Shown here: piece by piece, positions 1-55,665 of the stretch
Numbering within the stretch: position 1 is the first letter of the stretch
Layout: each line of letters begins with the position of its first letter
Assembly: GCA_934090595.1 (NCBI GenBank)
Contig: CAKOJO010000001.1
Location: forward strand, 1 to 55,665
DNA length: 55,665 nucleotides
Reading direction: 5' to 3'
DNA from: an uncultured Bacilli bacterium
Lineage (GTDB): Bacteria > Bacillota_I > Bacilli_A > RF39 > UBA660
Made by a program: the position numbers and the translations under genes
Notes under the pieces: model-generated
The model's input: the letters and a program-made list of their open reading frames with translations, nothing else
Databases searched by the model: none
What the model was told of the DNA's origin: nothing

Positions 1-82
1 TTTATAATTAAATTATATCAAAAAAAAGACAGAAATTGAATTTCTATCTCATAAAAATCTTAAGTTAATAACATTGCTAGTT

Positions 83-691
83 TTAGTCTTCTTTTGGTTT
101 TATTACAACGTATCTGTTTGGTTCTTCACCTTCACTTTGTGTTATTACATCTTTTGAATTTGTTAATACGTTATGAATTATTCTTCTTTCATATGAATTC
201 ATTGGTTCTAAACTAACTGGTTGTTTAGATTTTGCAACGTCTTTTGCTGTGTATTTAGCAAGTTTTTCTAATCTTGATTTTCTTTGATTTTTGTAATCAT
301 TTACGTCTACAGTAAATTTGTAGAATGTATTATATTTTGTTGAAACCATTTGACTTGCTAGTGTTTGCAAAGCATCAATAGTTTTTCCATTTTTACCAAT
401 TAAAACTGAAGATGTTGATGAGATTATGTTATAAATTAATTGTGTATCTCTTGTTTTTGTTTCAATGTTACAATCAAATCCCATATCTTTTACTATTTTG
501 TATAAAAAGTCCTTTATTTCTTTATTTAGTTCTGATTTTGTTATAGCAAATACTTCAACTTTTTTATTAAATAGTGTTTTTTTTGTTTCTTTTTCTATTA
601 TTATTACTTCATCTTGTTTAGCATTTAAATCTATTAAAGCATTAGATATTGCTTCTTCTTTTGTTTTTCCTATATATGTTTTATTTTCCAT
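83..691 (-). CDS. jag: Jag/KhpB-type RNA-binding protein (Jag_N, KH, R3H)
   Basis: 202-aa ORF with a C-terminal R3H-like segment (EPMNSYERRIIHNVL). It lies directly downstream of yidC (11-nt overlap) in the conserved rpmH-rnpA-yidC-jag cluster. Confidence 0.85.
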   Translation of the reverse strand: MENKTYIGKTKEEAISNALIDLNAKQDEVIIIEKETKKTLFNKKVEVFAITKSELNKEIKDFLYKIVKDMGFDCNIETKTRDTQLIYNIISSTSSVLIGKNGKTIDALQTLASQMVSTKYNTFYKFTVDVNDYKNQRKSRLEKLAKYTAKDVAKSKQPVSLEPMNSYERRIIHNVLTNSKDVITQSEGEEPNRYVVIKPKED

Positions 692-1610
692 TTTTAAGAC
701 TCCTGTTAACTAATTTATTTTGGACTATTGTAAATAATGATGATGTAATCCAGTAAAATGCTATTGCTGTTGGTAGAGTAAATGCCATGAATCCTATGAA
801 TATAGTCATGAAATTCATCATCATGTTCATTTGATTTGCCATTGCGTTATCTTTATCTTGCATTTGTTTATTATTTTTATATGAGAAATATGTTGTTACA
901 ATAATTAGTGCTGGTATTATTATGTAATACCAATTTCCATTTGTTATAGCAGTCCATGGTGTTATTCCCATATTTATTCCTATAAATGTTTCTTCATATA
1001 TTGCAGGAACTCTTTGAATCGCTTCCCAGAATGCTAATAGAATAGGTAATTGTAAGAAAGCAAATATGCATCCTGACATTGGATTTATGTTGTATTTTTT
1101 ATATATTGCTAACATTTCTTGACCTTTTTTATTCATTGATTCAGGATCTGTTTTATTTTCATATTTCTTTTCTAACTTAGTTAATTCTGGTTGAGCTTTT
1201 TTCATCATTTCAGATTGTATAGCAGTTTTTTTAGTTACTGGGTATAATATTCCTCTTAATATAAGAGTTATTATTACTAATGATATTGCTATGCTACCTA
1301 CTATTTTACTTAGGTTTATTATTATGAATGCTAATGGTCTTACGAATAGAGTGTTCCATAGCCCTTCATATTCTCCAGATATTTTTAGATTGTCACAATC
1401 TGGTAATTTTGATATATCTTTTTTGTTGTCTTCATATAGTTTTATTAATTCTTTATCTGTTGGTTTACATACTATGTTTTCTGTTACATTTTGGCCAGTT
1501 TTTTCATATTTTACTGGTTTATTATCACTGTCTGTTAATGTTTTTGTACAACCAGATAGTGTTATTATTAGTAAAAAGACAGTTAATATTTTAGTTATTT
1601 TATTTTTCAT
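681..1610 (-). CDS. yidC: YidC/SpoIIIJ membrane protein insertase (lipoprotein)
   Basis: 309-aa ORF with a lipobox (ITLSGC) after an N-terminal signal. Multi-TM Oxa1/YidC-like core and a basic C-terminus. Synteny with rnpA and jag. Confidence 0.9.
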   Translation of the reverse strand: MKNKITKILTVFLLIITLSGCTKTLTDSDNKPVKYEKTGQNVTENIVCKPTDKELIKLYEDNKKDISKLPDCDNLKISGEYEGLWNTLFVRPLAFIIINLSKIVGSIAISLVIITLILRGILYPVTKKTAIQSEMMKKAQPELTKLEKKYENKTDPESMNKKGQEMLAIYKKYNINPMSGCIFAFLQLPILLAFWEAIQRVPAIYEETFIGINMGITPWTAITNGNWYYIIIPALIIVTTYFSYKNNKQMQDKDNAMANQMNMMMNFMTIFIGFMAFTLPTAIAFYWITSSLFTIVQNKLVNRSLKNGK

Positions 1611-1938
1611 ATTGTTCTCCTTTTTTAAAAATAGAAATTAGTTGCTGTTCCATTTCTTGATAAGTAATGTCAACAGCATCCTTCTTTATGATAATTATAT
1701 ATTTTTTATTATCTCGGTAAATATTTTTATTATTATCTATTATTGCTTTAGTTCTACGTTTTAATTTGTTTCTTGTTACAGCGTTTCCTATATGTTTTAC
1801 AAATGTTATACCAAATTTTGGAATATTAGAATCGTTGTTTTCTATATTTAATATAAAGTATTTGTTTGAAACACCATTTCTTTTTTTTATTATTGAACTA
1901 AATTCATCTGATTTTTTAATGATATTAATTTTTTTCAT
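1600..1938 (-). CDS. rnpA: RNase P protein component
   Basis: 112-aa basic ORF with the RnpA motif GNAVTRNKLKRR. Located between rpmH and yidC. Confidence 0.85.
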   Translation of the reverse strand: MKKINIIKKSDEFSSIIKKRNGVSNKYFILNIENNDSNIPKFGITFVKHIGNAVTRNKLKRRTKAIIDNNKNIYRDNKKYIIIIKKDAVDITYQEMEQQLISIFKKGEQYEK

Positions 1939-1981
1939 ATTTACCCCCTTATAAGGAAAAAACCACTTTTTCTAGTGGATA

Positions 1982-2107
1982 TTATTTTGATAATTTTTTT
2001 CTGCCTTTTCTTCTTCTGCTGTTAATTATTCCTGATTTCATACGTGAGAAAAAACCGTGTTTCTTTTTCATTCTACGCTTATTAGGTTGATATGTTCCTT
2101 TTTTCAC
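1982..2107 (-). CDS. rpmH: 50S ribosomal protein L34
   Basis: Not in the ORF track (41 aa). Manual translation of the minus strand from GTG at 2107 gives VKKGTYQPNKRRMKKKHGFFSRMKSGIINSRRRKGRKKLSK followed by a stop. A GGAGGTG RBS lies just upstream. Canonical position upstream of rnpA. Confidence 0.9.
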   Translation of the reverse strand: MKKGTYQPNKRRMKKKHGFFSRMKSGIINSRRRKGRKKLSK

Positions 2108-2411
2108 TTCTTGCACCTCCAAACTTATTCGCTATTATTATAAGAAAAAAATAGGGTAGTTGTCAATGTTTTTTTTGAAATTAACAGTTTCAACGTTAAT
2201 TAACAGTTAATAATTGTTGCATTGTTAATTTGTTAATAAAAAAATTGTTGAAATTTGTTGAAAATTAATTTATTATATATAAACAAAGGAAATCGTATGT
2301 TAATAAGTCTGTTAATAACTTGTTAATAACTTTTTTACTATTTTATTTTTTAACAATTTGTATTACAATGTAATTAGTTGCAAATACTTTATGATGGGGA
2401 GAGTGGTTTCG
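2108..2411. promoter_or_regulatory. oriC left half: DnaA-box-like cluster upstream of dnaA (also holds the rpmH and dnaA promoters)
   Basis: TGTTAATAA (reverse complement TTATTAACA) occurs at 2231, 2298, 2310 and 2321. The last three are head-to-tail at 11-12 bp spacing. Several degenerate copies are present (ATTAACAG x2, TTGTTGAAA x2). Position is rpmH/dnaA intergenic. Confidence 0.7.
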
Positions 2412-3782
2412 ATGGACAATAATTCTTTATGGAAAAAAGTTTTAGATGAAATTAGTGTTAATTTAGATTCAATGTCTTTTGAAACCTGGTTTAACGGAAT
2501 TGATTTCTTTGATATAAAGGATAATAGTATACGTTTAGTTGTTCCTATTATGTTTTATAAGAATCATATTGATGAACATTATAAGCAATTGATATTAGAT
2601 AGTTTTAACAAGTTATTAACAAATCCTGTTGATAACATAGTTTATATTTTACAGAAAGATTTAAATAGCATTTTAGAAGTTGAAAAAAAAGAAAATGAAC
2701 CAGTTAAAGTTAACGATTTTAATTCTTATAATAGTTTTAATTCCAATTTAAAAAGTAATTATACTTTTGAAAGCTTTGTAGTTGGGGAGTCTAATAAATT
2801 TGCACAAGCTGCTGCTTTAGCGGTTGCAGAAAATCCTGGTACTATGTATAATCCACTTTTTATTTATGGCAATAGTGGACTTGGTAAAACTCATTTAATG
2901 CATGCTATTGGTAATTATATTGTTAACAAACACAAACTTAGAGTTTTATATGTAACTTGTGACAACTTTATGAATGATTTTGTGGGATTATCTAGAAATA
3001 ATCAACAGAATATGAATAATCTAGATTATATTGAGTTTTTTAAAAATAAGTATAGAAATATAGATGTTTTAATTATTGATGATATTCAATTTTTAGGTGG
3101 TGCAGAGAAATCTCAACAAGAGTTCTTTCATACTTTTAATAACTTGTATAATGATAGTAAACAGATAATTGTTTCTTCTGATAGGTCTCCTGAAGATTTA
3201 AAGTTTCTAGAAGATCGTTTAAAAACTAGATTTTGTTGGGGATTACAAGTTGATATTGATCCTCCGGATACTTCTCTTAAAGTAGCAATTATAAAGAAGA
3301 AGATTCGTGGAGAAAATATTATACTTAATGATGATGTTGTTAATTATATTGCTTCCAATGTTGGAAATGATGTCAGACAGCTTGAGGGTTCGATAAATAG
3401 ATTGGTTGCTTATTCCGCTATTATGAATGAAAGTAATATTACAGTTGATTTTGCTATGGAAGCCTTAAAAGATTTTACAAAGAAACAAGTTACTGATAGC
3501 AATAATATTAGGAGAATTCAAAAAGAAGTGGCTAATTTTTATAAGATTTCTTATGAAGATATGAAGTCTAAAAAAAGAACTCCTAGTCTTGCTATTCCAA
3601 GGCAAGTTGCTATGTATTTATGTAGAAAACTAACAGATGAGTCGTATGAAAGAATTGGAATTGAGTTTTCTGGTAAGAATCATGCTACTGTAATACATGC
3701 ATGTAATAAGATAGCGGGAGAAATGAAAACTAATAGTAGTTTAAAGAGCGCTATTGATGATATTGAGAAGCAATTAACATAG
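2412..3782 (+). CDS. dnaA: Chromosomal replication initiator DnaA
   Basis: ORF 2358..3782. Preferred start is ATG 2412 (MDNNSLWKKVLDEI) preceded by a GGGGAGAG RBS. Walker A GNSGLGKTHL, AAA+ core, and a C-terminal DNA-binding helix region (IPRQVAMYLCRKLT). Confidence 0.95.
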   Translation: MDNNSLWKKVLDEISVNLDSMSFETWFNGIDFFDIKDNSIRLVVPIMFYKNHIDEHYKQLILDSFNKLLTNPVDNIVYILQKDLNSILEVEKKENEPVKVNDFNSYNSFNSNLKSNYTFESFVVGESNKFAQAAALAVAENPGTMYNPLFIYGNSGLGKTHLMHAIGNYIVNKHKLRVLYVTCDNFMNDFVGLSRNNQQNMNNLDYIEFFKNKYRNIDVLIIDDIQFLGGAEKSQQEFFHTFNNLYNDSKQIIVSSDRSPEDLKFLEDRLKTRFCWGLQVDIDPPDTSLKVAIIKKKIRGENIILNDDVVNYIASNVGNDVRQLEGSINRLVAYSAIMNESNITVDFAMEALKDFTKKQVTDSNNIRRIQKEVANFYKISYEDMKSKKRTPSLAIPRQVAMYLCRKLTDESYERIGIEFSGKNHATVIHACNKIAGEMKTNSSLKSAIDDIEKQLT

Positions 3783-3933
3783 TGATGTTAGTAGATGTTA
3801 ATAAGTTAATGATTTATTAACATAATGAAATTAGTTTAAACTGTTTATAGATAAGGAAATTGATGACTTATTAACAATATTAACAGTAATAATATAAATA
3901 ATAAATATATTAAAAAGAAAGAAGGAATGAAAT
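3783..3933. promoter_or_regulatory. oriC right half: DnaA-box-like sites plus an AT-rich candidate unwinding element
   Basis: TGTTAATAA at 3796. TTATTAACA at 3814 and 3868, with ATATTAACA at 3877. These are followed by pure A/T sequence with TAA/TAT triplets (3886-3920) before the dnaN RBS. Confidence 0.6.
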
Positions 3934-5052
3934 ATGAAATTTAGAATTAAAAAAAATGTTTTACTTGAAGCACTTAACAATGTTTCAAAGGCTTTATCAA
4001 ATAAGAATATTATACCAATACTTTCAGGAATAAAATTTGAACTTTTTGATGATAAACTAGTTCTTACTGCATCAGATAATGATATAACTATTCAATCTAT
4101 TATTGAAAAAAGTGATGATATTGAGATTGTTAATACTGGTAGTATCGTTATAAAAGGTAAATATATATTAGATATAATAAGAAAATTAGAAGATAAGTTT
4201 ATAAATGTTGAACTTTTTGATGATTATAAGGTAATGATTTATACTGAAAATAGTGAATTTAGTTTAAATGGTATTGATATTAAGGAATATCCTCAAATAG
4301 ATTTAACACTTTCTTCAGATGTTATCAGTTTATCTGTTAATGAACTTAAAAATATGATTGCTCAAACTAATTATGCTACTAGCATGGATGAGGCTAGAGT
4401 AGTGTTAACTGGTGTTAATATAAAAGTTGATGATAAGTTATTAGAATGTAGTGCAACTGATTCTTATAGATTAGCACTTAAAAAAATTAATTTATCTGAT
4501 AGTTTTGAAAAATTAGTAGATATTATTATACCAAGTAAAAATTTAGGTGAATTATTTAAGATTTTACCTAGTGATTTTGATGGTAACGTTAACATGTACA
4601 TATATAATAGTAAGATTATATTTGGTTTTGAAAACATTATATTTCAATCTAGATTAATTAGTGGTAATTATCCTAATACAAAGAATTTGATTCCAAATGA
4701 TAGCTTATTTGATTTAAGAGTCAACAGAAGTGAGTTTTTTAATATGGTTGATCGTGCTAGTATACTTAATAATGATAAAGATAATAATATTATTACTTTA
4801 GAAATTAACGATAATTTGTTAAAAATTACTTCAATGTCTTTAGAAATAGGAAAAGTTGAAGAAAAAATGAATGTTAATTGTTCTGAAAACATAAGAATTT
4901 CATTTAGTAGTAAATATATGATGGAAGCTTTATCTAAAATTAAGGGTGATGAAGTTGTACTTACTTTTGTTGGTGAAGTAAAACCAATTTTATTAAAGGA
5001 AGCAAATGATGATAGTCTAATTTCTTTGATTTTACCTATTAGAACTTATTAA
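3934..5052 (+). CDS. dnaN: DNA polymerase III beta sliding clamp
   Basis: 372-aa ORF with typical length and N-terminus (MKF.I....L). Position immediately after dnaA. Confidence 0.95.
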   Translation: MKFRIKKNVLLEALNNVSKALSNKNIIPILSGIKFELFDDKLVLTASDNDITIQSIIEKSDDIEIVNTGSIVIKGKYILDIIRKLEDKFINVELFDDYKVMIYTENSEFSLNGIDIKEYPQIDLTLSSDVISLSVNELKNMIAQTNYATSMDEARVVLTGVNIKVDDKLLECSATDSYRLALKKINLSDSFEKLVDIIIPSKNLGELFKILPSDFDGNVNMYIYNSKIIFGFENIIFQSRLISGNYPNTKNLIPNDSLFDLRVNRSEFFNMVDRASILNNDKDNNIITLEINDNLLKITSMSLEIGKVEEKMNVNCSENIRISFSSKYMMEALSKIKGDEVVLTFVGEVKPILLKEANDDSLISLILPIRTY

Positions 5053-5054
5053 AT

Positions 5055-5089
5055 TAAAAAAAATTGACCAAAAATTTGGTCTTTTTTTT
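5055..5089 (+). terminator. Intrinsic terminator after dnaN
   Basis: GACCAAA-AA-TTTGGTC hairpin flanked by an A-run and a T-run (5066-5089). Confidence 0.7.
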
Positions 5090-5102
5090 AATTTTTATAG
5101 TT

Positions 5103-5129
5103 TTCGACATTTTTCGATAAATTTCGACA
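5103..5129. promoter_or_regulatory. Three phased Spo0A-box-like repeats upstream of the ComK-family gene
   Basis: TTCGACA (5103-5109), TTCGATA (5113-5119) and TTCGACA (5123-5129) sit at exactly 10-bp spacing. TTCGACA is the reverse complement of the 0A box TGTCGAA. Confidence 0.5.
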
Positions 5130-5196
5130 TCTCTGTATGATAGGGTATTGATCAATATATTTTTATATATTAATTTTTGTGTGTGGGGGTGATATT

Positions 5197-5652
5197 ATGG
5201 ATTATGATATTAATAGAGATACAGTAATGATTATTCCAATAAATGATAAGAAATCTAGAGTTATTGAAACTAATAGTGATTATATAGTTGATGATAATGC
5301 TTATTCTATTATGGAACGTAGTTGTTTGTATTTTGGAAGTTCATATGAAGGAAGACTTATGAGTTCAAAAAGTATTTTGGGTAGTGTTTATAAGGCTCCA
5401 ATAGTAATTGAAGAAAGTAGAAGTATTATATTTTTTCCTGTAAAATCTTCTGTTGTGAAACAAAATATTTGGATTTCTTTGAATAATTTAGTTAGTTATA
5501 ATAAACATGATAAAAAAACTATTATAACTTTTAAAAGGGACAAACAAATTTTATTGGATATTCCTTATTTTTCTATTGATAGTCAGGTTCTTAGATCTAC
5601 TTTATTGGAATCTGTTATTCGTAGAAGAAAAAATGAAGAAAAAAACGATTAA
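5197..5652 (+). CDS. comK: ComK-family transcription factor
   Basis: ORF 5179..5652. Preferred start is ATG 5197 after a GGGGGTGA RBS. The core ERSCLYFGSSYEGR...KAPIVIEES..IIFFPVKS...WIS aligns by eye with B. subtilis ComK (DRSCRFFGSSYAGR...KPPIMVDPS..IFLFPTLS...WIS). Confidence 0.8.
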   Translation: MDYDINRDTVMIIPINDKKSRVIETNSDYIVDDNAYSIMERSCLYFGSSYEGRLMSSKSILGSVYKAPIVIEESRSIIFFPVKSSVVKQNIWISLNNLVSYNKHDKKTIITFKRDKQILLDIPYFSIDSQVLRSTLLESVIRRRKNEEKND

Positions 5653-5677
5653 AAGTATTAAAATCGTTTTTTTTTAG
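5641..5677 (+). terminator. Intrinsic terminator after the ComK-family gene
   Basis: AAAAACGATT ... AATCGTTTTT stem followed by a T-run; it overlaps the stop codon. Confidence 0.7.
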
Positions 5678-5767
5678 GGCGTTTTATGGTATAATATATG
5701 TGCAAGTATGAGTATACTGGTTTGGGAGTTGGTGCAAATTTGAGATATTTTTATTTTATTTTGAAAT

Positions 5768-8790
<3,023 letters not shown>

Positions 8791-8801
8791 GAGGTACTTT
8801 T

Positions 8802-11378
8802 ATGGATAATAAAGATAATATGGAAAATGTTGAAAAATCTACTTTAAATAGTTCTGAGACCTTTGATGAAGAACTTGAAAAAGTAGAGGTTGATGTTGAT
8901 AAGTTTAATGGATATTTTCATGAAAGAGATAGTTTGGCTGAAAATAATATAGTTGATGAAGTTAAAACTTCTTTCTTGGAATATTCAATGAGTGTAATTA
9001 CGTCTCGTGCTTTACCTGATTTAAGAGATGGTCTTAAACCTGTTCATAGACGTATTTTATGGAGTATGTTTAATTCTGGTTATACTCCAGATAAACCGCA
9101 TAGAAAGAGTGCAAAAACTGTTGGTGAAGTAATGGGTAATTATCATCCACATGGTGATAGTTCTATTTATGAAGCTATGGTAAGAATGGCTCAAGATTTC
9201 AATCAACGTTATTTATTAATTGATGGTCATGGTAATTTTGGTAATATTGAAGGCGATGGGGCTGCTGCAATGCGTTATACTGAATCTCGTTTATCTAAAT
9301 TATCGCTTGAACTTCTTAGTGATATTAGAAAAAATACTGTTGATATGACTAAAAACTTTGATGAAACTCTTGACGAGCCTGTTGTTTTACCTAGTAGATT
9401 TCCTAATATTTTAGTTAATGGAACTATGGGTATTGCTGTTGGTATGGCGACTAATATACCACCACATAATTTAGGCGAAGTAATTGATGGATGTGTTGCT
9501 TATATCGATAACCCTGATATTGACACTTTAGGATTGATGCAATATATAAAGGGTCCAGATTTTCCAACTGGAGGAATTATTCTTGGTAATTCAGGTATTA
9601 TGAGAGCTTATCAAACTGGTAAGGGTACAATTACTATTAGAAGTAAGGCTGAAATAGTTGAAAATGGTAATCATTCTAGTATAGTCGTTACTGAAGTTCC
9701 ATATGGTGTTAATACTATGGATTTAAAGAATAGAGTAGCTGAACTTGTTAGGGATAAGGTTATTGATGGTATTTCTGATTATCATACTGATTTGAAGAAT
9801 GGTGTTAAGATTACTATTACTTTAAAGAGAGATGCTAATCCTCAAGTTGTGCTTAATAATTTATATAAACATACTAATTTTCAAATTAGTTATGGTATAA
9901 CTTTATTGATGATTGATGGAAAAACTCCTAGAACGTTAGGATTAAAGGATATTATATCTAAATATATTGATCATCAAATGGAAGTTATTGTAAGAAGAAC
10001 TAGATTTGATTTGGAAAAAGATGAAAAACGTGTTCATATATTAGAAGGATATAAAATTGCACAAGATAATATTGATGAAGTTATTAAGATCATTAAAGCT
10101 GCTAAGAGTGATGTTGAGGCAAAAGAAAAATTAATGGCTAGATTTGGTCTTACTGATGTACAAACTGATGCTATTTTAGAATTAAAATTACGTCGTTTAA
10201 CTGGATTGGAACGTGAAAAGATTGAAGCTGAGTTGCAAGCGTTATTACTTGAAATCGAAGAATTAAAATCTATTTTGGCTAGTAATGAAAAGGTTCTTGC
10301 AATTATTAAGAAGGAAATGTTAGAAATTAAGGCTAGATTTGCAGATGAAAGAAGAACTTCAATTGATATGACTGCTATTGATTATATTGAGGATGAATCT
10401 TTAATACCTGTTGAAAACATTATGATTTCTCTTACAGAAAAAGGTTATATCAAAAGATTGTTAACAAGTACATATAGATCACAAAATCGTGGTGGTGTTG
10501 GTATTAAGGGTATGTCTACTAATGAAGAGGATTTTGTTAATAAGTTAGTTACTTGTTCTACTCATGATCATATATTATTCTTTACTAATTTCGGTAAGGT
10601 ATATAGAATAAAGGGTTATGAAATACCTGAATCTAGTAGACAATCTAAGGGATTACCTATTGTTAATTTATTGCCTTTGGAAAAGGGTGAAGTTGTTAAT
10701 TCAATTATTCCAATTAATCCTAATGATGTTGATGATAGTAAAAGCTTGATATTCTTTACTATGGGTGGTCTTGTTAAGAGAACTCCTATAAGTGAATTTG
10801 AATCTATTAGAAAGAATGGTAAAATTGCTATTACTCTTAAGGAAGATGATGAATTAATTAGTGTTAAAATGACATCTGGTAGTGATGAAGTTATTATGGC
10901 TTCTAATAGTGGAAGAATGGTACGTTTTGTGGAAACTGAGGTCCGTATGATGGGTCGTAGTGCTTCTGGTGTTAAGGGTATTGATTTAACTGATTCTAAG
11001 GTGATTGGAGCTGAAATTGTAAACCCTAATGAGTATATTTTGGTTGTAACTGAAAAAGGTTATGGTAAGAAAACTGATGTTAGTGAATATAGACTTACTC
11101 ATCGTGGTAGTAAGGGTGTTAAGGCATTAAATATTACTGATAAAAATGGTTTAATTATTGCGTTTAAATCTGTTGTTGGGGATGAGGATTTGATTATTAC
11201 AACTAATAATGGTATTGTTATTAGACTTGATGTTTCTAAGATCTCTACTTTAAAAAGAAATACTCAAGGTGTTAGATTAATGAGTCTTAAAGATGGTCAA
11301 GTTGTTACATCAGTTACTGTAACAGAAAAAATTGAAGAAGATTTGGGAAAGGATGAATCTAATGAAAATGATGCTTAG
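8802..11378 (+). CDS. gyrA: DNA gyrase subunit A
   Basis: 858-aa ORF with an active-site region (AAMRYTE) and a QRDR-like [17 protein letters not shown] segment. C-terminal beta-pinwheel repeats. Confidence 0.97.
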
Positions 11379-11391
11379 GCATCTTTTTTTT
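11370..11391 (+). terminator. Intrinsic terminator after gyrA
   Basis: GATGC-TTAG-GCATC hairpin overlapping the TAG stop, followed by T8. Confidence 0.65.
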
Positions 11392-11469
11392 ACACAAAAA
11401 ATAAACAAATGTTTGTTAATGTGTTATTTCTATAATTTTTACAAATTGTTAATAAGTGTTAATTTTTAA

Positions 11470-11485
11470 TGTTTCACGTGAAACT
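11470..11485. promoter_or_regulatory. parS-like site 1 (15/16 match)
   Basis: TGTTTCACGTGAAACT is one terminal mismatch from the symmetric parS 16-mer. TGTTAATAA lies 23 bp upstream. Confidence 0.75.
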
Positions 11486-11646
11486 ATGTATAGGTTTTGT
11501 ATTACAATAATAAAATTTTGTTAGTATCAATTATTTACAATGAATGTTAATTAATTTAAAATTTTAATTTTTTTGTATTTTTAATTTTAGTATTTAAAAT
11601 GTTATTATTTTAAAACATTAAAATTGTTAATAACTTATTTTTTTAA

Positions 11647-11662
11647 TGTTTCACGTGAAACA
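11647..11662. promoter_or_regulatory. parS site 2 (perfect)
   Basis: TGTTTCACGTGAAACA, inside the 24-bp palindrome 11643-11666. It abuts a TTGACT -35-like hexamer upstream of the SRP RNA. Confidence 0.85.
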
Positions 11663-11700
11663 TTAATTGACTATTTTTCTGTTTTATTATAATATATATT

Positions 11701-11772
11701 TGTGCAACGCATATGGTTGAATTAGGTCAGGATCGGAAGATAGCAGCCTTAAGATCCTCTATGCGTGTGCAC
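11701..11772 (+). ncRNA. ffs: Small (4.5S-type) signal recognition particle RNA
   Basis: Contains GGTCAGGATCGGAAGATAGCAGCC, the conserved SRP domain IV motif with a GGAA tetraloop. The 5' GTGCAACGCATA pairs with the 3' TATGCGTGTGCAC. T8 follows, and a TTGACT / TATAAT-like promoter lies upstream. It overlaps the spurious N-terminus of ORF 11713..12231. Confidence 0.85.
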
Positions 11773-11790
11773 TTTTTTTTGGAGGTTTTT

Positions 11791-12231
11791 ATGTTGTTAA
11801 ATGATGATAAATATTACTTTGATTTAGCTATAAAGGAAGCAAGAAAAGCATCAAAAACAAATAATGTTCCAGTTGGTTGCATTATTGTTTTTAAAAATAA
11901 AGTAATTGCTAAAGCATATAATAAAAAGAATAATAAAAATATCTCAATATATCATGCTGAAATTTTAGCTATTATTAAAGCTTGTAAGTATTTAAAAACA
12001 TTTATTTTAGAAGAATGTACTATGTATGTTACTTTGGAACCTTGTGAAATGTGTATGAATGCTATTGCTGAATCTCGTATTAGAAATATTAAATATTTGA
12101 TTTCTTCCAAGTATGAAAATAATTTAAAGAGTAACTACGATCGTATTAATTGCAGAAAATATGACGATAACGAATTTGCAAATAAATATAAAAATATATT
12201 GTCAGAATTTTTTAGTAATATAAGAAGTTAA
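11791..12231 (+). CDS. tadA: tRNA-specific adenosine deaminase
   Basis: Start ATG 11791 after GGAGG (MLLNDDKYYFDLAIKEA). Zinc deaminase motifs HAEILAI and TLEPCEMC. Adjacent to ffs and dnaX, as in Bacillus. Confidence 0.9.
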   Translation: MLLNDDKYYFDLAIKEARKASKTNNVPVGCIIVFKNKVIAKAYNKKNNKNISIYHAEILAIIKACKYLKTFILEECTMYVTLEPCEMCMNAIAESRIRNIKYLISSKYENNLKSNYDRINCRKYDDNEFANKYKNILSEFFSNIRS

Positions 12232-12234
12232 CAA

Positions 12235-12250
12235 TGTTTCACGTGAAACA
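12235..12250. promoter_or_regulatory. parS site 3 (perfect)
   Basis: TGTTTCACGTGAAACA at the centre of the perfect 32-bp palindrome 12227-12258. The palindrome overlaps the tadA stop codon and is followed by a T-rich run. Confidence 0.85.
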
Positions 12251-12298
12251 TTGTTAACTGTTTTTATTTAATTAAATTTAAGCAGTAGTATCTTTCTA

Positions 12299-12314
12299 TG
12301 TTTCACGTGAAACA
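12299..12314. promoter_or_regulatory. parS site 4 (perfect)
   Basis: TGTTTCACGTGAAACA at the centre of the perfect 36-bp palindrome 12289-12324. Confidence 0.85.
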
Positions 12315-12448
12315 TAGAAAGATATTAACATTTTTTTTGTTAATATTATGCTATTTATGCTTATATTGCAAAATATATTTGTATAATAATGTAATTATAA
12401 ATATAGTTAATAATTTTATTTTTATTACTTAATTTGTTATTGAGTTAA

Positions 12449-12464
12449 TGTTTCACGTGAAACA
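12449..12464. promoter_or_regulatory. parS site 5 (perfect)
   Basis: TGTTTCACGTGAAACA at the centre of the 40-bp palindrome 12437-12476. One T/G mispair would be a wobble pair in RNA. Confidence 0.85.
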
Positions 12465-12581
12465 TTGACTCAATAAATATTTTAATATCACAAAAATAAG
12501 TGTTTAATTGTTATAATTATTTCGTATTTTTATTTCTATATTCTGAAAAATACATTTTAATACAAAAAAATGTTTGTAAAT

Positions 12582-12597
12582 TATTTCCCGGGAAATA
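12582..12597. promoter_or_regulatory. Noc-binding-site-like palindrome 1
   Basis: TATTTCCCGGGAAATA contains the 14-bp NBS consensus ATTTCCCGGGAAAT perfectly. It extends to the 24-bp palindrome 12578-12601. Its centre is 61 bp from the centre of parS 6. Confidence 0.7.
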
Positions 12598-12642
12598 ATT
12601 TTGAATTATATATATTAAATTGTTAATAAATGTATTTTTCAA

Positions 12643-12658
12643 TGTTTCACGTGAAACA
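12643..12658. promoter_or_regulatory. parS site 6 (perfect)
   Basis: TGTTTCACGTGAAACA at the centre of the perfect 36-bp palindrome 12633-12668. TGTTAATAA lies 22 bp upstream. Confidence 0.85.
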
Positions 12659-12788
12659 TTGAAAAATATTGATACTTGTTTATGTTAATTTATTTATTTT
12701 AAATATACAATATTTTTAATGGATGATTTATTTATTCTTTATTTTTTTGGTTTAGTAATTGTTTTTGATTTTATTTGATCTAATCTTA

Positions 12789-12804
12789 TGTTTCACGTGA
12801 AACA
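12789..12804. promoter_or_regulatory. parS site 7 (perfect)
   Basis: TGTTTCACGTGAAACA; the palindrome extends only to 18 bp. Confidence 0.85.
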
Positions 12805-12908
12805 TTGTTATTTTTTTTATAAAAGTAATAATGTTTATGTTTAAATTTTATTTTTAATATATTATGTTCTTAAAAATGTGTTGTGAATACAAAAACTGGC
12901 TTGCAAAT

Positions 12909-12924
12909 TATTTCCCGGGAAATA
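12909..12924. promoter_or_regulatory. Noc-binding-site-like palindrome 2
   Basis: TATTTCCCGGGAAATA within the 24-bp palindrome 12905-12928. Its centre is 61 bp from the centre of parS 8. Confidence 0.7.
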
Positions 12925-12969
12925 ATTTTAAATTATGTATATTAAATTGTTGATAAGTATTTTTTTTAA

Positions 12970-12985
12970 TGTTTCACGTGAAACA
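12970..12985. promoter_or_regulatory. parS site 8 (perfect)
   Basis: TGTTTCACGTGAAACA at the centre of the 32-bp palindrome 12962-12993. TGTTGATAA lies 22 bp upstream. Confidence 0.85.
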
Positions 12986-13092
12986 TTAAAAAAGTTATTT
13001 TATACAATTGTCATATCATAGACTTTATTAATCTAATTTGGTACAATATTTATAGTATTTTTTTTGGGGGTGATATTATTGCTTATTTAGCT

Positions 13093-14703
13093 TTGTATAG
13101 AAAATATAGACCAACTTGTTTTGATGAGGTTGCTGGTCAAGATTCTATTGTAAAGATACTTAAAAATTCTATTGCTAATGATTGTGTTTCTCATGCTTAT
13201 TTGTTTGCTGGTCCAAGAGGAACTGGAAAAACGAGTTTGGCAAAAATTATTGCAAAAACTATTAATTGTTTTAATTTGAATGGATCTACATTTTGCAATG
13301 AATGTGATAGTTGTATTGCTTTTAATAACAAAAATAATCCTGATATTATTGAAATAGATGCTGCTTCGAATAATGGTGTTGAGGAAATTAGAAAAATTAG
13401 AGATAGTGTTAATTTAATGCCGAGTATTTCAAAGTATAAAGTTTATATTATTGATGAAGTGCATATGTTATCGAGTGGAGCTTTTAATGCATTGTTGAAA
13501 ACTCTTGAGGAACCACCAACTCACGTTATTTTTATATTGGCAACTACAGAATTTTATAAAATTCCAGAAACTATTATTTCTAGATGTCAATGTTTTAGTT
13601 TTGAACGTATTTCAAATAACGATATTGTAAATAAACTGAAGTATATTGTGGATTGTGAAAAAATAAATATTGATGATGAAGTTTTGAATTTGATTGCAAA
13701 ATATAGTGATGGTGGTTTAAGGGATTCGATTAGTATGTTGGATAAATTGATTTCTTATTCTGACAAAATTACTGTTGATGATTATTATACTTTAAAAGGT
13801 ATTGTTAATGAGGAATATTTAAAATCTTTAACAAATTATATTTTTAATGGTGATGTCTCTAGTATTTTGAATCTCTTAACTGAATTGGAAAATTCGGGTA
13901 AAGATGTTGTTATTTTATTAGATAGTTTTATGGAATATCTTAAGTCTTGTTTAATCTTACATAATAGTAGTGATTTCAATTCTATTTATAGTTTAATTAT
14001 TGAATTGAATGAGTTAGATATATTGCTGAAAAGAAGTAGTAATAAAAAAATTATTTTTGAGGTTGGAATTATTAAAATTGTTAATAAATTATTTAATAAT
14101 AAAACAAATGTTTGTGATTTTCAAGACATTAATAATTTGTCTACTTTAGAAAAAGAAGTTGTTTCTAGTAATAAGAATGATGATGTTCCTAAAAATGTAG
14201 TTGAAACTTATAAAGTGTGTTATAATAAAGATATCAGGATTAATAATGCTTTTGCTTTAGCTGATAAAAGTCTTTTGAATGATTTGAAAATTAAATGGGT
14301 TTTATTTTCTGAAGTTGTTTCTAATCCTGAAGATTCTTTGTTTATTTCTTATTTACTTGATAGTACTTTACGAGTTGCTGGTAAACATGAATTGATTTTA
14401 TCAGTTAAATATGATTCTATTCTTAAGAATGTTGATAACAATATTTCTGATATTGAATCAGTATTTAATACTATTATGAACACTAACTATAAACTTACAT
14501 TTATTAATGATTCTGATTGGGATAAATTAAAAAATGAATACATAAAAAATATTCAAAATGGGAGTGCTTATAGTTATATTAATGAGGAAAATGTTAATAA
14601 TGATATTAATATTTCTTCGAGTGAGAATGTTTCTTTTAATAATAATGATAGTGATGTTTTGGCTACTTCATTATTTGGCGAAGATATTGTTGAATTGAAA
14701 TAG
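13093..14703 (+). CDS. dnaX: DNA polymerase III subunit tau (clamp loader)
   Basis: Walker A GPRGTGKTS, a zinc-module cysteines region (CNECDSC), and SRC motif ISRCQ. The ORF track starts at TTG 13093. In-frame ATT at 13078 would give MAYLALYRKYRP (canonical N-terminus) at good spacing from the GGGGGTGA RBS, so the true start may be 13078. Confidence 0.92.
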   Translation: MYRKYRPTCFDEVAGQDSIVKILKNSIANDCVSHAYLFAGPRGTGKTSLAKIIAKTINCFNLNGSTFCNECDSCIAFNNKNNPDIIEIDAASNNGVEEIRKIRDSVNLMPSISKYKVYIIDEVHMLSSGAFNALLKTLEEPPTHVIFILATTEFYKIPETIISRCQCFSFERISNNDIVNKLKYIVDCEKINIDDEVLNLIAKYSDGGLRDSISMLDKLISYSDKITVDDYYTLKGIVNEEYLKSLTNYIFNGDVSSILNLLTELENSGKDVVILLDSFMEYLKSCLILHNSSDFNSIYSLIIELNELDILLKRSSNKKIIFEVGIIKIVNKLFNNKTNVCDFQDINNLSTLEKEVVSSNKNDDVPKNVVETYKVCYNKDIRINNAFALADKSLLNDLKIKWVLFSEVVSNPEDSLFISYLLDSTLRVAGKHELILSVKYDSILKNVDNNISDIESVFNTIMNTNYKLTFINDSDWDKLKNEYIKNIQNGSAYSYINEENVNNDINISSSENVSFNNNDSDVLATSLFGEDIVELK

Positions 14704-14714
14704 GAGGGATAATT

Positions 14715-15014
14715 ATGAATATGCAAGCTTTAATGAAACAAGCACAGGCTATGCAAAAAGAAATTACAAATATTAAGAATGAAATTGATAACTCTACTTT
14801 TGAAGGAAGTAGTTCGTTAGTTAAGGTTGTAGTTAATGGAAAAAAAGAAGTTTTAAGTGTTAAGATTTCTTCTGATGCTACTGATTTAAGTGATGATATT
14901 TCTATGCTAGAAGATATGATAGTTCTAGCTATGAATGATGCATTTTTAAAGGTTGATAAAACTACTAATGAAAAAATGGGCAAATATTCTAATATGATGT
15001 CAGGATTGATGTGA
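14715..15014 (+). CDS. ybaB: Nucleoid-associated protein YbaB/EbfC
   Basis: 99-aa ORF with the typical N-terminus (MNMQALMKQAQAMQKE). Located between dnaX and recR. Confidence 0.9.
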   Translation: MNMQALMKQAQAMQKEITNIKNEIDNSTFEGSSSLVKVVVNGKKEVLSVKISSDATDLSDDISMLEDMIVLAMNDAFLKVDKTTNEKMGKYSNMMSGLM

Positions 15015-15018
15015 TAGT

Positions 15019-15615
15019 ATGTATCCAAAGAGTTTAGTGGATTTAATTGAGTATTTTAAGAAGTTTCCAGGAATTGGGGAAAAAACTGCTGAGAGATTGG
15101 CTTTTTCTGTGCTTAGTTTTGATGATGATGAAGTAACAGAGTTTAGTAATGCATTATGCAATGCTAAAACGAATATTAAACCTTGTGCTGTTTGTGGTAC
15201 TTTGACAGAAAATGATTTGTGTTTTATTTGTAGTGATAATTCACGTGACTGTGATAGTATTTTAGTTGTTGAAAATTCTAAAGATGTATTTTTATTTGAA
15301 AAACTTGGTAATTATAATGGATATTATCATGTTCTTGGTGGTTTGATTTCTCCACTTGATGAAATTGGTCCAGATGATTTATCTATTGATTTATTGGTAA
15401 AAAGGGTAAAAGAAAATAATATAAAGGAAGTTGTTCTTGCTATTAAAACTGGTATAGAGGCTGATACAACTGCTTTATACATAAAAAGATTATTAGAAAA
15501 AGATGGAATTATAGTAACTAGAATAGCTAATGGTATTCCTATTGGGGCAGATATGGAATACATTGATGTTCTTACGTTAGAAACTGCTTTAAATAATAGA
15601 AAGGAAGTATTTTAA
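15019..15615 (+). CDS. recR: Recombination protein RecR
   Basis: 198-aa ORF with a helix-hairpin-helix N-terminus (FPGIGEKTAERLAF), a C4 zinc finger (CAVCG...CFIC) and a Toprim domain. Confidence 0.93.
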   Translation: MYPKSLVDLIEYFKKFPGIGEKTAERLAFSVLSFDDDEVTEFSNALCNAKTNIKPCAVCGTLTENDLCFICSDNSRDCDSILVVENSKDVFLFEKLGNYNGYYHVLGGLISPLDEIGPDDLSIDLLVKRVKENNIKEVVLAIKTGIEADTTALYIKRLLEKDGIIVTRIANGIPIGADMEYIDVLTLETALNNRKEVF

Positions 15616-15651
15616 TAAATTGTAATCATATATTTTTTTGAGGTGTTATTC

Positions 15652-15837
15652 TTGAAAAAAAGATTATATTTTATTGGAAGAAAGCTTCTTTTAGCTCCGT
15701 TTATAATTTATATATATGATTTAATAATGGGCTCTTCAGTTTATTTTATTCCAATTAATATTATTACAATTTTGGTAGTGGGTTTATTTGATATTTTTGG
15801 ATTGATTTTGTTGATAGTTTTATTGTTAATTTTGTGA
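15652..15837 (+). CDS. Small membrane protein, BofA-like
   Basis: ORF 15643..15837. TTG 15652 is better spaced from the GAGGTG RBS. Two TM segments. VYFIPINIITILVVGLFDIFGL resembles B. subtilis BofA IHVPINLVTTAISGILGIPGI. Same position after recR as bofA. Confidence 0.45.
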   Translation: MKKRLYFIGRKLLLAPFIIYIYDLIMGSSVYFIPINIITILVVGLFDIFGLILLIVLLLIL

Positions 15838-15850
15838 TGAGGTGATAGGC

Positions 15851-16753
15851 ATGTTAGATAAATATGAAAAAATGCAAAATATTTTTTATAAGTATATTAT
15901 AAATTCTGTTGAAAATGGTCATATCTCTCATGCTTATTTAATTGAAACTAATGGTGTTTCTTATGGATATGATTTAGCTATTTCACTTGCTAAGTTTTTT
16001 CTTTGTATTGATAAAGATCCTGTACAACAAAAGATAATACTTAATGAAATTGATAAAAATATATATTCTGATTTATACATTATTAATAGTAATGATAATG
16101 AAATAAAAAAAAATGATGTGGCTTTTTTAAAACATGTTTTTTCTTTTAAGTCTCAGGATAACAATAGAAGAGTTTATGTTATTAACAATGCTAATTTACT
16201 AAATGTTTCTTCTTCGAATACATTGCTTAAATTTTTAGAGGAACCTGATGATGATATTGTTGCAATTTTAGTTACAGATAGTAGATATGATTTGTTGGAT
16301 ACTATTGTTTCACGTTGCCAGGTTTTATCATTGATAAATAATGAGTCATTTATTAATAGATTAGTTTGGAATGATTATGATGAAATTTTGAATTATACTG
16401 ATTTTGTTAGTAATAAGATTTCTAGTATGGTTAAATTGTATTGCTTGTTAGAATTAAGTGATGTTTTTTTACTTACTAATGAATATATGTATAGTATTAA
16501 AAATGAACTTAGTAATTTTTTTATGGTTGGTCTTGCTTTTTACTATGATATTTTTAATTTATATTATGATAGAAATTTACATTTTCTTGATGGATATGAT
16601 GAAGAAAAGGCAAAAGTTATGAAAAATAATACAATTAGTGATATAATAAAGAAGATTGATGTAATTAATTTATTTATTAATAAATCTAGATCTAATGTTA
16701 ATAGAGATTTATTAATTGATGATTTTACATTTAAGATGTTAGGAGATGATTAG
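15851..16753 (+). CDS. holB: DNA polymerase III subunit delta prime
   Basis: ORF 15842..16753, with ATG 15851 after GAGGTGA. Motifs ISHAYLIE, NTLLKFLEEP and SRCQ. Confidence 0.85.
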   Translation: MLDKYEKMQNIFYKYIINSVENGHISHAYLIETNGVSYGYDLAISLAKFFLCIDKDPVQQKIILNEIDKNIYSDLYIINSNDNEIKKNDVAFLKHVFSFKSQDNNRRVYVINNANLLNVSSSNTLLKFLEEPDDDIVAILVTDSRYDLLDTIVSRCQVLSLINNESFINRLVWNDYDEILNYTDFVSNKISSMVKLYCLLELSDVFLLTNEYMYSIKNELSNFFMVGLAFYYDIFNLYYDRNLHFLDGYDEEKAKVMKNNTISDIIKKIDVINLFINKSRSNVNRDLLIDDFTFKMLGDD

Positions 16754-17533
16754 ATGATTGAAGTGTTTGGTGTACGTTTTAATGATTCTGATAAAATATA
16801 TTACTTTTTACCTAATGGGAATGAGCTCGAAAAAGATGACTATGTTATAGTTGAAACTGAACGTGGACAACAATTTGGAATAATTTGCACTGACAGAATT
16901 ACTGTTGACAAAAATCGAATTTCATTTGAACTTAAAAATGTTTTAAAAATTGCTGATTCTGATGATATTAATATGAATGAAAAGAATATTAAAGATGCAG
17001 AGCTTGCAATCGAACATGCTAATAAATTTGTTGCTGAGTTGGATTTGAATATGAAAATATTGGATGCTTCTTTTACTTTTGATCGTTCACAACTTTTATT
17101 TAATTTTTTAGCAGATGCAAGAGTTGATTTTAGAGAGCTTGCTAAAAAATTGGCTTATATATATAAAACTAGAATTGAACTTAGACAAATTGGAGTCCGT
17201 GATAAAGCAAAATGCGTTGGGGGTTATGGAGCTTGCGGTAGAAAATTGTGTTGTTCTTCATTCTTGACTGACTTAAATAGTGTTTCTATTAATATGGCTA
17301 AAAATCAAAATCTTGCTTTAAATCCTCAGAAAATTAATGGTGTATGTGGTAGATTAATGTGTTGTTTGGAATATGAAAACGAATTGTATAATGAATATAA
17401 AAAGGATTTACCTAAAGTTGGTGAAGTGATATCTAATGATTCTAATAAGGGAAAAGTAGTGTATGTAGATTTATTTAAAAGAATGTATAAATTAGAATTA
17501 GAAGATGGTAAAATTGTGGATGTGATGTTATGA
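16754..17533 (+). CDS. ricT: PSP1-domain protein RicT/YaaT (stage 0 sporulation)
   Basis: 259-aa ORF with a Cys-rich PSP1 C-terminal part (CGRKLCCSSF ... GVCGRLMCCLEYE). Follows holB as in Bacillus. Confidence 0.85.
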   Translation: MIEVFGVRFNDSDKIYYFLPNGNELEKDDYVIVETERGQQFGIICTDRITVDKNRISFELKNVLKIADSDDINMNEKNIKDAELAIEHANKFVAELDLNMKILDASFTFDRSQLLFNFLADARVDFRELAKKLAYIYKTRIELRQIGVRDKAKCVGGYGACGRKLCCSSFLTDLNSVSINMAKNQNLALNPQKINGVCGRLMCCLEYENELYNEYKKDLPKVGEVISNDSNKGKVVYVDLFKRMYKLELEDGKIVDVML

Positions 17534-18084
17534 AATTAATTGTTGGTATAGGTAATCCTGGTAAGGAGTATAAAAATACTAGGCATAATATTGGTTTTAA
17601 TATATTGGATAATTATGCTTCTTTCCATTCAATTGAAATTACTAAAGAAAAATTTAATGGATTGTATGTAGACTTTGTTTTGAATGGTGAAAAAATTATT
17701 TTATTGAAACCTTTATCATATGTTAATTTATCAGGTATTGTTGTAAAAAAATATATAGATTATTTTAATATTTCAGTGGATGATATTTTAATTATAAGTG
17801 ATGATTTGGATCTGGAATTTGGAAAAATTAGACTTCGTTTATCTGGTTCATCTGGAGGGCATAATGGTCTTAAGAGTATTGAGGCAAATTTAGGTACTAA
17901 AAATTATAAACGCATGAAGTTTGGTATTTCTAATAATAAAAGTATTGATACTAAAGATTATGTTTTGGGTAATTTGTCTTCTGAAGAAAGTAAAAAGTTA
18001 AGTGAAATATTACCTATTACTACTGATATTTTGGATGATTTCATGGTTATGCCTTTTACTAATTTAATGAATAAATATAATTAG
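17530..18084 (+). CDS. pth: Peptidyl-tRNA hydrolase
   Basis: 184-aa ORF with N-terminus LIVGIGNPGKEYKNTRHNIGF and GGHNGLKSI. Confidence 0.93.
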   Translation: MKLIVGIGNPGKEYKNTRHNIGFNILDNYASFHSIEITKEKFNGLYVDFVLNGEKIILLKPLSYVNLSGIVVKKYIDYFNISVDDILIISDDLDLEFGKIRLRLSGSSGGHNGLKSIEANLGTKNYKRMKFGISNNKSIDTKDYVLGNLSSEESKKLSEILPITTDILDDFMVMPFTNLMNKYN

Positions 18085-18093
18085 GGTGATACT

Positions 18094-21000
18094 ATGAATG
18101 TTTTAGATAAAGTAAGTACTTTTTCTTATAAAAATGACATTAGTTTATTTGGATTGACTAATGAATTTTTTGGTGTTGTTATTAATAAATTTTTTAATAA
18201 TATTAAAGACGGTATTTTGATTGTTGCTCCAAGTATGTTTGAGGCAAAAAAAATGTATGAGTCTATAAACAGATATAATGATAATTGCTTTTTGTTTGAG
18301 ACTGATAGTTTATCTTTTGTTAATGCGCTTGCTACTAGTCCTATTCTTAAAACTGAGAGACTTTCTGTTTTGAATGAACTTTTAGATAATAAAAAAAGAA
18401 TTGTTGTTACGGATTTAGTTGGTTATTTGAAACATTTACCTCCAGTTAAAGAATATACTGATAAAATTATTGAATTATCTGTTGGTAATAATATTTCTAT
18501 AGAAACTATTATTTCAAAGCTTGATGATTTAGGATATAAGCGAGAAGATTTGGTTGTAAAAATGGGTGATTTTGCTGTTAGAGGATATATTTTGGATATT
18601 TTTTTGATTGATAGTGATAATCCGATAAGAATAGAATTTTTTGGTGATGATATTGAATCTATTCGTTTTTTTAATTCAGATGATCAAAGATCTATTTCAA
18701 GTGTTAATTCTATTAAAATATATCCTAATGATGAATTTGATAGTAGTCAATATGTAAATATTTCATCTTATTTGGGCGATTGTTATACTGTTTTTAAGGA
18801 TTATAATCAAATTGGTGTTTCATATAAGAATATGATTCAGGAACTTTTTGATTATGGTACTAAGCAATCATTGTTTTTTAAATTAGAGGATATTCCATTA
18901 AATAAGGTTATGTATTATAATGATTTTGATAATTATAAACAAAGTAATAACTTTATTGATTTTGGTGTTTCTAATTTGGATTATAGTGGTAGTGATATTA
19001 CTTATTTTAATAATTATATTAAAAAGTATTTATCTTTGAAAAAGACAATTGTTATTTGCTTGTCTGATAAAAAGAACATTGATAACTTATTTGATTTTTC
19101 ATATGTTTTGACTGATTTAAATAATATATTTGATGAAAAAGTAAATGTAGTTGTTTTTCCTCTGGGAGAAGGTTTTTCTGTTGATGATTATATTTTTGTT
19201 AGTGAAAAGGAATTATTTAATAAAATTTTAGTTAAAAAGAGAGCAGTTAAATTTAAATATTCTAAGAGAATAAATGATTTAACTAAATTAAATATTGGTG
19301 ATTATGTTGTTCATGAAACTTGTGGTATTGGTATTTATAATGGTATTAAAACTCTTACTAAAAATGGAGTTTTGAATGATTATATAGAGGTTCTTTATGC
19401 AAATGGGGATAAATTATTTATTCCTGCTTCTAAAATAGAGTTGATTAGTAAGTTTTCTGGAAAGGAAGGATATGTTCCAAAAATCAATTCTTTAAATAGT
19501 AATGCATGGGAAAAGGCCAAGAGAAGAGTAAGTCAGAAAATTAAGTATGAGGCTGAAAGACTTCTTAAAGTACAAGCTGAAAGAAAATTAAAAAAAGGTT
19601 TTGCATTTAGTAAGGATAATGAACTTCAAATTATGTTTGATAATGAGTTTTTATATGATGCTACTGATGATCAAATTAGAGCTACTATGGAAATAAAAAA
19701 GGATATGGAAAGTGATATTCCAATGGATAGATTGCTTTGTGGTGATGTTGGTTATGGAAAGACTGAAGTTGCTTTTAGGGCTATGTTTAAAGCAGTTTTG
19801 GATAATAAACAAGTTATGTATCTTTGTCCTACTACGCTTTTATCTAGACAACAGTATATGAGTGCTCTTGATAGATTTAAAAGTTTTCCTGTTAGAATAG
19901 AATTGTTAAACAGATTTGTATCTTCCAAAAATGCTAAAAGAATAGTAGATGATTTTAATAAGGGAAATGTTGATATTTTATTTGGAACTCATAGAATACT
20001 TAGTGATGATATTAAACCTAAAGATTTAGGACTTTTAGTTATTGATGAAGAACAACGTTTTGGAGTTGCGCATAAGGAAAAAATTAAAGAGTATAAAAGT
20101 AATATTGATGTGCTTACTCTTACTGCAACTCCTATACCTAGAACTTTACAAATGACTATTTTTGGTCTTAAAGATTTGTCTTTGATTGAAACTCCTCCGA
20201 AGGATAGGCATGCTGTACAGACTTATGTACTTGCATTTGATAAAAATATTATTAGAGATATTATCTATAGAGAATTATCACGTGATGGACAAGTTTTTAT
20301 ATTATATAATAGGGTCGAAGATATTGAATCAAAAGTTAGAGAAATACAGATGATTGTTCCTGAAGCTAGGGTTACTTTTGCACATGGGAAGATGAATAAA
20401 AATGATCTTGAAAACATTATGAATGATTTTGTTCTTCATAAATATGATGTTTTAGTGTGCACTACTATTATAGAAACAGGTGTTGATATACCTAATGTTA
20501 ATACTCTTATTGTATATAATTCTGATTGGTTTGGTCTTAGTCAACTTTATCAAATAAGAGGTAGAGTTGGTCGTAGTGATAGAATTGCTTATGCTTATTT
20601 GACATATGAAAATAATAAAGTTTTAACTGAAAATTCTATAAAAAGACTTCAAGTACTTAAGGATTTTACTGAACTTGGAAGTGGTTTTACTATTGCTGCA
20701 CGTGATTTATCAATCAGAGGTTCTGGTGATATTTTGGGAAGTGAGCAAGCTGGTTATATTGATTGTGTTGGTATCGATTTATATATGAAAATGTTGAATG
20801 ATGAAATCTTAAAATTGAAGGGAATTGAAGTCTCAGATAAGTGTGATGATGTTGTTAGCAATGTCGAGGTTACTAGCCATATTTCTGATATTTATACAAA
20901 CAGTGATGAATTGAAGATTGAAATTCATAAACTTATAAACAGTATTGATTCATATGAAAAGTATAATTCAGTTTATAACGAACTTACAGATAGATTTGGT

Positions 21001-29593: not shown

Positions 29594-30409
29594 ATGTTAA
29601 AGGATTTTAATTTTAAGAAAAAGTATGGGCAAAATTTTTTGATTGATAAAAATATTGTTACAAAAATAATAAATAGTATTGATATATTACCTAATAGTTT
29701 AGTTATAGAAATTGGATGTGGGGATGGCAGACTTACTAGTGAATTGTGCAAAAATTTTGATTATGTTCTAGGATATGAAATAGATTTAGATGTGAAAGAT
29801 AGACTTATTGGTAATCTTAGTGATTTTAATAATTACAAAATTATATTTGATGATTTCTTAAATAGAGATTTAATTTATGACTTAAGTGATTTATCTTATT
29901 CTAATATTTGTGTAATAGCTAATTTACCTTATTATGTTACTACTGCGATTATTGAAAAATTAATTTCTTCTGGTATTGATTTTAATTTCATGAATTTTAT
30001 GGTTCAAAATGAGGTGGCTGATAGATTTACTGCTAAAGTTGGAACTAGAGAATATAATTCTTTAACTGTTTTTTTGAATTATAAATATGATGTTAAAAAG
30101 TTGTTTGTTGTAAATAGAAAATGTTTTTATCCTGTTCCTAATGTTGATAGTGCTATAGTTTGTTTTAAGAAAAGAGCTACTGATTTAGATGTTTTGGATG
30201 AAAATTTGTTTTTTAAATTAATTAGAGATTCATTTAAATTTAAAAGAAAAAATTTGAAAAATAATCTTTCAATGTATAATCTTGAAATTGTTTCTGATAT
30301 TTTAAAAAAACATAATTTAGATTTAAGTGCAAGGGCTGAACAACTTGATATAGATATTTTTTGTGAAATTTCAAATGCTTTAAGTGAGGGTAGTATTGAT
30401 GAAAAATAA
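29594..30409 (+). CDS. rsmA: 16S rRNA (adenine1518/1519-N6) dimethyltransferase
   Basis: ORF 29579..30409; ATG 29594 after GGAGG. KKYGQNFL motif, SAM site EIGCGDG, NLPYY. Confidence 0.93.
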   Translation: MLKDFNFKKKYGQNFLIDKNIVTKIINSIDILPNSLVIEIGCGDGRLTSELCKNFDYVLGYEIDLDVKDRLIGNLSDFNNYKIIFDDFLNRDLIYDLSDLSYSNICVIANLPYYVTTAIIEKLISSGIDFNFMNFMVQNEVADRFTAKVGTREYNSLTVFLNYKYDVKKLFVVNRKCFYPVPNVDSAIVCFKKRATDLDVLDENLFFKLIRDSFKFKRKNLKNNLSMYNLEIVSDILKKHNLDLSARAEQLDIDIFCEISNALSEGSIDEK

Positions 30410-31250
30410 TATTAATAGAAATAAAATAATAAAAGACAAAAAAGTAAAAACAGTATTATTTAGTGTTCTTTTTATTGTTTTTGCTATTGGTCTTATTATA
30501 AGTTTGCTTCAAATATTTTTTTGGAGTAATGATAATAATGATATTTTAAAACTTTCTGAAGATATAAGTAAAAATACTGAAGTTAAAATGATTGATAATG
30601 ATAAAAATACTGAAGTTATTGAAGACGAATCTTTAAAAAGTGATAAGGATAATAGTTATTGGCAATTTATTAAAATGCCTTTGATTGATGTTGATATTGA
30701 TAAACTTATTAAGCAAAATAAAGATACTGTTGGTTGGATTAATGTTAATAATACTAATATTAATTATCCATTTATGCAAACAAAGGATAATAAATATTAT
30801 TTGACACACGCTTTTGACAAAAGTTGGAACGATGCTGGGTGGATATTTTTAGATTATAGAAACAATAAAGATTTTTCTAGTAAAAATAATATTATTTATG
30901 GACATTCTAGATTAGATAAAACCATGTTTGGTTCTTTGCATAATGTTCTTAGTAGCAATTGGTATAATAATAAGAATAATCATATTATTAGATTATCGAC
31001 TCAGACTGAAAATACAATGTGGCAAATTTTTTCTGTTTATAAAGTTCCAGTGGAAACTTATTATTTGACTGTTGATTTTCCTAGTTCTTCTGATTATTCT
31101 GATTTTTTAAAAACTATTAAGGATAGAAGTATTCATAGTTTTAAAGTTAATGTCAGTTCTAGTGATAAAATTCTTACACTTAGTACTTGTTCTAATAATA
31201 ATAAACGTGTTGTTGTGCATGCAAAGTTAATCAAGAGAAGTTATAAGTGA
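30399..31250 (+). CDS. srtB: Class B sortase
   Basis: ORF 30384..31250; ATG 30399 overlaps the rsmA end by 11 nt. Close parallel to S. aureus SrtB: VGWINV..TNINYP, NIIYGHSRLDKTMFG, TLSTC...KRVVVHAKL. Confidence 0.85.
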   Translation: MKNNINRNKIIKDKKVKTVLFSVLFIVFAIGLIISLLQIFFWSNDNNDILKLSEDISKNTEVKMIDNDKNTEVIEDESLKSDKDNSYWQFIKMPLIDVDIDKLIKQNKDTVGWINVNNTNINYPFMQTKDNKYYLTHAFDKSWNDAGWIFLDYRNNKDFSSKNNIIYGHSRLDKTMFGSLHNVLSSNWYNNKNNHIIRLSTQTENTMWQIFSVYKVPVETYYLTVDFPSSSDYSDFLKTIKDRSIHSFKVNVSSSDKILTLSTCSNNNKRVVVHAKLIKRSYK

Positions 31251-31302
31251 TTTTTAGTTATTTTATGGATTATTTAGCATATAATTTTTTGGAGATGATT
31301 AT

Positions 31303-32097
31303 ATGCTTTTTAATGTTGGTGATTTAGTTACTAGAAAATCACATAATAATGATACTGTATTTAAAATTGTTAGTATTTCTAATGATGTAGTTATTTTAAA
31401 GGGTCTTAATGTGAGATTAATGGCTGATGCTAATGTTTCAGATTTAGTTCATTGTGATAATTGTGAGAATGATCTGATTTTAGATGATGATAAATTGACT
31501 GATCGAATGATTTCTTTTTCTGAGTTGGATAGGGATGAGTACTTTTATTTGCCAGGTAAGATTTTACATATTGATGCCGATGATGATTATTTAAAACGAT
31601 GTATGAATTTATATAAAAGACTTAATATATTGTCATATGGAGTAGTAGTAAATGAAAGAGATATGCCTAACCAAATTCTTGAACATTTGAATGAAACCAA
31701 TCCTGATATACTTGTTATTACTGGTCATGATGCTTATTATGATAAAAATGATATTGATATTTCAAGTAATTCTAATTATAAAAATAGTATTAATTTTATT
31801 AAAACTGTTATTAATGCTAGAAAGTATGAAAATGATCATGAAAAACTTATTATAATAGCTGGTGCTTGTCAATCAAATTATGAGGAATTAATTAGAGCAG
31901 GAGCTAATTTTGCTAGTAGTCCAAAGAGAATAAATATACATGCACTTGATCCTGCAATTATTGCAAGTAGTGTAAGTTTATCAAATAAAAATAAACCTAT
32001 AGATTTACTTGAAATTTTACAAAAAACTAAATATGGTACAGATGGCATAGGTGGTATTATAACTAATGGTACTATGTATGTGGGGTATCCTAGATGA
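31303..32097 (+). CDS. yabG: Sporulation-specific peptidase YabG
   Basis: Motifs VGDLVTRKS..., PGKILHIDAD.DYL, ILVITGHDAY, and AGACQSNYEELIRAGANFASSPKRINIHALDP match B. subtilis YabG almost motif for motif. Confidence 0.9.
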   Translation: MLFNVGDLVTRKSHNNDTVFKIVSISNDVVILKGLNVRLMADANVSDLVHCDNCENDLILDDDKLTDRMISFSELDRDEYFYLPGKILHIDADDDYLKRCMNLYKRLNILSYGVVVNERDMPNQILEHLNETNPDILVITGHDAYYDKNDIDISSNSNYKNSINFIKTVINARKYENDHEKLIIIAGACQSNYEELIRAGANFASSPKRINIHALDPAIIASSVSLSNKNKPIDLLEILQKTKYGTDGIGGIITNGTMYVGYPR

Positions 32098-32312
32098 CAA
32101 TAGAAAAAATTAGAAATAATATTACTTCTTGTATTGGTAAGGAATATTTGTTTAAAGTTAATGGTGCTAGAAATCAGACTGAAAAATTTTATGGTGTTAT
32201 AACTAGTACTTATAAATTTGTTTTTTTGATAAAGTGTTCTAATGGCATAGTTAAATCCTTTTCTTATTCTGATGTTTTAATTGGTAACATTGAACTCATT
32301 TCAATTTCTTAA
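32094..32312 (+). CDS. veg: Veg protein (biofilm-associated small DNA-binding protein)
   Basis: 72-aa ORF following yabG with a Veg-like pattern (I...I....G....FK.NG.RN.TE...G.I...Y..VF.I). Confidence 0.7.
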   Translation: MTIEKIRNNITSCIGKEYLFKVNGARNQTEKFYGVITSTYKFVFLIKCSNGIVKSFSYSDVLIGNIELISIS

Positions 32313-32442
32313 GTATTTAATTTTTATTACATTTGTTGTTTACAATATTTGGTAAAATGTTGTAAATAATATTGATTTTTTATTTTCTATAATATACAAT
32401 AATATTAGGAGCGGTTGGCTTCATAAAAGGAGGAACTAAAAG

Positions 32443-32700
32443 ATGAAAATTACATCAGTAAATGTACGTAAAGTTGAAAAAGAAGGATCTCGTATGAAAG
32501 GAATTGCATCAGTTTTAATTGATGATTGTTTTGCAATTCATGATATTCGTATAATTGAAGGGGATAATGGTTTATTTATAGCTATGCCTAGTAGAAAGAC
32601 TTCGACTGGTGGATATCGTGATATAGCACATCCAATTAATCCTGAAACTCGTGCATTATTTGAAGAAGCTATTTTAGAAGCATATAAAACTGCTGAATAA
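32443..32700 (+). CDS. spoVG: Septation/sporulation protein SpoVG
   Basis: [53 protein letters not shown]...[12 protein letters not shown] is the canonical SpoVG sequence. Confidence 0.95.
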
Positions 32701-32711
32701 TATAGTATCTT

Positions 32712-32736
32712 ACACACCTTTTGGTGTGTTTTTTTC
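32712..32736 (+). terminator. Intrinsic terminator after spoVG
   Basis: ACACACC-TTTT-GGTGTGT hairpin plus T7. Confidence 0.85.
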
Positions 32737-32779
32737 ATATTTTTTAATTTTTTTCATATTATTTATTAGGAGGAATAGT

Positions 32780-33061
32780 ATGAAAGATAATATAAGTTAT
32801 AGTCATAGTATCAATATTAATGAAAGAAATGGTATTTATATTACTGGAGTTTTAAAGATTGATAGTTTTGATGATGAAGAATTTTTGCTTGAAACTAATA
32901 TGGGATATTTAGCTATTAAGGGAGAAAATCTTGAACTTATAAGGTTAGATACTAAGGATGGTATAGTATCTATCAAGGGTTTGATAATTAGTATGAGTTA
33001 TATAGAAGATTTAAAAAAGTCAAATAAGCAGTCTTCGTTTTTTGAAAAAGTTTTTAAATGA
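32780..33061 (+). CDS. yabP: Sporulation protein YabP
   Basis: ORF 32726..33061; ATG 32780 after AGGAGG. ITGVLKIDSFDDEEFLLETNMGYLAIKGENL...DGIVSIKG parallels B. subtilis YabP. Confidence 0.9.
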   Translation: MKDNISYSHSININERNGIYITGVLKIDSFDDEEFLLETNMGYLAIKGENLELIRLDTKDGIVSIKGLIISMSYIEDLKKSNKQSSFFEKVFK

Positions 33062-33348
33062 GTCTAAGAATTCAAATTTATACTTTTCTTTTTATTTTAT
33101 TTTATAGTTTTTTCTTTTGTTTGTTATTTTTACTTTTAAAAAAAAGATTGCTTCATTATAAAATTTTTTTTAGATTTTTATATAACTTAGTTTTTATGTT
33201 ATTTTATACTTTTATATTTTTATTAATTATTATTAATATAAATAGTGGTATTTTAAATCTTTATTATGTTTTTTTCTTTTTATTTGGAATAATTATTTCA
33301 TATTTTATTATTAAATTTATTGTTGGACACTCAAAGTGTAAACTTTAG
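33058..33348 (+). CDS. yabQ: Spore cortex biosynthesis membrane protein YabQ-like
   Basis: 96-aa, very hydrophobic ORF overlapping the yabP stop by 4 nt. In the yabP-yabQ-divIC order. Confidence 0.6.
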   Translation: MSLRIQIYTFLFILFYSFFFCLLFLLLKKRLLHYKIFFRFLYNLVFMLFYTFIFLLIIININSGILNLYYVFFFLFGIIISYFIIKFIVGHSKCKL

Positions 33349-33357
33349 TGTTTTTTT
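33328..33357 (+). terminator. Putative intrinsic terminator after yabQ
   Basis: CACT(C)AAAGT-GTAA-ACTTTAGTG hairpin plus T7; it overlaps the stop codon. Confidence 0.55.
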
Positions 33358-33424
33358 GTCTAATTTATTGAATATTTTCTTGTCTTTTGCTATTATTTAT
33401 GGTAGAAGGTAGGTGACTAGAATA

Positions 33425-33721
33425 ATGGCGAAAAAAAGAAGAAAAGTTAAAACTAATTTTAAACGTGCTTTTTTAATTACTGTTTTTTGCTTAGTCACTA
33501 ATTTCTTTGTTATTACTTATATTGGTGGAACATTTAAGAATGTTATTGAACTTAAGAAAGAACAAAAAGAACTTTCTGGAACTTTAGTTAGTCTTAAAGA
33601 AGAGGAAGAAACATTAAAATCTGAAGTTAATAAATTACAAGATCCTGATTATATTGCTAAATATGCTAGGGAAAAGTTTATGTATTCAGGTGAAGGAGAA
33701 TATATTATTAGAATCAAATAA
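33425..33721 (+). CDS. divIC: Septum formation initiator DivIC/FtsB family
   Basis: ORF 33413..33721, with ATG 33425. Basic N-terminus, one TM, a coiled coil (LKKEQKELSGTLVSLKEEEETLKSEVNKLQDPDYI) and an AREK tail. Confidence 0.75.
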   Translation: MAKKRRKVKTNFKRAFLITVFCLVTNFFVITYIGGTFKNVIELKKEQKELSGTLVSLKEEEETLKSEVNKLQDPDYIAKYAREKFMYSGEGEYIIRIK

Positions 33722-33788
33722 TAACTTTGTTATTATTTTTTCGTTGAAATTTTTTATAAATAAATATATTATATATGTGGTGATTTTT

Positions 33789-35108
33789 ATGAATGAAGTT
33801 TTTTTATATTTAGATAATCTTTTAAAAGATGATGATATTGTAGTTGTTGGTTGCTCTGGTGGACCTGATTCTATGGCTCTTCTTGATATATTAATGAAAT
33901 ACAGAGATAATATTGGTGTTTCTATTATTTGCTGTCATGTTAATCATAATGTTAGAGAAGAAAGTTATGATGAAATGAAATGGTTAGAAAACTATTGTGC
34001 TTCTAAAAATATAGTTTTTGAAGGAATGACTATTGAAAATTATGGAGAGGATAATTTTGAAAATGAGGCTAGAAATATTAGGTATAATTTTTTTGAAGAG
34101 ATAGTAAAAAAATATAATGCTAATTATTTAATGACTGCTCATCATGGAGATGATTTGATAGAAACTGTTTTAATGAAGATTGTTAGAGGTTCTAATTTAT
34201 CTGGTTATAGTGGATTTAAAACGGATGTTGATAAGGGATTCTATCGAATTATTCGTCCCCTTATTTTTATTACTAAGGATGAACTTGTTTCTTATGATAA
34301 TGCAAATAATATAGATTATGTGATTGATAAAACTAATTTTATGGATATTCATACTCGAAATAGGTATAGAAGAGTAGTATTGCCATTTCTTAAGAATGAA
34401 GATAAAAATGTTCATAAGAAGTTTTTGAAGTATAGTAATACTTTAATAATGTATGATAACTATATTAACGAACAAATTAAGGGTATGATTGATAGTGTTT
34501 ATAATGATCATATTTTGGATATTATTAAGTTTAAAAAGACTGAAGATATTTTTAAAACTAAAATTATTTATTTAATGCTTGAAGATTTTTATCAAGATGA
34601 TATGATTCTTATAAATGATGTCCATGTTGATTTGGTTATAAATCTTATTAACTCAAATAAATCTAATGGTTTTGTTAACCTTCCTAATAATGTTAAGGTT
34701 GTTAAGAAATATAATAAATTATATATTGATTTTGAGACTAAACAAATAGATAATTATGAAATTGAGCTTGGAAATAGTGTTTTATTACCCAACAATAAAA
34801 CTATAGAAAGAGTTTCATTTTTAGATAAAAATGATAATTGTTGTTGCAGATTAAATAGTGCGGATATAGTTTTGCCGATTATTGTTAGAACTAGAAGATC
34901 TGGTGATAAGATGTGTGTTAAGAATATGAATGGAACAAAAAAAGTAAAAGATATTTTTATTGATTCTAAGATTCCAATCGCTGAACGTGATAGTTGGCCT
35001 ATTGTAGTTGATTCTAGTGATAATGTATTATGGATACCTGGTATTAAAAAATCTAAGTTTGATATTCCAAAAAATAAAAAGTGTGATATAATATTATGGT
35101 ATAAATGA
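33789..35108 (+). CDS. tilS: tRNA(Ile)-lysidine synthetase
   Basis: ORF 33654..35108. ATG 33789 removes an implausible N-terminal extension. PP-loop VGCSGGPDSMAL. The C-terminal TilS domain ends with WIPGI. Confidence 0.9.
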   Translation: MNEVFLYLDNLLKDDDIVVVGCSGGPDSMALLDILMKYRDNIGVSIICCHVNHNVREESYDEMKWLENYCASKNIVFEGMTIENYGEDNFENEARNIRYNFFEEIVKKYNANYLMTAHHGDDLIETVLMKIVRGSNLSGYSGFKTDVDKGFYRIIRPLIFITKDELVSYDNANNIDYVIDKTNFMDIHTRNRYRRVVLPFLKNEDKNVHKKFLKYSNTLIMYDNYINEQIKGMIDSVYNDHILDIIKFKKTEDIFKTKIIYLMLEDFYQDDMILINDVHVDLVINLINSNKSNGFVNLPNNVKVVKKYNKLYIDFETKQIDNYEIELGNSVLLPNNKTIERVSFLDKNDNCCCRLNSADIVLPIIVRTRRSGDKMCVKNMNGTKKVKDIFIDSKIPIAERDSWPIVVDSSDNVLWIPGIKKSKFDIPKNKKCDIILWYK

Positions 35109-35124
35109 AAAGGAGGAATTTTTT

Positions 35125-37086
35125 ATGAAAAATAATGCTAAAAGAAATGTATTTCAATACATATCTATATTTATGTTTTTTGCATTAATTTTTGTTTTAT
35201 TTAACGTTTTTTCTGCTAAAGAACATAAGTTTACATATGATGAATTTATTGATAATTTGAATAAGGGAAATGTAACAGAACTTACTGTTGTTCCACGTTC
35301 TAATTCTTCTGTTTATGAAATAAAGGGTAAATTGTCTGATTATCAAGATAAGGAAACTTTTGTTGTTGATGTTCCTTATTCTGATAGTATAATATCAAAT
35401 ATAGTTGATATTGCAGAGAAAAATAGTTTAAAGGTTACTACTGATAAGAATCCAGAAAATAGTTCTTTACTTATGATTATTGTTAATGTGTTACCTTTTA
35501 TAATATTGGTCGGACTTGCGTTTTATTTCTTATCAAAACAAGTAGGAAATGGTTCTAAATCTTTTGATTTTGGAAAAAGTAAGGCAAAGCTTCATACTGA
35601 TAAGAATAAAGTGACTTTTGATGATGTTGCAGGTTTGAAAGAAGAAAAGGTTGAAGTTAAAGAACTTATTGATTTTTTGAAGAATCCAAAGAAATTTCAA
35701 AAACTTGGTGCTAGAATACCAAAGGGTATTTTATTAGTTGGTCCTCCAGGGACTGGTAAAACTTTACTTGCACGTGCAGTTGCAGGAGAAGCTAATGTAC
35801 CATTTTACTATATAAGTGGTTCTGATTTTGTGGAACTTTTTGTAGGTGTTGGTGCTAGTCGTGTAAGAGATATGTTTAAGCAAGCTAAACAAACTGCTCC
35901 ATGTTTAATATTTATTGATGAAATAGATGCTGTTGGTAGACAAAGAGGTACTGGTTTAGGAGGAGGACATGATGAAAGAGAACAAACTTTAAATCAATTA
36001 CTTACAGAAATGGATGGATTTGGTGCTAATGAAGGAATAATTATTATTGCTGCTACTAATAGACCTGATGTTTTGGATCCTGCTCTTCTTAGACCAGGAA
36101 GATTTGATAGACAAGTTACAGTTTCTTTACCTGATTTTAATGAAAGAAAAGAAATACTTAGTGTACATGCTAAGAATAAGGTTTTAGCTAAGGATGTTAC
36201 GTTAGATAATTTAGCTAAGAGAACTTCTGGTTTTTCTGGGGCTGATTTGGAAAATTTACTTAACGAAGCTGCACTTCTTGCAGTTAGACGTGATAAAAAT
36301 GAAGTTACTATGACTGAAATTGATGAAGCTCATGATAGGGTATTGATGGGGCCTGCTAAGACTTCTAGAAATATTACTAAGGAAGACAAGAAAATAACTG
36401 CTTATCATGAAGCTGGTCATGTTGTTGCAGGATTGAAGCTTGAACAATCTAATATTGTTCAAAAAGTTACTATTATTCCACGTGGTATGGCTGGTGGGTA
36501 TACTAATATTCAAAGTGAAGATGAAAGAATGCATACTACTAAGAGAGAACTTTTAGAAACTATTTCTACTTTACTTGCTGGTCGTGTTACTGAAAGCTTG
36601 GTATTTGATGATATAACAACTGGTGCTTCAAATGATATTGAACGTGCTACTAAGATAGCTAGAGCTATGGTTTGTGAATATGGTATGAGTGAACTTGGAC
36701 CAATGCAATTGGAACAAAATGAATCTAGTGTTTTCTTAGGTAGAGATTATAATAAATCTAGAAACTTCTCAGATCAAGTTGCTTTTGAAATTGATAAGGA
36801 AATTAGAAAGATAATAGATGAATGTTATAAGAAAACCGAAGACATTATTAAGAATAATATGAAGCTTGTTGATTTAATTGCAGAAAATCTTGTTAAATAT
36901 GAAACTCTTACTAAAGAGCAAATTGATTATTTAGTAGAAAATGGCAAAATGAAAGATGAAGAAGTAAAGATAGAAGAAAAAGATGATAATACTTTAGATG
37001 AACTTAAATCTCTTGCTAAGGAAAATGGAATTAAAGGATATACTAAAATGAGTAAAGATGAGTTGAAGAAAGAATTAGAAAAGTAA
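35125..37086 (+). CDS. ftsH: ATP-dependent zinc metalloprotease FtsH
   Basis: Two N-terminal TMs, Walker [12 protein letters not shown] region, and zinc site HEAGH. The C-terminal Lys/Glu-rich tail contains a Rho_N-like [24 protein letters not shown] segment. Confidence 0.97.
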
Positions 37087-37146
37087 AATTTTCTAATTTT
37101 TTTTCATTTTAATAAAAATAGATATTTTGTTACTTTGAAGTTTGTC

Positions 37147-37172
37147 AAAAATGTATTGGGAATACATTTTTT
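37147..37172 (+). terminator. Intrinsic terminator after ftsH
   Basis: AAAAATGTATT-GGG-AATACATTTTT hairpin. Confidence 0.7.
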
Positions 37173-37322
37173 GTAACTTAAATGTCTTTTTTTTGTCCAA
37201 ATTTTAATTTTGGTATTATTTTTAGTGATGAAATTTTAAAAAGTACCATTTTACAAGTCTTTTTTAATAGTATATAGTGTTTTTGTAAAGACATTATTCT
37301 TTGAATAGTTAGGAGGTGTTTT

Positions 37323-39365
37323 ATGAGAAAAATGTTTTTAATTTTATTATTTTTTACTGTTTTTTTAGAGGTTGATGCTGTTTCTTATAATGGAAAGTTA
37401 TATGAAGTTCATCATCCTAATTCGGGCTTTACTGTTTTTGCAAGTGAAAGCTTGGGATTTATGGATTATAATAGTTGGATAATAAAGTCTAGTGTTGACA
37501 ATAGAGTTTATTATTGTATTGAACCAGAAACTAAATTAGATGGTGCTTCAAAAGGTAGTCATTCGATGATAACTGGTGATAAAAATATTATTAGTAATTC
37601 TAAACTTACTACTAGTAAGTTTGAAAAAATCAAACTTATTGCATATTATGGATATGGATATAAGGATAATAATGTTGATCATACTAATAAAAAATGGTAT
37701 GGAATTACGCAAGTTATGATATGGAGAATTATGAGGCCTGATCTTACTTGGACTTTTAAATCTAGTAGAAATGCTAGTCCTAATAAAAATCTTTATAGTA
37801 AGGAAGTTGCTGAGATTAATAAATTAGTTAAAGAACATTTAGTAAAACCTAGTTTTGCTTCAAAAAAGTATAAAATTAAGTTGGGTGAATCTATAGAGAT
37901 AAATGATACTAATAAAGTGTTATCCAATTATAATTTAGTTAGTTCTTTGAAGGATATTAAAGTCACAAGAAATGGTGATAATCTTAAAATTACTGCGATA
38001 AAAATAGGCAGTGATAAATTAACTTATAAAAAATCTTCAAGAATGACTGAATCTTTTGCTCTTTTTGCTAGTTCTAGTTATCAAGATATAATTTCTGTTG
38101 GTAATCCTAGTATTTCTAGTTTTAGCTTTGATGTTGAGGTTACTGGTGGTACTGTTAGATTAAAGAAAATTGATTCTTTAAATAATTCTTTTAAAGCTCA
38201 GGGAGATGCTAAGTTAGTTGGCGCTATTTATGAAGTTTTTGATTTAAATGGTAAATCGGTTGGTAAGATTACAATTAATGATAAAGGGTTTGGGGAGTTG
38301 TTTTTAGATTATGGAAGTTACAAAATAAAAGAAGTTAAGGCGCCAGTTGGATATAAGCTAAATAATAAAGTTTATGATATTGTTATTGATAAAGAACACT
38401 TGAATATTGATATTGATGTTTCTGATGATGTTATAAATGGTAAGATTATAATCAAGAAAAAGAAGGGTGGTACTGGTGAAGAGTTAGTCGCTGAAAATAA
38501 TGCGTGTTTTGAAATTAAAGAATCTAGTTCTAATTTTGTTTCAAAGATATGTACAGATAATAATGGAGTTGCTTATGCTACTTTGCCATATGGGAAATAT
38601 AGTATTTCTCAAATTAGTGGAGCAGATGGTTATAATTTTGTTAAAGATTTTGATGTTGACATTACCGAGGAGAAAGAATATGTTTATGAACTTGAAAATT
38701 TACGTCCTTCTAAAGTTATATTTACTAAAGTTGATAAGAGTTTAAATTTGAAGCTTTCTGATGCTTTTATCGAAGTATATGATTCTAATGATAAGATGGT
38801 TTTTAGTGGAAAGACAGATGAAAATGGTATGTTAGAATTTGATAATGTTAAGATTGGAAAGTATTATTTAATTGAAAAAATTGCTCCTAAGTATTATAAA
38901 CTATCTTTAGATAAGATTTATTTTGATGTTGATTCAGATGGTAAGATAATCGATGTTAAAATATCTAATGAGAGAAAAAAGGGAAAATTACTATTTATAA
39001 AGACTGATGGTAGTGGTCTTAAGAGATTGTCTGATGCTTATTTCAAAATATATTTCAAAGATTTTGATAAATTGGTTTATGATGGTAAGACTGATAATGA
39101 TGGTATGATTAAATTAGATAATTTGGATGCTGGTACTTATTGTATTTATGAATCTCTTGCTCCTTCAGGGTATAAACTTGATGATAAACCTAATTGTTTT
39201 GAAATAAAGGATGAAAATGAAGTTATTAAGATTAATATGACTAACAATATGCTTGTAAAAGTTCCTGATACAGGAGAAGTTTCTTTTTCATTTATAATTA
39301 AAGTGTGTTTGATATTTTTTGTTGCTAGTCTAGGTGCGGTGATTTACTATGTTAAAAAGTATTAG
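37323..39365 (+). CDS. Cell-wall-anchored adhesin: N-terminal thioester (TQXA-type) domain, four Cna-B/SpaA-like repeats, VPDTG sorting signal
   Basis: Signal peptide present. Candidate thioester Cys in VYYCIEPE and Gln in GITQVMIW. Repeats carry the pattern G.(L/I)...K.D......L..A.F.(I/V)Y......(V/K)...TD..G.......G.Y...E..AP.GYKL. The C-terminus is VPDTGE, a hydrophobic span, then KKY. Confidence 0.8.
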   Translation: MRKMFLILLFFTVFLEVDAVSYNGKLYEVHHPNSGFTVFASESLGFMDYNSWIIKSSVDNRVYYCIEPETKLDGASKGSHSMITGDKNIISNSKLTTSKFEKIKLIAYYGYGYKDNNVDHTNKKWYGITQVMIWRIMRPDLTWTFKSSRNASPNKNLYSKEVAEINKLVKEHLVKPSFASKKYKIKLGESIEINDTNKVLSNYNLVSSLKDIKVTRNGDNLKITAIKIGSDKLTYKKSSRMTESFALFASSSYQDIISVGNPSISSFSFDVEVTGGTVRLKKIDSLNNSFKAQGDAKLVGAIYEVFDLNGKSVGKITINDKGFGELFLDYGSYKIKEVKAPVGYKLNNKVYDIVIDKEHLNIDIDVSDDVINGKIIIKKKKGGTGEELVAENNACFEIKESSSNFVSKICTDNNGVAYATLPYGKYSISQISGADGYNFVKDFDVDITEEKEYVYELENLRPSKVIFTKVDKSLNLKLSDAFIEVYDSNDKMVFSGKTDENGMLEFDNVKIGKYYLIEKIAPKYYKLSLDKIYFDVDSDGKIIDVKISNERKKGKLLFIKTDGSGLKRLSDAYFKIYFKDFDKLVYDGKTDNDGMIKLDNLDAGTYCIYESLAPSGYKLDDKPNCFEIKDENEVIKINMTNNMLVKVPDTGEVSFSFIIKVCLIFFVASLGAVIYYVKKY

Positions 39366-39933
39366 AGGAGGTTTTATATCATTAATATTTTTATTTCTTT
39401 TTCTTACTTATTCTAATATTTTTATTGATGTGAAATTTATTTATTATGATGAGTCTATTCCTTTGTTTTCTGTTATGGAAGTTGATAGTGTTGATAATCC
39501 TATTTCTTCTTTGGATGAGGCTATTGGAAGAGTTATAATTGATAAAATTAGTTTAGATAGAAAGTTTTATTCTTTTGATTCTGATTTAAATGATGTAAAT
39601 AAAAATGTTGCTATAATTTCTCCTTCTGATATGCCTGATGTTATTGGGGGAACTCTTATTCTTGCTGCTCATAGTGGGAATGTTAATACTGCATATTTTA
39701 AAAGACTTAATGAGCTTGTAATTGGTGATGTTGTAAATATTTATTATTCTGATATTAAATATGTTTATAAGATTTCTTCTTTTTATGAGGAAAAAAGAAA
39801 TAGTTCTGTAGTTATAAAAAGAGAAAAAATGAAAAATGTTTTAGTACTTACTACTTGTAAAATAGGTACAAAGAAGCAACTTGTGTATATTGCTAATCTT
39901 GTTAATAAGTGTAATGTTGATGACAATTGCTAA
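39349..39933 (+). CDS. Sortase-family transpeptidase (class not assigned)
   Basis: 194-aa ORF overlapping the adhesin 3' end by 17 nt. N-terminal TM, His motif LILAAHSG, and Cys motif VLVLTTC. Confidence 0.7.
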   Translation: MLKSIRGGFISLIFLFLFLTYSNIFIDVKFIYYDESIPLFSVMEVDSVDNPISSLDEAIGRVIIDKISLDRKFYSFDSDLNDVNKNVAIISPSDMPDVIGGTLILAAHSGNVNTAYFKRLNELVIGDVVNIYYSDIKYVYKISSFYEEKRNSSVVIKREKMKNVLVLTTCKIGTKKQLVYIANLVNKCNVDDNC

Positions 39934-39950
39934 TTTTTCTATAAAAACAC

Positions 39951-40044
39951 TTGCAAAAACATATAATTTATTGGTATAATATGTGCGAGTATTAAGTTAC
40001 TCCTTGCCTTTGTTAAAGGCCAGAGTCCAAAAGGAGGTGCAAAA
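39951..40044 (+). promoter_or_regulatory. rpsF promoter and structured 5' leader
   Basis: TTGCAA (39951), an 18-nt spacer, then an extended -10-like TGGTATAAT (39972-39980). The leader hairpin ACTC-CTTG-CCTTT-GTTA-AAAGG-CCA-GAGT (39999-40026) lies just before the AAGGAGGTG RBS. Confidence 0.5.
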
Positions 40045-40332
40045 ATGAAAAAGTATGAAATAATGTTTATTGTTAAACCTACTCTTGATGAAGCTGCTAT
40101 TAAAAAGGTTGCTGATGATGTAAAAGCAACATTTGAAAAGTTTAATAGTAATGTTTTAGAAGTTAAAGACATGGGTCAAAGAGATTTAGCTTATGAAATT
40201 AAAAAACATAAAAAAGGTTACTATTTCCTTTTTACAGTTGAAGCTACAGTAGATGCAATAGATGAATTTAATCATATCGTTAATATTAGCGAAAATATTA
40301 TTCGTGCATTAGTAGTAAAATTAGAAGATTAA
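40045..40332 (+). CDS. rpsF: 30S ribosomal protein S6
   Basis: MKKYEIMFIVKP...; 95 aa. rpsF-ssb-rpsR operon order. Confidence 0.95.
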   Translation: MKKYEIMFIVKPTLDEAAIKKVADDVKATFEKFNSNVLEVKDMGQRDLAYEIKKHKKGYYFLFTVEATVDAIDEFNHIVNISENIIRALVVKLED

Positions 40333-40343
40333 TGAGGTAAATT

Positions 40344-40850
40344 ATGAATAAAGTATGTTTAATTGGTAGATTAACTAGAGACCCTGAATTAAGATATACT
40401 TCAAGTAATAGAGCGGTTGCATCTTTTACTCTTGCTGTAAATAGACAATTTACTAATCAAAGTGGTGAAAGAGAAGCTGACTTTATACCTGTTGTTGTTT
40501 GGGGTAAACAAGCAGAAAACGTTAAAAATTATATTAATCAAGGAAGTCAAATCGCAGTTGAAGGTAGAATTCAAACAAGATCTTATGATGATCAAAATGG
40601 TCAAAAAAGATATGTTACTGAAGTTGTAGCAGATGCTGTTCATTTCATTGAATCTAGAGCTAGTCGTGAACAAAGAGGTAATGCTTCCGTTCAAAATAAT
40701 TATTCACAAAATAATTATCAATCTGCTCCAGTAAATAATGAAGCAACACCATATGATTTTGGTAATAATCAAACTACAAATGTAGTTGATGATCCATTCA
40801 AAGATTTTGGTGATGAAATTAAAATTGGAGACAATGAATTGCCTTTCTAA
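40344..40850 (+). CDS. ssb: Single-stranded DNA-binding protein
   Basis: OB-fold N-terminus [19 protein letters not shown], a Gln/Asn-rich linker, and an acidic tip ending NELPF. Confidence 0.95.
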
Positions 40851-40864
40851 GAAGGAGGAGAATT

Positions 40865-41080
40865 ATGGCAGAATTTTATAGAAAAAGAAAAAAAGTTTGT
40901 TACATGTGTGCTGGTAAACAAATTAATTATAAAGATGTAGAAATACTTAAAAAATATGTTAATGAAAAAGGTAAAATTTTACCTAGACGTGTAACTGGAG
41001 CTTGTGCTAAACATCAAAGATATATTGCTGAACAAATTAAAAGAGCTCGTATGATTGCTTTATTACCATTTACAAAATAA
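40865..41080 (+). CDS. rpsR: 30S ribosomal protein S18
   Basis: 71-aa ORF with KKVCYMC...[29 protein letters not shown]. Confidence 0.95.
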
Positions 41081-41106
41081 ACAAGAAATTGTTTATTTTT
41101 TTTCTT
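41075..41106 (+). terminator. Intrinsic terminator after rpsR
   Basis: AAATAAACA-AGAAAT-TGTTTATTT hairpin plus a T-run; it overlaps the stop codon. Confidence 0.7.
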
Positions 41107-41160
41107 TGTAAATGACATATGGTAAAAAATATAGTATAATAGAGTGGACAAGGAGGAGTT

Positions 41161-42120
41161 ATGGATTTTAAAAGTTTAAAAAAAATTCTGGCTAAGGAAT
41201 TGTTTTTATCAAAAAAAATTTTTATTCTTGGACATAACAATATGGATATGGATGCTTTTGCATCGGTTCTTGGTTTTTCTTTAATATGTAAGAAGTATAA
41301 GAAAAAGTTTTATTTAGTTAGTGATGATGTGGAATTTGATTATGGAATAAATAAGGCTCTTGAAAAGATGAAGGGTATTCATTTTATTGATAGTAAGGCT
41401 GCTGATGATTTAATTGATGATAAGAGTTTAATTGTTATATTAGATGTTAATAAGAAAAAACTTATTTGTTTAGATAAAATATCTTCTTATTCTAAAGTTA
41501 TTATAATAGATCATCATGATACTAATAGTGATACTATTAATACTGATTATTTATATATTGATAAGACTGTTAGTAGTGTTTCTGAAATTGTTTCTATGTT
41601 ACTTAGAAAGTTTAGGGTAAAGATACCAAAGATGTATGCAACATTGCTTTTATCTGGAATTATATTGGATACTAATGGACTTAGTTATAAACTTAATCGT
41701 AGGACTTTCTTTTACTGTTATTATTTACTTAGTAATAATGCTGATATGAATCAATCTCAAGAGTTATTAAAAGATGATTTTAATAGTTATTTGAGAAAGG
41801 TTAAATTGATTGAAAAGACTACTATGTATAATGATTTTGCAGTTGTTGTTGATAAGTCTAATGACATATATTCTAGAAAGGATATAGCAATGGTTGCAGA
41901 CTCTTTACTTACTTTTCAAGATATTAAGAGTTGTGTAGTTACTGCTAAAATAGGTGATGATGTTATTGGAATAAGTGCTAGATCTATTGATAAGATTGAT
42001 GTTAACAAATTTATGGCTAATTTTGGTGGCGGTGGTAATAAGAATGAAGGTGCTGCTGTTATAGAAAATGCTAAGATGAATGATATTGAAAATAAAATTC
42101 TTAAACTTATAAAGAGGTGA
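41161..42120 (+). CDS. Stand-alone DHH/DHHA1 phosphoesterase (GdpP/NrnA-like) in the gdpP position
   Basis: DHH motifs are present: DMDAFAS, ILDVN, IIDHHD and GIILDT. The DHHA1 glycine motif reads GGGGNKNEGAA, not GGGH. 319 aa with no TM, PAS or GGDEF part. Upstream of rplI. Confidence 0.7.
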   Translation: MDFKSLKKILAKELFLSKKIFILGHNNMDMDAFASVLGFSLICKKYKKKFYLVSDDVEFDYGINKALEKMKGIHFIDSKAADDLIDDKSLIVILDVNKKKLICLDKISSYSKVIIIDHHDTNSDTINTDYLYIDKTVSSVSEIVSMLLRKFRVKIPKMYATLLLSGIILDTNGLSYKLNRRTFFYCYYLLSNNADMNQSQELLKDDFNSYLRKVKLIEKTTMYNDFAVVVDKSNDIYSRKDIAMVADSLLTFQDIKSCVVTAKIGDDVIGISARSIDKIDVNKFMANFGGGGNKNEGAAVIENAKMNDIENKILKLIKR

Positions 42121-42124
42121 GATT

Positions 42125-42559
42125 ATGCAAGTTATATTTATAAAGGATTTAAAGAATCAAGGTAAAAAGGGAGAAATTAAGGAAGTAAAAGATGGATATG
42201 CACAAAACTTTTTAATTAAGAATGGTTATGCTGTTAAAAAGAATGATGTTAATATGAGTATTTTAAATAGACAAAAAAAAGAAGAAAAAGAACTTGATGA
42301 TTATAATAGAAAAATGGCTCTTGATATGAAAAACAAAATTGAGGGTGAAAAAATTTCTTTTGTTGTTAAAACAGGGGAAGGTGATAAGGTTTTTGGAAGT
42401 GTTTCTGCTAAACAAATTAAAGATAAACTTGAAAAGTATAATATTTCTAAGAATCAAATTGTTATAGATAGTCCACTTAGTAGTCTTGGTTATCATGAAG
42501 TTAGAATAGATTTGTATAAAGATATTTTTGCTATTGTAAGGGTTGAATTGAAGAAGTAG
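42125..42559 (+). CDS. rplI: 50S ribosomal protein L9
   Basis: MQVIFIKDLKNQGKKGEIKEVKDGYAQNFLI; 144 aa. Confidence 0.95.
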   Translation: MQVIFIKDLKNQGKKGEIKEVKDGYAQNFLIKNGYAVKKNDVNMSILNRQKKEEKELDDYNRKMALDMKNKIEGEKISFVVKTGEGDKVFGSVSAKQIKDKLEKYNISKNQIVIDSPLSSLGYHEVRIDLYKDIFAIVRVELKK

Positions 42560-42564
42560 GTGAT

Positions 42565-43926
42565 ATGGTGAATAGAGAAATACCACAAAATATAGAAGCT
42601 GAACAATCTGTTATTGGAGCAATGTTACTTTCTAAGAGTGCAATTGTTGAAGCAATAGAGAGCTTGGTTCCTGAAAGTTTTTATTTAGATAAACATGGTA
42701 AGCTTTTTAATGCCATTAAGAAGTTATATGATAATGGTATTCCGGTAGACTTTACGACACTTACTAATGAATTAAAAGATCAAGGTTTACTTAGTGCAGT
42801 TGGTGGAGTTGAGTATATAACTGAGATTATGGAACAGACTCCGATTGCTTCGAATGTTTCTTATTATATTAACATTGTTGAGGAAAAGAGTGTTTTAAGA
42901 AGACTTATTGATAGCGCTACTGATATTGCTTCTTTGGGATATAGTAATGAATATAATTTGGAAGAAACTTTGGATAAAGCTGAAAGTAAGATTTTAGAGG
43001 TTGTAAAAGATAGAAAGGCTACTGATTTTAAACATATGCCTGAGGTTCTTACTAATGTTCAAACTAATTTGGAAAAGCTTGCTGCTAATAAAGGAAAGAT
43101 TAGTGGGCTTTCTTCTGGTTATATTGATATTGATAAGTTGACTGATGGTTTTCATCCGGGAGAGCTTATTATTTTAGCGGCTCGTCCATCAGTTGGTAAG
43201 ACTGCTCTTGCTCTTAATATTGCACAAAATGTTGCAATTAATGATAAGAAGTCTGTTATTATATTTACTCTTGAAATGTTGGCTGAGCAAGTTGTTCCGC
43301 GTATGATTGCATCGGTTGGGCAAATTGAGGCTTTTAAATTAAAAAATGGTAATTTAGAGAATAAAGATTGGTCTAGGGTAACTAGTGCTATGGCTACTCT
43401 TGCTGATACGAATATCTATATAGCGGATACTACTAATATTACAGTTGGTGATATAAAGGCAAAGTCAAGAAGGGTTAAAGCACAAGATCCTAATTTAGCA
43501 CTTATTGTTATCGATTATCTTACATTAATTAGTGGAATGAGTAGATATTCTGGACAAAGACAACAAGAAGTTTCTGAAATATCTCGTGCTCTTAAGGCTC
43601 TTGCTTTGGAACTTCAAATACCAATTCTTGCTTTGGCACAGTTGTCGCGTGCTCTTGAGGCTCGTGAAGATAAAAGACCTATACTTAGTGATTTAAGGGA
43701 ATCTGGTCAAATAGAACAAGATGCTGATATTGTTGCATTTTTGTATCGTGATGATTATCATAATAAAGAGGTTAGTACTCCAGATAATATTAGTAAAATA
43801 GAAGTTATTTTGCGTAAGAATAGGAATGGTAGTACTGGTACTGCTGAGTTACTTTTCAAAAAGAATACTCAATCTTTTATGAATTATACTAATGATATTA
43901 AAGAGGTTGGTGATAAGAGTGAATAA
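42565..43926 (+). CDS. dnaB: Replicative DNA helicase (DnaB family; DnaC in B. subtilis nomenclature)
   Basis: N-terminus PQNIEAEQSVIGAML, Walker A ARPSVGKTALALN, Walker B VIDYL, and RESGQIEQDAD. Confidence 0.95.
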   Translation: MVNREIPQNIEAEQSVIGAMLLSKSAIVEAIESLVPESFYLDKHGKLFNAIKKLYDNGIPVDFTTLTNELKDQGLLSAVGGVEYITEIMEQTPIASNVSYYINIVEEKSVLRRLIDSATDIASLGYSNEYNLEETLDKAESKILEVVKDRKATDFKHMPEVLTNVQTNLEKLAANKGKISGLSSGYIDIDKLTDGFHPGELIILAARPSVGKTALALNIAQNVAINDKKSVIIFTLEMLAEQVVPRMIASVGQIEAFKLKNGNLENKDWSRVTSAMATLADTNIYIADTTNITVGDIKAKSRRVKAQDPNLALIVIDYLTLISGMSRYSGQRQQEVSEISRALKALALELQIPILALAQLSRALEAREDKRPILSDLRESGQIEQDADIVAFLYRDDYHNKEVSTPDNISKIEVILRKNRNGSTGTAELLFKKNTQSFMNYTNDIKEVGDKSE

Positions 43927-45418
43927 GACTAGTGCAATTTTTACAGTTTTTTTAGCTTTTGTTCTTGCTATTGGACTTGTTTTTATTGATAATACTAAAG
44001 ATGTTTATTATGAAGCGCAAGATGTTTATCGTGTTTATTTAGAAGGTAAGTCTATTGGACTTATTAAGTCTAAGAGTGAGTTTGAATCTTATATAAATGA
44101 AAAACAAAATGCTATAAAGGAACAGTATAATGTTTCTAGAGTGTATGAACCTAATAATTTAAAGATTGAAAAAGAAATTACTTATAATGAAAAAATTTCT
44201 TCTGTTGCTGAGGTTTATAATAAGATTTCTAATGAAAAGGCTTTTACTATTGATGGTTATATTGTTACCATAAAGAAGAAAGATAATGATTTGAAGCTTT
44301 ATGTACTTAATAAAAAGGTTTTTACCGATTCAATAAATGAAACTGTTAGATCGTTTGTTGATAAGGATAAATATGATGCTTATCTTAGGGAACAACAACA
44401 AGATATAGTGGATGAAGGAACTATTATTGAAAATGTTTATATAGAAGATGAAATTACTATTAAAAAAGGAAGGGTTCCTGTTAATGAAAAGATATTTTAT
44501 GATCATGATAGTGTTTCTGCGACAAAGGAGCTTACTAAGTATTTAATATTTGGTAATTTAGATAAACAAAAGACTTATAAATGTAAAACCAGTGATACAT
44601 TGGTTTCTATTGCAGAGGCTAATAAACTTAATATAAAAGAATTATTGGTTGCTAATAATGATTTATCTGGTGAGGATGCTCTTTTGTATGAGGGACAAGA
44701 ATTAGTTGTTAATCTGATTGAGCCTCAAATTACGGTTACTGAGGTTACACATGAGGTTGCTAAGCAAACTATTAAGTATGATACTATTGAACAAAAGGAT
44801 AGTTCTATGTATGTAGGACAATCTAAAACTGTTAAGAAGGGTGAAAATGGTGTAGAAAAGGTTACTAAGAAAGTACAAAGAAAGAATGGTTTTATAGTTA
44901 GTGCGGTTGGGGTTTCTTCTGAGGTATTGAAGGAACCTGTTGATAAGATTGTTAAAGTCGGAACTAAACGTACTACTTGGAGTGGTAGTTATATTGGTTC
45001 AATTAATTATAGTGCACCAGATGGTTATTGGGCATGGCCTACTAAGAGTGGATATTGTTTAACATCTAGTTATGGTGAATATCGTTCTTATGAAAGACAT
45101 TATGCACTTGATATTTCATGTACTGGTCTTGGTTCTCCAATATATGCTGCTCAGGGTGGTACTGTTACTGAAATTGCTACTGGTTATGGTAATAATACGA
45201 GTGTTGTAAATTATGGTAATTATGTTGAAATAAATCATGGTAATGGTGTTGTAACGTTATATGCCCATTTAAATAGTGTTAATGTTAGTGTTGGTCAGGT
45301 TGTATCTAAAAAACAAGTTATAGGAACTATGGGAAATTCAGGTTTTTCATTTGGTACACATCTTCATTATGCTGTGTATAGAAATGGTTCTGTTGTTAAC
45401 CCGTTCTCGCTTTATTAA
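43892..45418 (+). CDS. Membrane-anchored LysM, G5 and M23 metallopeptidase
   Basis: N-terminal TM. LysM segment (YKCKTSDTLVSIAEANKLNIKELLVANN). G5-like segment (TVKKGENGVEKVTKKV). M23 motifs HYALDIS, GNYVEINHGNGVVTLYAHL and GTHLHY. Alternative starts TTG 43907, GTG 43910 and GTG 43919 are possible. Confidence 0.8.
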   Translation: MILKRLVIRVNKTSAIFTVFLAFVLAIGLVFIDNTKDVYYEAQDVYRVYLEGKSIGLIKSKSEFESYINEKQNAIKEQYNVSRVYEPNNLKIEKEITYNEKISSVAEVYNKISNEKAFTIDGYIVTIKKKDNDLKLYVLNKKVFTDSINETVRSFVDKDKYDAYLREQQQDIVDEGTIIENVYIEDEITIKKGRVPVNEKIFYDHDSVSATKELTKYLIFGNLDKQKTYKCKTSDTLVSIAEANKLNIKELLVANNDLSGEDALLYEGQELVVNLIEPQITVTEVTHEVAKQTIKYDTIEQKDSSMYVGQSKTVKKGENGVEKVTKKVQRKNGFIVSAVGVSSEVLKEPVDKIVKVGTKRTTWSGSYIGSINYSAPDGYWAWPTKSGYCLTSSYGEYRSYERHYALDISCTGLGSPIYAAQGGTVTEIATGYGNNTSVVNYGNYVEINHGNGVVTLYAHLNSVNVSVGQVVSKKQVIGTMGNSGFSFGTHLHYAVYRNGSVVNPFSLY

Positions 45419-46140
45419 TGAAAGTTAGAGTGATTGGAAGTGGTTCTCGTGGTAATGCTACTATTGTAGAGACTGCTTCCTGTAATATTTTAATAGATGC
45501 AGGACTGACATATAAAAATATTTCAGAAAGACTAGGTGGAGATGTTCCTAATATTGACATTGTTGTTATTACTCATACTCATAAAGATCATATTGGAGGA
45601 CTTAAATCTGTATTGAAGAAGAATCCTATTGTTTATACTATGGCTGATCTTGGAAATTTAGTGTCTTATGATAAAATTAATAATGAAAGACAGTTTAGTA
45701 TTGGTGATACTTCTTTGAAATTGTTTGATTTGTCTCATGATAGTTATTGTTGTGGAATGATTATTAGTGATGGTGATAAAGAGCTTGTTTATATTACTGA
45801 TACTGGTTATATTAATAAGAATGTTTTAGAGGAAATTGGTAATAAGGATATATATATTATGGAAAGTAATCATGATGTTGATATGTTGAGACATAGTTCT
45901 AAACCATTTTATTTGCAAATGCGAATACTTAGTGATGAAGGGCATTTATCTAATGAACAGGCTCTTACCTATTTGAAGGGTCTGGTTGGTTCTAGAACTA
46001 AGTGTGTTATACTTGCTCATTTGTCTTTGGAAAATAATGATAGTAAGCTTGTATATGATACTATGCGTGATGGTTTGGATGATAATATAGAAATTCTTGT
46101 TGCTAAACAGTTTGATGCATTGGAAGAGATTGTTGTTTAA
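45418..46140 (+). CDS. MBL-fold metallo-hydrolase, YycJ/WalJ-like
   Basis: Beta-lactamase-fold motif ITHTHKDHIGG, plus downstream D and H residues. 240 aa. Adjacent to rlmH, as yycJ is in Bacillus. Confidence 0.75.
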   Translation: MKVRVIGSGSRGNATIVETASCNILIDAGLTYKNISERLGGDVPNIDIVVITHTHKDHIGGLKSVLKKNPIVYTMADLGNLVSYDKINNERQFSIGDTSLKLFDLSHDSYCCGMIISDGDKELVYITDTGYINKNVLEEIGNKDIYIMESNHDVDMLRHSSKPFYLQMRILSDEGHLSNEQALTYLKGLVGSRTKCVILAHLSLENNDSKLVYDTMRDGLDDNIEILVAKQFDALEEIVV

Positions 46141-46595
46141 TGATAAAGATTATTTGTATTGGAAAGTTGAAGGAAAAGTACTTTAGGGATGCTGTTTCTG
46201 AGTATCTTAAAAGACTTAGTAAGTATACTAAAATTTCTTTGATTGAAATTGCTGATTGTAGTGATGTAGATGTTAAGAGTTGTTTAGCTAAAGAGAAGGA
46301 AGCTATATTAAAAAATATTAAAGAAAAAGATAATGTTGTTTTGCTTGATGTTAATGGTATTGAGTATTCAAGTGTTTCGTTTTCTGATTTTATTAATGAT
46401 GAGCTTTCTTATAATAGTAATATTACTTTTATAATTGGGTCTTCAAATGGATTTGATGATGAAATATATAGTTTATTTAAGAAAAGAATATCTTTTTCTA
46501 AGATGACTTTTCCTCATCAACTGTTTAGAGTTTTATTACTTGAACAAATTTATCGTAGTTTTAAGATAATTAATAATGAAAAGTATCATAAGTAG
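46140..46595 (+). CDS. rlmH: 23S rRNA (pseudouridine1915-N3)-methyltransferase
   Basis: 151-aa SPOUT protein with N-terminus IKIICIGKLKEKYF and C-terminal region FSKMTFPHQLFRVLLLEQIYR. Confidence 0.88.
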   Translation: MIKIICIGKLKEKYFRDAVSEYLKRLSKYTKISLIEIADCSDVDVKSCLAKEKEAILKNIKEKDNVVLLDVNGIEYSSVSFSDFINDELSYNSNITFIIGSSNGFDDEIYSLFKKRISFSKMTFPHQLFRVLLLEQIYRSFKIINNEKYHK

Positions 46596-46636
46596 GTTAA
46601 TTCCTACTTTTTTTCATATAATTAATTGGTGATGAT

Positions 46637-47911
46637 ATGGAGCTTGTTAATAAACTTATTTGGGCTGTTGCAGTTTCTTTTCTTTTTTTATCTAGTATTT
46701 ATTTTACTTTTAAACTTAGATTTGTTCAACTTAGATTATTTAAAGTGTTGTCTTGTCTTAAAACTGAGAAGAGTCATAATGATATTAGTGCAAAGGATAG
46801 TTTAATTATGTCTTTGTCTTCGAAAATAGGGGTTGGTTCTTTAGCAGGAATTGCTTTTGCTATTTATTATGGAGGATTAGGCTCAGTTTTTTGGATATGG
46901 GTTATTACATTTTTAACTTCTATTAATTGTTTTGTGGAGAACATTTTATCAACTATATATAAAAAAGTTGACAATAATGGGTGTCAAGGAGGGCCTTTTT
47001 ATTATATTAAGTATGGTCTTAAAAAGAAGAAACTTGCCTTTTTATATGCTATTTTGGCTATTGTTTCTTATTCTACTGGATTTATAGCAATACAAAATAA
47101 TACTATGGTTTCTTTAATTGGAGATATGTATAATATAAATATTGTAATAGTTTCTTTTGTTATAACAATATTATCTTGTTTTGTTTTTTTAAAGGGAATT
47201 AAAACTGTTTCTAATCTTTGTAATAAAATTTTTCCAATTATGATGTTTATGTATTTATTTATTGGTTTAATAGTGTTTGTAAAAAATATTTCTTTTATTC
47301 CGGAGTTGTTTTTAAATATTTTTTATAGTGCATTTGATGTTAAATCAATATCTGGTGGTTTTTTATATGTGATGCTTATTGGTATTCAAAAAGGTATTTT
47401 TCAAACTGAAGCTGGTGTTGGTACTAGTGCAATGATAAGTGGGACTAGTAGTAATACTGATTTTATTAAACAAGGAAATACGGGAATTGTTTCTACTTAT
47501 TTTATTGGTTTTATAGTTTCTTTTGTTACGACTTTGATTATTGTCACTAGCGACTATGGAGTGTTTTCTTCGATGAATGGAATTGAACTTACTAAGTATG
47601 CTTTTAATTATCATTTTGGTTATATTGGAGAGGTTTTATTACTTATTATTTTAGTTTTATTTGCTTTTTCTACAATTATAACTGTCTATTATTATGCTCT
47701 TAGTAATTTGAAAGGACTTACTAACAAAAAATTGTTAATAAATATTCTTAAGATTGTTACAGTTTTGTCTTTGTTTGTAGGAGGCATTGTTTCATCTTAT
47801 GTTGTTTGGAGAACTATTGATATTTTTGTGGGATTACTTACTATTATAAATACTTATTCTATATTTATGCTTAAGGATGTTGTAGTTAAGAGGGTTAGGT
47901 CTAGTATTTAG
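46637..47911 (+). CDS. Sodium:alanine (AGCS family) symporter
   Basis: 424-aa polytopic ORF. The N-terminus (LIWAVAVSFLFLSSIYFTFKLRFVQLRLF) and GGPFYYI are typical of AGCS transporters. Confidence 0.75.
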   Translation: MELVNKLIWAVAVSFLFLSSIYFTFKLRFVQLRLFKVLSCLKTEKSHNDISAKDSLIMSLSSKIGVGSLAGIAFAIYYGGLGSVFWIWVITFLTSINCFVENILSTIYKKVDNNGCQGGPFYYIKYGLKKKKLAFLYAILAIVSYSTGFIAIQNNTMVSLIGDMYNINIVIVSFVITILSCFVFLKGIKTVSNLCNKIFPIMMFMYLFIGLIVFVKNISFIPELFLNIFYSAFDVKSISGGFLYVMLIGIQKGIFQTEAGVGTSAMISGTSSNTDFIKQGNTGIVSTYFIGFIVSFVTTLIIVTSDYGVFSSMNGIELTKYAFNYHFGYIGEVLLLIILVLFAFSTIITVYYYALSNLKGLTNKKLLINILKIVTVLSLFVGGIVSSYVVWRTIDIFVGLLTIINTYSIFMLKDVVVKRVRSSI

Positions 47912-47948
47912 TTTATTTTTGTTGTAAAATGTTTTTGGAGGTAGTATT

Positions 47949-48611
47949 ATGCTTAATAAAAAGTGGGATGTTGTTCTTCATGATGAGTTTTCTAAACCAT
48001 ATTTTAAAAAGTTAGTTAGTGATATACGTAATGAGTATAGAATACATACTGTTTATCCAAAAGCTGATGATGTTTTTAATGCTTTTAAATATACTGATTA
48101 TGATCAGGTAAAGGTTGTTATTTTAGGACAAGATCCTTATCATGGAGAGGGTGAGGCTATGGGACTTTCTTTTTCTGTTAATGATGGAATTAGAAAACCA
48201 CCTTCACTTTTAAATATTTATAAGGAGTTACATGATGATTTAGGTTATCCGATTGCAGAGAGTGGTAATTTGTCTAAATGGGCAAAGCAAGGTGTTTTTC
48301 TTTTAAATAGTATTCTTACTGTTGAGAAGGATAGTCCTTTGTCTCATAAAAAGTATAATTGGGAATTATTTACTGATGCAGTTATACAAAAGATTAATGA
48401 ACGTGATGTACCTGTTGTATTTATTTTATGGGGTAGTTATGCAAGAAGTAAGAAGAAGTTTATTACTAATCCTAATCATTTGATACTTGAATCTGTACAT
48501 CCTTCACCATTTTCTTGTTATAATGGTTTTTTTGGAAGTAGACCGTTTTCTAAAGCTAATGAGTTTTTGATATCAAAAAAAATTAGTCCAATAGATTTTT
48601 CTATAGACTAA
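47949..48611 (+). CDS. ung: Uracil-DNA glycosylase (family 1)
   Basis: Motifs VVILGQDPYH, GVFLLN and HPSPFS. Confidence 0.95.
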   Translation: MLNKKWDVVLHDEFSKPYFKKLVSDIRNEYRIHTVYPKADDVFNAFKYTDYDQVKVVILGQDPYHGEGEAMGLSFSVNDGIRKPPSLLNIYKELHDDLGYPIAESGNLSKWAKQGVFLLNSILTVEKDSPLSHKKYNWELFTDAVIQKINERDVPVVFILWGSYARSKKKFITNPNHLILESVHPSPFSCYNGFFGSRPFSKANEFLISKKISPIDFSID

Positions 48612-49108
48612 TTTTTTAATATTTCATAATCGTCAATTTTTCTTAGTTTAAATGATTTGTATTGAGTGAATTTTAGTAGTTTATATATTAAGTTCATAGG
48701 TTTTTTTAAGAATAATTCATTGTAATTTATTACGTTTGCATTGTAGTAATCTTTTAAACCTTCGATGTTGTCATCAATTTCATTTAGTTTTATTATTTCT
48801 TTTTTAAATTTTTTATTTTTTTTAGGATTTTCTAACAAGTATTTGTTAATATCCCATCTTATGTTAAATAGATTGTCTTCTTTTTCATGAATTGTTTCTT
48901 CTTCATTATATGTGAATTTGTTTAATTCTTCATCATTTATATCTTTTATTACTTTTTTAATTATTTCGTTTTTTTCTTTTAAATGGTTTTCTAAGTTGTC
49001 TTCGCAAGTTATTATTGCATTTTCAAGGTCTTCTAATTTTTTATATTTTATAAACACTATTGCTAGTAATGCTAGTATAATTGTTATTATAATAATTATA
49101 TATATCAT
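48608..49108 (-). CDS. LemA-family membrane-anchored protein (divergent)
   Basis: N-terminal TM. The C-terminal DYYNANVINYNELFLKKPMNLIYKLLKF resembles the LemA C-terminal signature (YN..V..YN....FP.N). Its stop overlaps the ung stop. Confidence 0.5.
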   Translation of the reverse strand: MIYIIIIITIILALLAIVFIKYKKLEDLENAIITCEDNLENHLKEKNEIIKKVIKDINDEELNKFTYNEEETIHEKEDNLFNIRWDINKYLLENPKKNKKFKKEIIKLNEIDDNIEGLKDYYNANVINYNELFLKKPMNLIYKLLKFTQYKSFKLRKIDDYEILKN

Positions 49109-49167
49109 TTTATCACCAATCCTATAAAAAGATTATATCATATTTTTTAGTATTATTTACATTAATT

Positions 49168-49198
49168 TTAAAAAGAAACTGTATTTGTAGTTTCTTTA
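49168..49198 (-). terminator. Hairpin terminator downstream of gerQ
   Basis: AAAGAAACT-GTATTTGT-AGTTTCTTT with A/T runs on both sides. Confidence 0.55.
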
Positions 49199-49206
49199 GT
49201 TTTTAA

Positions 49207-49536
49207 TTAGATTACTTTGTAGTTTATTTCTTCATCAAATACAATGAAATCAACGTATATTGATAGAAGTAAATACCATTTGCCAGTTTTTGGATCACTT
49301 ATTACAACATGATCTCTTGCTGCTTGTTCTACGACTCCGGTGAATATTCTATCTCTATATTCATTTGAATCTGGAAAAGTCATATAGATGCTTGCAACTT
49401 TTCCTTTATTTAATCTTAAGATGTTTTCTACATAAGATTGTTCCATTGGAAGATCTTCACTTATTCCTGTTGGAATTGTGTTTAGATTTTGATTTGGGTT
49501 GGTATTAAAACCAGGATTATAATAACTATTATTCAT
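49207..49536 (-). CDS. gerQ: Spore coat protein GerQ
   Basis: EQSYVENILRLNKGKVASIYMTF....EYRDRIFTGVVEQAARDHVVISDPKTGKWYLLLSIYVDFIVFDEEINY follows the GerQ/YwdL family pattern, with an Asn/Pro/Gln-rich N-terminus. Confidence 0.78.
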   Translation of the reverse strand: MNNSYYNPGFNTNPNQNLNTIPTGISEDLPMEQSYVENILRLNKGKVASIYMTFPDSNEYRDRIFTGVVEQAARDHVVISDPKTGKWYLLLSIYVDFIVFDEEINYKVI

Positions 49537-49621
49537 TTTATCACCACTTAATTGTATGTTTTATTTTTTTATATAGTACTTTATTTTTATTTATGTTATA
49601 CTTATTATAGAGGTGTTATGT

Positions 49622-50686
49622 ATGGCTTACAGTATAAGTGAAATTCAAAAAAAATTATCTTATTTTAAGGAATTGTTTGATCCTGAAAAGAGTACATATC
49701 CTATCATTAGAGATATTGCAGATAATAAGTATACACCAGAGGAAGCATTGGATAAGTTGCTTACTATTGATAATATGTATGAAATGCCTAAGAATGTTCA
49801 GGATTATTATGATACTATTTTGAATGATTTAAAAAATTTAGTTGATGATAGAAAAAAAGTGAGATTACGTGAAGAGTTATTAAAACAGGCTTCTATGAAT
49901 ATTGAAAGTAATTTACATGATAGAAAGATTGATTTAAATGCTAATACTTTAGAACAACATGAAGAAAATGATACACAAGCAAAGCAACAGGCTTATATAA
50001 ACAATTTGAGTAGTGAAAACAATAAACTTGATAATGTTAATCAATCTTTAAAAAAAGAAAAGGAAGTTGGTCAAGAATTCGGTGATAAATTTGTTCAATC
50101 TACTCTTACTTATGGAGATCAATTAGAGAAAATTAATGAAGAAGCTTTGAATAATGTTAAAAGAGTTGTAAATCCTTCAGTTGCAGACCTTAGAAATTAT
50201 GTTAATTTTTATAAAAGTAATCAAAGAGATGATCAAACTTTTAATATTAGAATAAATGGTAGTCCTTCACAACGTTCTATTGAATTATTTTATAAGGGAT
50301 ATAATGTTAGTGAAAAGATTCCTAAGGTCGTTTTTGAATATACTAGTGAAGAAGCTTTTGATAGCAAGACTATTTATGAAATTGTTATGCTTTATGCAAA
50401 TGATGCTGAAACATTGTCTTCTACTAATGAAAATAATAAGTATGTAAATGTGTCTTCTAACGGTGATACTTTAGAAATTAATGATATGCCGGTTGAATTT
50501 ACTGATAATGTTGATAAAAATATAAATGAGATGCAAAAGGATGATCAATTTTTATATGATAAAAAAAATGTAAAGAAGTTGGTTAGAAAATTGGATGATG
50601 TTGCTTCTGCAGAAATGTTAAAAATATTTGTTTTGATTGTTATTATATTTGTTATTCTGGTAGTGTTTTTATTAATTAGGAGATGA
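49622..50686 (+). CDS. Hypothetical tail-anchored membrane protein (354 aa)
   Basis: ORF 49613..50686; ATG 49622 after AGAGG. No signal peptide. A single C-terminal TM (IFVLIVIIFVILVVFLLI) followed by RR. Asn/Glu/Lys-rich helical N-terminal half. No family recognised. Confidence 0.55.
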   Translation: MAYSISEIQKKLSYFKELFDPEKSTYPIIRDIADNKYTPEEALDKLLTIDNMYEMPKNVQDYYDTILNDLKNLVDDRKKVRLREELLKQASMNIESNLHDRKIDLNANTLEQHEENDTQAKQQAYINNLSSENNKLDNVNQSLKKEKEVGQEFGDKFVQSTLTYGDQLEKINEEALNNVKRVVNPSVADLRNYVNFYKSNQRDDQTFNIRINGSPSQRSIELFYKGYNVSEKIPKVVFEYTSEEAFDSKTIYEIVMLYANDAETLSSTNENNKYVNVSSNGDTLEINDMPVEFTDNVDKNINEMQKDDQFLYDKKNVKKLVRKLDDVASAEMLKIFVLIVIIFVILVVFLLIRR

Positions 50687-50690
50687 TATT

Positions 50691-51257
50691 TTGAAAGTTA
50701 AAGTAGGTGTTTCGAATAGACATGTTCATTTGTCAAGGTTTGATTATGAGTTGCTATTTGATACAGAAATGGAATGTGAAAGAGAACTTTCTCAAATTGG
50801 AGAGTATAAATCTAATAAAAGAGTTTGTTTAAAAACTGATAAAGGTGTTATTTGTGATGTTGCTGTTCTTGGGCCTTGTAGAGATTATACTCAAGTTGAA
50901 ATTAGTAAAACTGATGCTTACTTTTTTGGAATTTCTCCGGAGGTAAGAAGCTCTGGTGATGTTTCTCATGGTGAATATATTACAATAGTTGGAGAAAAAG
51001 GCGAAATAATTCGAGATTGTTGTATTATTGCCACACGTCATATTCATATTTCTCATGAGGACAGAGTTAAGTATGGTTTGCATGATGATTTATATGGTGT
51101 TAAGGTTGATGGGGTAAAACCTGGTATACTAGGTGATGTTCATATTAAGGAACTTGACAATGGATATTTTGAGCTTCATTTGGATAGAGATGATGCTAAT
51201 GCATTTATGCTTAAGAATGGTGATCTTGTTGAAATAATTGATAATATAAAAAACTGA
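50691..51257 (+). CDS. pduL: Phosphate propanoyl/acetyl-transferase PduL
   Basis: Duplicated PduL motifs VGVSNRHVHLS and IATRHIHIS. 188 aa, TTG start. Confidence 0.85.
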   Translation: MKVKVGVSNRHVHLSRFDYELLFDTEMECERELSQIGEYKSNKRVCLKTDKGVICDVAVLGPCRDYTQVEISKTDAYFFGISPEVRSSGDVSHGEYITIVGEKGEIIRDCCIIATRHIHISHEDRVKYGLHDDLYGVKVDGVKPGILGDVHIKELDNGYFELHLDRDDANAFMLKNGDLVEIIDNIKN

Positions 51258-51273
51258 TATTATTAATAACTTG

Positions 51274-51312
51274 AGATATTTTTGCGATAAATTGTAAAAA
51301 TATCTTTTTTTT
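51274..51312 (+). terminator. Intrinsic terminator after pduL
   Basis: AGATATTTTT ... AAAAATATCT 10-bp stem plus T7. Confidence 0.75.
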
Positions 51313-51408
51313 ACTAGTAAATATTTTAATAAGTGTAAAAATGAGTCAATAAAATAGAACAAAATAGGCAATTTATGTTATACTGGTTGTAAAGTAGGAG
51401 GTAAAACT

Positions 51409-53256
51409 ATGTTAAAAGATTTCAATCCTCATATTATGTTACAAGAAGAAAAATTAAAACAAGAGAGATTAAAAAAAATAATAGATGAGGAAAAAAACAG
51501 AAATGAACTATTGAAGAAATTATATCTGATAATTCGTGACCAAAAGTCTGAAGTGAATGAGTTAGATAAACAAATAGAAAATTTAGAAGTAAAAAACCAA
51601 AATGTAGGTGTTATTAGTAAATTTTTAAAAAGTTTTAAATTAGGAAAGGGTTACAAAACTGATTTGGAAATTCAGAAGTTAATAAGAGAAAAGCAAAAAT
51701 TAGAAAAAGAGCTAGAAAACAATCAAAATCAAGTAAAAACAATTCAAAATCAAGTAAAAGCAATTCAAAATCAAAAAGAGGTAGCAAGTGAAAAAGTTAA
51801 CAAATGTGTAAAAGAAGAAGATGAAAGACTAGTAATAACAGATGAAGATTATGTAGAAAAATTTACAGAAAAATCATATGAAGATATAGACATTGATAAA
51901 AAAGTATTAGTTCATTGTACGAATCTTTTCCCCAAAAATCATATGTTATTAACAAATTATGATGGCGATAAAATACAAGAAGAAGATTATAAATACAGAG
52001 ATGTTAATAAAAAGGTAAATATTATAAGTCACAGACATACTCTTCATTTTACTATCAACAATAGAGTACAAAATACATCGAAAGGAGAGGGTACATGGGA
52101 TGATCGTATTTATATGATTGTAGATCAACTAAAACCTATAAAAAATAAAATCGAGCATGAAAGTCCTAGTGATTCTTGGACGGGTGAGAGTATAAAACTT
52201 TCAAATGAAGCAGTAATATTAGTAAAATTACAAGAAAAGGATAGGCTGAAAAAGGAAAATCTAAATGGTTATAAAGTTTGCTATTATGATGGTGATCCTA
52301 TAAAATGCTTAAGAAATTTTTTGAAAATAAATGGATATGAAACTATTGAAACGTATGCAAATTACTCTGCTCATTCTGAGAGTGCAAGATCGTTGCAAGA
52401 AAAAACTTTGAATGAACGTGATTTTATAATAAATTATATGAAAGATAATAAATATTTGAAAAAAGATATACCTATGTTTTCAGCAAAAGAAATGGCCGTG
52501 ATTATAGATATCCTGCCTGGTTTTTCAGATCCATCATGTAGGCTTGAAGGATTAATAATTTCTGAAATTGAAAAAGATTCTAACTTTGAGTTTCAAAAAC
52601 CTGATTTATTGAGAATTGCTGACTTTATGATAAGAACAGGTGTAAAGAAAACAGAAGATGGAAAATACAAATTTGCATCAGATGAGGATGTATATAAAAT
52701 TGCAAAAGCATATACAAATACAAATGATGCTCAATTGATAACAATTGATGATGGGCAATTAAATTTAATTAAGGAAATGTATAATTTGCGTGAAGAACTT
52801 CACAAAGAATATGAAGCACGAAAACATCCTAGTTTTGAGGAAATAGCTTCTATGAAAGTAAAAGATCTATATAAGTTTGAAAATCAATTAGCATTAGAAA
52901 CCTTACAAAAAAATATCAAAATCTATAAACATACTTGGCTTAGATTAATTGCTGAAGGTTACTTAATATTAGGTATAAAATTTCGCATTACTCTTGAAGA
53001 AAATGAAGAACGAAATATAAATATTGCTCAAATAAATAATGAAAAAGGTATAAATTTTGCCAAAAAAGCCGCTGAAATACTTGCAGATGAAATAGATGGT
53101 GAGTTATTTGAAAATTTTGTATTTATTTGTTTTGATAAAGAAACAACTGCTCAAGAGATAGTAGATAAAGCAAAAATGTTATCGATGCGAAGAGATGAAA
53201 TAGTAGATGAATTAAAGGAAGAAATAGAAAAAGGAAACAGAGTTACTAAAAAATGA
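51409..53256 (+). CDS. Hypothetical 615-aa cytoplasmic protein with an N-terminal coiled coil
   Basis: Strong RBS (AGGAGG). Own extended -10-like promoter (TGTTATACT), with terminators on both sides. No signal peptide or TM. No family recognised from sequence. Confidence 0.6.
   Translation: MLKDFNPHIMLQEEKLKQERLKKIIDEEKNRNELLKKLYLIIRDQKSEVNELDKQIENLEVKNQNVGVISKFLKSFKLGKGYKTDLEIQKLIREKQKLEKELENNQNQVKTIQNQVKAIQNQKEVASEKVNKCVKEEDERLVITDEDYVEKFTEKSYEDIDIDKKVLVHCTNLFPKNHMLLTNYDGDKIQEEDYKYRDVNKKVNIISHRHTLHFTINNRVQNTSKGEGTWDDRIYMIVDQLKPIKNKIEHESPSDSWTGESIKLSNEAVILVKLQEKDRLKKENLNGYKVCYYDGDPIKCLRNFLKINGYETIETYANYSAHSESARSLQEKTLNERDFIINYMKDNKYLKKDIPMFSAKEMAVIIDILPGFSDPSCRLEGLIISEIEKDSNFEFQKPDLLRIADFMIRTGVKKTEDGKYKFASDEDVYKIAKAYTNTNDAQLITIDDGQLNLIKEMYNLREELHKEYEARKHPSFEEIASMKVKDLYKFENQLALETLQKNIKIYKHTWLRLIAEGYLILGIKFRITLEENEERNINIAQINNEKGINFAKKAAEILADEIDGELFENFVFICFDKETTAQEIVDKAKMLSMRRDEIVDELKEEIEKGNRVTKK
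51721..51776 (+). repeat. 21-bp in-frame tandem repeat (about 2.6 copies) inside the 615-aa ORF
   Basis: AATCAAAATCAAGTAAAAACA / ATTCAAAATCAAGTAAAAGCA / ATTCAAAATCAAAA..., encoding NQNQVKT-IQNQVKA-IQNQK heptads. Confidence 0.8.
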
Positions 53257-53257
53257 T

Positions 53258-53300
53258 AAAAAGATATTCTTAATATGTTTGAATTTTTAAGGATATCTTT
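53258..53300. terminator. Bidirectional hairpin terminator between convergent genes
   Basis: AAAGATATTCTTAA ... TTAAGGATATCTTT 14-bp stem (one G-T pair) with A/T runs on both sides. Confidence 0.7.
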
Positions 53301-53381
53301 TACTTTTAAAATATTTCTAAATTTTCAATTTTATTGTTCATATCTATATTCTAATAGCTAGTATTTAGAAAAAGCAGATAA

Positions 53382-53573
53382 TTATTTTTTTCTTTTTTCT
53401 CTATAGATTTCAAGGCGTTCTAGGGTTTGTTCAGTTGGATTTTCCCATTCTTCGCTAGTTATGTTTGCATCATATAGTTCGCTTTCGTTTAATAGTCCTA
53501 AATCATTCATTAAATAATATAAATATTCTTGATTGATATCAATCGCGTTTTTCTTCATTTTCTTTCTTATCAT
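53382..53573 (-). CDS. Small acidic hypothetical protein (63 aa)
   Basis: ORF 53382..53600. The internal ATG at 53573 is preceded by AAGGAG at 6-nt spacing. It overlaps the last 35 nt of the PBP gene. No family recognised. Confidence 0.45.
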   Translation of the reverse strand: MIRKKMKKNAIDINQEYLYYLMNDLGLLNESELYDANITSEEWENPTEQTLERLEIYREKRKK

Positions 53574-55494
53574 AGGTTTCTCCTTTTGGTTCTGTACCAT
53601 TTATATAGTACAATACTTTTTTGTGTTTACTGTTTTGATCTGCAGGTTCTCCAGTTATGGGATCTACTAGAACTCCGATTACTGTTTTTGGTATTTTATA
53701 CCATGTGCTTTCTTTGTCTTTTAGATATGTTTCCATGGCATATGACCATGATTTTTTATTATCTGCTACTATTTTGTTTTCTATATTTTTGTTGTCATCA
53801 TATCCGGCCCAAGATACTAGTACGTAGTCTTTTGTGTAACCTATTATCCATGAATCTGTATCAGTACTTCCACTTTTTAAAGCGTATTTTTTTGTTAGAT
53901 CTGGTATCATACTATAACAAGTTGGATAAGTGTAGTCTACTAATTCTTTGTCATATGATCCTGTTAATAGTTCGCTTATTATGAATGTGATTGCAGGATC
54001 TAGAATTTGTTCTTCTTTGTATTTTTTTTCATATAAAACATTGCCATTTATATCTTCGATTTTTTCTATGAAGTGTGGTGTTATTTTTTTGCCTTCATTT
54101 GCAAGGGTTGAGTATGCTGTTGCTAGACTTAGTGGACTGGTTTCAAATGTTCCTAGTGGAATTGATGGTAGTTCTTTTATTTGTTCTTCTATGCCTACTT
54201 TTTTAAGTGTTTCTACTAATTCGTCTTGTCCTAGGAAAAGGTGTGTTTTTACTGCGAATATGTTATCGGAGTATGCTAGTGCTGCTGCTAAGGTTATTTC
54301 TTTTCTTGCATATATATTACCATAGTTTTTTGGAGAATAAGTTTTATTATTGTCGAAGTTGAATGTTGTTTCATTACTTAAGAATTTTGTTGTTGAAGTA
54401 AATCCTTTTTCTATTGCTCTATAGTATAAGAATGGTTTTACTGTTGAACCTGGTTGTCTTTTTGCTTGTGTTGCACGATTGTATTGTGAGTAGCCATAGT
54501 CAATTCCTCCGATTAATCCTAGTACTCCGCCGGTTTTTGAGTCCATCATGACTTTTGCTGTTTGAGAGTTTTTTTCGGTTATTTTTGTATTTGATTCTTC
54601 GAGTGCTTTTTGAGCATTTGTGTCTAGTGATGTGTATATTTTTATTCCTTTTGTTTCTAAGTAGCTTTTTGGTATTTCGTTTAAGTTATATAATTCTTCC
54701 ATGGTTGCATCATAGTAATATAGTAAAGATGTTAAATTGTCTTTATTATTGTTTTTTGATATTTCTATTTTTTCATTTTTAGCTCTTTCATATTCTTCTT
54801 TTGATATGTATTTATTTTTATACATTCTTTCTAATACTAGTTCTTGTCTTGTTTTTGATTTTTCAAAGTTGTCTTTTGGTGAGTAGTTTGCTGGTGAGTT
54901 TGGTATTCCTGCGAGCATTGCTGCTTGTGCTAATGTTAAGTCTTTTACGTCTTTATCAAAGTAGTATTTGCTGGCGTTTGCTACTCCATACATTCCGTGT
55001 CCATAGTTAATAGTGTTTAAGTAACCTTCTAATATTTCATCTTTTGTATAATGGGTTTCTAGTTCAAATGTTATCCACATTTCTTTCCATTTTCTTTTCC
55101 AACTTTTTGAGAAGTCTAGAAATAGGTTTTTTGCATATTGTTGTGTTATAGTGGAAGCTCCTTGAACTATTTGTTTTTGTTTAATATTTTCTAACATGGC
55201 TTTAGTTATTCTTAGGTAGTCAAAACCTTTATGTTTATAAAAGTTTTTATCTTCAACTGATATGGTTGCTTCTTTTATATATGTTCCCATTTCATTTAGG
55301 TTTATCCATTCTTCATTACCATTTCCTTGAAATACTAGTTGTTGTTTATTATCATATAGATAGAATTTGTTTGCGCTTTTTATATCTAGTTTTGGTGTTA
55401 TAAGAGCATATATGTATCCAAATATGTTACATATTACAAAGAATAGAATAATATATATAAATATTTTTAATGTTATTTTTGCTATTTTTTTCAT
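53539..55494 (-). CDS. Class A penicillin-binding protein (GT51 glycosyltransferase plus transpeptidase)
   Basis: N-terminal TM. GT51 motifs EDKNFYKHKGFD, GASTITQQ and RKWKE. Transpeptidase motifs STVKP, YSDN and KSGST. Confidence 0.93.
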   Translation of the reverse strand: MKKIAKITLKIFIYIILFFVICNIFGYIYALITPKLDIKSANKFYLYDNKQQLVFQGNGNEEWINLNEMGTYIKEATISVEDKNFYKHKGFDYLRITKAMLENIKQKQIVQGASTITQQYAKNLFLDFSKSWKRKWKEMWITFELETHYTKDEILEGYLNTINYGHGMYGVANASKYYFDKDVKDLTLAQAAMLAGIPNSPANYSPKDNFEKSKTRQELVLERMYKNKYISKEEYERAKNEKIEISKNNNKDNLTSLLYYYDATMEELYNLNEIPKSYLETKGIKIYTSLDTNAQKALEESNTKITEKNSQTAKVMMDSKTGGVLGLIGGIDYGYSQYNRATQAKRQPGSTVKPFLYYRAIEKGFTSTTKFLSNETTFNFDNNKTYSPKNYGNIYARKEITLAAALAYSDNIFAVKTHLFLGQDELVETLKKVGIEEQIKELPSIPLGTFETSPLSLATAYSTLANEGKKITPHFIEKIEDINGNVLYEKKYKEEQILDPAITFIISELLTGSYDKELVDYTYPTCYSMIPDLTKKYALKSGSTDTDSWIIGYTKDYVLVSWAGYDDNKNIENKIVADNKKSWSYAMETYLKDKESTWYKIPKTVIGVLVDPITGEPADQNSKHKKVLYYINGTEPKGETYDKKENEEKRD

Positions 55495-55665
55495 TTTTTC
55501 ACCTATTTTCTCTTTAATAGTTTGAAAAAATCTATGAAAAATATGTACTTTTTAACAAATTAATATTATAATCTTAACGAAAAGAGGTTAGTCTGAAAAT
55601 AAAAAACAAATTTATTTTATAAAATTTACTAAAAAAGGGTAGACTTCCCCTTACCCCAAAGAAAG

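Follow-up and report, generated by a model that had tools for sequence, protein, structure and literature searches.

ParB and Noc form the textbook example of a DNA-binding protein that, once duplicated, acquires another specificity and takes on a different role. The parS sites of B. subtilis, about ten with the consensus TGTTNCACGTGAAACA, are distributed across hundreds of kb and lie mostly within genes. The sopC centromere of plasmid F consists of twelve 43-bp tandem repeats.

Clusters of several to about 20 parS sites near oriC are known in Caulobacter, Myxococcus, Corynebacterium, Streptomyces and Listeria innocua, and a field review gives 1 to 23 clustered parS sites. Each of those clusters near oriC has just one type of site; at the locus described here two types are interleaved. 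The consensus sequences of parS and of the Noc-binding site (NBS), and the four specificity positions, are those of Jalal 2020. Among open-access papers, we found none that describes parS intermingled with the binding sites of another ParB-family protein, or a Noc without a membrane helix.

The window is the whole stretch of DNA that was analysed, 55,665 nucleotides from an uncultured Bacilli bacterium. Its locus between gyrA and dnaX, taken together with the Spo0J and Soj encoded on a contig of the same species, resembles the B. subtilis Spo0J-parS-Soj-SMC system in having the same 16-bp site, an origin-proximal position, a Spo0J with a CTP motif and a neighbouring Soj. It differs in that every site detected in the sampled origin region is within one non-coding interval of 1-2 kb and is interleaved with NBS. 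We propose that this 1.5-kb non-coding zone is probably a composite, origin-proximal centromere, on which two different CTP-dependent clamps would be loaded.

parS and Noc-binding sites in the window

A motif scan of the window returned seven perfect copies of the 16-mer TGTTTCACGTGAAACA and one copy with a single terminal mismatch, TGTTTCACGTGAAACT (Table 1), which reproduces the eight parS sites reported in an initial annotation of this sequence. The array spans positions 11470-12985, and no further match to TGTTTCACGTGAAACA with up to two mismatches was detected anywhere in the window. By chance, 0.01 parS-like matches would be expected in the window, and none of 100 shuffles contained eight or more. 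The 16-mer had been judged not to be a generic genome word, and the scan agrees: all five remaining CACGTG hexamers (15242, 20279, 20699, 35771 and 36479) lack the parS arms.

All eight sites are non-coding. Gene and Rfam placement puts two of them in the spacer between gyrA, which ends at 11378, and ffs, and six in the 861-bp spacer between tadA and dnaX, which starts at ~13093; both spacers had been assigned in this way before. The only ORFs in the tadA-dnaX spacer are trivial (41-44 aa), and ffs was the only match in an Rfam search of the array. The array is 9.1-10.6 kb from the start of dnaA (2358) and is thus origin-proximal, close to the earlier estimate of 9-10.5 kb. Two other descriptions need qualifying. 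The array had been called tandem, which in the strict sense it is not: TRF found no tandem repeats bearing sites in the window. Its density in dedicated non-coding DNA had also been called unusual, but given the clusters already known, density alone is not very unusual.

The tadA-dnaX spacer also contains two perfect copies of the NBS consensus TATTTCCCGGGAAATA, on which the initial annotation had not remarked, giving a parS to NBS ratio of 8:2 in the window. The NBS belong to two copies of a 108-nt composite module, 327 nt apart, which is the sole repeat of sites within the window. Four DnaA-box-like 9-mers, likewise unremarked, are each located 22-23 nt upstream (start to start) of a parS. 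The region had been interpreted as a compact ParB-CTP clamp and SMC loading platform. The parS array and the encoded ParB and Soj are consistent with this interpretation, but since NBS and DnaA-box-like motifs are interleaved with the parS sites, it covers only part of the locus.

Table 1. Coordinates of sites and neighbouring features in the window
Feature	Position	Strand	Description
TTATTAACA x4 cluster	2160..2340	.	upstream of dnaA; putative oriC part 1
DnaA-box-like TTATTAACA	11447..11455	-	23 nt upstream of parS-1
parS-1	11470..11485	.	TGTTTCACGTGAAACT, terminal mismatch; gyrA-ffs spacer
DnaA-box-like TTATTAACA	11625..11633	-	22 nt upstream of parS-2
parS-2	11647..11662	.	perfect; gyrA-ffs spacer; ffs 29 nt downstream
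ffs, small SRP RNA	11691..11788	+	Rfam RF00169, 60.2 bits; inside array region
tadA, tRNA adenosine deaminase	11791..12231	+	inside array region
parS-3	12235..12250	.	perfect; tadA stop codon 4 nt before; middle of 34-bp palindrome 12226-12259, then T-run
parS-4	12299..12314	.	perfect; middle of 42-bp palindrome 12286-12327
parS-5	12449..12464	.	perfect; middle of near-perfect 40-bp palindrome 12437-12476
Composite module copy 1	12559..12666	+	108 nt; order NBS, DnaA-box-like motif, parS; 88% identical to copy 2
NBS-1	12578..12601	.	perfect 16-bp core 12582-12597 within 24-bp palindrome AAATTATTTCCCGGGAAATAATTT
DnaA-box-like TTATTAACA	12621..12629	-	22 nt upstream of parS-6
parS-6	12643..12658	.	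perfect; middle of 36-bp palindrome 12633-12668
parS-7	12789..12804	.	perfect match to 16-mer
Composite module copy 2	12886..12993	+	108 nt; repeat family D4
NBS-2	12905..12928	.	perfect 16-bp core 12909-12924; 24-bp palindrome identical to that of NBS-1, AAATTATTTCCCGGGAAATAATTT
DnaA-box-like TTATCAACA	12948..12956	-	22 nt upstream of parS-8
parS-8	12970..12985	.	perfect match to 16-mer

Conservation of the mixed array in related genomes

The comparison set comprised the window and 80 related loci retrieved by DnaA, with 21 kb sampled per related genome. parS was present in all 29 complete gyrA-dnaX intervals, and 27 of these contained both parS and NBS. Within the gyrA-dnaX intervals of the 80 loci and the window, 57.8 kb in all, there were 185 parS and 132 NBS; the remaining 1.24 Mb of sampled sequence contained no parS and 19 NBS. 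The density of NBS was ~130-fold higher in this single 1-2 kb locus than elsewhere in the sample. A wider set of ~1.9 Mb of origin-proximal sequence contained 400 NBS in arrays and 43 outside them. Because the sampled flanks contain 19-43 NBS beyond the arrays, NBS may also scatter as they do in B. subtilis. A blind metagenome scan for an NBS followed by a parS after 25-55 nt returned 102 stretches; 101 had recognisable genes, and every one of these was at the gyrA-dnaX locus. The presence of parS in every complete interval and its absence from the other 1.24 Mb argue that the array is under selection.

The cores of the sites stay perfect while their flanks, with ~0 bits of information, diverge over DnaA identities of 43-100%. 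The commonest parS variant in the clade is changed at position 5, the same position at which the B. subtilis consensus differs. The order of the two site types alternates, with mixed neighbours in 194 of 261 pairs compared to 135 +/- 7 after permutation. When regular arrays were left out the alternation was modest (79 compared to 69 +/- 4.6), and it is partly a by-product of a two-site unit duplicating in tandem. Units of one parS and one NBS are repeated with many differing periods (61-235 bp), and head-to-tail tandem arrays with sites were present in 50 of 183 related loci. One such relative, L064, has 10.7 head-to-tail copies of a 125-bp unit. These arrays resemble sopC-like plasmid centromeres in carrying a ParB-family palindrome in each unit. 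They differ from sopC in being chromosomal and in combining two specificities per unit, and the array of the window is not a regular tandem repeat.

The same data bear on a simpler explanation, in which the locus is a pure parS array that serves only as a ParB-CTP/SMC loading platform, with NBS and DnaA-box-like motifs being incidental. The excess of parS over NBS in the window is consistent with this, as are relatives whose arrays are poor in NBS or free of them (seven parS and one NBS in L012; three parS and no NBS in L039). We consider it unlikely, given that NBS recur in 27 of the 29 complete intervals, that 135 of 147 NBS in the related loci are perfect 16-mers, and that conservation of the NBS extends across 24 bp between unconserved flanks. 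The CCCGGG of the NBS is kept in a genome of 27% GC, in which composition disfavours it strongly. Furthermore, all relatives whose locus reaches the spo0J-soj-noc region encode spo0J, soj and a Noc paralogue with fitting specificity residues.

Spo0J, Soj and Noc at a putative composite centromere

The contig of the window stops left of jag and lacks noc, soj and spo0J, and these genes were therefore taken from L002, a contig of the same species whose DnaA is 97% identical to that of the window. The gene order in L002, to the left of the origin, is spo0J-soj-noc-rsmG-mnmG-trmE, in line with the earlier suggestion that soj and spo0J lie to the left of the window. The best PDB match of Spo0J was 6SDK, B. 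subtilis Spo0J (1e-70). It carries the GERRxR CTP motif and, like the B. subtilis protein, R173 and G201. The L002 Noc matched solved Noc structures at 3e-64 compared to 9e-51 for Spo0J, and its recognition residues are Q173, K179, N184 and R201. Judged from these residues, the predicted specificities match parS for Spo0J and NBS for Noc. Among the best 150 representative Noc homologues, Q173 was present in 149 and K179 in 145.

The clade shares with the Noc-NBS system of B. subtilis and S. aureus an identical 16-bp NBS, the synteny of noc, the residues Q173, K179 and R201, and both the CTP-binding N-terminal domain and the C-terminal dimerisation domain. It differs from canonical Noc in several respects. 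Position 184 is not lysine and is variable, mostly N, S or T. NCBIfam TIGR04285 (nucleoid_noc) is the top-scoring family for the clade Noc, but its score of 297.6 bits falls just under the cut-off of 315 (Spo0J scores 238.9). A long disordered, low-complexity linker of 80-250 aa is present, in which the motifs GIDYSTPPKFIDY, NFKFF and FNNPFAxNPIF are conserved. Finally, the N-terminal 10-aa membrane-targeting helix and the helix that follows it are absent from all clade Noc. Their start sites precede PNRFQPR by 13-23 aa and have in-frame stops upstream of them, and the proteins align from about residue 26 of Geobacillus Noc. A homologue search with the N-terminal half of Noc returned close clade relatives only and confirmed the start sites. 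Both helices are also absent from 147 of the best 150 cluster representatives at 50% identity, so this anchor-less family is very large.

In canonical nucleoid occlusion, known from B. subtilis and S. aureus, the origin region is anchored at the membrane by NBS-bound Noc, and Z-ring assembly over it is prevented. The synteny of the gene (rsmG-noc-soj-spo0J) and its Noc-type DNA-recognition residues would fit such a role, and the presence of cell wall, DivIC and sporulation genes in the organism indicates division by a septum. However, B. subtilis Noc without the same 10 residues neither binds the membrane nor functions, and within the sampled origin-proximal sequence the NBS of the clade are concentrated at the putative centromere, unlike in B. 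subtilis, where they are scattered around the chromosome but absent near the terminus. Together with the absence of both helices, this makes occlusion by Noc quite improbable here, although the clade Noc could bind the membrane via another region of the protein. Noc may instead work at the centromere.

On the composite centromere that we favour, Spo0J dimers would nucleate on parS, shut as CTP clamps and slide outward, interacting with Soj and probably recruiting SMC. Noc dimers would nucleate on the NBS between the parS sites and likewise shut as CTP clamps. Since Noc of this lineage lacks the N-terminal membrane helix, it is unlikely to anchor DNA at the membrane. Its role would be that of another clamp bound at the centromere, and its long disordered linker may provide a separate interaction surface. 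Dimers sitting on their sites may impede the sliding of the other protein, and such mutual corralling would concentrate both in a compact body ~10 kb from oriC.

A broader proposal, which we offer tentatively, is that in this large, spore-forming lineage of uncultured gut Bacilli Noc is a second centromere-binding CTP clamp and not an occlusion factor, and that NBS and parS evolve together as the two parts of a centromere satellite, which DnaA boxes join in some lineages. A single locus would then bring together segregation, the organisation of the origin and perhaps the control of initiation. If true, this could be the ancestral state that preceded a membrane-binding Noc and scattered NBS; a secondary reinvention is equally conceivable. 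With NBS specificity and the CTP domain kept, the anchor missing and the site types interleaved, the clade bears on the role of a proto-Noc after duplication. It provides a natural test system for whether two ParB-family clamps share a loading zone and corral each other and whether Noc has a membrane-independent function. It also bears on a question posed in the field review, namely the reason for parS clustering and the force that drives it.

DnaA-box-like motifs, palindromes and promoters

The canonical DnaA box TTATCCACA, with up to one mismatch, was enriched nowhere in the window, and the search was therefore moved to the variant box TTATTAACA. In addition to the cluster upstream of dnaA, three more copies of TTATTAACA are located at 3796-3876 in the dnaA-dnaN gap. 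GC skew changes sign at ~2 kb, which agrees with an origin at the rnpA/dnaA junction. In the subclade of the window, boxes occurred at 2.4 per kb in arrays compared to 0.59 per kb elsewhere, with 28 of 28 on one strand. Most arrays of the other subclade were without DnaA boxes, the enrichment being limited to the subclade of the window. A k-mer screen for a third motif common to all arrays, with parS and NBS masked, returned just ffs and A/T runs, suggesting that the DnaA-box-like motif is subclade-specific.

The array might mainly titrate or position DnaA via TTATTAACA, coupled to ParB and Soj, like the DnaA-box clusters of B. subtilis or datA of E. coli. The spacing of four boxes from parS in the window, the use of the same motif in the clusters flanking dnaA, and the density and strand bias within the subclade are all consistent with such replication control. 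Against it stand the mostly box-free arrays of the other subclade and the result of the clade-wide screen, and the binding of DnaA to TTATTAACA is itself a prediction. We regard this as very unlikely to be the main role of the array.

It is extremely improbable that the palindromes are a non-functional satellite spread by slippage, or serve solely as RNA hairpins downstream of gyrA and tadA: several parS of the window do centre palindromes of 34-42 bp with T-runs behind, terminator-like matches numbered 7 in the window scan compared to 0.1 expected, and many relatives have tandem-repeat arrays, but the cores are exact for two protein-binding consensuses and outlast their diverging flanks, only 18 of 170 sites in the clade have a long palindromic extension, and the arrays are confined to one locus. 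A CRISPR-like array or a mobile element was rejected, as the 'spacers' are near-identical too, cas and transposase genes are absent, and the locus is single and fixed.

Sigma-70-like promoter matches were not enriched in the window (24 compared to 19.8 +/- 4.7). The sole promoter call made is a likely extended -10 of dnaX at ~13036-13047, which was read off the sequence.

parS and Noc-binding sites between gyrA and dnaX

The initial annotation had described eight parS (Spo0J-binding) sites beside oriC. A mismatch-tolerant scan of the window bore out all of its coordinates, and no further parS match with ≤2 mismatches was found across the 55,665 bases (expected 0.01). The sites are placed as claimed: the gyrA-ffs spacer has two parS, the 861-bp tadA-dnaX spacer has the other six, and all five other CACGTG hexamers in the window indeed lack the parS arms. 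A dense parS cluster is not very unusual in itself, since parS clusters, with 1 to 23 sites per genome, are well known. The parS identity of the window sites is secure, and centromere function of the array is very likely. At about 2 kb the GC skew rises from roughly 0 to +0.25-0.40. The origin is therefore placed at rnpA|dnaA, and the array lies 9-11 kb away, within the right replichore.

Two perfect copies of TATTTCCCGGGAAATA, overlooked in the initial annotation, lie in the tadA-dnaX spacer. We take this 16-mer to be the Noc-binding site (NBS). Each copy is enclosed by a 24-bp palindrome, AAATTATTTCCCGGGAAATAATTT. Positions 1 and 6 of the half-site distinguish NBS from parS (Jalal 2020), and the 16-bp NBS is the nucleation site for Noc (Jalal 2021). 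Both NBS lie inside a 108-nt module present in two copies (88% identical), in which the order is NBS, AAATTGTTAATAA, parS.

Perfect or near-perfect palindromes of 32-46 bp are centred on five window parS; some are followed by a T-run and have a terminator-like score. Extensions of this length are infrequent across the clade (18/170 sites versus 2/510 controls) and may be terminators, cruciforms or by-products of palindrome growth.

Positions of features in the window and, where a locus handle (L) is given, in related loci
Feature	Position	Strand	Remarks
jag, yidC, rnpA	left of dnaA	minus	
DnaA-box-like zones flanking dnaA	2160-2340, 3790-3880		
dnaA	2358-3782		then dnaN, ComK-family gene, recF, gyrB, gyrA
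ComK-family gene	5179-5652	plus	between dnaN and recF; Pfam PF06338, 9e-34
gyrA	8802-11378		
ffs	11691-11788		Rfam
tadA	11791-12231		
dnaX	from about 13093		then ybaB, recR
parS, perfect	11647, 12235, 12299, 12449, 12643, 12789, 12970		TGTTTCACGTGAAACA
parS	11470		TGTTTCACGTGAAACT
parS-centred palindromes	12226-12259, 12286-12327, 12437-12476, 12633-12668, 12955-13000		
NBS	12582, 12909		
108-nt modules	12559-12666, 12886-12993		
DnaA-box-like 9-mers in array	11447, 11625, 12621		variant TTATCAACA at 12948
spoVT, yabG, yabP, gerQ, with cell-wall/pilus genes	21363-21893, 31303-32097, 32726-33061, 49207-49536		
T-box leader	21917-22105	plus	RF00230, 99.4 bits
Seven consecutive ORFs	24787-29533	plus	164-256 aa; between tatD and ksgA
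NBS within dnaX, relatives	L005:12119, L011:21010, L035:20785, L039:20672 and 20717, L042:20767, L055:21304, L074:20807		also in 10 metagenome loci
NBS flanking trmE, relatives	L018:6114 and 7575, L019:6138, L021:6150, L025:2742 and 4181, L029:2102 and 3552, L034:5898, L038:6196, L079:7459		

Conservation and interleaving of the array

A DnaA-based scan with one genome per species gave 80 loci. One of these, L002, shares 97% identity with the window in DnaA and 94-99% in neighbouring proteins, and therefore belongs to the window's species. All 80 loci have in common the gene order spo0J-soj-noc ... dnaA-dnaN-comK-recF-gyrB-gyrA-(array)-tadA-(array)-dnaX. With ≤1 mismatch allowed for both site types, the gyrA-dnaX intervals of the 80 loci and the window (57.8 kb) contain 185 parS and 132 NBS, compared to 0 parS and 19 NBS in everything outside (1.24 Mb). 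Both site types were found in 27 of the 29 complete intervals. The sole complete interval without a near-perfect parS, that of L011, carries five copies of a symmetric variant, TGTTCCACGTGGAACA, and parS is thus present in 29/29. High information content is confined to AATGTTTCACGTGAAACATT and AAATTATTTCCCGGGAAATAATTT, with flanks of about 0, and after masking of parS and NBS no extra motif common to the arrays was found but ffs. A comparison of the window with L002 showed perfect retention of the sites and divergence of the intervening DNA, with indels; the L002 array has one NBS unit more. The eight parS of the window are at the high end, exceeded among complete intervals only by L064 (10).

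The start of dnaX is ambiguous (13066-13095): an RBS-like GGGGGTGAT is followed by an in-frame ATT ATT and then by TTG at 13093, the start given by the ORF lister. L002 has retained this stretch.

Metagenome contigs were also scanned by pattern alone for NBS-N{25,55}-parS, which returned 102 stretches with a GC content of 22-33%. gyrA, tadA or dnaX adjoins the array in 101 of them, the exception being a 1.9-kb fragment without a gene match. The composite array is thus restricted to this locus and lineage. Across all 183 loci, the arrays total 92.7 kb with 583 parS and 400 NBS, and the 1.86 Mb outside them holds 0 parS and 43 NBS; as the metagenome loci were chosen for array presence, only the outside-array counts are unbiased.

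The order of parS (P) and NBS (N) is strongly alternating, reading NPNPNPNPNPNPNPNPNPNPN in L064 and PPPPPNPPNP in the window. Mixed neighbour pairs numbered 194 of 261, compared to 135 ± 7 when permuted, and 0 of 10,000 permutations were as high; with the regular arrays left out, the values were 79 and 69 ± 4.6. NBS-NBS adjacency was rare (12, versus 54 for parS-parS). Sites lie within tandem repeats in 50 of the 183 loci, and units of one parS and one NBS have periods of 61, 67, 72, 76, 95, 102-108, 119-128, 148, 172, 196, 227 and 235 bp, indicating several independent amplifications of two-site units.

In relatives, perfect or near-perfect NBS also occur about 1 kb into the dnaX coding sequence, in a variable linker, and none was found inside the window's own dnaX. 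These sites encode the in-frame peptide IIS(R/Q)EI and are duplicated in some loci. They use CGG, a codon that is rare in a genome of ~25% GC, which suggests that selection acts on the DNA itself. One subclade has single perfect NBS in the short spacers flanking trmE (mnmG-trmE, trmE-jag), 2.4-4 kb left of dnaA, so that Noc sites lie to both sides of the origin.

Spo0J and a short-N-terminus Noc

The contig of the window stops immediately left of jag. L002 reaches 10 kb to the left, with the order spo0J-soj-noc-rsmG-mnmG-trmE-(PIG-L)-jag-yidC-rnpA, and carries both soj and spo0J, whose presence left of the window the initial annotation had named as a check. The top structure matches of the rsmG-adjacent gene are Noc (7NG0 and 7NFU, 3e-64; 7OL9, 2e-56), ahead of Spo0J (6SDK, 9e-51). 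Site specificity is set by ParB positions 173, 179, 184 and 201; Q173 and R201 read the bases particular to NBS, and for the permissive residue lysine at either 179 or 184 is enough (Jalal 2020). The helix-turn-helix of L002 Noc, GKSQSTVANKLRLLNL...SERHAR, has Q173, K179, N184 and R201. The gene after soj matched B. subtilis Spo0J best (1e-70; Noc, 1e-46), and its GKSRSHITNILGILNL...MGHAR, with R173 and G201, is of the parS type. The GERRxR and ENLQR motifs are retained in both proteins. Judged by its specificity residues, the lineage is predicted to have a cognate protein for parS and for NBS.

Helix alpha1 of Noc is its 10-aa membrane-targeting sequence. The clade noc genes start about 13-20 residues before PNRFQPR, with in-frame stops just upstream (50/50 readable loci). 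In the 120 nearest database homologues, whose genes were called by other pipelines, the start lies 13-17 residues ahead of this motif. The alignment to Geobacillus Noc begins at Geobacillus residue 26. Helices alpha1 and alpha2 are therefore absent. The membrane helix is reported in all Noc homologues that Adams 2015 examined and was shown there to be required for function, and Noc without the 10 residues does not bind liposomes (Jalal 2021). The clade Noc (about 365-520 aa in total) has an N/Q/E/P/S/T-rich linker of 80-250 aa, compared to a short canonical linker, followed by a recognisable C-terminal domain. The clade Noc scores 297.6 bits on the NCBIfam Noc model, its best-scoring family but below the 315-bit cut-off; Spo0J scores 238.9. 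A search of 1.84 billion cluster representatives, with the best 150 clusters assessed, revealed a short N-terminus in 147 (lengths 279-705 aa), Q173 in 149, K179 in 145, R201 in 148 and K184 in 0. Noc with a short N-terminus is a common architecture.

The linker of the clade Noc (L002:1595-2890 (-) and homologues P0001-P0270) is disordered. Its motifs GIDYSTPPKFIDY, NFKFF(S/T)P, FNNPFAxNPIF and STSTSMDxLLAGV are conserved in one subclade and look like docking motifs for partners.

What is new is the inclusion of NBS, together with parS, in one structure under selection; the defining feature of nucleoid occlusion is missing from the cognate Noc. The open-access literature searched gave no account of arrays in which parS and NBS are interleaved, nor of a Noc that lacks the membrane helix. 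As a mechanism, we favour a two-clamp centromere as the most economical, in which Spo0J would load at parS and Noc at NBS, both would spread from their sites, dimers bound at a site may obstruct one another's sliding and thereby compact the complex, and the Noc linker could provide a second interaction surface. The mutual roadblock is speculation, as is the involvement of SMC or DnaA at the array. B. subtilis has about 70 NBS in its 4.2 Mb genome. The density of clade NBS outside the gyrA-dnaX interval (19 in 1.24 Mb) is similar, making a dual role of Noc possible.

DnaA-box-like motifs and other window features

The 9-mer TGTTAATAA (other strand TTATTAACA) is located 22-23 nt upstream of four window parS. 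TTATTAACA occurs 23 times in the window versus 4.1 expected. Of these copies, four precede dnaA, three lie between it and dnaN, and three are in the array, which also has one TTATCAACA. The consensus DnaA box TTATCCACA shows no enrichment in the window. In the window's subclade (DnaA ≥69% identical), the dnaA flanks have 0 canonical TT[AT]TCCACA and 0-7 TTATTAACA (2-7 with full flanks available), and DnaA domain IV reads GKNHATV. The other subclade has 1-14 canonical boxes, mostly 0-1 and up to 4 TTATTAACA, and GKDH(S/T)TV. L017 is intermediate, with GKNHTTV, three canonical boxes and three TTATCAACA. D433 and T435 are base-contacting residues of E. coli DnaA. Because the domain IV residues changed between subclades align with them, we read TTATTAACA as the putative DnaA box of the window's subclade. 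There is an apparent switch of DnaA-box specificity between the subclades, co-evolved with domain IV. In the window's subclade, boxes occur at 2.4 per kb in arrays versus 0.59 per kb elsewhere, with 28/28 on one strand. Most arrays of the other subclade have no DnaA-box-like motifs, and the DnaA component is therefore lineage-specific rather than array-defining.

Relatives are recorded as uncultured Bacilli, Tenericutes or Mycoplasma sp., and one is Candidatus Faecimonas gallistercoris, placed by NCBI in Bacilli incertae sedis. Bins labelled Muribaculaceae, Methanobrevibacter or Acidaminococcus contain several related contigs, evidently through mis-binning. The window encodes SpoVT, YabG, YabP, GerQ, DivIC, sortases, a SpaA-type pilin and an M23/LysM peptidase; the organism is therefore walled and probably spore-forming, and it uses the standard genetic code. 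The seven same-strand ORFs preceding ksgA gave no Pfam match at E ≤ 1e-5. The T-box leader lies upstream of the methionyl-tRNA synthetase gene, and the ComK-family gene has the same position in every related locus covering dnaN-recF.

Follow-up and report, generated by a model that had tools for sequence, protein, structure and literature searches.

Why binding sites for two different members of the ParB family should stand side by side, twice, close to a replication origin is the question raised by the 55,665-nucleotide stretch of DNA from an uncultured gut bacterium of the Bacilli that is analysed here (the window). An initial annotation had described two modules in this stretch, each with a Noc-binding site (NBS) and a parS at a fixed distance, and had suggested from them either that two CTP-dependent clamps load in coordination or in competition, or that Noc tethers the centromere to the membrane. 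Our reading, to which we give a probability of roughly 0.6 and which is drawn from comparison of sequences, is that both modules belong to a centromere of composite make-up near the origin, which would load ParB as well as Noc.

The modules lie between gyrA and dnaX (Table 1), where eight parS occur within 1.5 kb (11470-12985), seven of them identical to the consensus TGTTNCACGTGAAACA and one with a single mismatch, versus 0.01 expected by chance. The cluster follows dnaA at a distance of 7.7-9.2 kb from the gene's end, and dnaA itself has DnaA-box clusters on both sides. It is noted that the initial annotation had described two parS, and that both belong to this cluster of eight. Many of the parS are embedded in perfect palindromes of 32-36 bp with arms that are not conserved, and seven of the parS hairpins are terminator-like, versus 0.1 expected. 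The Rfam search of the window gave only an SRP RNA and a T-box (21917-22105); no RNA element overlaps either module, which rules out the modules being an RNA element.

Table 1. Positions of the features discussed, numbered from the first letter of the window.
Feature	Position	Strand	Remarks
oriC DnaA-box cluster 5' of dnaA	2231..2329		four exact TGTTAATAA; sets the local DnaA-box variant
dnaA	2412..3782	+	
DnaA-box cluster between dnaA and dnaN	3796..3876		three exact 9-mers
DnaA-box 9-mer (11447-11455), 14 nt, parS-1 (11470-11485)	11447..11485		1 mismatch: TGTTTCACGTGAAACT
DnaA-box 9-mer (11625-11633), 13 nt, parS-2 (11647-11662)	11625..11662		parS-2 perfect
small SRP RNA gene	11691..11788	+	within the centromere region; Rfam match
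tadA, tRNA adenosine deaminase, 146 aa	11791..12231	+	parS on both flanks
parS-3 (12235-12250) in 34-bp perfect palindrome	12226..12259		terminator-like + strand hairpin directly 3' of the tadA stop codon
parS-4 (12299-12314) in 36-bp perfect palindrome	12289..12324		terminator-like
parS-5	12449..12464		perfect; in near-palindrome of ~40 bp; terminator-like
module copy 1	12561..12668	+	NBS 12582-12597, DnaA box, parS-6
DnaA box of copy 1	12621-12629		TGTTAATAA
parS-6	12643-12658		within 36-bp palindrome 12633-12668
parS-7	12789..12804		perfect; between the two modules
module copy 2	12888..12995	+	NBS 12909-12924, DnaA-box variant, parS-8
DnaA-box variant of copy 2	12948-12956		TGTTGATAA
parS-8	12970-12985		within 32-bp palindrome
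candidate dnaX promoter, TAGACT-17-TGgTACAAT	13019..13047	+	34 bp 3' of parS-8; consensus match only
dnaX	13093..14703	+	right-hand limit of the centromere region

The description of the modules themselves holds. The NBS 16-mer, TATTTCCCGGGAAATA, is present without mismatch in both of them and is unique to them in the window: with up to 2 mismatches allowed, the 14-mer NBS core gives those two matches only in the 55.7 kb, and CCCGGG, which according to the initial annotation might be a common repeat, occurs only twice, both times within the NBS. Estimated from base composition, about 1e-5 occurrences of the exact 16-bp NBS are expected by chance. Both NBS lie, as had been seen, inside one identical 24-bp palindrome, AAATTATTTCCCGGGAAATAATTT (12578-12601 and 12905-12928), the distance from the NBS centre to the parS centre is 61 bp in both modules, and the DnaA-box-like 9-mer noted between the two sites is the box repeated at oriC in copy 1 and a variant of it in copy 2. 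The two modules of 108 nt align without gaps at +327 with exactly 15 mismatches, where about 15 had been counted. Immediately outside the 108 nt the identity at +327 is at the background level, which rules out that a 327-bp unit was simply duplicated in tandem; the modules stand 327 bp apart with unrelated sequence between them and are not head-to-tail tandem units. A shorter sub-module, AAATTGTTAATAA-N13-parS, is present four times.

It had been proposed to look for a noc paralog beside soj-spo0J, and one is found in the same species, in the canonical rsmG-noc-soj-spo0J position and with NBS-type residues. Four longer contigs of the species, with DnaA 100% identical, show the gene order rsmG, Noc-like gene, parA, parB, and the same rsmG/ParB-like/parA/parB order is present in all five related species that we sampled. 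The window's own contig ends at jag. The Noc-like protein, of 427-429 aa in this species and 351-429 aa when the five related species are included, has TIGR04285 nucleoid_noc as its best NCBIfam match (297.5 bits) and the Noc structures 7NG0/7NFU/7OL9 as its best PDB matches (221 bits, versus 176 bits for Spo0J). At the specificity positions 173/179/184/201 it has Q/K/N/R, with Q-K-N conserved in 113 of 118 full-length homologs and R201 in all 118. The set of Q173, K179 and R201 is enough for NBS specificity, and a single lysine at either 179 or 184 is enough (PMC7383237); position 184, nearly always K in Noc, is N in the protein here. Moreover, the GERR box (GERRxRA) of the predicted CTP-binding ParB/Srx N-terminal domain is present in 117 of the 118 homologs, and the domain aligns with the Noc structures. 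ParA and ParB of the same species are of 259 aa and 298 aa, respectively, the ParB sequence examined being its first 106 aa. In relatives the N-terminus of ParB is canonical, and the full-length ParB sequences of L010 and L012 carry R173 and G201, the residues of the parS type.

By contrast, the suggested membrane tethering of the centromere by Noc does not stand in its known form. The start residue of the Noc-like protein aligns with residue 27 of B. subtilis Noc, and in the 118 full-length homologs examined about 23 N-terminal residues are missing and the N-terminal amphipathic membrane-targeting helix is absent; because this helix is missing, membrane tethering has no known basis here. In B. 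subtilis the helix is required for nucleoid occlusion (PMC8429893). Nearly all of the 118 homologs start with MNL[ED][KQ]E (MNLEKE-type), and a ribosome-binding site precedes the ATG. For five species out of six, any start codon in the upstream frame is followed by a stop codon; the frame of L012 may allow a short extension to a TTG. The linker of the protein is disordered and of 150-330 aa, with one conserved island, [IV]F[DNSE]xLR.

The pairing of NBS with parS recurs. In all five of the related species, which were sampled through DnaA (74-92% identity), there are 5-11 parS between gyrA and dnaX, with 1-3 perfect NBS between gyrA and dnaX or in dnaX. In two of the five, L010 and L012, NBS lie 0.6-1.7 kb from the parS array; the peptide encoded at the dnaX-internal NBS of L010 falls in a region that does not align with the DnaX of the window. 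The genome scan for recurrence that the initial annotation had called for, carried out here on species-representative genomes with NBS-parS gaps of 27-57 nt covered, finds NBS and parS paired 27-57 bp apart in at least 120 stretches; among the matches listed, the GC content is <32% in 116 of 120, and 25 of 120 have three or more strictly alternating NBS/parS units. The tandem arrays in relatives have up to 13 units, the unit being of 82-83 bp in one array (13 copies) and of 126 bp in another (11 copies), and those of L085, L039, L015 and L038 are made of head-to-tail units of 82-127 bp, each with a ParB-type inverted repeat. The NBS consensus in the relatives extends to 22-24 bp, AAAWTATTTCCCGGGAAATAWTTT, and the 16-bp site is exact in all of them. 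In our literature search no published description of interleaved NBS and parS at the origin was found, in agreement with the earlier remark that no such arrangement was known as described.

To see where NBS lie irrespective of parS, a parS-blind metagenome sample was used, which was collected with an exact 22-mer NBS probe, comprises redundant contigs and is blind to degenerate dispersed NBS. Among the matches listed, the origin region accounts for about 90% of the sampled NBS. Synteny with the origin region of the window is seen in 96 of 120 stretches, a further 8 consist of short parS arrays, and when only low-GC stretches of 3 kb or more are considered, 84 of 91 come from the origin region. 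Another 9% of the NBS, among the matches listed, are in stretches without origin markers, and in the two such stretches that were inspected the NBS flank polA. Around oriC in this species, about 65 kb contain as NBS the two array sites only. At the level of the clade and for the exact 22-mer, few NBS of this lineage thus lie outside the origin region, and they are not scattered over the chromosome. Noc is therefore best read here as a factor bound at the origin or the centromere, and seems not to be a nucleoid-occlusion factor that acts chromosome-wide.

The co-clustering of NBS and parS is conserved across the related species and the exact spacing is not. The initial annotation had considered the 61 bp as fixed and hard-wired, which the comparison of strains and species rules out. 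Among strains of the species the spacing is 61 or 62 bp (62 in copy 1 of other strains), versus 22-100 bp in other species; the individual offsets in related species are 66/67, 53/54, 45, ~100, 607 and 1744 bp, and the distances between neighbouring NBS and parS across the clade range from 18 to >100 bp. This variable spacing argues against a rigid Noc-ParB geometry. One strain, L002, has only one module, versus two in the other strains, and is without parS-7; its single module is a recombinant, with copy-1 sequence on the left and copy-2 sequence on the right. Between strains as well as between species, the NBS and the parS stay perfect while the spacers diverge. The duplication of 108 nt would then be an outcome of unequal recombination between the repeated sites, with the module copy number and the exact 61-bp spacing probably free of constraint.

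A finer regularity in the distances was also considered. In the genome set, which is biased and phylogenetically non-independent, the NBS-parS distances have peaks at about 25, 36-37, 47-48, 57-58 and 68 bp, with a period of 10.5-10.75 bp, a half-turn phase and Rayleigh p ~1e-13. The 61/62 bp of the window falls in a trough between these peaks. The array periods are near whole helical turns (R=0.56, n=33), many of the arrays being homologous to each other. In the unbiased metagenome set, no helical phasing was found (n=80, R=0.05), and the phasing of the NBS-parS distances, being not replicated there, is kept as a lead only, as are the array periods.

The polymorphic module number, the spacing that differs by 1 bp among strains and by much more from one species to the next, the NBS of L010 and L012 away from the parS array and the phasing that is not replicated are all what would be seen if the NBS had merely hitch-hiked, that is, if they were only origin-enriched as in other Firmicutes, if recombination among parS had copied a segment that carries an NBS, and if Noc and ParB acted independently, with an adjacency of no function. 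This explanation is nevertheless unlikely: the pairing occurs in the at least 120 species-representative stretches with many differing unit architectures, both types of site remain perfect beside the diverging spacers, and 76 of the 214 NBS of the parS-blind metagenome sample (36%, among the matches listed) lie within 150 bp of a parS, whereas a parS array makes up only about 0.1% of a genome of 1.3-1.5 Mb.

The DnaA boxes could give the locus another meaning. The 9-mer TGTTAATAA, which is repeated 8 times around dnaA (2231-2329, 2613, 3796-3876), occurs 23 times in the window versus 4.5 expected, and three times in the parS/NBS array, where one variant, TGTTGATAA, is also present. Four of the eight parS in the window have a 9-mer of the module type 13-14 nt upstream of them, and so, at the same offset, have three parS in L006. 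Over 201 loci, the density of DnaA-box 9-mers in the 60 bp around parS/NBS is 2.7- to 5-fold that elsewhere, these counts not being independent because tandem copies were counted. In B. subtilis, DnaA-box clusters exist outside oriC. In S. aureus, Noc restrains DnaA-dependent initiation (PMC5540599). Modelled on these two cases, with which the locus shares oriC-type boxes near oriC beside the sites of an initiation-linked protein, the boxes next to parS and NBS would make a DnaA-binding cluster, and Noc and/or ParB-Soj would modulate the availability or activity of DnaA. We consider such a replication control improbable, since the boxes here, as opposed to the B. subtilis clusters, are few (3-4 in the 1.5 kb), vary among strains (TGTTAATAA, TGTTAGTAA, TGTTGATAA) and are absent from many arrays, including the big tandem ones of L085, L039, L015 and L038.

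KorB is a ParB-family clamp that silences promoters. In a similar way, Noc and/or ParB bound upstream of dnaX and at NBS beside replication genes might repress or insulate the dnaX-ybaB-recR operon, with the parS hairpins being terminators. Consistent with this, parS-8 lies just upstream of the candidate dnaX promoter, about 70 bp separate an NBS of L012 from the start codon of dnaX downstream of it, other NBS are found within dnaX, on the flanks of polA and where recF and gyrB meet, and the terminator-like parS hairpins are in the excess given above. However, an operator has no need of as many units as the arrays contain, which is up to 13, NBS are also found within coding sequences and at gene ends, and the promoter scan of the region gave 25 promoter-like matches versus 19.8 in the shuffled background, with no excess, all of which makes transcriptional control or insulation very unlikely as the explanation.

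CCCGGG is well known as a type II restriction site, and a non-Noc factor, either a restriction-modification enzyme or an unrelated regulator, might thus recognise the palindrome. That is hardly credible, as the conservation spans 22-24 bp, far past a 6-bp restriction site, the 16-bp core is the same as the experimentally defined NBS (PMC7383237), and the same species encodes a Noc ortholog with matching specificity residues.

Returning to the composite centromere, we propose the following mechanism. The 1.5 kb between gyrA and dnaX would hold eight ParB loading sites, with two Noc loading sites and several DnaA-box 9-mers interleaved. ParB-CTP clamps would load at the parS, and the Noc variant of the lineage, encoded by the gene between rsmG and soj, would load at the NBS 61-62 bp away. 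With ParB and Noc loading at adjacent sites, both clamps would therefore be released onto the same few kilobases, and Noc would be a resident of the partition complex, moving with the origin region that is segregated by ParABS. Coordinated or competitive loading of the two CTP-dependent clamps, as suggested in the initial annotation, is plausible on such a layout. We infer the binding of Noc and ParB, their co-occupancy and their cellular function from the sites and the residues. As for the role of Noc, it may be a division-timing mark or an origin anchor; the known effector arm of Noc is missing, and the function proposed here is a guess.

If the reading is extended to the clade, we tentatively suggest, as something that may well prove otherwise, that in a large uncultured lineage of low-GC, small-genome gut Bacilli Noc would be a second CTP-dependent clamp at the centromere instead of a chromosome-wide occlusion factor, with NBS built into the parS array, in some cases as alternating satellite-like repeats, with the helix lost, and with the linker motif coupling the ParB-bound origin to a partner (the membrane, the division machinery or the pole). 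If so, the arrays would be the first loading zones of the ParB family with a natural dual specificity and may record an origin of NBS from parS copies in place.

The arrangement is a variation on the known Noc-NBS and ParABS systems. With the Noc-NBS system of B. subtilis and S. aureus it shares the 16-bp site, the gene position between rsmG and soj-spo0J, the order of a ParB/Srx N-terminal domain with GERR box, a helix-turn-helix and a Noc-type C-terminal domain, and the specificity residues Q173, K179 and R201. The variant here differs in being without the N-terminal membrane helix, in N184 for K, in the disordered linker of 150-330 aa and in the site consensus of 22-24 bp. Its sites, moreover, are concentrated in the origin region and interleaved with parS, whereas the NBS of B. 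subtilis are dispersed all around its chromosome (PMC8429893) and the Noc sites of S. aureus are at 41 loci across the origin-proximal half (PMC5540599). In the B. subtilis type of system, Noc keeps the division ring from assembling over the DNA to which it is bound.

As in chromosomal ParABS centromeres, consensus parS lie a few kilobases from oriC, parA and parB are nearby, and ParB (of the relatives) has R173/G201. By contrast with them, the parS here are unusually dense (8 in 1.5 kb; up to 11-13 in the tandem arrays of relatives), the sites of a second paralog are interleaved, and many of the parS lie in perfect palindromes of 32-36 bp with unconserved arms. The sopC centromere of the F plasmid consists of 12 tandem 43-bp units with one SopB site each, which the relatives' head-to-tail units of 82-127 bp with their ParB-type inverted repeats resemble; these arrays, however, are chromosomal and have two specificities, NBS and parS, per unit, and the two units of the window are dispersed at 327 bp, not tandem. 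RacA-ram serves origin anchoring in sporulating B. subtilis. A membrane origin anchor, RicO, is reported for S. aureus (bioRxiv 10.64898/2026.03.06.710092). Both have a dedicated DNA-binding protein with sites concentrated near the origin, as the NBS are here, but the families are unrelated and the likeness would be one of function only.

It is well known that Noc and ParB are paralogs that have diverged to different sites and jobs, division control versus segregation. The presence of both types of site in one locus across many species, the loss of the helix that defines how Noc is known to work, and NBS kept almost entirely to the origin region would fit a different role for Noc. If Noc loads there, the locus would be a natural system with two CTP-gated sliding clamps on one loading zone, in which it could be asked whether the clamps pass, block or co-condense, what Noc does without N-terminal membrane binding, and how, once a gene has been duplicated, the ParB family gains a new specificity together with the sites for it. 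Note also that Noc-NBS and ParB-parS pairs serve as orthogonal DNA labels (PMC11109969), and that the alternating arrays are ready substrates in vitro.

We conclude that the duplicated module forms part of a composite centromere, in which perfect sites of two ParB-family specificities, the Noc-binding site (NBS) and the ParB loading site parS, are interleaved beside oriC. The sequence statements of the initial annotation all hold. A search of the window for the NBS core with up to 2 mismatches allowed yields the two sites reported there, both TATTTCCCGGGAAATA, and no others; they also contain the only CCCGGG of the window, so that the motif is not a common repeat here, and both are enclosed by the identical 24-bp palindrome. 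The claimed distance of 61 bp from the NBS centre to the centre of a perfect parS holds in both copies, as does the gapless alignment of the modules, with 15 differences over 108 nt and the similarity ending abruptly at the module borders. The 9-mer between NBS and parS, which had been called DnaA-box-like, is identical to the oriC DnaA box in copy 1; that of copy 2 differs from it by one base. It was missed at that stage that both module parS belong to a cluster of 8 sites, 7 of them perfect (0.01 expected), which spans both sides of the SRP RNA gene and tadA and in which a shorter unit, composed of the DnaA box, 13-14 nt and parS, is present in 4 copies. It is also noted that both modules and a related species (L006) share a conserved block, AAAAATGTNTTNNNAATACAAAAA, about 12 nt upstream of the NBS, with the copy-2 version containing TGTGAATAC, which gives 8/9 matches to the general DnaA-box consensus.

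Across the strains and five related species, the co-location of NBS and parS is kept while the geometry is not, and the expectation of a conserved 61-bp spacing has to be given up. In three other strains of the species copy 1 has a spacing of 62 bp, against 61 bp for copy 2, and a further strain (L002) has a single module plus 6 parS. As the left part of this single module has the copy-1 sequence and the right part the copy-2 sequence, it arose by recombination of one copy with the other, and module copy number changes in this way. The five related species were picked through DnaA (92-74% identity), blind to NBS, and all five have 5-11 parS in the gyrA-dnaX interval, 1-3 perfect NBS nearby, and NBS-to-parS offsets of 66/67 bp; 53/54 and 45 bp; about 100 bp; 607 bp; and 1744 bp, the NBS in the last one sitting within the dnaX coding sequence. 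Two of the relatives (L010 and L012) carry parS-only tandem arrays, with the NBS 0.6-1.7 kb off.

The question whether the pairing recurs was answered by a scan of one genome per species for an NBS core separated from a parS core by 27-57 nt, which returned at least 120 stretches. Among the 120 listed, 116 have a G+C below 32%, the low-GC ones being labelled as MAGs of uncultured gut Bacilli, Erysipelotrichaceae, Mycoplasma or Tenericutes; circular chromosomes number 2 (1.31 and 1.52 Mb), and NBS and parS alternate strictly for at least 3 units in 25. The NBS consensus over all paired sites listed lengthens to AAAWTATTTCCCGGGAAATAWTTT. Over a broad lineage the two site types stay clustered, with diverging spacers. 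Note also that the satellite-like NBS/parS arrays of the relatives have units of 82-84 or 126-127 bp in up to 13 copies, and that the periods of the arrays, which are mutually non-independent, are near whole helical turns (31, 62, 83-84, 105, 126-127, 147 and 199-200 bp).

Positions of features in the window and, where an L-number is given, in other loci
Feature	Position	Description
jag, yidC, rnpA	left end of window	minus strand; origin-region gene order
dnaA, dnaN, comK, recF, gyrB, gyrA	next after rnpA	gene order
small SRP RNA, tadA	after gyrA, before dnaX	gene order
dnaX, ybaB, recR, holB, yaaT, pth, mfd, spoVT	after tadA	gene order
metS	after spoVT	T-box leader in front
oriC boxes	2231-2329, 3796-3876	
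comK homolog	5179-5652 (+)	between dnaN and recF
spoVT	21363-21893	
parS cluster	11470-12985	8 sites
NBS	12582, 12909	modules 1 and 2
Module parS	12643, 12970	modules 1 and 2
Block upstream of NBS	12540-12580, 12866-12905	modules 1 and 2
Perfect palindromes around parS	12226-12259, 12289-12324, 12633-12668, 12963-12994	32-36 bp
parS hairpins 3' of tadA	12226-12259, 12286-12327, 12437-12476	+ strand
Tandem array L085	4512-5520	13 units of 82-83 bp, alternating NBS/parS
Tandem array L039	2429-3700	11 units of 126 bp, alternating NBS/parS
Tandem array L015	2263-2950	6 units of 126 bp, alternating NBS/parS
Tandem array L038	1900-2210	84-bp units, alternating NBS/parS
parS-only array L010	19333-19600	5 sites, 63-bp spacing
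parS-only array L012	18886-19366	11 sites, 36-bp spacing
dnaX-internal NBS L010	21329-21344	perfect site
polA-flanking NBS L138	7782	outside origin-syntenic block
NBS at polA and the end of a DNA polymerase III alpha gene, L204	1946, 4885	outside origin-syntenic block
Noc variant gene L003	1203-2486 (-)	

The window is nearly the entire 55.8-kb human-gut metagenome contig, with a G+C of 26.7%, and its gene order is that of the origin region of a Bacillus-like Firmicute. The comK homolog has the same placement in almost all related origin loci and is a convenient synteny marker for the lineage. We take the 9-mer TGTTAATAA as the DnaA-box variant of the organism because it is repeated around dnaA, with 4 copies just upstream of the gene and 3 between dnaA and dnaN, and is overrepresented in the window (23 observed versus 4.5 expected). 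The oriC boxes have this sequence (reverse complement TTATTAACA), 2 bases off the classical TTATCCACA, which adjoins the array in at least one relative (L038). These boxes speak for a link between the array and the control of replication initiation, standing as they do at a fixed offset from 4 parS in the window and from 3 in L006, with a 2.7- to 5-fold enrichment around the sites over 201 loci; however, they differ among strains and are absent from many arrays.

It is also possible that the sites of the region act in transcriptional control or insulation of dnaX, as parS-8 is 34 bp from a candidate dnaX promoter, but this would leave the arrays of 11-13 units unexplained. Another feature of the parS sites is that perfect palindromes surround many of them in the window and in other loci (L006-L252), with the arms varying from site to site. 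Clade-wide, complementarity extends by 5 or more further pairs on either side at 116 of 463 distinct parS, versus about 0.4% of random positions, and at the copy-1 parS the arms of different strains show a compensatory change (tcAatg...catTga versus tcTatg...catAga). Selection for hairpins or cruciforms, or template-switch 'correction' of quasi-palindromes, could possibly underlie the arms. Moreover, the three consecutive parS hairpins 3' of tadA have T-rich tails and an intrinsic-terminator-like score, with 7 such sites found in the region versus 0.1 expected. Judging from sequence, the parS sites may have a second role as terminators, keeping read-through transcription out of the centromere.

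The location of NBS without the parS requirement comes from a scan of metagenome contigs, a redundant set, with the exact 22-mer, which gave at least 120 stretches, with 214 NBS sites among the matches listed. A parS lies within 150 bp of 76 of these 214 sites and within 500 bp of 93, and with the former 36% beside parS it is hard to reconcile the pairing with neutral hitch-hiking of NBS next to parS. By tblastn with the window proteins, 96 of the 120 stretches listed show origin-region synteny (mnmG to tatD), 8 more are short parS arrays and 16 are marker-less (3 high-GC, 6 shorter than 3 kb); among the listed matches from these redundant contigs, 84 of the 91 low-GC stretches that reach 3 kb or more are origin-region ones. 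About 97 of the 214 listed sites lie between gyrA and dnaX and 20 inside dnaX, with smaller recurrent groups at yaaT/pth, trmE/jag, recF/gyrB and mnmG/trmE. In this metagenome 22-mer sample the NBS of the lineage are for the most part restricted to the origin region, very unlike those of B. subtilis, which are described as dispersed over the chromosome (PMC8429893), and the 41 loci of S. aureus, which extend across the origin-proximal half (PMC5540599). The dnaX-internal NBS with AAAT/ATTT flanks encodes K/E-I-I-S-R-E-I-I; the dnaX of the window contains none. Two marker-less stretches have polA flanked by NBS, one of them sharing a 71-kb contig with an origin stretch, and in L204 NBS also flank the end of the DNA polymerase III alpha gene. 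With the polA sites added to those at dnaX, recF/gyrB and holB/yaaT, NBS seem to be found alongside replication genes.

As the window contig stops at jag, the paralog was sought in other assemblies via a look-up of the DnaA protein. The same species is represented by four longer contigs (DnaA 100% identical), which extend past jag through trmE, mnmG and rsmG, and a Noc-like paralog, which the initial annotation proposed to look for, is there: a 427-429-aa ParB-like gene occupies the canonical noc position after rsmG, followed by parA (259 aa) and parB (298 aa). Its top NCBIfam match is TIGR04285 (nucleoid occlusion), with 297.5 bits at a cut-off of 315, the match being broken in two by an inserted linker, and among solved structures it matches Noc with 221 bits versus Spo0J with 176 bits. 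Jalal et al. showed that four positions set the specificity for NBS versus parS, with Q173, R201 and one lysine (179 or 184) sufficient for NBS binding (PMC7383237). The paralog has Q173, K179, N184 and R201, and ParB of two related species has R, M, S and G, the parS type; both cognate proteins are encoded nearby with matching specificity residues. Since a Noc-like gene with such residues is present in the same species, the assignment of the palindrome to the Noc paralog is well founded, and with conservation over 22-24 bp and a paralog that matches, binding by some other factor is unlikely.

In the composite centromere, ParB-CTP and Noc-CTP clamps would load side by side and cover the same few kilobases, and Noc would therefore ride on the ParABS-segregated origin, its role probably being that of an origin-bound mark or anchor rather than a chromosome-wide occlusion factor. 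A full-text search of the literature on Noc, NBS and parS gave no description of interleaved or origin-restricted NBS or of the Noc variant; the components are of known kinds, while both their arrangement and the Noc variant seem to be new. Specialists would be surprised by the pattern, which is robust and broad, and it opens questions on CTP clamps that share one locus, and on how Noc evolved, to direct testing.

The Noc variant begins at the residue aligned to residue 27 of B. subtilis Noc. In 5 of 6 species the upstream frame is closed, with a stop codon after any start codon that it contains, the exception being L012, where a short in-frame TTG extension is possible. A ribosome-binding site stands ahead of the ATG. 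With this start and the upstream frame mostly closed, the variant lacks both the membrane-targeting sequence of 10 residues and the helix after it, which B. subtilis Noc requires for nucleoid occlusion (PMC8429893). Nearly all of the 118 full-length homologs (315-514 aa) share the same N-terminal start, and the Q-K-N residues are present in 113, R201 in all 118 and the GERR box in 117. The DNA-binding domain is separated from the C-terminal domain by a hypervariable, Q/P/E/T/N-rich linker of 150-330 aa, which AlphaFold2 predicts to be disordered apart from one short helix at residues 285-288. This helix is the sole conserved island of the linker, [IV]F[DNSE]xLR, with exactly one copy, at varying position, in 110 of the 118 homologs. 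The island is the obvious candidate interface of the variant, perhaps a relocated membrane- or partner-binding motif. Among the homologs (P0121-P0240), the island reads NIFDMLR in the species of the window.
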